The position numbers were made by a program, and so were the translations under genes. This document shows, one piece after another, positions 1 through 64,000 of a stretch of DNA of 64,000 nucleotides; positions within the stretch are counted from its first letter, which is position 1, and each line of letters opens with the position of its first letter. Source of the stretch: Octopus vulgaris (lineage: Eukaryota); the NCBI GenBank assembly GCA_951406725.2, contig OX597835.1, positions 14,384,001 through 14,448,000 of the forward strand. Reading direction: 5' to 3'. Under the pieces are notes generated by a model. It saw only the letters and a program-made list of their open reading frames with translations, did not search any database and was not told the DNA's origin.

Positions 1-128
1 GGTTTATTTATCGACCCTAATAGAATAAAAGGCAAAACTGACCTCGTCGGAATTTAAACTCGGAACGTTAACTTACCGTAGGGTGTTTTGTTCGACACGC
101 CAACAATTTAATCAAATCCCCGCCTTAA
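1..128 (-). mobile_element. Degenerate family B SINE fragment (runs off window start)
   Basis: Matches the reverse complement of the recurrent unit aaggcggcgagctggc...gagttcaaattccgccgaggtcgactttgcctttcatcctttcggggtcgataaa. Confidence 0.7.
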
Positions 129-2070
129 TTATATCTAAATTGGTCACAATGCTCTGACGATTCTGTCATTTTATTATCTGTCATTTTGTTATATGTGCAA
201 GACCAGAAATTTGAGGGGAGGGGCTTGTTGATTAAATCAACCCTACTGCTGGGTGGGGATTTTATTTAATGAACAGCAAAAGGATTAAATGCATAACTGA
301 TTTCGGTTGGGTTTGAACTTAGTAATGCGCCGAAATAAATACCGCCAAGTAATTTGCCGGATGCTCTACCGATTCAGCCAACTGTTTCTAGCTTTGTTGT
401 ATTTGGAAGAAAATACTGATATGATGTCAGTTTTTTAGTGCGTTTTTATTTTGATCATCCCAGAAAGATGAAAGGCAAGGCCGAGATTTGAACTCACGAG
501 GTAAATAAACGTAAATAAATCTCACAAGGCCTTTTGTTCGACACCCTACCGTTTCTGGCATTTTGCCATTCCTGAACTTATAATGATGATTTCTTACATT
601 GGCAAAGAGCCACAAGTGAAGAAGCTGTTGGTCAGTCAAGCCTGAGAATTACTCTTTAATCATTCTGACAGAGAATTTCCTTCTTCACAAATCATTTTTT
701 ATATTAAACTTGTTCAGCCTCTTGAGAAAAAAAAAATAGAAAAGAATAACTAAAAACCTGTTAATATTGCGATTCTATGTTTCCTTGTAAGCCGTAGTTC
801 TTCAATTCCTTGGGTGCGCGGAAACATACGTCTTCCGTCACCGGAAGTCAGTAATAATAATTACCTTTTATCCTTTTGGCACGTGGCCACACACACTTTA
901 AAGCAAGCTATATTTAATAAGTTACAGAGAGGATGCCCTCCCAGTCTGGTGAGATTGATGTGTCTACCGCCAAGGAAAAACTTTTGCAGAAAACCACACA
1001 AAGATCAGGTGGTGGTGTTAAACTTTAAATGCACAGAAGGTCAGTTTGTATTATCGTGGTACTTGCACCAGAGAAGCTGTTCGCTTGAGCTAAACGGTTC
1101 ACCTGTCTGGTCCTGTTGTTTGCAACTCGAGCTTTAGAGCTTCGTGAACGGGGTTTCAAGACGTCTTGATATCATATCGGCTGTAGAAGTAACATTACGT
1201 CTGAAGTTATTGCTAGATAGATGATCCAAGGTCACCAAAACAGAATTCGGTGATGGAGAAAAAATACAAGAGAGAGAATGGGGGGGATAGAGTAAAACTG
1301 AATCACAAAAGATAAAGAGAAAACGAGAAAAAGTGAGATCAAAAGAAAAGGAAGAAAGAATGAATAAATATATAAAAATAAAGACAAAATTAAGGTTAAT
1401 GAAAAAGTCTGTTGCTGTGGTATTTATTTTTGTCTTAAAGAAAATTTTTTCATAGACAAGTTGTGTTAAGAACAATATACATCGAAGCGATACGCACATA
1501 GTCGTAGCAGCAACTCTTGAATACATTTGACGCATTTCGTCTTTTTTAGAAGCGTGTCAATAACATGCACTTATTTGACATATAATTGAACAAAATCCAT
1601 GCTTCGATATAAAAGAAAGAGAATACATTTATTGATGTTGCGGAATGCCTGCCGGGCAAGCTGTTTTAACTTAATGCTGTTTCGATTGCGTTCACTGAAT
1701 TTTTTTTCAACCTGGCAAGCATTCTACAGTATCAGTACCTGTGTTATTCAATGTTTCGTGCATATCAAGGCAGGAATTTCGTTCAAGCATGTGACAAATG
1801 TTTACACGTTATTGACAAACCTCAAGAAAGGCGAAACTCGTCCCGTGAGTCACTGCTGCAACGATATTTGATTTCGCTTCGATACATACATACATACATA
1901 TGTATATTTAAAGGGCTAAAAAAACCACTCTGTGGTCAGCCGTATGCTAGAAGTAGATCACCTGCGATCAAACTACAAAGAAAAGAATGTTCTCTAGAGA
2001 AAAATTCAGCGGACACCAGAACAATATGCTGGCAAGACAGATGAAAATTATATAAAAAAACAAGAATTAC

Positions 2071-2146
2071 TCACAGACCGGCGGTTTCACCTATTAACAA
2101 ATGAATCACTTATGTAATCCAATTGTCCGTAGGCTCGTCAGTGTGA
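2071..2146 (-). ncRNA. Type I hammerhead ribozyme motif
   Basis: Minus strand reads TCACA-CTGACGA-GCCTA...TAGGT-GAAA-C-CGCCG-GTC-TGTGA. Stem I TCACA/TGTGA, intact core, extended stem II, near-palindromic stem III, GUC cleavage triplet. Confidence 0.8.
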
Positions 2147-3450
2147 TCGTTCCACAGGTAATGTAATTTGTAAAACTAACCACCAGTTTTCCGTATAAAA
2201 ACAGACACGTGTTTAGTTTCACCGATTACATTGGGGTTAATTTCAAATGTCTGAGTTCTGGCGCGCTAAAATTCCGGAAACAAAATCTGCAGTAAATAAT
2301 ACGCGCGCGCACACACACACATATTGTTTCTTTCACATGTCTACGAAGAGATTATTTTTTTCGACGGAGCCAGAGCGGCATGCATTTCTACGGTGCATTC
2401 ACATTTACTATGTTGCACAGATGTCTATACAAAGAAATAGTTTTAAGATTACTATATAAGTAGATAAAAAAATCGTATGAAAATCTTATATATAAAAGAT
2501 ACTAAATGGAAAACGAAAAACGAAATAATTAACTTAAAAAGTAATGTGTTGTTGGGTGATAAAAGAAAAAATGAAAAAAATTGTGAAAACCGAATTTGTG
2601 AGAGTCAAATAGGAACGAGAGTTATTGTTGGAAAGGGAGATAAATCTCTACAAACTTCTGAATCGAAATATTTAAGTGAGAGAATACAATGTTAGTGATA
2701 CAGAGAGAAGAACCAGCTATAAACAAGTCTTTATAACGAACGAAATAAGATGAAATATACCAGAATAAAGATGTAAACAGAGGAATCTTAATGCATCTAT
2801 CTATAGAAGTACTATAGATAAACAAATCGAATGAAAGCGCCAAAACCTAAGCAAGTAATTATACGAAAGCACGCAGGCACACAAATATATATGTGTACCA
2901 CCAACGGAGATCCAATAATTCACACATAATAATGATGTACATATAAGTCCATATGCAATTTTAAAATTGTATTACTTTGATTCTATATATGGTAGAAATG
3001 AATTAACCCGTGAAAAGGAAAAGTGAAAGAATTTGTTATATTTCTAAATATATTTATTCTGAAGATAGTTAATTATCAAAAATGCCGATAGACATTGCGA
3101 ATAACAAACGGCGATGTGATTCTGAGATCTAGAAATAGGTTTTGCAGCTGATTTTTCGGTTCTACACCGAATCACACTTGTTATTCTTGCCTGCAAGGAC
3201 TAACATTAAACGTGATGTAGTTGAATAAACTGTGAGTTTTACAGTTCCCCTGAAATAAAGTCGAAGCAATTATTCATTTTTCAAGCATAATTTATCATAA
3301 ATTATAATAAATTTTTGATGGACGACCTTAAACCAGAGATATCAAGTTACTAAACAGAAACTGTTACAGGATATTTATATTATCGTATATAAAACTAAAC
3401 TGAAGTTACAACGATTTGAAATTGCACATGGATGTTCATACTGATTCGAC

Positions 3451-3668
3451 ATACTCTTTTGTTCTTTTACTTGTTTCAGTCATTGGACTACGGCCATGCT
3501 GGAGCACCGCCTTTAGTCGAGCAGATCGACCCCCAGGACTTATTCTTTGTAAGCCTAGTACATATTCGATCGGTCTCTCTTGCCGAAACACTAAGTGACG
3601 GGGACAACGCATCAGTTCTCAAGCGATATTGGGGGGGACAAATACAGACACAGAAACATACACACACA

Positions 3669-3726
<58 letters not shown>

Positions 3727-3875
3727 AAAATATACGACGGGTTTCTTTCAGTTTCAGTCTACCAAATCCACTCACAAGGCTTTAGTCAGCCCGAAGCTAT
3801 AGTAGAAGGCACTTGCTTTAGGTGCTATGCAGTGGGACTGAACCCGGAACCATGTGGTTGGTAAGCAAGCTACTC
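3451..3875 (-). mobile_element. Family A SINE (tRNA-like head, internal (TA)n(TG)n, gtaaaaga tail), 5' truncated
   Basis: Reverse complement of the family A unit seen at 16847, 26578, 46923 and 57904. Confidence 0.85.
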
Positions 3876-4199
3876 CTAGGCTATGTATATAAAACTCTAT
3901 ATACATGCTTTTATATTCAGCATGCTTATATAAATTTAAACACGCATATGTAAAAATACACGTACATGCACACGCGCATACACATATACACTTACATACA
4001 TATATATGTACATACTCATGTATGCGCACATACATATGCACATGATATCAAGCATGTATTCACACATTAATATTTATACACGTACTTACAGAGCCATACG
4101 CACACAAAGAAACACACAGGGACCAAAAACGCATACAAGTATATACGCACACACACACATACGCCCTACATAAAAACATATCACGTGATTGACCAGGCT

Positions 4200-4473
4200 A
4201 GTGGATGTTGTTATACAACGCTGGTCACAATGCACTTTGTATCGTTTTAGCTTTCGAACGATGCTACCTCGCTGGCTAGGCAAACAGGCCAACATTCAGC
4301 CCCCCCTGATTGAGAGGGGAGTCCGTCGCAGAGTGACCTGTATTCAGCTGAGTGAACTGGAGTAACGAGGAATGATTGTTGTTCAAGAGAACAATGGATC
4401 GGTCGGTCCGGGAAACGAACCCACGTTTTTTCGATCGTGAGTGTAACACGCTAACCACTTCACCACATGCCTT
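4200..4473 (-). mobile_element. tRNA-derived SINE (family F; CORE-like central block, distinct tail)
   Basis: Minus strand has A-box-like tggtgaagtgg, B-box-like ggttcgtttcc and the central ctccagttcactcagctg shared with families C and E. Confidence 0.6.
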
Positions 4474-4731
4474 CACACATGCCCAGCTACCTACACGGGT
4501 CTTATACTATACGACTTAGCATTTCGTTAAATCATCCATAAATACAAATGGCAAATATAAATGCTGGCGGAGAGAATTGACTGTTCCATGGAAGCAATGG
4601 AGGTATACTGTTGATGATTCCAATCGGAACGAGACGGTGCAGTCCAGTATTCTAGCTTCGCTTCACACGTGGGGCAGCTGTCTCCCCTGTTCAGTATATA
4701 TGAAAGTGCTTATACGTTGATACAAATAAGA

Positions 4732-5141
<410 letters not shown>

Positions 5142-5404
5142 TCAAAGTCCCTGAAATCTACTGGATTCCTAAAGAAAGGGACATGTTGCTGTTTTTTAAG
5201 TAAAACTACAGATGTTTGGGTACGGCACCACCCTAGAAGTGCACACATGTAACAGGGGTAAAAACTTGAGGGCTTTGATAGCGCAAGCGAAGCGAAAAGG
5301 GAAAGGGGCCGCCACTAATCAATGAAGGAAAGAGTTTAACAGTGTAAAAAATGTAGTCATGGGGGTTTCAACAATGTACCTATGCACATATGTTTGGGTG
5401 GGTA

Positions 5405-5422
5405 TGTATGCATATATATGTA

Positions 5423-5497
<75 letters not shown>

Positions 5498-5620
5498 GTA
5501 TATATATGTATACTTATAAATGTATATATATATGTATATATGTATATATATATATGTATATATATATTTATATGTATATATATATGTATATATATATATA
5601 TGTATGTATATATATATATG

Positions 5621-5656
<36 letters not shown>

Positions 5657-6290
5657 ACATATATGTATATATATATGTATATATTTTCTGTATATATATA
5701 TGTATATATATATACATATATATATATGTGTGTGTATATGTATGTTTGTATGTATGCATGTATGAATGTATGCGTATATGAATATATGTATTATGCGTGC
5801 GTGTACGAATGTATGTATGTGTGCATACGTATATATGTAGATATGTATGTGTATAGTATATTGCACATGATATATCTGTATATAGGTATGCGTAAAAAAT
5901 GTATGTGTGTACTATGCATGTTTGTGTACATGTGTGGTTATATGTACACCTACCTACCTACCTATCTATCTTTATATACATACATACCTCCATATATATA
6001 TTCATACACACACACACACGTACACACACGCACTCACACACACACACACGTACACACACACACTCACACACACACACACACATATATATGAAATTATGTA
6101 CCTATATGACTGTATATGTGTGCATGTATTTGTATTTATTTATAAAGATGCAAATATATATAGGCCTTATGTTTGTCCATACGCACACACACACATTCTC
6201 ATACACGCAAACATACATACATACATACATACACATGCTTGTGTATATATGAGTGTTTATGTGTAAATGAGTGCGTGTGTGTGTGTGTAT
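5405..6290. repeat. Compound (TA)n/(TG)n/(CA)n microsatellite region
   Basis: Direct reading; explains the YI/HT-repeat ORFs. Confidence 0.95.
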
Positions 6291-6930
6291 AAGCAGAGTG
6301 AGGGAATGGGGAAAAATCGCATAAAAACAGAAGTAAATACATAGTTCCACAGAACTTGTGAGAACTGCCAAAAACCAGCCCCCCCACCACCACCACCACA
6401 AAAAAAACAATAAAAACAGATAAAAATCAGTGAAAAAAAAAAACAAAACCATAATAACACAAAACAGATAAAGTAAATAGGAGAAATAAATAATAAAAAA
6501 ATAACTATAAAAAAATTCTATATATAAAGAATAAAAATATAAAAGAAGTATGTCTGGAGTTCTTGTAGACTGCCACGTCTGGAGTTATATTTAGGCTGGA
6601 AACTAAGGAGGCTGTTTAAAGGGAGTTGAAAGGTAACAATATGTGGGAGGGGACTCAAGGGGAAATTAGGTTGAATATGATATTCGATGTGGGGGCCGCT
6701 TGGGTTGTTGAGAGGAAAAGTATTTGGGAAGAAGGTGGATACATGGGAAAAGATTAACAATGAGAAATAAGTATGTGTGTGTGTGCGTGTGTACGTGTGT
6801 GTGTGTGTGTGTGTGTGTACGTGTACGTGTGTGTGTGTGTGTATACGTATATGTGTAATATGTACATGTGCTTGCATTATGTCAATATATATGTGTTTGT
6901 GTGTGTGTATATATATATATATCCACACAC

Positions 6931-6991
<61 letters not shown>

Positions 6992-6994
<3 letters not shown>

Positions 6995-7398
6995 TGTGTG
7001 GTAAGTAGCTTGCTAACCAACCACATGGTTGCGGTTCAGTCCACTGCGTGGCACCTTGGGCAAGTGTCTTCTGCTATAGCCTCGGGCCGACCAAAGCCTT
7101 GTGAGTGGATTTGGTGACGGAAACTGAAAGAAGCCTGTCATATATATGTATATATATATATGTATGTGTGTTTGTTTGTGTGTCTGTGTTTGTCCCCCTA
7201 GCATTGCTTGACAACCGATGCTGGTGTGTTTATGTCCCCGTCACTTAGCGGTTCGGCAAAAAGAGACCGATAGAATAAGTACTGGGCTTACAAAAAAAGA
7301 ATAAGTCCCGGGGTCGAGTTGCTCGACTAAAGGCGGTGCTCCAGCATGGCCGCAGTCAAATGACTGAAACAAGTGAAAGAGTAAAAGAGTAAAAGAGT
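6992..7398 (+). mobile_element. Family A SINE
   Basis: tggctgtgtggtaagtagcttgctaaccaaccacatgg...ggcaccttgggcaagtgtc...(TA/TG)n...aaatgactgaaacaagt-(gtaaaaga)n. Confidence 0.9.
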
Positions 7399-7429
7399 AT
7401 ATATATATATACACACGTATATACGAAAT

Positions 7430-7604
7430 AGTTAGCGGTATTTCGCTTGTCGCTACGTTCTGGGTTTAAATTCCGCCGAGGTCGACTTTGCCTTTCATCC
7501 TTTCGGGGTCGATAAATTAAGTACCAGTGAAACACTGTTGTCAATGTAATCGACTAGTCACCCCGCTCCCAAATTTCAGCCCTTGAGCCAATAGCAGAAA
7601 GGAT

Positions 7605-7606
<2 letters not shown>
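7430..7606 (+). mobile_element. Family B SINE (5' truncated, older tail variant)
   Basis: Contains ttccgccgaggtcgactttgcctttcatcctttcggggtcgataaattaagtaccag. Confidence 0.8.
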
Positions 7607-7682
<76 letters not shown>

Positions 7683-7690
<8 letters not shown>

Positions 7691-7896
7691 AATATGTTAC
7701 ATTACTCGATAGTCAAGATAAAACTCTGAGTTTCAGATGCCGAAGTGGAAATCCACAACACCATCTCTTCGGTTATCTGGCTATTTGAAAAACTATCTTG
7801 ACTATCGAGTAATGTAACATATTATTGTATAGATAAATTTCCTCTATTTACATAATATTGAGGTCTCTTTCTTTCTTTTGTTATCTTACCGTTTTA

Positions 7897-7900
<4 letters not shown>
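7683..7900. mobile_element. Short (TA)n-embedded element with ~38-bp inverted terminal duplication (Penelope-like end, inferred)
   Basis: tacaataatatgttacattactcgatagtcaagata (~7685-7720) is the reverse complement of ~7794-7829; flanked by (TA)n on both sides. Confidence 0.55.
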
Positions 7901-7987
<87 letters not shown>

Positions 7988-8399
7988 TGCTTGTACAGTG
8001 TGCTGATGCGTTATTTTATCGACCATGTAGGGATGAAAGGCAATCGTTGACCTCGGCAGGATTTGAACTCGTAGCATAAATAACCGGCAGAATTATCTCG
8101 AGGTAATTTAACCTAATTTGTTAATCTAATCCCTTCTCTAACAGTAATAAAAAAAGACGCAAGACAGACGGGAGACTTTAAAATTTTAAGCACACACACA
8201 CACAAGGGTGCGTACACACAGATATGTATATATGCACACTCACACAAGCACATATACATGCATACATACATACATACAAACACACACACAGAGTCCCACA
8301 CACATATGCAAGCCATATACATAAGCACACATATATCTACAAACGCACACACATACACATGCAGACATGCTCAAACAAGAATATGCACATATACATACA

Positions 8400-8642
8400 T
8401 ACACACACATAAGCATACACGCACACGAACACGGACACTCACACATACACACACACACAGACACACACATACACACACAAAAACACTTGTACAAGCATAC
8501 ACACAAGCACGAATCCACAGAAAAGTACACATACACACACACAACACACGCACACACACACACATATATATATATACACCCGCATAAGCACATATACAAG
8601 CATACACAAAAACACGCATCCCCAGAAAAGCACACACACACA

Positions 8643-8698
<56 letters not shown>

Positions 8699-8821
8699 CA
8701 CCTACATAAGCACATATACAAGCATACACAAAAGCACGTATCCACAGAAGCACACACACACACATATATATACACCCACATAAGCAAATATACAAGCATA
8801 CACAAACGCACGTATCCACAG

Positions 8822-8863
<42 letters not shown>

Positions 8864-8870
8864 GCACACA
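8400..8870. repeat. CA-rich minisatellite with higher-order unit
   Basis: Recurring cacc(c/t)(g/a)cataagca(c/a)atatacaagcatacaca...cacg(c/t)atcc(a)caga blocks separated by (CA)n. Confidence 0.75.
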
Positions 8871-9273
8871 CAGTCATACAAGCCGCACACAATTCTACAC
8901 ATATGCATTAGAAATAATTACTAAGACTTTATGCAATTTTATATAAACGGGATTAATTGGTAGAACCATAAAGACAGGAAGCTCTGAATAAACTTACATA
9001 AAGCAATCGCTGACTTAATCTCCAAAATTTTTATTTATTTATCTACTTATTGCATTATTTATATGTTTAGTTATTTAATTATTTGTTTATTGTACTCAAA
9101 AATTTATCCGAGAGATTTAAATATTTTCATTTTGTATCATATATAATATGTGCTGACAATGGCAAAGATATGCTAAAGATATGGTAAAGATATGGTAAAG
9201 AAATGCTTGGTTTCCTGGAATATAATTGGGATACCGTAAGACGGTAATATTGTGAACCAATTGAAATACGACA

Positions 9274-9290
9274 TAATAATAATGATGATG

Positions 9291-9321
<31 letters not shown>

Positions 9322-9446
9322 TAATAATAATAATAATGATAATAATAATGATAATAATAATAATAATAATGATAATAATAATAATGATAATAATAATAAA
9401 TATTAATAATAATAATAATAATAATGATAATAATAAAAAAATAAAT

Positions 9447-9481
<35 letters not shown>

Positions 9482-9620
9482 TAATTATAATAAAAAATAA
9501 ATAATAATAATAATAAATAATAATAATAATAATAATGAATATAATAATGATAATAATAATGATAGTAATTATAAAAATAAATAATAATAATAATAAAAAT
9601 GAATAATAATAATAATAATG

Positions 9621-9712
<92 letters not shown>

Positions 9713-9735
9713 TAATTAATAATAATAATAATAAT

Positions 9736-9797
<62 letters not shown>
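9274..9797. repeat. (AAT)n microsatellite
   Basis: Direct reading. Confidence 0.95.
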
Positions 9798-10008
9798 TTA
9801 TTTAATTAATCTAAAACTACACAAAAGGGGGTTTTCTATTGTATTAACGTCGAAAGTATAACTCGAGCGTTATAGAAGATATTCGACTTGCAGCCATATC
9901 AATTTTCCAAAAATATATTTTGCCGGCAGAGAAATAAGAAGAGAAGAAATCCTTCAATGTTACTTTTAGTTCCATGAAAGAGAATATTATATCAATAATT
10001 ATGCTATT

Positions 10009-10350
10009 TAAGGCGGCGAGCTGATTGAGTCGTTAAGCACGACGGACCAAATGCAAAGCGGCGTTTCGTTCGTCTTTACATTCTGTGTTGGAATTCCGCC
10101 GATGTCGGCTTTGCCTCTGATCCTTTCCTGGTCGATAAAACAAGTACCAATGAAACACTGCGGTCGATGTAATCGACTTACTCCCACCCTGAAACCCAAA
10201 AACTTTTTTCATTCTGAATTCAAAGTTCCACCAAGGTCTACACAGCCTCTCGTGCCACCGAGGTTGATAAAAAAATGTACCAATCAAACACCAATACTTG
10301 ATGGTATTGACTAACTCACTACCATCTAAAAAATCCTGGCCTTCTGCATA
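10009..10350 (+). mobile_element. Two degenerate family B SINE copies
   Basis: aaggcggcgagctg head; diverged ttccgccgatgtcggctttgcc...gtcgataaaacaagtacc. Confidence 0.65.
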
Positions 10351-10985
10351 AATTATAAGAATAATTAGAGTGTGGTTGTTTGGCGGAATCATTACAAAAT
10401 GGGACGACAGGGCGCAGGCGCAGCTGTTTGGACGTTGACGATTTGGCGCAACTGGCTGAACATTGAACCTGTTTTGACGACAGCACCATTTGGAACTTGA
10501 TGCATGCAGACACTCGCGCAGAAATACAGACTTATAGATAAGGTGAGAGAGGGGGAGAAAGACAGAAAGGGAAAGAAAAGAGGGAGTGAGAAGGAGAGAG
10601 AAAGAGGGACAGAATGAGGGATAGAGAGAGACGTTCATTTCCAGCTAACATGAGATAGTTGCCTCAGTAGTATAAATCTATGTTAGTGGACACACCTCAT
10701 GTTAATTTCATCAGCCATACTCTTTCATGCTGGCTTAGGAATGGAAGAAGGGGTTAGTTTTAGAGTTCTCCTTCTCCAAGACTGATTGCTTTCACTGCAG
10801 CTAAGGAGCTCAATCTATCCTTGCAAAAATATATATAACCCCAAGATGCGACCCTGACAGATACTACTGTTTTGGGTCAGGCGGATCTGGGAGTAATGGT
10901 GATTAAAGGGTGACTCCATGGTCCCTACAGTTCCAGAGCTCCCGAACTGGAATCTCACCACCGGGTGCAGTTTAATGTGATACCC

Positions 10986-11042
<57 letters not shown>

Positions 11043-11775
11043 CAATTTATTATTTGAACACGATTGATATGAACCTTTTCTCTCTCTGCATACGCATAAA
11101 GAAAAATATTCTCACACATAAACAGGGAGAGAATGAGAGAGAAAGAGAGAGAACTAGAGAAACATTAAAACGAGAGAAACTTTAAAAAGTCAAATAAGTC
11201 AGCGTCGAATCAGCGATGCCAAGCAGCCGGCGCCAAAAGTGCTATGGCAAGATGTCTCACATCCAAATCCTTAGCACGTCAAAAAAACACAAAAAAAAAC
11301 ACGTCGCAGTATTTCTTCCAGCGCTTTACATAATGAGTTCAAAACCCACTGAAGACAACCTTGTATATAACCTTCTTCCAGATGTTAAATAAAGTACCAG
11401 TCTAGTTCTGGACTCAACGTTATCAATTAACGAATCACACATCTTTTTATAATTGCAAGCCTTGTGCTTAACTTCTCGGTTGTACTTTCGTCTATTCTGC
11501 AAAATCGGCGCAATCGAAGGAAAAGCCATGAATTTTAGTCGTAAAGTTGTGTGAAGAAGGAATGTTTTGCAGCAATTCCCCTAATCTTTCGAAGCAACAG
11601 AAGAGATCAACTTAATCTTGTGGAATCTAGCCAAATGATTAATTATCTGGATTGTAGATGTCGCTCAAGATGTTTAAGAAGGGAATGGGGTTAGAGTAGG
11701 GGTCTCTTTGTCCATCACGATTACTTGCCGTTTCACTTTAAATCTTACTGGATGTTGGAGGAGGAGTAGGAGGAG

Positions 11776-11812
<37 letters not shown>

Positions 11813-12012
11813 AAAGAGATACGACGATGTGAGATGTTGACAGGTTGACATCAGAAGGTTAGATGAGATTTTATTATTAATCGGGGCTGGGAAGGGGGAT
11901 AAGAGGGGGTCGCTGCGGTAGTTCAGAAGTCTCTAGTTCACATGACACGCTGCTGCTGTGGTTACTGCTGCTACAACTACCATCACCACCACCACCACCG
12001 CCGCCGCCGCAG

Positions 12013-12063
<51 letters not shown>

Positions 12064-12400
12064 TTATAATAGAAGATACTTGCCCAAGGTGCCACGCAGT
12101 GAGCTTGAACCCAGGACTATGTGGTTGGGAAGCAAGCTTCTTAACCACACTACTCTACTACTACTACTACTACTACTACTCTTCTGTAACTGCTAGTAGT
12201 AGTAGTAGTAGCAGTGGTGGTGGTGATAGTAGTGGTACCGGTAGCAGTAGTGGTGGTGGCCGTAGTAGAAATGGTAGTAGAGGTGGGGGGATGGTAGTGG
12301 TTTTAGTGCTTGTTGTGATAGTAGTTGTGGTAGTGGTGGTAGTATTCTTAACAGTGGTGCTAGTTGTAGTAGTGGTGGGCATGGTCGTCGTCGTCATCGC

Positions 12401-12447
<47 letters not shown>

Positions 12448-12479
12448 CAACAGCAGCAGCAGTAGTAGTGGTGGATGAT

Positions 12480-12861
12480 GGAAGCACTCCGTCGGTTACG
12501 ACGACGAGGGTACCGGTTGATCCGATCAACGGAACAGCCTGCTCGTGAAATTAACGTGCAAGTGGCTGAGCACTCCACAGACACGTGTACCCTTAACGTA
12601 GTTCTCGGGGATATTCAGCGTGACACAGAGAGTGACAAGGCCGGCCCTTTGAAATACAGGTACAACAGAAACAGGAAGTAAGAGTGAGAGAAAGTTGTGG
12701 TGAAAGAGTACAGCAGGGATCACCACCATCCCCTGCCGGAGCCTCGTGGAGCTTTTAGGTGTTTTCGCTCAATAAACACTCACAAAGCCCGGTCTGGGAA
12801 TCGAAACCGCGATCCTACGACCGCGAGTCCGCTGCCCTAACCACTGGGCCATTGCGCCTCC
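12480..12861 (-). mobile_element. Family D tRNA-derived SINE (full length) inside a (GTA)n tract
   Basis: Near-identical reverse complement of 20732-21112; A-box tggcccagtgg, B-box gtttcgattcc. Confidence 0.9.
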
Positions 12862-12957
12862 AGTAGTAGTAGAAATTAGATAATTTTAGTAGAGTTTCTT
12901 TTCTTTCTCTTTTCTGCCGTTCATGATGATGTAGTCGTCGCCACCGGTGTCGATAGA

Positions 12958-13256
12958 TGTGGTGGTTGTTGTTGTGGTGGTGGTGGTGGTTGTGGTGGTG
13001 GTGGTGGTTGTGGTGGTGGTGGTTGTGGTGGTGGTTGTGGTGGTGGTGGTTGTGGTGGTTGTGGTGGTTGTGGTGGTTGTGGTGGTGGTGGTGGTGGTGG
13101 TGGTGGTGGTGGTGGTGGTGGTGGTTGTGGTGGTGGTTGTGGTGGTGGTGGTGGTAGTGGTGGTGGTGGTGGTGGTGGTGTGGTGGTGGTGGTGGTGGTG
13201 GTGGTGGTGGTGGTGGTGGTGGTGGTGGTGGTGGTGGTGGTGGTGGTGGTGGTGGC
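12958..13256. repeat. (GGT)n microsatellite
   Basis: Direct reading. Confidence 0.95.
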
Positions 13257-13519
13257 TTTTTATAAATGAATGAATAAATAATTAACTCCGGTAAATATTA
13301 TTGTTTCCCCCTCGGGAGAGAGAGGCATCTGTGGAAGGCGTTGTCTATTTGCCTGAGTCACTGATACGTTCGAATGCGTTTCTGCATCATTTTTGTATCA
13401 TTTGATTTCTTATGTAATGGAGATAATGACATCCTCTTCACCTGTCACTCTCGGATCCTCCGCCGCCTCCGCCGCCGCCAATATCTCGTGTAATATCATT
13501 ACAATCACCACTATTATCC

Positions 13520-14470
<951 letters not shown>

Positions 14471-15145
14471 CTGACTTACCACCATCATCACCATCACCCC
14501 CGCCGCGTCCCACATCCCCGTCCCTGCACCCACCCCTGCCACTACCATCACAACTGCCATTATCACTACACGTATCACCACCACCATAACCTGACGCCGC
14601 TACCGCTACCATCGACAACAACAGCAACCAGTACCATTATCTGTGTTTGGCAATGGCCGGCTACTACTGCTACTAGTAGTAAAATACCATTGAAATTGGT
14701 TTGCTATAAATCACCTGTCATTAACGTTTTTGGGACAAGTCTACCGTGGTGTCACCCTGATTAGTGTAAGTCATACACTGCACAATGATTTCATCACCTC
14801 TACGTTCTCTCTGCTTCTTTTAAATTGACATCTCTGCACTGAAAATGTAGTTAGGTTTTTCGTAAAATCTGAATTGAAGTAGAAGATACAGACAGACTCT
14901 GCAGCCTCAACTAGAGAGATAATTATACACGACTGTGTTTAAGTTTGTAAGCGAAAAAGGTGAATCTATTGGGAAGGTGAAGGTGAAACGAGGTTATTGG
15001 ATTAGTTCAACCGTGTATTTGAATGATTCCCGATAAAATTTATTATAAGGTGTAAATGCAATGAAGAATAAAAAAAGCAGAAGATGCGAGGACTATGTTT
15101 AAAAAATACGGTATTAACTTAACGCTTTAAATGAGCAGAGAAAGA

Positions 15146-15183
15146 ATCTAAACGTTTCGGACTTTAGTCCTTCGTCAAAAGAA
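15146..15183 (-). ncRNA. Degenerate minimal hammerhead motif
   Basis: Minus strand: TTGACGA-A-GGACT-AA-AGTCC-GAAAC-GTT. C3U core change and a weak stem I. Confidence 0.4.
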
Positions 15184-15528
15184 AGAGAAAATTATAAAGG
15201 GAGTGATGAAGGGGAAAAGATAGTGAGAGAAAAAAAATCGGTGAAGGGTAAAAACCAAATGGGAATGCTGTTCTAGGGAAAGGATTAAGAAAGTGGGAGT
15301 GGCTGCATAGGTGAAAGTACAGGTGTATATCGTTGTCTGAAAGCGGATAAATGGGATGATGGTAGTTGTTAGTGTGTGTGTGTGTGTGCGCGTGTGGTTT
15401 TGGGAGGGTGGTGTATATGTATGTATAAGTATGCGGGTGCGGAAGTATAGTAACGTAGATAAGTAAGGTTGTGAGGTGTTGTTGTTTAGTGTGTGTGTGT
15501 GTGTATGTGTGTATGTGTGTGTGCGTGT

Positions 15529-15565
<37 letters not shown>

Positions 15566-15719
15566 TGAGTGTGTGTGTATTGCCACGCGCGCGTACAATC
15601 GTATGTAAAGAAAGTATGGGTGAAAGGAGGTGAAAACGGCCGCAAGACACAAAAAATTCTTTTGACGCCTGAGACTTTTGCAGATAAGAGGAACTATTGC
15701 GTCAGTTATGCTTTCCCTA

Positions 15720-16150
15720 AGAATATTGGTTTCAAATTTTGGCACAAGACCAACAATTTCTGGGGTGGGGGTAAGTCGATTTGATCGATCCCAGTGCTCA
15801 ACTGGTATGTATTTTGTCGATCCCGAAAGAATGAATGGCTAAGTCGAATCCGGTGACATTTGAACTCAAAGTCTGAAAAAACGCCGCTAAGCATTTTGTC
15901 CGGCGTGCTAACGATTCTGCCAGCCAGCTCGCCGCCTTAAGAATATTGATTTCAAATTTTGGCACAAGGCCAGCAGTTTTGTTGGGACGGGCTACGTCGA
16001 TTAAATTCCCCTCAGTGCTTATACTTATTTTATCGATGCTAAAAGAAAAAAAAAAAGAAAAGAAAAGAAAAGTCGACTCTGGGGGAATTTGAACTCAGGA
16101 CGTAAAGACAGACGAATTGACGCTAACCAATTTTAGTGACGCTCTATCGA
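15720..16150 (-). mobile_element. Two older family B SINE copies
   Basis: ...ttgaactc...cggcgtgctaacgattctgccagc...ctcgccgcctt; tail caaattttggcacaag(a/g)cc. Confidence 0.7.
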
Positions 16151-16540
16151 TTCTTCTAGATCATGATTGACATTTCATTTTTACTCACCCTCCTCATCCG
16201 TTAAATGTTCGGTATTTGTCTCCTGTAGAATATATTCCTCCTACAGAGTCAGCAGACACATCATGTCGACGGTCAAAACATGGCGTCTAAGCTAATGTTT
16301 TTCGTTTTATGTATATGTTAGCAAGGAGGGAAAGCACTATCCATAATCCTTAACAGATTCCCCGCGGTTGGTGGAAGGAAGGTGGCCTCGAACCAGAATT
16401 TTGGGCCGCATAGCTGCCACAGAGTGGACATCGTTAAAGGCACACAAGATAGCAGGTGGTGGTGTTAAGATAAGGCCACATCGGATAATATGGTCCTTGA
16501 TCGAAAATCTGGGAATTAGAAGACCAAGCCATGCTTTGGA

Positions 16541-16650
16541 GGCGGAGGTAAAGAATACGCACACCATCCGTTTTCGGCGTAACCCTAACCTTAAACGTAA
16601 CCCTAACCCCAAACGCGGAAAACGTGGCGTTCGTATTCTTTACCTTCGCC
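16541..16650. mobile_element. 110-bp MITE with GG...CC ends, internal TAACCC repeats, 8-bp TSD
   Basis: TIRs ggcggaggtaaagaatacg / cgtattctttaccttcgcc; TSD gctttgga / gcttggga. Confidence 0.7.
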
Positions 16651-16846
16651 GCTTGGGATACACTTGACCATCGCTCCGGTTATTCAGAGCTCACAGGAAA
16701 CTCAACATCAACAACAAAAACAACAGCGTCTACATTATGTCAAGAAGTCATTCACGGGGTAAGGGAAATAACTCAAATGGATCAGCGGCATTGATTTGGG
16801 TAAGTAAGTTGAGGGGTGCTGGTGCGAATCTTTAAAAATATATATA

Positions 16847-17001
16847 GGCGCAGGAATGGCTGTGTGGTAAGTAGCTTGCTAACCAACCACATGGTTCCGG
16901 GTTCAGTCCCACTGCGTGGCACTGAATATAGCCCCAGGCCGACCAATGCCTTGTGAGTGGATTTGGTAGACGGAAACTGAAAGAAGCCTGTCGTATATAT
17001 G

Positions 17002-17034
<33 letters not shown>

Positions 17035-17256
17035 TTGCGTGTGTGTGTTTGTCCCCCTAGCATTGCTTGACAACCGATGCTGGTGTGTTTACGTCCCCGC
17101 CACTAAGCGGTTCGGCAAAAGAGACCCCATCGAATAAGTACTGGGCTTACAAAAGAATAAGTCCCGGGATCAATTTGCTCGACTAAAGGCGGTGCTCCAG
17201 CATGGCCGCAGTCAAAATGACTGAAACAAGTAAAAGAGTAAAAGAGTAAAAGAGTA
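16847..17256 (+). mobile_element. Family A SINE (small internal deletion)
   Basis: ggcgcaggaatggctgtgtggtaag head through (gtaaaaga)3 tail. Confidence 0.9.
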
Positions 17257-17414
17257 TTGATTTAGTAACTGTACTTCATTGTTGAAGTCTAAAGTACAAC
17301 CAGCCACGGTTTTGTACTTTTGTTCTCTCTGAGGGAGGTGAATCAATTTTAACAACCTGCTGTTATTTGGAAGAAATGTTATCTGTCAAAATGATAATGA
17401 GGACATGATAACAA

Positions 17415-17709
17415 GGTGGGGGGGGGGAGAGGGAAAGAAGGGGAAAGAGGAGAGAGGGGGAAAGAGTGAGAGAACGATAGAGATGGAAGAAGTAGAGAAC
17501 GATAAAAAGAATGTAAGAGAAGGAAATCAGAAAGAAAGAGGGAAAGAGAGAGAGAAAGAGAGACAGAGAGACAGAGAGAAAGAAAGAAAGAGAAAAAGAG
17601 AAAGAGAGAGAGAAAGAGAGGGAGGGAGAAAAAGAGAGAGAAAGAGAGAGAGAAAGAGAGGAGGGAGAAAGAGAGAGAGAGAAAGAGAATGAGATAGAGA
17701 GAAAGGGAA

Positions 17710-17740
<31 letters not shown>

Positions 17741-17934
17741 AAGAAAGAGAGAGAGAGAGAGAAAGAAAGAGAGAGAGAGAAAAGTGTGAGCGAGAGAAAG
17801 CGGGAGAGAATGGAAAAAGAGGGAGAAAGAAAGAAAGAGAGGAAGAATATAGAGATAGAATGATAGAAAAGCAGGAAAAGTAAATTAAGAGAGAGAGGGA
17901 TCGAAAGAGACAGAGAAAGAGAGAGTGAACGAGC

Positions 17935-17985
<51 letters not shown>

Positions 17986-18036
17986 AGAGAGAGCGAGAGA
18001 GAAAAGCGAGAAAGAGAGAGAAAGAAAAAGAGAACG

Positions 18037-18076
<40 letters not shown>

Positions 18077-18080
18077 GGAG
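17415..18080. repeat. Purine-rich (GA)n/(GAAA)n tract
   Basis: Direct reading. Confidence 0.9.
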
Positions 18081-18609
18081 GTAAAATGAGGTAAAGTCTC
18101 AAGTCAGCTTCGAAAATATTGGTCTTCGTAGAAATGATGGCTGTTCAATAAAAGAAATATGTGTTAATTCTTCCTGCTATTGGTTAAGTTTGGATTAGTA
18201 TTAATATTAATCTTGCTACAAAACTGGTAAGGAGGTAATCCTAATTAGATTGCCGTAAACTAAACAATTTTTAGTATATAGTTACATCTCGGTGTTTGGG
18301 GATCGAATTTCCAGGACTTCGTTTTTGCTTACCGTCTCCGCAGGGTCGATGAAATAGTGTACCAGTGATATTCTAGTATTGATTTAATCGATTATGTGCT
18401 TCGTCGATAAATCTGTTTCCTTCTATAAATATGAAAAATCGATATTTATGTTCGTATGTCGAGCGGTTTAAAACGAGAAGCTGCTGGCAAGCCCAAAACT
18501 TGAAGGTAGATTCAATTACCGTTTGGATCGAATTAGCATTTCTTCTGCTGCTAACGACTTTGGGAATGTCACAGTTTACCACTCTGAAAGAGAGATGGAA
18601 TGTTAGAAA

Positions 18610-18617
18610 AACACACA

Positions 18618-18664
<47 letters not shown>

Positions 18665-18692
18665 CACACACACACACATACACACACACACA

Positions 18693-18754
<62 letters not shown>

Positions 18755-19237
18755 AACACACACACACATACACACACACACAAACACGCAAATACAGACA
18801 CACAAACACATGCATACAAACACACACACACACACACAACACACACACAAACACACACACACACACGCACATACAAATATACACGCAAATACACGAATAC
18901 ACAAACACACACACACAAACACACACACAAACACAAACACACAAAAACACACACACAAACTCTCTCACACACACACACACAAACACATACACACACACAC
19001 AAACACACACACAAACACAAACACACAAACACACACAAACACACACACACAAACTCTCTCACACACACACACACAAACACATACACACACACAAACACAC
19101 ACACAAACACAAACACACAAACACACACACACAAACTCTCTCACACACACACAAAAACACACACACACACACTCACACACACAAACACACAAACACACAA
19201 ACACAAACACACACACACACAAGCTCACACACAGACA
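18610..19237. repeat. (CA)n/(CAAA) compound microsatellite
   Basis: Direct reading. Confidence 0.95.
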
Positions 19238-19279
19238 CCCAAGATGAAGATGAACTCTCATTATGTGGTGCCTAGGTTC

Positions 19280-19325
19280 AGGCGTGGCTGTGTGGTAAGA
19301 AGTTTACTTCCCAATCATATGTAGG

Positions 19326-19358
<33 letters not shown>

Positions 19359-19535
19359 TTGTCCCACCACCATTACTTGACAACCGATGTCGGTGTGTTT
19401 ACGTCCCGTAACTTAGCGGTTCGGCAAAAGAGAACGATAGAATAATTACTAAACTTACAAAGAGTAAGTCCTGGGGTCGCTTCGTTCCACTAAAGACGGT
19501 GCTCCAGCATGGCCGCAGTCAAAGAATAAAAGAAT
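19280..19535 (+). mobile_element. Internally deleted family A SINE
   Basis: Head ggcgtggctgtgtggtaag joined to (TG)n and the 3' half. Confidence 0.75.
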
Positions 19536-19552
19536 ATATATATATATATGAT

Positions 19553-19870
19553 GGCGCGTGGCTTAGTAGTTAGGGTATTCGGCTCACGATCGGAAGGTCG
19601 TGAGTTCAATTCCCAGCGAGACGTTGTGTCCTTGAGCAAGACACTTTATTTCACGTTGCTCCACTCATCTGGCAAAAATGAGTAGTACGTGTTATTCAAA
19701 GGGCCAGCCTTGTCACACTCTGTGTCACGCTGAATCTCCCTGAGAACTACGTGAAAGGGTACACGTGTCAGTGGAGTGCTCAGCCACTTGCACGTTAATT
19801 TCACGCGCAAGCTGTTCCGTTTATCGGATCAGCTGGGACCCTCGTCGTCGTCGTAACCGACGAAGTGCCA
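19553..19870 (+). mobile_element. Family C SINE (tRNA head + CORE-like block + family D tail)
   Basis: tggcttagtagttaggg...gagttcaattccc...gtgtccttgagcaagacactttatttcacgttgctcc, then tcaaagggccagccttgtcac...cgtaaccgacg as in family D. Confidence 0.8.
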
Positions 19871-20290
19871 CGATATATATATATACGAGCAAAACGCCCC
19901 CCCCCCCGGTCCAATGGACGGCGCTGAGTTGTCAAACATTTAAACCAAATTTTCTCAAAACAACTTGTCCGACCGTCCCATAGGTTTCCCTTTCAGAAAC
20001 ACTGATTTAACCTAAATTTGAGACACCAGCAAAAGAAAAAAATAAAGATAGACTTTTTCTCGCGTACGCTGATGTACTTGCGCGTATAAATTCACGTTCC
20101 CACGGTTTTATCGATCGCATTCTCACCTGGAATCGATTTTTGTAATTTTTTCAAGACTTATACACGCCCTGATTCCGTCGGTATCTACATATCAAATTTG
20201 AGCGCAATCGGATGGAGGATGCCCAAGATCCTAGAAGACACTCAGACAGACAGAACGGATTTTATATAATATATATATATATATATATAT

Positions 20291-20451
20291 ACAAGAAAAA
20301 AGCAACAAGAATCCATTCTTGTTGCTTTTTTTCTTGTTTATAATCACCCCACATTATTGTATGGTTAATACCATATAGTTTTCTGGTGCATCTAAGTTAA
20401 GTACCGCATTCAAGTGAATTCAATAGAACTCACTTGAATCTTAATTGTTTT

Positions 20452-20455
<4 letters not shown>
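20291..20455. mobile_element. (TA)n-embedded element with terminal hairpin; reverse-strand relative of 43441-43710 and 63941-64000
   Basis: Hairpin acaagaaaaaagcaacaagaat-cc-attcttgttgctttttttcttgt; reverse complement contains ggtacttaacttagatgcaccagaa...ggggtgattata. Confidence 0.6.
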
Positions 20456-20489
<34 letters not shown>

Positions 20490-20731
20490 ATGAAGGTGGC
20501 CAGAGGCAATTCAAAACTAAAAAGAAAATTATTCACCGTCACTAAAATGTGACGAACGGTAGAGGGAGCACAAGCGTTACTAGAACTAAGAGCCAAAGTA
20601 TTCTTTAGACACAAAAGCACATTTTCTATTTACTGACAGGGGGAACAACCCCCCCCCCCCACCGCAATTGAGACGCATTGGATTGGCATATCAATTTCGC
20701 ATGGTTCACCCTATCATTTTTGGTTGTGTGT

Positions 20732-21112
20732 GGAGGCGCAATGGCCCAGTGGTTAGGGAAGCGGACTCGCGATCGCAGGATCGCAGTTTCGATTCCCAGA
20801 CTGGGCGTTGTGAGTGTTTATTGAGCGAAAACACCTAAAGCTCCACGAGGCTCCGGCAGGGGATGGTGGTGATCCCTGTTGTACTCTTTCACCACAACTT
20901 TCTCTCACTCTTACTTCCTGTTTCTGTTGTACCTGTATTTCAAAGGGCCGGCCTTGTCACTCTCTGTGTCACGCTGAATATCCCCGAGAACTACGTTAAG
21001 GGTACACGTGTCTGTGGAGTGCTCAGCCACTTACACGTTAATTTCACGAGCAGGCTGTTCCGTTGATCGGATCAACCGGAACCCTCGTCGTCGTAACCGA
21101 CGGAGTGCTTCC
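20732..21112 (+). mobile_element. Family D tRNA-derived SINE
   Basis: A/B boxes; probable TSD ttggttgtgt (20720-20729 / 21121-21130). Confidence 0.9.
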
Positions 21113-21156
21113 TCCCTTAGTTGGTTGTGTAAATTCGGGTTATGTCACCAGGTCGT

Positions 21157-21242
<86 letters not shown>

Positions 21243-21684
21243 TGATCTTTTCCGCACCACTGCTTGACAACCGGTGCTGGTTTGTTTATGGCCCCATGAC
21301 AACGGTTCGGTAACAAAAAAATTACCAATAGAATAATTACCAGGCTTTAAAAACACAAGCGCTGTGTTTGATTTGTCCGATAAACCCTTCAATGCGATGC
21401 CCCAGCATGGCCGCAGTCTAACGACTGAAACAAGTGAATAATAACAAGGATGCATAAGTTTCGTTTTCTTCATGTTTTGGGTTCGCATCACAACATGTCC
21501 GACTCGATTTTTATCCCTCTGGAGTCAATAAAATAATTCTTTACACTACACGTGCAAGTGAGGTGCACAGCATGGCTTAGTGGTTATGCTGTTGCAGTCA
21601 TGATCTTAAGATTGTAGTTTCGATTTCTAGAACGGGCAAAGCACTTCATTTCACGTTGCTCCAGTTTATTCTGCTGACAAAAAT

Positions 21685-22179
21685 CATCATTATCATCATT
21701 GTTCGACCGTGGTCGAGACAATGGAATTTACCATGCTACGCCAGACCTCACGGTCCATCATGGCATTACGGAGGTCCTGTTGCTGGATGCCTGTATCCCT
21801 GGAGATTACATCAGGGTTGGAGAGTGTGCGCCCTCTGGTATTGCGAGTAGATGGCTTCCAGAAGAGAAGAGTAGAAATGACCTCTCTTTCAGCTCTACAA
21901 CAATGTCCAGCAAACTGGACTCTCTTACCTTTCACAAGAGATGACACAGGTGGTAGTTTCCCATATATTTGCATTTTGGTTGGATGGCGCTTCCACGAGA
22001 GATTTTGAGCTCTCATAAGGAGGCGAGTGTAGGTTCCATCCAACCGCCTCTCAAGCTTCTTTGATAACGTCCAGGTTTCTTAGCCATATAGTAGAATTGG
22101 TTCGACTGTGGCTTTGAAGATTTCAAGCTTGAAGTCTCTTCTTAGATTTGATGACCAGATCTTATGCATGTCTTATGCA
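21685..22179 (-). mobile_element. 5'-truncated RTE-clade LINE (C-terminal ORF remnant) inserted in a family C SINE
   Basis: Translation ...IFKATVEPILLYG*ETWTL...RLDGTYTRLLMRAQNLSWK...FAGHCCR...AMMDREVWRS; (TGA)n tail; TSD tgacaaaaat. Confidence 0.85.
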
Positions 22180-22974
22180 TGACAAAAATAAGTTATCGTG
22201 CGTCCCGCCAAATGGGAAAGTATATACACCGCTGAAACTGGAACACGTTCTTATGGATCTATGTGACTCGAGAAGGGATTGATATGCTGGTTGTGCTCGA
22301 CTGGGACTTAATCTGTTGATGCTGAAAGAATGAAAGATATCGTCAAGCTCGGTGGAATTTGAGTGTTTAGAACGTAAAACCCGAACGAAATGCCACTAGA
22401 AATTTTATCCGGGGAAGTTCGCCAATTTTGTTTGAGCAATAAAACATTACCAGCTCATTATACCGAATGGAATTGAAACACATCATAACTCTCCTTGAAT
22501 ATTTTTCACTTTGTTTCACACCTAATAAAAAAAAATTGATGCAAGCAAAATTATGGTAATGGTGGTGGTGGTGGTGGTGGTGGTGGTGGTGTTTGTGGTG
22601 GTTGTTTGCGTTTCTGCAGAAATATTTTAAGAAGAAATCCATACTTCTTGAAGACGCACAGAAATAAACAAACAAATAAATAAATAAATAAATACACTCC
22701 TGTATAAAATATGAATCGAGTTGATAAAAATTTGTAATATGAGTTGTAAGATCACAGAAGATTAAGAGAAAACACTTGTACATCTTATGCAAATTAGTCG
22801 AAGTGTTAAAGTAATAGATAGAAGGATTGTGAGAACTTCGTTCTTGAGAAACACAATTGTTCTTATCACGAAGAAAAAACTAGGTAGAGTGATAGGAAAT
22901 AAAAGATAAATACGCGAGATCGAATCCGAGATAGTGCTAGGTGATTAAAGAAGCCACCCGCCTTTCATCTACCT

Positions 22975-23410
<436 letters not shown>

Positions 23411-23739
23411 GTTGACTTATCTATTCGCTTATGTATTTCTCATCAAATTTACATTCTTAGCAAGATTAGTATCTCATTTTATTTTCTCTCTGTTCTTTCT
23501 TTTATCTATTTTTATTCAGAAATGTTCTAGAAGTAAGCTTAAGCTAAGAACATTATCTTCTTGATTGTTTGCATAATCTAATACCACAGAATTTCTGCGC
23601 ATATTGTCCACCTTCTGCTTTTAAGTATGTTTCCATTTTTTTTTTTATTATTCTTTTCTCTCTCGAATTTCTTTCTCAAACAATAATAATGATACACGAC
23701 TAAATTGTATAGCATTTTGTATCAACAATCTTTTGTTGT

Positions 23740-24110
<371 letters not shown>

Positions 24111-24435
24111 ATATAATGCTACTTAGCAATCAATTGTATCAGTGTATGTATCTATGAATCGATCTATTTGCCTATCTATTTATTAATCTATCAAGGTCCC
24201 TCTCTCTCTATCACTATCACTGGTTATCTAAATATATAGGTATGTGTGTGTGTGTGTGTCTGTGTGTGAAATATTTTGCAAGCATCCGTCTTGTTTCGCT
24301 TGTTGACGTTCTAGTTCTGCGAGTCATTGGTCCTGATTTTTATGCTTTCATCCCCTGGTCCCGTTGAAAGATGTGTTTTTCTTTACCCCCAGGTCAAACA
24401 TCTACGAGAAAACCTAACAATAACTACCAGTAATA

Positions 24436-24859
24436 GGATCTTTTCGGTTTGAACAGCAGTTTTTTTCTAGCGGTGTCATATGAAATTGTCACCCATAATT
24501 ATGACCCTAGTATCGATCTATTGCATTTCAATCTGTTTTAGGGTTAGGGTTAGGGTTAGGAGTGGGGGGAAGGGTATATTTTTTTCTTCAAAAATGTAAA
24601 TAAACCCAATATGTTTCTCAAACGAGGGACATATTCATACGGCACAGAATGTTTTCACCTCAATAGACGTCATTGATTGGTTGAAATTGCATAAATTGAA
24701 GAAAAACCCCCAAATATCTTACAAACTATAGAATTTTCTCAATAAATCGAAGAGAAAAAGATGTTTTATAAACACATTCTACCAGTATACGAAGTTTAAA
24801 AGTGTTTAGTTACGTGGAAATTATTTAAAAAAAACTGCCGGTCAAACCGAAAAGATTCC
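24436..24859. mobile_element. MITE with GGATCTTTTC TIRs, internal TTAGGG repeats, 8-bp TSD
   Basis: TIR ggatcttttcggtttgaac / ggtcaaaccgaaaagattcc; TSD cagtaata; 3' arm shares ataaacacattctaccagtatacgaagtttaaaagtgtttagtta with the 39249 and 41796 elements. Confidence 0.8.
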
Positions 24860-25048
24860 CAGTAATATACTATCATCTTGTACCTAAATAACCAGTTTCT
24901 ACCTGTGCAAAGTTACAGGTTACTGTAATGAATACGAATGATATTATAAAACATGGATTGTTTCTTTTTATTTTCATGACCAAGAATAATGTTTTTTTTT
25001 ATGAAGGTCACAGACACACACGCACATACATACTCTCACACACACACA

Positions 25049-25092
<44 letters not shown>

Positions 25093-25545
25093 AAAACGGT
25101 GAAGTGTATCTGGCAAGTAAGAGAGGAGTGTTTAATACATGCCGTAATGGTTTTGGTTCATTGGAATTTAATTCTTATTCCGCTACTTGAGTTTCATGCC
25201 ACGGCGATCTTCAGTAGTCGCCTGACGTAATCTCAGGCGAGAACTATACACATACATATGTACGTACTTTCAATAAGTTACATACATGCACACACCCGCG
25301 TGCGCACACGCACACACATATGCTTGCGCGCGTGCACACACACATATATATGCACGTACACGCACAACACACACACACACTTGTTCATATACCCTCAGTT
25401 ACATATATAGATATATAACTATAAACATACATAAACATATATACGTACCTATGTACGAATGTAGTGAGTGTGTGTATGTGTGTGAGTGCGCGCGTGTGTA
25501 TGTGATGTGTGTGTGTGTGTGAGAGAGAGAAATAGAGAGAGAGAA

Positions 25546-25586
<41 letters not shown>

Positions 25587-25839
25587 TTTCTGCATTCAGT
25601 CGAATATATGGCCTTAATTACAATGTAATCAGGCTTGCAAATAATTTCAAGGTGATTTCAATCAGCGACTCTTGATGCATCGATTCCAGTGCGCTTTCCA
25701 GCTTTGGGAACACATCTAGGAACGCGTTTCTGGAGGAGTCTACTGTTCTAGTCACGAACATTCTTTGATCAGATTCCCAATTTTTTTTTAACAAACAGCC
25801 AAATGTATTAAAACATTCGTTCACTCTAGCCGCGTAATT

Positions 25840-26058
25840 CTTTTCTTCTCGAGACACAAGGCCCGGGATTTTGGGGGGAGGGTACCGGTCGATTAGATCG
25901 GCCCCAGTACGCAACTGGTACTTAATTAAGCGACCTAGAAATGATAGAAAGGCAAAGTTGACCTCGGTTGAATTTGAACTCAGAACGTAAAGACAGACGA
26001 AATAACGCTAAGCATTTCGCCCGGCGTGCTAACGATTCTGCCAGCTCCTCGCCGCCTT
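25840..26058 (-). mobile_element. Family B SINE
   Basis: Reverse complement of the family B unit. Confidence 0.8.
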
Positions 26059-26107
26059 ATAAACCTTTAATATTCTTTTCTACTTTAGGCACAAGGCCCG
26101 AAATTTG

Positions 26108-26560
26108 AAGATCAGTAAAAAAGAAAACACCTATGCTGAACTATTGAGAAATCTGCAGTTTCTTTATCCAGATTACAAGTTCAGGTTTACACCTGCAATC
26201 ATTGGGGCCCCTGGGATATATAACACACTGCCTATATACCAATGCTGAGAAATTAGGCTTGGCAAAACCAGAAAAGAGAAAGCTAATTCGAAGACTACAG
26301 ATTCAATCCATCACTGGAACTGTAAAAATCTGTAAAACTTTCCAGAAGTTTATCATTTAAATACGTATATATGAGCATGTCTACATATGTAACTATATGC
26401 ATGAGAATATATATACATAAAACATACAAATCTGCACATACATGCATATATAAATACGTAAATACGTATGTACTCTGTTGTTGAAATTCCAATGAAGGCG
26501 CCTTGGATCTAGATTAGAAACCAGTTCTTTCTCTATCGACAAGAAATTTTAAAATAAATT
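26108..26560 (+). mobile_element. 3' fragment of a restriction-like-endonuclease LINE (R4/Dong/NeSL-like)
   Basis: Translation KKENTYAELLRNLQFLYPDYKFRFTPAIIGA..(frameshift)..RRLQIQSITGTVKICKTF* resembles the K..KY..L...PIIIGALG C-terminus of RLE LINEs. Confidence 0.6.
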
Positions 26561-26577
26561 CAATAATGACATACATA

Positions 26578-26742
26578 GGCGCAGGAGTGGCTGTGTGGTA
26601 AGTAGCTTGCTAACCAACCACATGGTTCCGGGTTCAGTCCCACTGCGTGGCATCTTGGGCAAATGTCTTCTGCTATAGCCCCGGGTCGACCAATGCCTTG
26701 TGAGTGGATTTGGTAGACGGAAACTGAAAGAAGCCTGTCGTA

Positions 26743-26809
<67 letters not shown>

Positions 26810-27027
26810 GTGTGTTTGTGTGTCTGTGTTTGTCCCCCTAGCATTGCTTGACAACCGATGCTGGTGTGTTTACGTCCCCGTCACTTAGCGGTTCGGCAAA
26901 AAAGAGACCGATAGAATAAGTACTGGGCTTACAAAGAATAAGTCCCGGGGTCGATTGCTCGACTAAAGGCGGTGCTCCAGCATGACCGCAGTCGAATGAC
27001 TGAAACAAGTAAAAGAGTAAAAGAGTA
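26578..27027 (+). mobile_element. Family A SINE (full length)
   Basis: Complete head to tail; short TSD atacata. Confidence 0.9.
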
Positions 27028-27593
27028 TACATAGAACGAATTTATTATTTAGCAACGTTTGTGTGTTTGATTTGGCTCAAATGATTGCTTATCTGTTCCA
27101 TCTCCGCCTATTCAGCCTTTTCAACCATTCTGGTTGAGCTGTCAGCGAACACATCTCTACACAATATCATCGCCAATCATTATCTTTCTCTTTCTTCCCG
27201 TTGTAGTCGCCATATTGCGTCTCTGACACAAGCCGTATGTAAGTGGGTACAGTCTCGTCTGCTAAAGGATTAATTTCTTCTGCTAGATGTCGTATTTCCA
27301 TTAACAACAACAGGATTTAGATTCTTGTTAATGGCTAATCCCAGTTCGATGGTATAATTCTATAGACGTATCTATGGAGAGCTGTAGAATTTCTCTTTGA
27401 ACTCTCCAGGCTTCTTTTATCGTGTTGGCGTTTTTTTTTTAACACCCGAGAGACTAAAGTAAACCATTCCAAAGTTGAGCAGCAAATTCAAAACTTAAGT
27501 AGCAGAGTATTCTATGAGGATTTCCAAAATGTTAGAGATATTGAACGACTAAAGAACTGAAGAGAAAACTTTATTTAGAGATTGCATATTTGG

Positions 27594-27626
<33 letters not shown>

Positions 27627-27725
27627 TCACGAACACCCACACATATTACATGCATATACATACACACACCTATAGTATTATATAATAGACCTTTATATAC
27701 GCACATATGCATACATATATATACG

Positions 27726-27768
<43 letters not shown>

Positions 27769-27925
27769 CATATATATACATATACAAACATATATATGCC
27801 TATACATACATATACACAGGCATGTAACATACGTACATATGCATACATATATATACGTATATAATATATATATATATATATACACATACATATATACCTG
27901 TATATGCATAATGACTTCCTTATAG

Positions 27926-27971
<46 letters not shown>

Positions 27972-28440
27972 TATATACGTATATATATGTACGTATATGT
28001 GCGTATATATACCTAAATATGTTATATGCCTGTGTATGTGTATGTATAAGTATATATATGTTTGTATATATTTATGTATATGCACATATATATATATATA
28101 TGTATATATTTATATATATGCACATGCACACTTAAGCATACACACAATTTTCCATTACCTCTCTTCCTAAAGTTATCAGCGTCAATGATGGTTTTATTCA
28201 ATCAGCAATTTACATACACATGTGTGCGCATGTTTAAAACACCCGCACGAGTACAGACACGTAATCACACGCACACACACACACACACACACACAAGCTC
28301 ACACACACACACACACGAGCTCACACACGAGCTCACACACTCATAAACCTCCCAAAGAGAGTCTTATTGATCTTCCCTTCATTTACACATTTCGCTGCAA
28401 CGGATGGATCGCATCATAACGTAACCGTTCCTGAAATATA

Positions 28441-28676
28441 TATTTCTTTATTGCCCACAAGGGGCTAAACATAGAGGGGACAAACAAGGACAGACAAAGG
28501 GATTAAGTCGATTACATCGACCCCCCCCCACCACCCAGTGCGAAACTGGTACTTTATTTATCGACCCCGAAAGGATGAAAGGTAAAGTCGACCTCGGCGG
28601 AATTTGAACTCAGAACGTAACGACAGACGAAATACCGCTAAGCATTTCGCCCGGCGCGCTAACGAGTCTGCCAGCA
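28441..28676 (-). mobile_element. Family B SINE with TSD
   Basis: Flanked by cgttcctgaaatata on both sides. Confidence 0.9.
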
Positions 28677-29574
28677 CGTTCCTGAAATATATGTTCCTAA
28701 TGCTTTGGGGACAAACATGAACGCCTCCACATCTACCAACCCCCACTTATCAAGTAAAACAAAACCAGCATTGATTCTTTGGGTTACCATCTTTGTTACA
28801 TAACTGACGTTTGATATATTATTCCAACAGGTATGTGAAAAATTGAGAATAGTTGTTCATTAGAAGATCTATTTGTAATTGTGTACAAACGTATTTCATA
28901 CGTTCATATACACGGAAACATAGGTAGACCTTTCGCAGCGGAAATTGTCTTCGAGAGTAACGTTTTATATATGATTGTATACACAAGTGGTTCTCAACGT
29001 GGACGGCACTGCCCCCTTGGTGGCGATGAAAAGATCTAGAGAGGCGTTGTAGAAAAGCGCAGCGATATTTCATTTAACTCAGCTTCGATCACCTCCAGAT
29101 AATTAATTCCAACTCGTCCAAGCTTTGCGCAAAACAGCAAATGTAGTAGTTGCCATATTTTTATACACGATCAAACATTTTTAACGAGGCTGTGAATGAT
29201 TGATTCCATATTCGTAGCTAATGAAACGTAACGGTGCTGAAACGCATGCGTCTTACGGTCCGATGATATTTTTCATAGACCAACGATATGTTTTCAAACC
29301 TATTATCTATAAGAAGAATTTTCTCCTCCAGCGACTATTTCAGCAGCAAAAGGTTTTCTCACGTCCAAATGTTTACGAACGTGTTAAATATGATTGTACG
29401 CACATATATTTCATTCAAGGCTGCTTCGTGCACCTCCAGTCAACCTAGTACTTATTTTTATGTATTACCGAGGCACAAGGTCTTCAGTGAGAGTATGGCT
29501 TTTACTTTACAACACTTTATGCTTTTTATCAGCGAGATCGATCTATAAAAATTAGAATATATTTAATCGATATG

Positions 29575-29960
29575 TGCAAGCGTGGTTAAAAGGCTGGATT
29601 TGTAACCATATGTTTTCCGGTTCAGTGCCGCTGCACGACGCCTTGGCAAATGATTCTGCTATTCTACTACCGACCAATACTTTGAGAGTGAATTTGGTGG
29701 GAGATGGAAACTATGTGGAAGCCCGTCGTTTATATGTATGCGTGGGTGTAGCTGTGCATGTCTTCGTGTCTGTGTTTGTCGCCCTTTCTCCTGTCACTGC
29801 TTGATAACCGGTGTTGGTTTACGCTTCTGTGAGTAAGTGGTTTGGCAAAAGAGAGCGATAGGGTAAGTACTACTTTTTTAAAAAAAAAGTACTGGGATGG
29901 AGTGCCCTAGCATGGCTGCATTCCAATGACTGAGAACTGTGAAAAAAGATGAAAGATAGA
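29575..29960 (+). mobile_element. Old, diverged family A SINE
   Basis: Degenerate matches along the whole unit (ggaaactatgtggaagcccgtcg, cttgataaccggtgttgg, cctagcatggctgca). Confidence 0.7.
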
Positions 29961-30041
29961 AAATCCACTCTGCTTCAAACTACCCAATGTTCACAAATCA
30001 TCTCAATTCTGAAGAGTCTTATTTAGGCCAACCACTATTCT

Positions 30042-30826
30042 TTTCTATTATATGCACAAAGCCTGAAATTTGGGGGAGGGGGATAGTCGATTTCATCGAC
30101 CCCAGTGCATAACCGGTACTTATTTCTTCAACCCCTAAAAGGATGAAAGGCAAAATCGGCCTCGGCGGAATTTGAACTTGGAACGTAGCGACGGACGAAT
30201 TTCGTCCAACGTGCTAGCAATTCTTATTTCTTTATTGCCCACAAGGGGCTAAACATAGAGGGGACATTCAAGGACAGACAAACGGATTAAGTCGATTACA
30301 TCGACCCCAGTGCGTAACTGGTACTTAATTTATCGACCCCCGAAAGGATGAAAGGTAAAGTCAACCTCGGCGAAATTTGAACTCAGAAGGTAACGGTAGA
30401 CGAAATACTTATTTCTTTACTACCCACAAGGGGCTAAACACAGAGAGGACAAACAAGGACAGACAAACGGATTAAGTCGATTACATCGACCCCAGTGCGT
30501 AACTGGTACTTAATTTATCGACCCCGAAAGGATGAAAGGTAAAGTCAACCTCGGCGAAATTTGAACTCAGAAGGTAACGGTAGACGAAATACTTATTTCT
30601 TTACTACCCACAAGGGGCTAAACACAGAGAGGACAAACAAGGACAGACATAGGTATTAAGTCGATTATATCGACCCCAGTGCGTAACTGGTACTTAATTT
30701 ATCGACCCCGAAAGGATGAAAGGCAAAGTCGACCTCGGCAGAATTCGAACTCAGAACGTAACAGCAGACGAAATACTGCAAAGCATTTCGCCCGGCGTGC
30801 TAACGATTCTGCCAGCTCGCCGCCTT
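30042..30826 (-). mobile_element. Family B SINE multimer (4 units) within one TSD
   Basis: aggccaaccactattct flanks both ends (~30025, ~30827); internal junctions gaaatacttatttc. Confidence 0.85.
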
Positions 30827-31146
30827 AGGCCAACCACTATTCTGTTCAATTATTTCGAAACGGTTTTCTCAGTATGAGGCATTGGAAAATAGGGGAAGGA
30901 GTAGATTGTTAATATCTATTTCTGTATCTATTAGAAATAAACTTTAGTAAGAATGCTTGTTGGGTCCACTTGAAAAACTGTGATCTTTAAAGTTTTATAT
31001 GCAAAAATAGACATTACATTGTGTGACATTTAACGGATGAAACTCTGGATGGCCCTCTCCGTGTAGTGGATTTTAATATCCTTGGCTGTACGTCAACCAG
31101 TAAAATTATACACGAAAATATTTACAATACGAAAAAATACATTGCT

Positions 31147-31174
<28 letters not shown>

Positions 31175-31177
<3 letters not shown>

Positions 31178-31495
31178 GTATGCGATAAGGAAGAAAGAAA
31201 AGTTGATAGACATGACAGGTAAGCTCGGGAGGTTAAGCAGTTCTGGTCGCCGAAAAAGGTGGTAGTAGTACCAATAATTGTCGGAGCCCTGGGAACGGTG
31301 AGTATAAAATCGTGAGAAGTACGTGGAACAAATAAGGTCTGCAATAAGGATTGGACACTTGCAGAAAATAGCACTGCTTGGAACCGCTCGAATATTCCGG
31401 AAGGTACTCGAAAAATAAGAGGTGTTACTTTAGTTCACTGGTAGTGCACAGCTGACACTGTAGTACATCTGCAGCGTTAGAAGCTGTGCAAAGGC
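31175..31495 (+). mobile_element. R4/Dong-type LINE 3' fragment inside (TAA)n
   Basis: Translation DKEERKVDRH..REVKQFWSPKKVVVVPIIVGALGTVS...LQKIALLGTARIFRKVL; (AAT)n on both flanks, consistent with Dong's known TAA-repeat targeting. Confidence 0.75.
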
Positions 31496-31833
31496 AATAA
31501 TAATAATGATGATAATCTTCACTGGCCACAAAGGCCGAATACAAAACGAAAAGGGACAGTATAACACCGGAGACAAGTGGGGCTTAGCAATTCGTGTATA
31601 CAATAAAACAATAACAATTACCAACAAAAATTACACAATAAAATCCATCCCCAAATGGGGGGCGGGAGTTCCACTGAGGACTAAGGAACTCCACACACCC
31701 TAGTCACTCCGACCATCAAGGGTACCTCAGGCAAGCACCTCACTCTTCAATCCCTCCGACTTCATAATCCCTGAAGAATCTTTAATGGAAGATGAAGCCA
31801 GACGGTTCTATTTCCACTGTAAACCCTGTAGGA

Positions 31834-32881
31834 CTGATGAAGACCGGAGGGTACATCGGCCGAAACGTTGTGTTAACAACAAACAAGATAAGGACAATTA
31901 TCCGTCAAATGTAAATAATGTAAGTATGCCCACGGGCATATGGCGTAGTGGCTAAGAGCGCGGGCTATTAACCCCAAGATTCAGAGTTAGATTCCAGGCA
32001 GTGGCCCGAATAATAATAACATCGAAAAATACCTTAGAAATGAGAACCCAGGTTCGAAATTTCCCCAAGACACCTGGTGAAGACTGGAGGGTATATCAGC
32101 CGAAATGTTGTGTTAACAATAAATAAGATGAGGACAAATATCCGTCAAATGTAAATAATGTAAGTATGCCCACGGGCATATGGCGTAGTGGCTAAGAGCG
32201 CGGGCTATTAACCCCAAGATTCAGAGTTAGATTCCAGGCAGTGGCCCGAATAATAATAACATCGAAAAATACCTTAAGAATGAGAACCCAGGTTCGAAAT
32301 TTCCCCAAGACACCTGATGAAGACTGGAGGGTATATCAGCCGAAATGTTGTGTTAACAATAAATAAGATGAGGACAAATATCCGTCAAATGTAAATAATG
32401 TAAGTATGCCCACGGGCATATGGCGTAGTGGTTAAGAGCGCGGGCTATAAACCCCAAGATTCCGAGTTAGATTCAGGCAGTGGCCCGAATAATAATAACA
32501 TCGAAAAATACCTTAGGAATGAGAACCCAGGTTCGAAATTTCCCCAAGACACCTGATGAAGACTGGAGGGTATATCAGCCGAAATGTTGTGTTAACAACA
32601 AACAAGATGAGGACAAATATCCGTCAAATGTAAATAATGTAAGTATGCCCACGGGCATATGGCGTAGTGGTTAAGAGCGCGGGCTATAAACCCCAAGATT
32701 CCGAGTTAGATTCCAGGCAGTGGCCCGAATAATAATAACATCGAAAAATACCTTAGGAATGAGAACCCAGGTTCGAAATTTCCCCAAGACACCTGATGAA
32801 GACTGGAGGGTATATCAGCCGAAATGTTGTGTTAACAATAAATAAGATGAGGACAAATATTCATCAAATGTAAATAATGTA
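31834..32881 (+). repeat. Tandem array of a 240-bp unit (one partial + four full): tRNA-like Pol III head + minimal type I hammerhead ribozyme (retrozyme/SINE-like)
   Basis: Units start at 31928, 32168, 32408, 32647. Each has A-box TGGCGTAGTGG, B-box-like GAGTTAGATTC and GGTTCGAAAT, then GACAC-CTGATGA-A-GACTG..CAGCC-GAAA(T/C)GTT-GTGTT. HHR cores at 31834, 32074 (CTGGTGA), 32314, 32553, 32793. Confidence 0.85.
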
Positions 32882-33028
32882 AACTTGTGTTACATTTGAA
32901 TAACTTTGATTTGGGCAAAAGTAGAGGGAGCTGATTTCAACTTAGTAAATATTAACCCCATTTTCTTGTGGTTGCAAATTAATTTCAATGAGCTTTGTGA
33001 TTCCTGCTTGATGTTTCTTAGTTCATCA

Positions 33029-33371
33029 GGGTAAGGGTAAAGACCCCCTTCGGTCATGAATGACCATGGGATTGCACCTAGAAAGTTACCCTCCTAGACA
33101 CAAGTCCGGGCAAGGTTGTTTATGGAAGGCCAGCAGTCGCTCATGCATACCAGCCTCTCCTCTTCACGCCACCGATGTTATCCAAGGGAAAGGCAAAGGG
33201 GTCGATACAGCTTGGCACCAGTGACGTCGCAACTCATTTCTACAGCTGAGTGAACTGGAGCAACGTGAAATAAAGTGCCTTGCTCAAGAACACAACATTC
33301 AGCCCGGTCCGGGATTCGAGCTCACAACCTCACGATCGTAAGCTCGGCGATCTAACCACTGAGCCATGCGC
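33029..33371 (-). mobile_element. Family E SINE (tRNA head + CORE-like block + different tail) with 12-bp TSD
   Basis: TSD cttagttcatca; head ggcgcatggctcagtggttag...gagctcgaatccc; central block shared with family C. Confidence 0.85.
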
Positions 33372-33717
33372 CTTAGTTCATCACAATGCAAGAATTCAAC
33401 AACTGTTTTAAAAAGAGAAAAAAAACCTTTCAAGCAGTTTCCCATTGCCATCCATCGAACTTCTGTATGCAGCAACAACATTTTGAAAATCTTTATCATT
33501 TTCAATGCATTATCATTTCTCAGCTGTTGAAGCTGTGGGGAATTGATTTTACTAAGCGTATGCTTGATTTTATTTACTGCTCTGATAACAGTATTCAACG
33601 ATGTGTTAAATCTACGAAAGTTATTTGCATCCTGTGGAAACACAGGATGTGTAACATTTTCAATAAACTGAGGAGGAGGCAGCGACGAGAACGTACCATC
33701 GATGGTATTCCATTTAC

Positions 33718-33948
33718 TGCGGCGAGCTGGCAGAAACGTTAGCACGCCGGGCGAAATGCTTAGCGGTATTTCGTCTGCGTTACGTTGTGAGTTCAAATTC
33801 CGCCGAGGTCGACTTTGCCTTTCATCCTTTCGGGGTCGATAAATTAAGTACCAGTTACGCACTGGGGTCGATGTAATTGACTTAATACCTATGTCTGTCC
33901 TTGTTTGTCCTCTCTGTGTTTAGCCCCTTGTGGGTAATAAAGAAATAG
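33718..33948 (+). mobile_element. Family B SINE with 17-bp TSD
   Basis: ggtattccatttactgc on both sides. Confidence 0.9.
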
Positions 33949-33981
33949 GTATTCCATTTACTGCTCAAAAAACGAAATACT

Positions 33982-34473
33982 GACTGATTTCTTTATTAGG
34001 CATAAAGCTGTAAACACAGACGGGGACACCACAAGGACATACAAGACCACAGTGGGGACAAAAAACATTAAACGAATGTAAATGAGATGAAAATATATAA
34101 AAATGAAAAACGAAAATGGTCGCATGGGCCTCGCTCCCATTTGAACCGTTATATACATTATCTACAATTGTTCTTTGGTTTTTTTTTCATTTTCACCATT
34201 ATTTTCCTAAAGATAACAAAACACTTTACTCTTTCTTTTTTCCTACAATTTAACATATTTTTCTTTTTAATAATACTTCATCAGTGGTTCAATGTCTCTT
34301 AGACCCACTACAGGTGGTAACTCTTTGAATTCCACCCTCACTCCTGGTGGGTCAACACTATCTCCGCACATCTCCTTCAATTTCCCGTAGTTGTGCTTTT
34401 CAATCACTATTACCTCCATATCTTCTGCATATAGGTATGATGGCACCTTCACTCGTACTATTGAAGGAAACTT
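33982..34473 (-). mobile_element. 5'-truncated retroelement insertion whose 3' end resembles the family B tail
   Basis: TSD aaaaaacgaaatact; minus strand ends gtccttgtggtgtccccgtctgtgtttacagc...aataaagaaat. Confidence 0.6.
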
Positions 34474-35507
34474 AAAAAACGAAATACTAACTACTTTTTC
34501 TTTTGTATCTGTTTCTAGTTGTCTTAGAAATAATAGCTTTTGAACCAAACGTTAATCTTTGACGAAACAAACGAAAACAAGAAGCAAATTTTTATTGTTA
34601 TGCAAAAGACACTTACCTAACCAAACAAAATTTGGTTGTTCTGTGTATATCGCACACAATATATCTTAAGTGATATATAGAATTCCAAATTTTGAAACAC
34701 ATGTAATACGCATTTTAGAGAAAAAATTTCACACTTCCACCGCTTCAAGATAAAAATACAATATTTAAAAAAAACGGAGAAATTTCGATTTTTGCATGAT
34801 AGTTTTTCCATTTTTTTTTCTGTAAAAATATAAATTACAAGTGTTTCAAATTGTAGAATACTTCATGACGAAATATAAAATATAAATAAATAAATAAATA
34901 ATGGTGGCTTGTGTTCCAAAAATACGATGAGAAGGTGGGTATTCGTTTGAAAAATATGAATTAATGTGTTTTATTTTGAAGAAAGTCTGTTCACACATAC
35001 TTTTGTTTCATTTTGGTAAAAGATTAACATCCAGACATCAGTAATATTTAGAATACATCCTCCTTTCCAACTTGCTGAAAGCCATGATGTTTAATCAGAG
35101 GAAATAATTTCACAGCGTGACTAAATTCATTGTAAAGTATTAAATAACTATTGTATTACAGAATATAATCTTAGTATTATAAACACATTATCAAATAATC
35201 AACGACGTTATTTGTTGCTGTAAGGCTTTAGACTTCCTACTTGACTAAGCAGCAGCAACAATTAAACCATAACCAAAAAAAAAATGAATAAAAACATACA
35301 GACACACGACAAAACACATACACACATACAAAATGTGTTAAAAATATGTTGTAAATTTAACATTTTTCATTGGAAATTTCGAGTTTCCAGATCTTTTGAA
35401 GCTATACAATAATTTTCCAAAAATGTATTTTTAACTTTTCAATACAACGGTTTCCAAAGCTGGATTATATTCTACGAGTGCCGAGTTCATACGAAATTGG
35501 CAAAATA

Positions 35508-35800
35508 TTGATTTAAATTTTGGTACAAGGCCAGCAATTTTGGGGGAGGGGAAGAGTCGATTACATCAACCCCAGTGTTCAACTGGTACTTATTTTATTG
35601 ACCCCCGAAAGGATGAAAGGTAAAGTCCACTCCGACGGCATTTGAACGTTAAGTCAGAAGAAGGGGCAGTGACGATTCTTATTTCTTTATTGCCCACAAG
35701 GGGTTACACACAGGGAGGACAAACAAGGGCAGAGAAACGGATTAAGTCAATTACGTCGACCCCAGTGCGTAACTGGTGCTTAATTTATCGAGCCGTAAAG
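35508..35800 (-). mobile_element. Two family B SINE fragments
   Basis: Family B reverse-complement motifs. Confidence 0.7.
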
Positions 35801-35936
35801 CCGGAAAAATTGCCGCAAGACATTTTATCCGCTACAGTAAAGGTTTTGAACAGCCTTAAGCAGTAGTAGTTATAATAATAATAATATTAATAATAATAAT
35901 AATAATAATAATGAGATCATCATCATCATCATCATC

Positions 35937-35977
<41 letters not shown>

Positions 35978-36361
35978 CATCTGAAAAGAGTCTCCCATAA
36001 TCTGGAGAGCTGGCGAAAATCACTAATGGTTGGCTGAGAGTCGCTGAGTCAATTGAAGTAGATTTTGCTTTTCGATTCATAAAAATGTTGCCATTTTCTT
36101 ATTTTATTTTTATATTATTCAAATAGATGGTTGATGGTTTAGAAATTAGACGTGTCTTGACAGTTTAATTGTTTCTCGTTGGCTTGCGAGCGCTTAATAT
36201 TGCTTTAGGGATTTTAAACTTCGACACGGGGAGCTATTTATCAACTTATTACGTTCCAGCACCAGTTAATTTCCACCATTTTTTTTTCCCCCGGTTATAT
36301 CTTTGGCTTCACTGCTTCAATGTTATTCCCAATTAATCTTTACTGTTTCAATAAAAATATT

Positions 36362-36417
<56 letters not shown>

Positions 36418-36730
36418 TGATGATAATAATAATAAAACTGTTATACTGAGTTGTCAACAACTGACGGAAAATAATGAGCTGTGTGCTGGAAGATGGAGTG
36501 CATTACGTAAGTGTGTGTGTGTGTGTGTGTGTATGCACATGTATCGGCATTGTATATTTTTATACGTACTCTATACATGCATGTGTGTATAGTAGATGTG
36601 AATATAGGCATTATGTTCTATAATTTTATGTTTTCATATAAGGCTTCTTGTTTGTATAGCTTTGAGTGTGAGTGCATGTTATCTTCACACGTTTCGCATT
36701 ATCTTCCATGCATGCATGTATATAAATACG

Positions 36731-36838
<108 letters not shown>

Positions 36839-36971
36839 ATATTTAAACACATATACGTATATATGTAGGCATGTATTTATTTATGTTTTCAATGGCGTCA
36901 ATTGTTGTGAATATATACACGCTTTAGTGTGTATGTATGAAGTTTCTGAATTACGTGTGTCTGCCTGTGCA

Positions 36972-37046
<75 letters not shown>

Positions 37047-37150
37047 TGTGTGTGTGTGTGTGTGTAGATAGGTAGATACATGTATTTAGGTTGGTGTACA
37101 TGTTTGTGTATGTATGTATATATGTACCCATGCATGTATGTACTAGTGAT

Positions 37151-37181
<31 letters not shown>

Positions 37182-37976
37182 GTAATTGTGAGTGTGCGTA
37201 TGTTTCTGTAACACCTTGAATATAATGCGTGTTCTCTTCTCATACGGAGAAACCTGTGTGCGTTGCATGTATGCATGAACGCATGTGCGATTGGGCGCAT
37301 GCGTGTGCACACGTGAGTTCGTGCTAATTACAGAGTAAGATGCAGCGATCAGTGAAGTTAAACAAATGTCAAACGGGTCAAACCGCTCTTTAATTCGATC
37401 TTCAGGAACATCGTAAAATAAAGTAATGAACAGAAAATTTTATTACATGCAAACGTACTCCATGGATTAGTACCTCATCTTGCTATATCGCATGGTCTTC
37501 AAATGACACCAGTCACTCAACACAGTTCTCTCTGAGGTCTTTTATTAACTCCATACCTTTGACCATCAAGGTTAACACCTTTACAGTGGAAACCGGATTT
37601 ATTCGCTCAAAATTTCATTACTCTTACCTACAGAAAACTGTTTTATGTACCAGTCTATCTTTTGTTGCGGAATGTCATGGATGGAAACTAGTTTCTGTTG
37701 AGATATGTCAAGTTTAATGAGGCCAGAGTGACTTTCAAAAAAATACCAATTCAAGTTTTGGCAGATATAATTACTGGAATGACCATGAAATTGAATTTTG
37801 CGCTTTAAGGTTTAATGAAGGGAGAGAAGGATTGGGGTCTTGAAGTAGAGTGTGTTCAAGAACACACACACACACACACATGATAATTTCGGTGGCGGGA
37901 ATGGTGATAAAAATTCATATGTAGAATGGTATGAAGAAACGGAAATTAATCTACCTGTGTATATTAATGTATATAC

Positions 37977-38431
37977 TTATTTCTTTATTACCCACAAGAG
38001 GCTAATCATAGAGGGGACAAACAAAGACAGACATAGGTATTAAATCGATTACATCGACCCCAGTGCGTAACTGGTACTTAATTTATCGACCCCGAAAGGA
38101 TGAAAGGCAAAGTCGATCTCGGCGGAATTTGAGCTCAGAACGTAACGGCAGGCGAAATACTTATTTCTATTTCTTTATTACCCACAAGGGGCTAAACACA
38201 GAGGGGACAAACAAGGACAGATATAGGTATTAAGTCGATTACATCGACCCCAGTGCGTAACTGGTACTTAATTTATCGACCCAGAAAGGATGAAAGGCAA
38301 AGTCGATCTCGGCGGAATTTGAGCTCAGAACGTAACGGCAGGCGGAATTTGAGCTCAGAACGTAACGGCAGGCGAAATACCGCTAAGCATTTCATCCGAC
38401 GTGCTAACGCTTCTGCCAGCTCGCCGCCTTC
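37977..38431 (-). mobile_element. Family B SINE dimer with TSD and a 30-bp internal duplication
   Basis: TSD tattaatgtatatact; ggcggaatttgagctcagaacgtaacggca duplicated at 38311/38341. Confidence 0.9.
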
Positions 38432-39248
38432 TTATTAATGTATATACTGTTATATTTGTTGTGAAAGCACGTGGTTAAGTGGTTAGAGATATTTGGCTCA
38501 CGGTTATAAGGGTGCAGGTTCAATTCTTGTGAGAAATGGATTATGCGAAACATTAACCTGTACCCAAATACTCAGTGATAAGAGAAATTTGTTCGACCGT
38601 GTAATTTTGACGGCGGGATGGGTTGATAGACGGTGTTTATTGATTTGCAGTCTCCTCTTCTATATCAGCGGCTGTGTTTAACAGTTAACCTTAAAGTTTT
38701 TCAATAAATATTTAGATGTGCGCTGGAAGACGTTCAATTCTGATCCTTATTCAAGCACAGACACACAGACACAATACGCAGACATACGATAAGGACATGA
38801 GATGTATCCAGTTAGATGAAAGAAAATATAGAACTTCGAAAGAAGCTTTTCCATCAAATGTGAATCTACTGGTGCCCGAGGTGAGTATTGAACCCCGCAC
38901 CACAGTGGTGAATTATGACGACATTAAAAAAGCTATAAAGTGGTGAGTAAAATTTGTTGAGATTATTTTAGAGACCTGATAATGAACATTCTAAAAGAAC
39001 TGTTTAAGATTGTTTGAAATAACTGAAATCACGCAACCGTCCCGGAGCGGGACCGGGGTGGCCGTTTCACCTTCATTGTAATAATCCATTTTCCTGTGTT
39101 AATTGTCCCCGCATGTGTTAGCCCCTTGTTAATAATAAAGAAACACACTCATTAAATCTTAATGCAGTTCTACAGGTAACACTAAAGGACTACGACGTGT
39201 TTACAAACTCAAGGTGAGGTTCTATTTTTTTTAAATAAAATTATCTTC

Positions 39249-39887
39249 GATCTTTTCCTTTTGAATGGCAGACAATTTCTAGTTAACTAAATACTTTAAA
39301 ACTTCGTATACTGGTAGAATGTGTCAAAAATAAAACATTATTTTCACTTGGCTTTTTTGATAGAATTTGTAATTTGTTTGTTTAACGTAGTTTAATTTTT
39401 CGAATTTTAACTAATTCTATGCTCTCTTTTGAGCTAAAATCATTTGCTGCGTCTAAAACTGAGACAACATCATGTAACTAACCCTAACCCTAATTTTTTT
39501 CTTAATTGTTAAATTAATTTAATTGTTACGCGTGTAAAAAAAAAAACGAAAGCAATGGTTTCGTTTTTTTTTTACACGCATAACAATGAAATAATTTAAC
39601 AATTAAGAAAAAAAAAAGTTAGGGTTAGGGGGAGGGTTAGGGTTAGTTACAGGATGTTGTCTCAGTTTTAGACGCAGCAAATGATTTTAATTGAATAGAG
39701 GTAATCGATTGGTTAAAATTGCCGAAATGCTCGGATTTTCAGACGAAATATCTTACAACATATAGAATTTTCTCAATAAAGCCAAGAAAAAATGTTTTAT
39801 AAACACATTCTACCAGTATACGAAGTTTAAAAGTGTTTAGTTAACTAGAAATTGTGTTGATATCTGCCGTTCCAAAGGAAAAGATCC
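39249..39887. mobile_element. Foldback MITE (long imperfect palindrome, TAACCC/TTAGGG inside arms)
   Basis: TIR gatcttttccttttgaa / ttccaaaggaaaagatcc; paralogous to 41796-42414. Confidence 0.85.
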
Positions 39888-40069
39888 TTAATCTTGCTTG
39901 TTTTCATTGCATGATCTGTTTTTTTTCTTCTTCAATTCGATATCTGTCTGGCAAAAAGTATCGAAAATGTTTGAAGCTGTGAGTGTTTCTGCCACTTTGC
40001 TTTTATATATAAAAATTTTGCTAATAATATTAGCAAGTCAAAGACGCTATCGGTATATATGCTTTTTCT

Positions 40070-41507
40070 AAGGCGGTGAGCTGGCAGAAGCGTTAGCACG
40101 CCGGGCGAAATGTACGTTCTGAGTTCAAATTCCGCCGAGGTCGACTTTGCCTTTCATCTTTTCGGGGTCGATTAAATAAGTACCAGTTAAGCACTGGGGT
40201 TGATATAATCGACTTAATCCGTTTGTCTGTCCTTGTTTGTCCCTTCTGTGTTTAGCCCCTTGTGGGTAGTAAAGAAATAGGTATATATGCTTTTTCTAGG
40301 GCGGTGAGCTGACAGGAGCGTTAGCACGCCGGGTGAAATGTACGTTCTGAGTTCAAATTCCGCCGAGGTCGACTTTGCCTTTCATCCTTTCGAGGTCGAT
40401 TAAATAAATACCAGTTACGCACTGGGGTCGATATAATCGACTTAATCCGTTTGTCCTCTCTGTGTTTAGCCCCTTGTGGGTAGTAAAGAAATAGTATTTC
40501 GTCTGCCGCTACGTTCTGAGTTCAAATTCCGCCGAGGTCGACTTTGCCTTTCATCCTTTCGGGGTCGATTAAATAAGTACCAGTTACGCACTGGGGTCGA
40601 TATAATCGACTTAATCCGTTTGTCCTCTCTGTGTTTAGCCCCTTGTGGGTAATAAAGAAATACTATTTCGTCTGCCGCTACGTTCTGAGTTCAAATTCCG
40701 CCGAGGTCGACTTTGCCTTTCATCCTTTCGGGGTCGATTAAATAAGTACCAGTTACGCACTGGGGTCGATATAATCGACTTAATCCGTTTGTCCTCTCTG
40801 TGTTTAGCCCCTTGTGGGTAGTAAAGAAATAGTATTTCGTCTGCCGCTACGTTCTGAGTTCAAATTCCGCCGAGGTCGACTTTGCCTTTCATCCTTTCGG
40901 GGTCGATTAAATAAGTACCAGTTACGCACTGGGGTCGATATAATCGACTTAATCCGTTTGTCCTCTCTGTGTTTAGCCCCTTGTGGGTAGTAAAGAAATA
41001 GTATTTCGTCTGCCGCTACGTTCTGAGTTCAAATTCCGCCGAGGTCGACTTTGCCTTTCATCCTTTCGGGGTCGATTAAATAAGTACCAGTTACGCACTG
41101 GGGTCGATATAATCGACTTAATCCGTTTGTCCTCTCTGTGTTTAGCCCCTTGTGGGTAGTAAAGAAATAGTATTTCGTCTGCCGCTACGTTCTGAGTTCC
41201 AATTCCGCCGAGGTCGACTTTGCCTTTCATCCTTTCGGGGTCGATTAAATAAGTACCAGTTACGCACTGGGGTTGATATAATCGACTTAATCCGTTTGTC
41301 CTCTCTGTGTTTAGCCCCTTGTGGGTAGTAAAGAAATAGTATTTCGTCTGCCGCTACGTTCTGAGTTCAAATTCCGCCGAGGTCGACTTTGCCTTTCATC
41401 CTTTCGGGGTCGATTAAATAAGTACCAGTTACGCACTGGGGTCGATATAATCGACTTAATCCGTTTGTCCTCTCTGAGTTTAGCCCCTTCTGGGTAGTAA
41501 AGAAATA
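40070..41507 (+). repeat. Family B SINE tandem array: two headed copies + six 169-bp headless units
   Basis: Units start at 40494, 40663, 40832, 41001, 41170, 41339; flanking ggtatatatgct at 40052, 40280, 41508. Confidence 0.95.
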
Positions 41508-41519
41508 GGTATATATGCT

Positions 41520-56185: not shown

Positions 56186-56982
56186 TATTTATATACATAC
56201 ACACAGAGGATTTCACAGAAATAGCCCGTGGAAGAATTAAATCTTGAAACACTTGCTTACGAAATGAGCACCATTACTTCCGCCCCAAACCATATCGGTA
56301 ATAATGACAATAACAACAACAATAACAACCATCGTCATTACCAGTATCACTGCAAATCGATCTCTTACTATAAATTAGATTGATCAAAGTCATTTGTTAA
56401 AATTTCAAACACGAATCGCCCAAAGCCTTGAGAATGAAACCGAGAAGTGAAGAACATACGTAGAGAGAAGAGAGAAAATCCATTTGATGAAACTGGACTG
56501 TGCAATTCATGAGGTAACAGGTGATCTCACACCGGGTCAAAATCGTTCTGGTTAAAGATGGATTTCTCGGCAACGGCATAACGTAATCTGTGGATACTCC
56601 GCCGCTTAACGAATAACTCAATGAATAGATATTTCGTTTCTTTGAACAATTGGAATACATACGGTCGGAAAATGATGCTGAGCCCTGTCTTTTACTTTTT
56701 ATTTTTATTACGAACCAAAATACGTCTAAGAAAATCATACACACACACATACACATATATATAGGCTACCATTGGTTTCAGGTTAAGACAATATCTTACT
56801 AATCTTAATTTTTCAAGACCGTCACATAGAGGAACAATGTTCGCCTCCATTCCTCCAAATGGTAGGCTTAAATTATTCGTTAAGCTATTAAGATATTTTC
56901 TTAACGTGAAACCGATGCTAGCTTTATTACACGAAGAAGTTTTATCCATATATGCGGTGTTGAGCACTCATTTACGTATATG

Positions 56983-57152
<170 letters not shown>

Positions 57153-57251
57153 CAGTTAATCCAAACAAGAAAACACAAAAAAACACAGCAACGCGAGGAC
57201 GTGGAACAAATATAGTATTATTGGACGCTCAGGAAGAAGGGAAGAAGGAGG

Positions 57252-57286
57252 GTTTAACGTTTCGAGCGGAGCTCTTCGTCGGAAAC
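57252..57286 (-). ncRNA. Minimal hammerhead motif (U4C variant) within a microsatellite-flanked element (~57150-57355)
   Basis: Minus strand: GTTT-CCGACGA-A-GAGC-TCC-GCTC-GAAAC-GTT-AAAC. Confidence 0.6.
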
Positions 57287-57354
57287 AAAGGAGAAGGAAA
57301 GATCCCGAGAAGGGAAGACAGAGGAAAAAAAAATTGCTGGCGGTGCTCACGAGG

Positions 57355-57438
<84 letters not shown>

Positions 57439-57756
57439 AAGTGATTATCCTCTTTTAAGAAACACTTTTCCTATAAAAGATGCGCTCATGCAACATCCCA
57501 TTACGAATAAATGCATGACTTAAAATAATAACAAAAGCGTTCACTGTACATTAAAATGGCGTATAGTCTGTACAACGGTTCCCTATAAAGGGAAAGAACG
57601 TAGCTGCCGATTATGTTTAAATGAAGCATTGGAAATTCTTAAAACAGACGACAGTGTTCTTAATAACAGAAAAGAGATAATCATTACCTGTTTACCCAGG
57701 AGATCCAGGGATTCATATTCTATAAAAAAAGCAAATCACTACAATAATAATGATCA

Positions 57757-58403
<647 letters not shown>

Positions 58404-58513
58404 ACATTATATCTGAGTATGCGTGTATATGCGTGCGTATATGTTTATCTGTATGTTTATGTATATGTGTCTGTATGTATATATGAGTATGCGCGTGTAT
58501 ATGTATGTGCATG

Positions 58514-58578
<65 letters not shown>

Positions 58579-58579
58579 C

Positions 58580-58616
<37 letters not shown>

Positions 58617-58665
58617 TACACATGTATATATATATATATATTCACACATGTATATATATATTTAC

Positions 58666-58696
<31 letters not shown>

Positions 58697-59278
58697 TGTA
58701 TATATATATATACGTGTATATATAAATATATATATATATATATGGATATATGAATATGTATGTAAATATATTATACGTCTTCTAATCTCTCTTCATATAC
58801 GTATTAAACATTTGTATATTCCTCTATCTCTCTGCGTTCAGCATGCATTGATGAAAACTCCTTAATGATTTTATGTCAGCACGCTCGTATACGTCCAAAT
58901 TTATATATATATATAGACACAAACACATACATACATACATACATACATACATACATACATACATGCATGCATACCATTTCGTACAAACGGTTTTTACGAA
59001 AGCTTCGGGTCTAACCAAACCGTCTTAGTGAAACCGTATATCAGATGGACTGTTCCTGTGATCCAAAGATGCCGCCATATTACACTTCGCGTGACGCTCA
59101 TTACATCGAAGGAATAATAAGGGATCATGCTACTCCGAGATACTATGCCACTTACACGTTGATTCAATAACTCGTCCCAGTTAATAAAACAACTGAACAC
59201 ACGTCATCAAAGCCGTTAGACTCCTATGTATTTTTACTCATATCTATCTTTCTGTCTCCACACATACAAACGTATATA

Positions 59279-59325
<47 letters not shown>

Positions 59326-59487
59326 TGAGATAGGGGTTGTAAATGCAACCCACCATGGGATGCCATGTATCCAATATACTGCTAGTGAGGTACCCAACAA
59401 AGTTAATACATAAATGTTAAGAATTGCGATACAATTAATTCATTATATTATATGGGCAAAGGTAAAATGTTTTACCACAAAATCATA

Positions 59488-60335
59488 ATACAAAATAAGA
59501 AAATGGAGAAATACATCGAAATCAAATATCAATTACCAGATAATACTCAATCACATACTTTATTAAACCACTACATAAGAAACTATAAGGTTAAATATAA
59601 TAATGCAGGGTAAAGCAGTGTACTTGAAGGAGTGTACATAAAATAGTAATGTTATACAATAAGTAGAATACGTATAATAGAACATAAATATAAGTACACG
59701 TAAATATAAATATAGACTATATCTTACAGCTGTTTCGGCCATGTAGATAAGCATGTCTCATTCAACTCATATTAGCCATTTATGGCAGGTCAATATGTAG
59801 TTATAAATGAGACATTTACAAAAACATCCTAAGGCCTCTTCGGAGATTACAAATTAGATTACTTATATACTTATAAAGGCGTGGGTATGTACCCATAATA
59901 AAACATATACATATACATATGAGTGCATATACTCATACTCATATACATATAACTATAAATATACATAATGATATAAATAATAAAAATTAATAAACATACA
60001 TATGCTCTTCGGATGTTTTTGTAAATGTCTCATTTATAACTACATATTGACCTACCATAAATGGCTAATATGAGTTGAATGAAACATGTTTATCTACATG
60101 GCCGAAACAGCTGTAAGATATAGTCTATATTTATATTTATGTGTACTTATATTTATGTTCTATTATACGTATTCTACTTATTGTATAACATTACTATTTT
60201 ATGTACACTCCTTCATGTACATTGCTTTACCCTGCATTATTATAGTTTCTTATGTAGTGTTTTAATAAAGTATGTGATTGAGTATTATTTGGTAATTGAT
60301 ATTTGATTTAGATGTATTTCTCCATTTTCTTATTT

Positions 60336-60340
<5 letters not shown>
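59488..60340. mobile_element. ~330-bp-arm inverted repeat (59488-59829 / 60011-60340) carrying a hammerhead; Penelope-like inverted terminal repeat (inferred)
   Basis: Arms are reverse complements with few mismatches and one ~12-bp indel; the surrounding element is flanked by (TA)n. Confidence 0.8.
59721..59847 (-). ncRNA. Type I hammerhead motif with long stem II insert (U4C variant)
   Basis: Minus strand: ATCT-CCGAAGA-GGCC-(insert with atgtctcatt/aatgagacat hairpin)-GGCC-GAAAC-AGCT-GTA-AGAT. Confidence 0.65.
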
Positions 60341-60382
<42 letters not shown>

Positions 60383-60428
60383 GTGTGTGTGTGCATGTAT
60401 ATATATACATACACATACATATTTACAG

Positions 60429-60459
<31 letters not shown>

Positions 60460-60481
60460 AATATGTATATATATATATATA

Positions 60482-60541
<60 letters not shown>

Positions 60542-61036
60542 ATTATATCTATATGCATAATCATATATATATACCCCCGCTCGCACACGCACACACATAG
60601 AGTTAGATCGATGTTGGGAAGAGAAAGAAATGGGGAGAAGTATCGCGTGTGTGTGTGCCCGTGCATGTATGTGTGTTTGCCTGTAGATATGTATATGCAT
60701 ATACGAACTTATACGTACGTATATGCATGATATCTTTAAATTTATACAGGTTATTAACGATATAAATCTCACTCCATCCTTTCCAAGCAATGTGTCTTAT
60801 TATTAACGATGATGTCAAGTACAGTACGGCGAAGATTTATTGTAACTTTATACATTTATGATATATTTGTCTAGTTTATATCTTTGGTAGCAGAAGAATG
60901 GGGGAAACATTTCTAATAGAGTTACTTGAGTATATAATGCTAATATGGATTATTTTAACAATTCTTTGCATCATCCTCCTTCAGCCAAACGATCAACCGA
61001 GTACGTTATCATTACACATCTACCTATAACACTTAC

Positions 61037-61139
<103 letters not shown>

Positions 61140-61278
61140 CGTATATATATATATATTTGTGTGTGTGTAAAATTGATTCCCTTATATCCGTACAAGCATG
61201 GCAAATTTAACCATTTCTCCGCAGATTGAAAACAATGTTGAAGAGCCTAAATCGATGTCTCGATACAAATTTGGGACT

Positions 61279-61373
<95 letters not shown>

Positions 61374-61441
61374 CATGAATCGCTAGCTTCTGCACGCATT
61401 TTCTTCTCTCCTTGTTTCTCTCCGTGTTTCTTTTCTGTGTA

Positions 61442-61479
61442 TCTTTCTGTTGAAGAGCGTAGGCTCGAAACGTAAAAGA
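61442..61479 (+). ncRNA. Minimal hammerhead motif (A6U variant); relative of the 57252 element
   Basis: TCTTT-CTGTTGA-A-GAGC-GTAG-GCTC-GAAAC-GTA-AAAGA; downstream tgagcg..taatac..tccac..gtcctcg matches the 57150-57250 reverse complement. Confidence 0.6.
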
Positions 61480-61807
61480 CTTGTTTTATTTATATTCATG
61501 AGCGCCATACTAATACAATTGTTTGTTTGTACTCCACCTGTCCTCGTCTTTTGTTTATTTTCATAAAGCTTCCCGTTATATATCGTGTAACATCGTCTGT
61601 TTTTCCGTCCTTGTTTTCGTATACATACGATGCTTTTTTTCTAAGGAATCTAATGCTTAGTTTTTCCTTGGGGATGGCCAGATTGGAGCAATCTCAAGAT
61701 TAATCAGCCGAAATTGCATGTTTAAATATATATGTGTGTATTTATATATACACATATATATATATATACATGTATTTATATATATATATATATGTGTATA
61801 TATATAC

Positions 61808-61840
<33 letters not shown>

Positions 61841-61881
61841 TATATACACAGATACATACATACATACATACATACATAACT

Positions 61882-62270
61882 GGAGGAGTGGATGTGGTGA
61901 GAAGCTTCCTTACCAACCATATGGTTCTGGGTTCAGTCACACTGCGTGGCACCTTGGGCAAGTGTCTTTTACTATAGCCTCGGGCCAACCAAAGCTCTGT
62001 GAGTGGATTTGGCAGACGGAAACTGAAAGAAGCCTGTCGTATATAGATATATATGTATGTGCTTGTGCTTCTCTGTTCGTTTTCACCCAACATCGCTTGT
62101 CAAGCAATGCTGGTTTGTTTACGTCCCCGTAACTTAGCGGTTCGGCACAAGATATCGATAGAATAAGAACTAGGCTTACAAAGAATGTGTTGGGGGCGAT
62201 TTGCTCGACTAAAAGGTGGTGCTCCAGCATGGCTACAGTCAAATGGCTGAAACAAATGAAAGAAAATGAC
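61882..62270 (+). mobile_element. Family A SINE (diverged)
   Basis: Complete unit with short internal microsatellite. Confidence 0.85.
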
Positions 62271-62343
62271 AGAAATATATATTTATATATATATTCATAC
62301 ACGCACACAAACATACACACACATATATATACATATATATACA

Positions 62344-62388
<45 letters not shown>

Positions 62389-62550
62389 TACACAAACAAA
62401 CAAACACACACATATATATATATATATGTATATATATTCATACACAAACAAACACACATGTATATATGTATATATATATATATATATGGGCCCGTGTGGG
62501 CAGCCATCTAAAAGTTTTTGTGCATCTTGATGCTGACATAAGTTCCTTGT

Positions 62551-62633
62551 TTTTCCTGATGAGAAGGCGGCATAATGCACCCCTTATTCCTTCGAAATTA
62601 GGAATATGCAGCCTTCGAAACATATGTCGAAAA
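62551..62633 (+). ncRNA. Type I hammerhead ribozyme motif, intact core
   Basis: TTTTC-CTGATGA-GAAGGC-G-GCATA...TATGC-A-GCCTTC-GAAAC-ATAT-GTC-GAAAA. Stems I and II pair, palindromic stem III ACATATGT, GUC site; lies in a (TA)n-flanked element (~62488-62840). Confidence 0.85.
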
Positions 62634-62839
62634 TAAAGGAATTTTGTTAATTCGTCATTCAACTCCATTCTTTCATGTATTTGTATTTAAAAAAACACAC
62701 AAATTTCCACACGATAGCACGTGATCTCTGCCCTAGGAATGTAGCTTCAACTGTGTTTTTTCTGACGTGAATTTGCTACCCAGGTATCGGTTAACCGAAT
62801 TATCCATAATAAGATAATTCATTCATTCAACTACTCAAT

Positions 62840-62940
<101 letters not shown>

Positions 62941-62970
62941 TACACAAACAAACATATATGTATATATGTT

Positions 62971-63033
<63 letters not shown>

Positions 63034-63404
63034 GCCACCAGGCGTCTGTTGTATCTTCTCCAAAAGTGGAGATAATTTCCATAAATCCATTATGTATATT
63101 GTTCTGGTACATACCACGGGCGATAATGTGTCAGTGTGTTATTTATTTTAGCTCATTTCTTGAAAATTATGCAAATTAGGCAGGCCATAAATATATTCTA
63201 CTCTTTTTGTATTTTTTTTTTTTTTGTATATGTTTAAGCTTCGCGCGTCTTCTGCAAGCGAGAAGAATATTGCGGCAGGTTCACATAAATTGACACTTTA
63301 TCATAGCTTTATGTATTTCGAGTTTCCCAGGTGAAAACAGTATATTTCCTGTATCTCAAAGTTACTGAGTGTGTATGTGTGTGTGTGTGTGTGTGTGATG
63401 GTGT

Positions 63405-63711
63405 GTGGCGGAGTGGTTATGGTATCTGGTTCCCGATCGTAAGTTCGTGAGTTCAATTCCCGGCTGCGCGTTGTGTCCTTGAGCAAGACACTTTATTTCA
63501 CGTTGCTCCTGTCTACTCAGCTGGCAAATAATGAGTCGTTGCCGTAATGCAATGGTCCACCCTTGTCACATTCTGTGTCCAGCTGAAACTTCCCAAGAAT
63601 TATGTTAAGGTCACGTGGGATCTGTGGAGTGACCAACCACTTGCACGTTAATTTTACGAACAGGCTTTTCCGTTGATCAAACCAACTGGAACCTTCATCA
63701 TCGTAACCGAC
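63405..63711 (+). mobile_element. Family C SINE
   Basis: tggcggagtgg A-box, gagttcaattccc B-box, gtgtccttgagcaagacac block, family D-like tail. Confidence 0.8.
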
Positions 63712-63940
63712 AGTTATATATATATTTAAACACAATAGGACATCTGACTCACTAGAAAGAGCAGTTAAACTCCAAACCACTAATAGTTGTAATTCTGAAA
63801 TGGAAAGAGAAATAAAAACGTTTACCCTATCCTTTATGGACTATGCATAGTTTCGGCAATCTTTTGTAAATAAAATAAAATTATTTTAATTTACGATTGA
63901 CATTCCCATCTTCAGCAGAAAACCAAGGCTAGCATATATA

Positions 63941-64000
63941 TAAGTTCAGCAAAATTTTAATTCAGATGAATATGGTACTTAACTCAAAGGCACCAGAATT
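63941..64000 (+). mobile_element. Start of another copy of the 43441 element (runs off window end)
   Basis: taagttcagcaaaatttt...gaatatggtacttaac..gcaccagaatt after a short (TA)n. Confidence 0.75.

Follow-up and report, generated by a model that had tools for sequence, protein, structure and literature searches.

A tandem hammerhead repeat of Octopus vulgaris read as the pLTR of a Penelope-like element with a tRNA-related head

What kind of element produces a 240-bp tandem unit that joins a tRNA-like head to a hammerhead ribozyme motif? A sequence-only reading of the window, the 64,000-nucleotide stretch of Octopus vulgaris DNA analysed here, had taken the repeat for an independent, non-autonomous retrozyme-SINE. 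Much of its description of the array is borne out: TRF delimited a repeat at 31834-32882 with a period of 240, 4.4 copies and 97% matches, and the array consists, as proposed, of one partial and four full units (Table 1). The A box (TGGCGTAGTGG) recurs in all four full units (at 31941, 32181, 32421 and 32660), and the B-box position reads GTTAGA in 4/4. Stem III is ACGT in the partial copy only and ATGT in the four full units, and the two defects flagged earlier, a CTGGTGA core in one copy and an A-C mismatch in stem II, were both found in the array. The GGG-CTATTAA-CCC hairpin ascribed to every full unit is present in units 1 and 2; units 3 and 4 carry CTATAAA, and the family majority is CTACTAA.

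A motif search placed hammerhead-like motifs in the array at 31829, 32069, 32309, 32548 and 32788. The Rfam hammerhead scan that had been named as a check gave no hit to a hammerhead or a tRNA at E<=10, and ARAGORN likewise predicted no tRNA anywhere in the window; because neither program made a call, we base both names on motif and alignment evidence. Full unit 1 runs from a fold-back palindrome through the tRNA-like head, an (AAT)n run, an ORF start and the hammerhead (CTGGTGA core) to an AT-rich 3' end, with the predicted cut after 32109 (GUU). Each unit of the array lacks the final ~35-base 'tail' of the wider family, and the frame opened by the ORF start is not continued in the array. The partial unit is missing the 5' strand of stem I and differs from the full units at 6-10 of 88 sites, keeping the ACGT stem III. 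A second B-box-like motif, GTTCGAAAT, at 32052-32060 and its repeats, lies within the first ORF codons and is kept in the family.

Table 1. Positions, in the window, of the array and its parts (assignments as argued in the text).
Feature	Position	Further positions	Strand	Remark
Tandem array assigned to a Penelope-like element pLTR	31834..32882		+	5'-truncated unit plus four full units
Partial unit 0	31834..31924		+	from hammerhead core onward
Full unit 1	31925..32164		+	
Full unit 2	32165..32404		+	
Full unit 3	32405..32643		+	
Full unit 4	32644..32882		+	
Perfect palindrome	31925..31940	32165, 32405, 32644	+	spans the head's 5' edge
tRNA-related head	31934..32008	32174, 32414, 32653	+	
A box of first head	31941..31951		+	
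B box of first head	31986..31994		+	damaged
First codons of the Penelope ORF	32040..32164	ATG at 32040, 32280, 32519, 32759	+	
Minimal type I hammerhead motif	32069..32114	32309-32354, 32548-32593, 32788-32833	+	layout as described in PMC4209133
First TTTT 3' of the array	32961..32964		+	first possible Pol III terminator; in the flank, outside the element

The hammerhead core is not a chance motif: a 33-base core has 1,814 exact matches in the 2.8-Gb genome against 0 for the reversed control. A DNA search with the unit returned 1,800 candidates, of which 40 were scored, and no other copy of the 240 array variant was found among these 40. The family consensus predicted earlier (stem II GGCTG/CAGCC, GAAACGTT and B box GTTCGA) is the majority form of 26 oriented non-window copies, and this majority includes the ~35-base 3' tail, which is present at 25/50 copy ends. 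Copies are 8-15% diverged. The suspected minimal type I hammerhead of the Penelope kind is intact in the family majority, with CUGANGA, one bulged base, a stem II opened by G-C, GAAA, a palindromic stem III, UH and stem I; this is the layout of the minimal hammerhead of Penelope-like elements (PLEs) as described in PMC4209133. In loci that had been chosen without regard to the core, 106 distinct hammerhead copies were compared: the majority stem II is found in 56, the CG of stem III survives in 55 and has undergone CpG decay in 47, and 25 have the whole motif intact. Covariation within the family is nearly nil, the variation being mostly CpG decay; related elements set the same core in different stems I and II. 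The partial unit of the window (31834-31874) carries a compensatory stem II pair, C-G for T-A (GACCG/CGGCC), of a type absent from the 20 commonest stem II types in the 106 other copies.

The tandem arrangement proved to be exceptional: two same-strand hammerheads occur in only 3/86 locus records (2 places), inverted unit pieces on both strands occur in 58/86, and most dispersed copies are single units to which an inverted arm is joined head to head. Nor did the independence of the element hold up, as the unit is almost certainly the pLTR of an endonuclease-bearing Penelope/Poseidon-type retrotransposon, an autonomous element's own pLTR that holds its ORF start. The earlier Penelope link was well placed, since the unit flanks a Penelope-type RT-endonuclease frame on both sides. 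The endonuclease region continues straight into the head in 24/30 loci found with that region (at L007 the endonuclease-coding sequence runs into the head, with an inverted copy upstream), and the unit also sits 5' of the ORF's 5' part. The majority sequence of 18 long copies comprises a pLTR, a single stop-free frame of 836 codons and a pLTR in 2,874 bases. Its layout is head, (AAT)n, ATG, hammerhead (codons ~12-25), tail, remaining RT/endonuclease ORF, stop, short spacer and head.

The 836-codon frame contains the motifs DKG, GLAMG and YVDD, followed at the C-terminus by CVY..CSC..YKGET..RxxEH. Its RT matches Pfam RVT_1 (E 2e-9), which homologs carry too; the endonuclease gave no match to Pfam GIY-YIG (PF01541), with C-terminal GIY-YIG-type motifs present in order. 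A quick tree, built with no named reference, groups the family with the homologs P0001-P0004. The ORF starts at the ATG just after (AAT)n, ~30 bases 3' of the head and in frame in 5/5 natural copies scored, which places the hammerhead within coding sequence. In the natural copy L126 the reading frame runs on from the hammerhead into the ORF body, and its product aligns with homolog P0003 from the ribozyme-encoded peptide onward at 45% identity. An ATG inside the hammerhead core was rejected as the start, its frame closing early in natural copies with the upstream ATG in frame. No single copy carries the full ORF intact, the longest natural frame in long copies being 321 codons, and the family may therefore be extinct.

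The family shows pLTRs in partial tandem, inverted 5' arms and an optional tail, inverted arms and optional tails being standard PLE features as described in PMC8557442. By structure it belongs to the PLEs, and its short form would work like a tRNA SINE without being a separate one. SINEs borrow LINE machinery; here the unit belongs to an autonomous PLE and has PLE-type ends, which is not the pattern of a separate LINE-mobilised SINE.

The 98%-identical L041 and L045-L048 were considered as a young master and rejected, the three examined over their full length being copies of one ~10-kb duplicated segment in which a truncated element has another 3' end. A ~10-kb segment duplicated on C7 and C31 at 98-99% identity (L091, L092 and L095) holds a Tx1-like LINE and a truncated copy of this PLE whose 3' end differs, together with hammerhead-like motifs in both orientations; in L091 a tRNA-Met gene was seen as well. 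A second PLE family, young and very abundant (L093 1295-2422 on the minus strand, L176-L205; 17,095 candidates), has many open frames of ~811 codons and a zinc-finger-like linker, and served as a control below.

How, then, did the window array arise? All four full units have six derived changes in common, among them that of the B box and the CpG decay of stem III, and because this damage is shared, expansion as DNA after decay is most likely. The full units are also mosaic, three sites splitting 1,2 from 3,4 and two sites splitting 1,2,4 from 3, an incompatible pattern. MFE folding fails to recover the dimer fold, and the energies quoted here are accordingly those of individual helices only: the stem III dimer helix comes to +2.6 kcal/mol for AUGU against -1.7 for ACGU, and stem II in the window units is weakened from -5.9 to -2.2 kcal/mol. 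With ATGT and the A-C pair, the four full units fall outside the definition of the minimal PLE hammerhead, and the ribozymes of this array probably cleave weakly or not at all. A ribozyme is not required for tandem growth here, because the same 64 kb holds four tandem arrays of another abundant SINE-like repeat (30219-30777, 37978-38348, 40341-41508 and 47590-48133; periods 184, 190, 169 and 184) that have no hammerhead cores, and also no TTTT on either strand.

These observations bear on the model put forward in the sequence-only reading, in which adjacent hammerheads of an active retrozyme-SINE dimerise and release 240-nt monomers or circles. In its favour, the array contains no TTTT, and Pol III could thus read through it. 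Tandem hammerhead repeats derived from pLTRs have moreover been described, 1/9 dimers tested, one from Xenopus, having cleaved strongly, and the array would fit the structural definition given in the same account if ATGT is tolerated (10.64898/2026.07.22.740005). Against this model stand the rarity of tandems in the family, the want of a further copy of the array variant among the 40 scored candidates, the damaged B box, A-C mismatch and ATGT of all four full units, and a mosaic pattern that points to DNA exchange; we regard it as very unlikely. The array very probably grew at the DNA level after it had decayed. The locus would have begun as a partial tandem of a truncated and a full copy, which decayed and then expanded by unequal exchange between direct repeats. 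By itself, the window array is an ordinary decayed pLTR minisatellite.

At the 3' end of the array, a 10-base inverted match with the right flank (32863-32900) is perhaps a short fold-back, and 33030-33375 on the minus strand is another tRNA-headed SINE-like repeat adjoining the array, with a weak tRNA-like Rfam alignment. The left flank (31500-31833) matches none of the retrieved loci; at 31176-31500, flanked by AAT runs, lies a fragment of a repeat with matches at three other loci, which to the eye may resemble the end of an R4/Dong-type LINE. Two more CTGATGA...GAAA motifs lie in the window at 54713 and 62550, and MFE folds of them give no hammerhead.

The remaining question concerns the head. 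As the sequence-only reading had proposed, it is tRNA-related and of Pol III type: it aligns with host tRNA genes above shuffles (best Arg-TCG, Met, Arg-TCT and Ala; z 6.5-7.4, in a comparison with 21 genes of few isotypes), and in the family majority its A and B boxes match the consensus. It no longer folds as a tRNA and obtains no tRNA score from Rfam or ARAGORN. The head is, in our reading, a tRNA-derived segment that the pLTR acquired together with its A and B boxes. Copy number changes abruptly at this segment. From 786 exact 20-mer hits at ~-175, the number goes to 1,038 at ~-35, to 5,148 within the head and to 8,646 past the AAT run. Corrected for match rates of 0.40, 0.42, 0.35 and 0.34 in that order, these figures correspond to roughly 2,000, 2,500, 15,000 and 25,000 pieces, each a minimum, with an inverted arm counted as a piece of its own. 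Across the 5' edge of the head the rise is thus ~six-fold, against 1.25 and 1.7 on either side. In assembled contigs from four sequencing runs, three of them presumably of RNA, compared with L007, the family is present and depth again steps at the head.

Individual copies show the same edge. Of 30 head-selected loci, 20 begin at -7..+4, 8 were scored as internal and 2 as read-through by an ungapped classifier; L226 and L233 are among those scored internal, but inspection by eye puts the start of one at the head and makes the other a read-through. The perfect palindromic junction, the genome-wide fold-back form that the window palindrome represents, gives 1,400 strand hits, corresponding to 700-1,400 places, against 530 for the read-through junction; of the latter, 30/30 examined continue into the PLE body, none folding back. 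Fold-back thus happens before base -8, and the simplest explanation is an RNA with its 5' end fixed at -6 or -7. Pol III starts at this same position ahead of a tRNA gene, ~6-7 bases upstream. Among long copies with a direct upstream pLTR, L145 starts at -2 of the head and L107 at +4; in L103 and L105 the start lies ~65 bases upstream of the head, and some templates therefore had their start ahead of it.

A palindrome-induced fold-back hotspot on long RNAs could also produce the step without Pol III. The head would then be a passenger without function, derived from a SINE or a piece of tRNA that became attached to a PLE end, with all RNA made by Pol II or by read-through and with 5' ends piling up at the palindrome that the attachment left behind. 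The read-through junction is itself an imperfect inverted repeat, some long copies do start upstream of the head, and the PLE promoters described so far, in the accounts of PMC8557442 and PMC6765202, are Pol II promoters in the pLTR. However, every fold-back takes place before base -8 and none follows copying of the longer imperfect stem (30/30), the A and B boxes fit the consensus in the family majority, and a passive head leaves the depletion of TTTT described below unexplained. We consider a passive head rather improbable, and a Pol III origin of the short copies, as judged from their sequence, fairly likely.

The mechanism that we propose would proceed as follows. In any intact pLTR, Pol III would start ~6-7 bases upstream of the head, and transcription would end at the first TTTT met in the flank. 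This pLTR RNA would be bound by the RT of the element, which would start internally in the AT-rich 3' part, internal starts yielding two end classes, with and without the tail; in Poseidon of Anolis, RT is described as starting at two internal sites that define the tail (PMC11167929). RT would then copy to the RNA 5' end, where the cDNA could fold back on the short palindrome and prime an inverted arm. The outcome would be many short, promoter-bearing, SINE-like copies beside ordinary 5'-truncated PLE copies, and a tRNA-promoter pLTR may in this way let one element be both a protein-coding retrotransposon and a source of thousands of SINE-like copies. Taken as a whole, the combination of pLTR identity, Pol III-made short templates and DNA-level expansion of the array is the explanation that we favour as likely.

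Could Pol III transcribe the whole coding element from the upstream pLTR, giving a full-length template and perhaps an mRNA, with terminators purged for that reason? The 2,874-base majority contains no TTTT (TTTT 0, GGGG 0, TTT 16, AAAA 31), where synonymous shuffles of it contain a mean of 2.8 (P=0.03; codon-order P=0.03) and recoding with the codon usage of the second PLE family gives P=0.006. Natural copies carry 67 TTTT runs in 128.8 kb aligned (0.52 runs/kb) at scattered sites. Among related PLE stretches, at least one TTTT occurs in 46/46 at a median of 3.55/kb, and the 27 of 46 with T<=0.24 have 3.24/kb; this control set comprises those of 80 metagenome relatives that had a usable 1.2-3.2 kb match, its members are 26-50% identical and not independent, and it leaves out the DNA of the nearest relatives, P0001-P0004. 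The second PLE family, younger and of the same A/T make-up in the same genome, has 4-11 runs per 1.4-2.2 kb in 12 frames. TTTT is therefore depleted relative to both. The long copy L145, moreover, begins at -2 relative to the head, and the ATG lies close past the head.

Several points nevertheless count against whole-element transcription by Pol III. GGGG is absent as well, Markov models of the TTTT absence give P=0.075-0.15, the TTTT test was chosen after the data were seen, Phe is low in many relatives too, and two long copies begin upstream of the head. Uncapped Pol III RNA is moreover a poor mRNA, and translation is the weak step of this reading. Ribozyme cleavage can promote cap-independent translation in other systems, as described in PMC13725137; in our family, however, the predicted cut falls 3' of the ATG. 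Post hoc as it is, the sequence evidence for whole-element transcription is suggestive, and we hold this reading to be possible but doubtful. Equally tentative is its bolder form, in which an autonomous coding Penelope element would have swapped to a captured tRNA-type Pol III promoter and purged terminators from its 2.7-kb sense strand, each pLTR serving as promoter, ORF start, ribozyme and self-propagating SINE. If the bold reading is true, a LINE-like element and its SINE are united in one sequence.

Set beside known systems, the family most resembles Poseidon_Ac of Anolis as described in PMC11167929, sharing the pLTR-ORF-pLTR order, an RT followed by C-terminal GIY-YIG-type motifs, a minimal hammerhead over the ORF start, inverted 5' arms and an optional tail of 30-40 bases. 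The Anolis hammerhead, which overlaps the ORF start, is reported there to need protein to cleave and to be dispensable for insertion in vitro. Unlike Poseidon/Penelope clade PLEs in that description, the octopus family has an A/B-box head, a pile-up of 5' ends at it and no sense-strand TTTT. A pattern search found an A/B-box match beside the hammerhead in 0/46 related loci. With non-LTR retrozymes, as presented in PMC7229834 and 10.64898/2026.07.22.740005, the window array shares tandem 240-base units, a type I hammerhead and derivation from a pLTR; it differs in having a directly identified parent element in octopus, in the rarity of arrays, in a hammerhead that is loopless, minimal and damaged, and in a head of Pol III type. 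Animal non-LTR retrozymes are described as derived from pLTRs, with local expansion by unequal crossover proposed (10.64898/2026.07.22.740005), and a pLTR origin of tandem hammerhead units with unequal crossover is to that extent already known.

What is unusual is the tRNA-derived, Pol III-type head inside the pLTR. In the full-text literature, the scope of our search as distinct from subscription papers, Repbase and SINEBase, neither a tRNA SINE mobilised by Penelope nor a pLTR with a Pol III promoter turned up, and we likewise found nothing in print on the identity of the short form with a PLE pLTR or on its hammerhead. In work cited by PMC10886601 and PMC3531059, Ohshima and Okada are said to have described tRNA-derived SINEs of octopus in 1994, reportedly named OK, OR1 and OR2. 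Set beside these by description only, the short form is alike in its tRNA-related head (Arg among the best), length of ~270 bases and high copy number; it may already be catalogued as a SINE, perhaps as one of theirs. In the parts available, PMC7229834 on non-LTR retrozymes does not mention octopus, SINE or polymerase III, and the cephalopod repeat surveys PMC13282606 and PMC8967140 list Penelope and SINEs without ribozymes.

The family offers a testable case for the role of PLE hammerheads and for whether Pol III RNA can carry a retrotransposon ORF, and the proposed mechanism, if true, would show how SINE-like and retrozyme-like elements can arise directly from an autonomous PLE. The closest parallel for its promoter and ribozyme is Sm-alpha and Sj-alpha of Schistosoma, in which, as described in PMC6765202, a Pol III-type promoter is followed by a hammerhead in repeats. 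Unlike Sm-alpha, which has a canonical hammerhead and is described there as non-autonomous, the octopus promoter and ribozyme lie within the pLTR and ORF start of an autonomous element; such an arrangement, if our reading is true, could explain the origin of Sm-alpha-type promoter-plus-hammerhead repeats.
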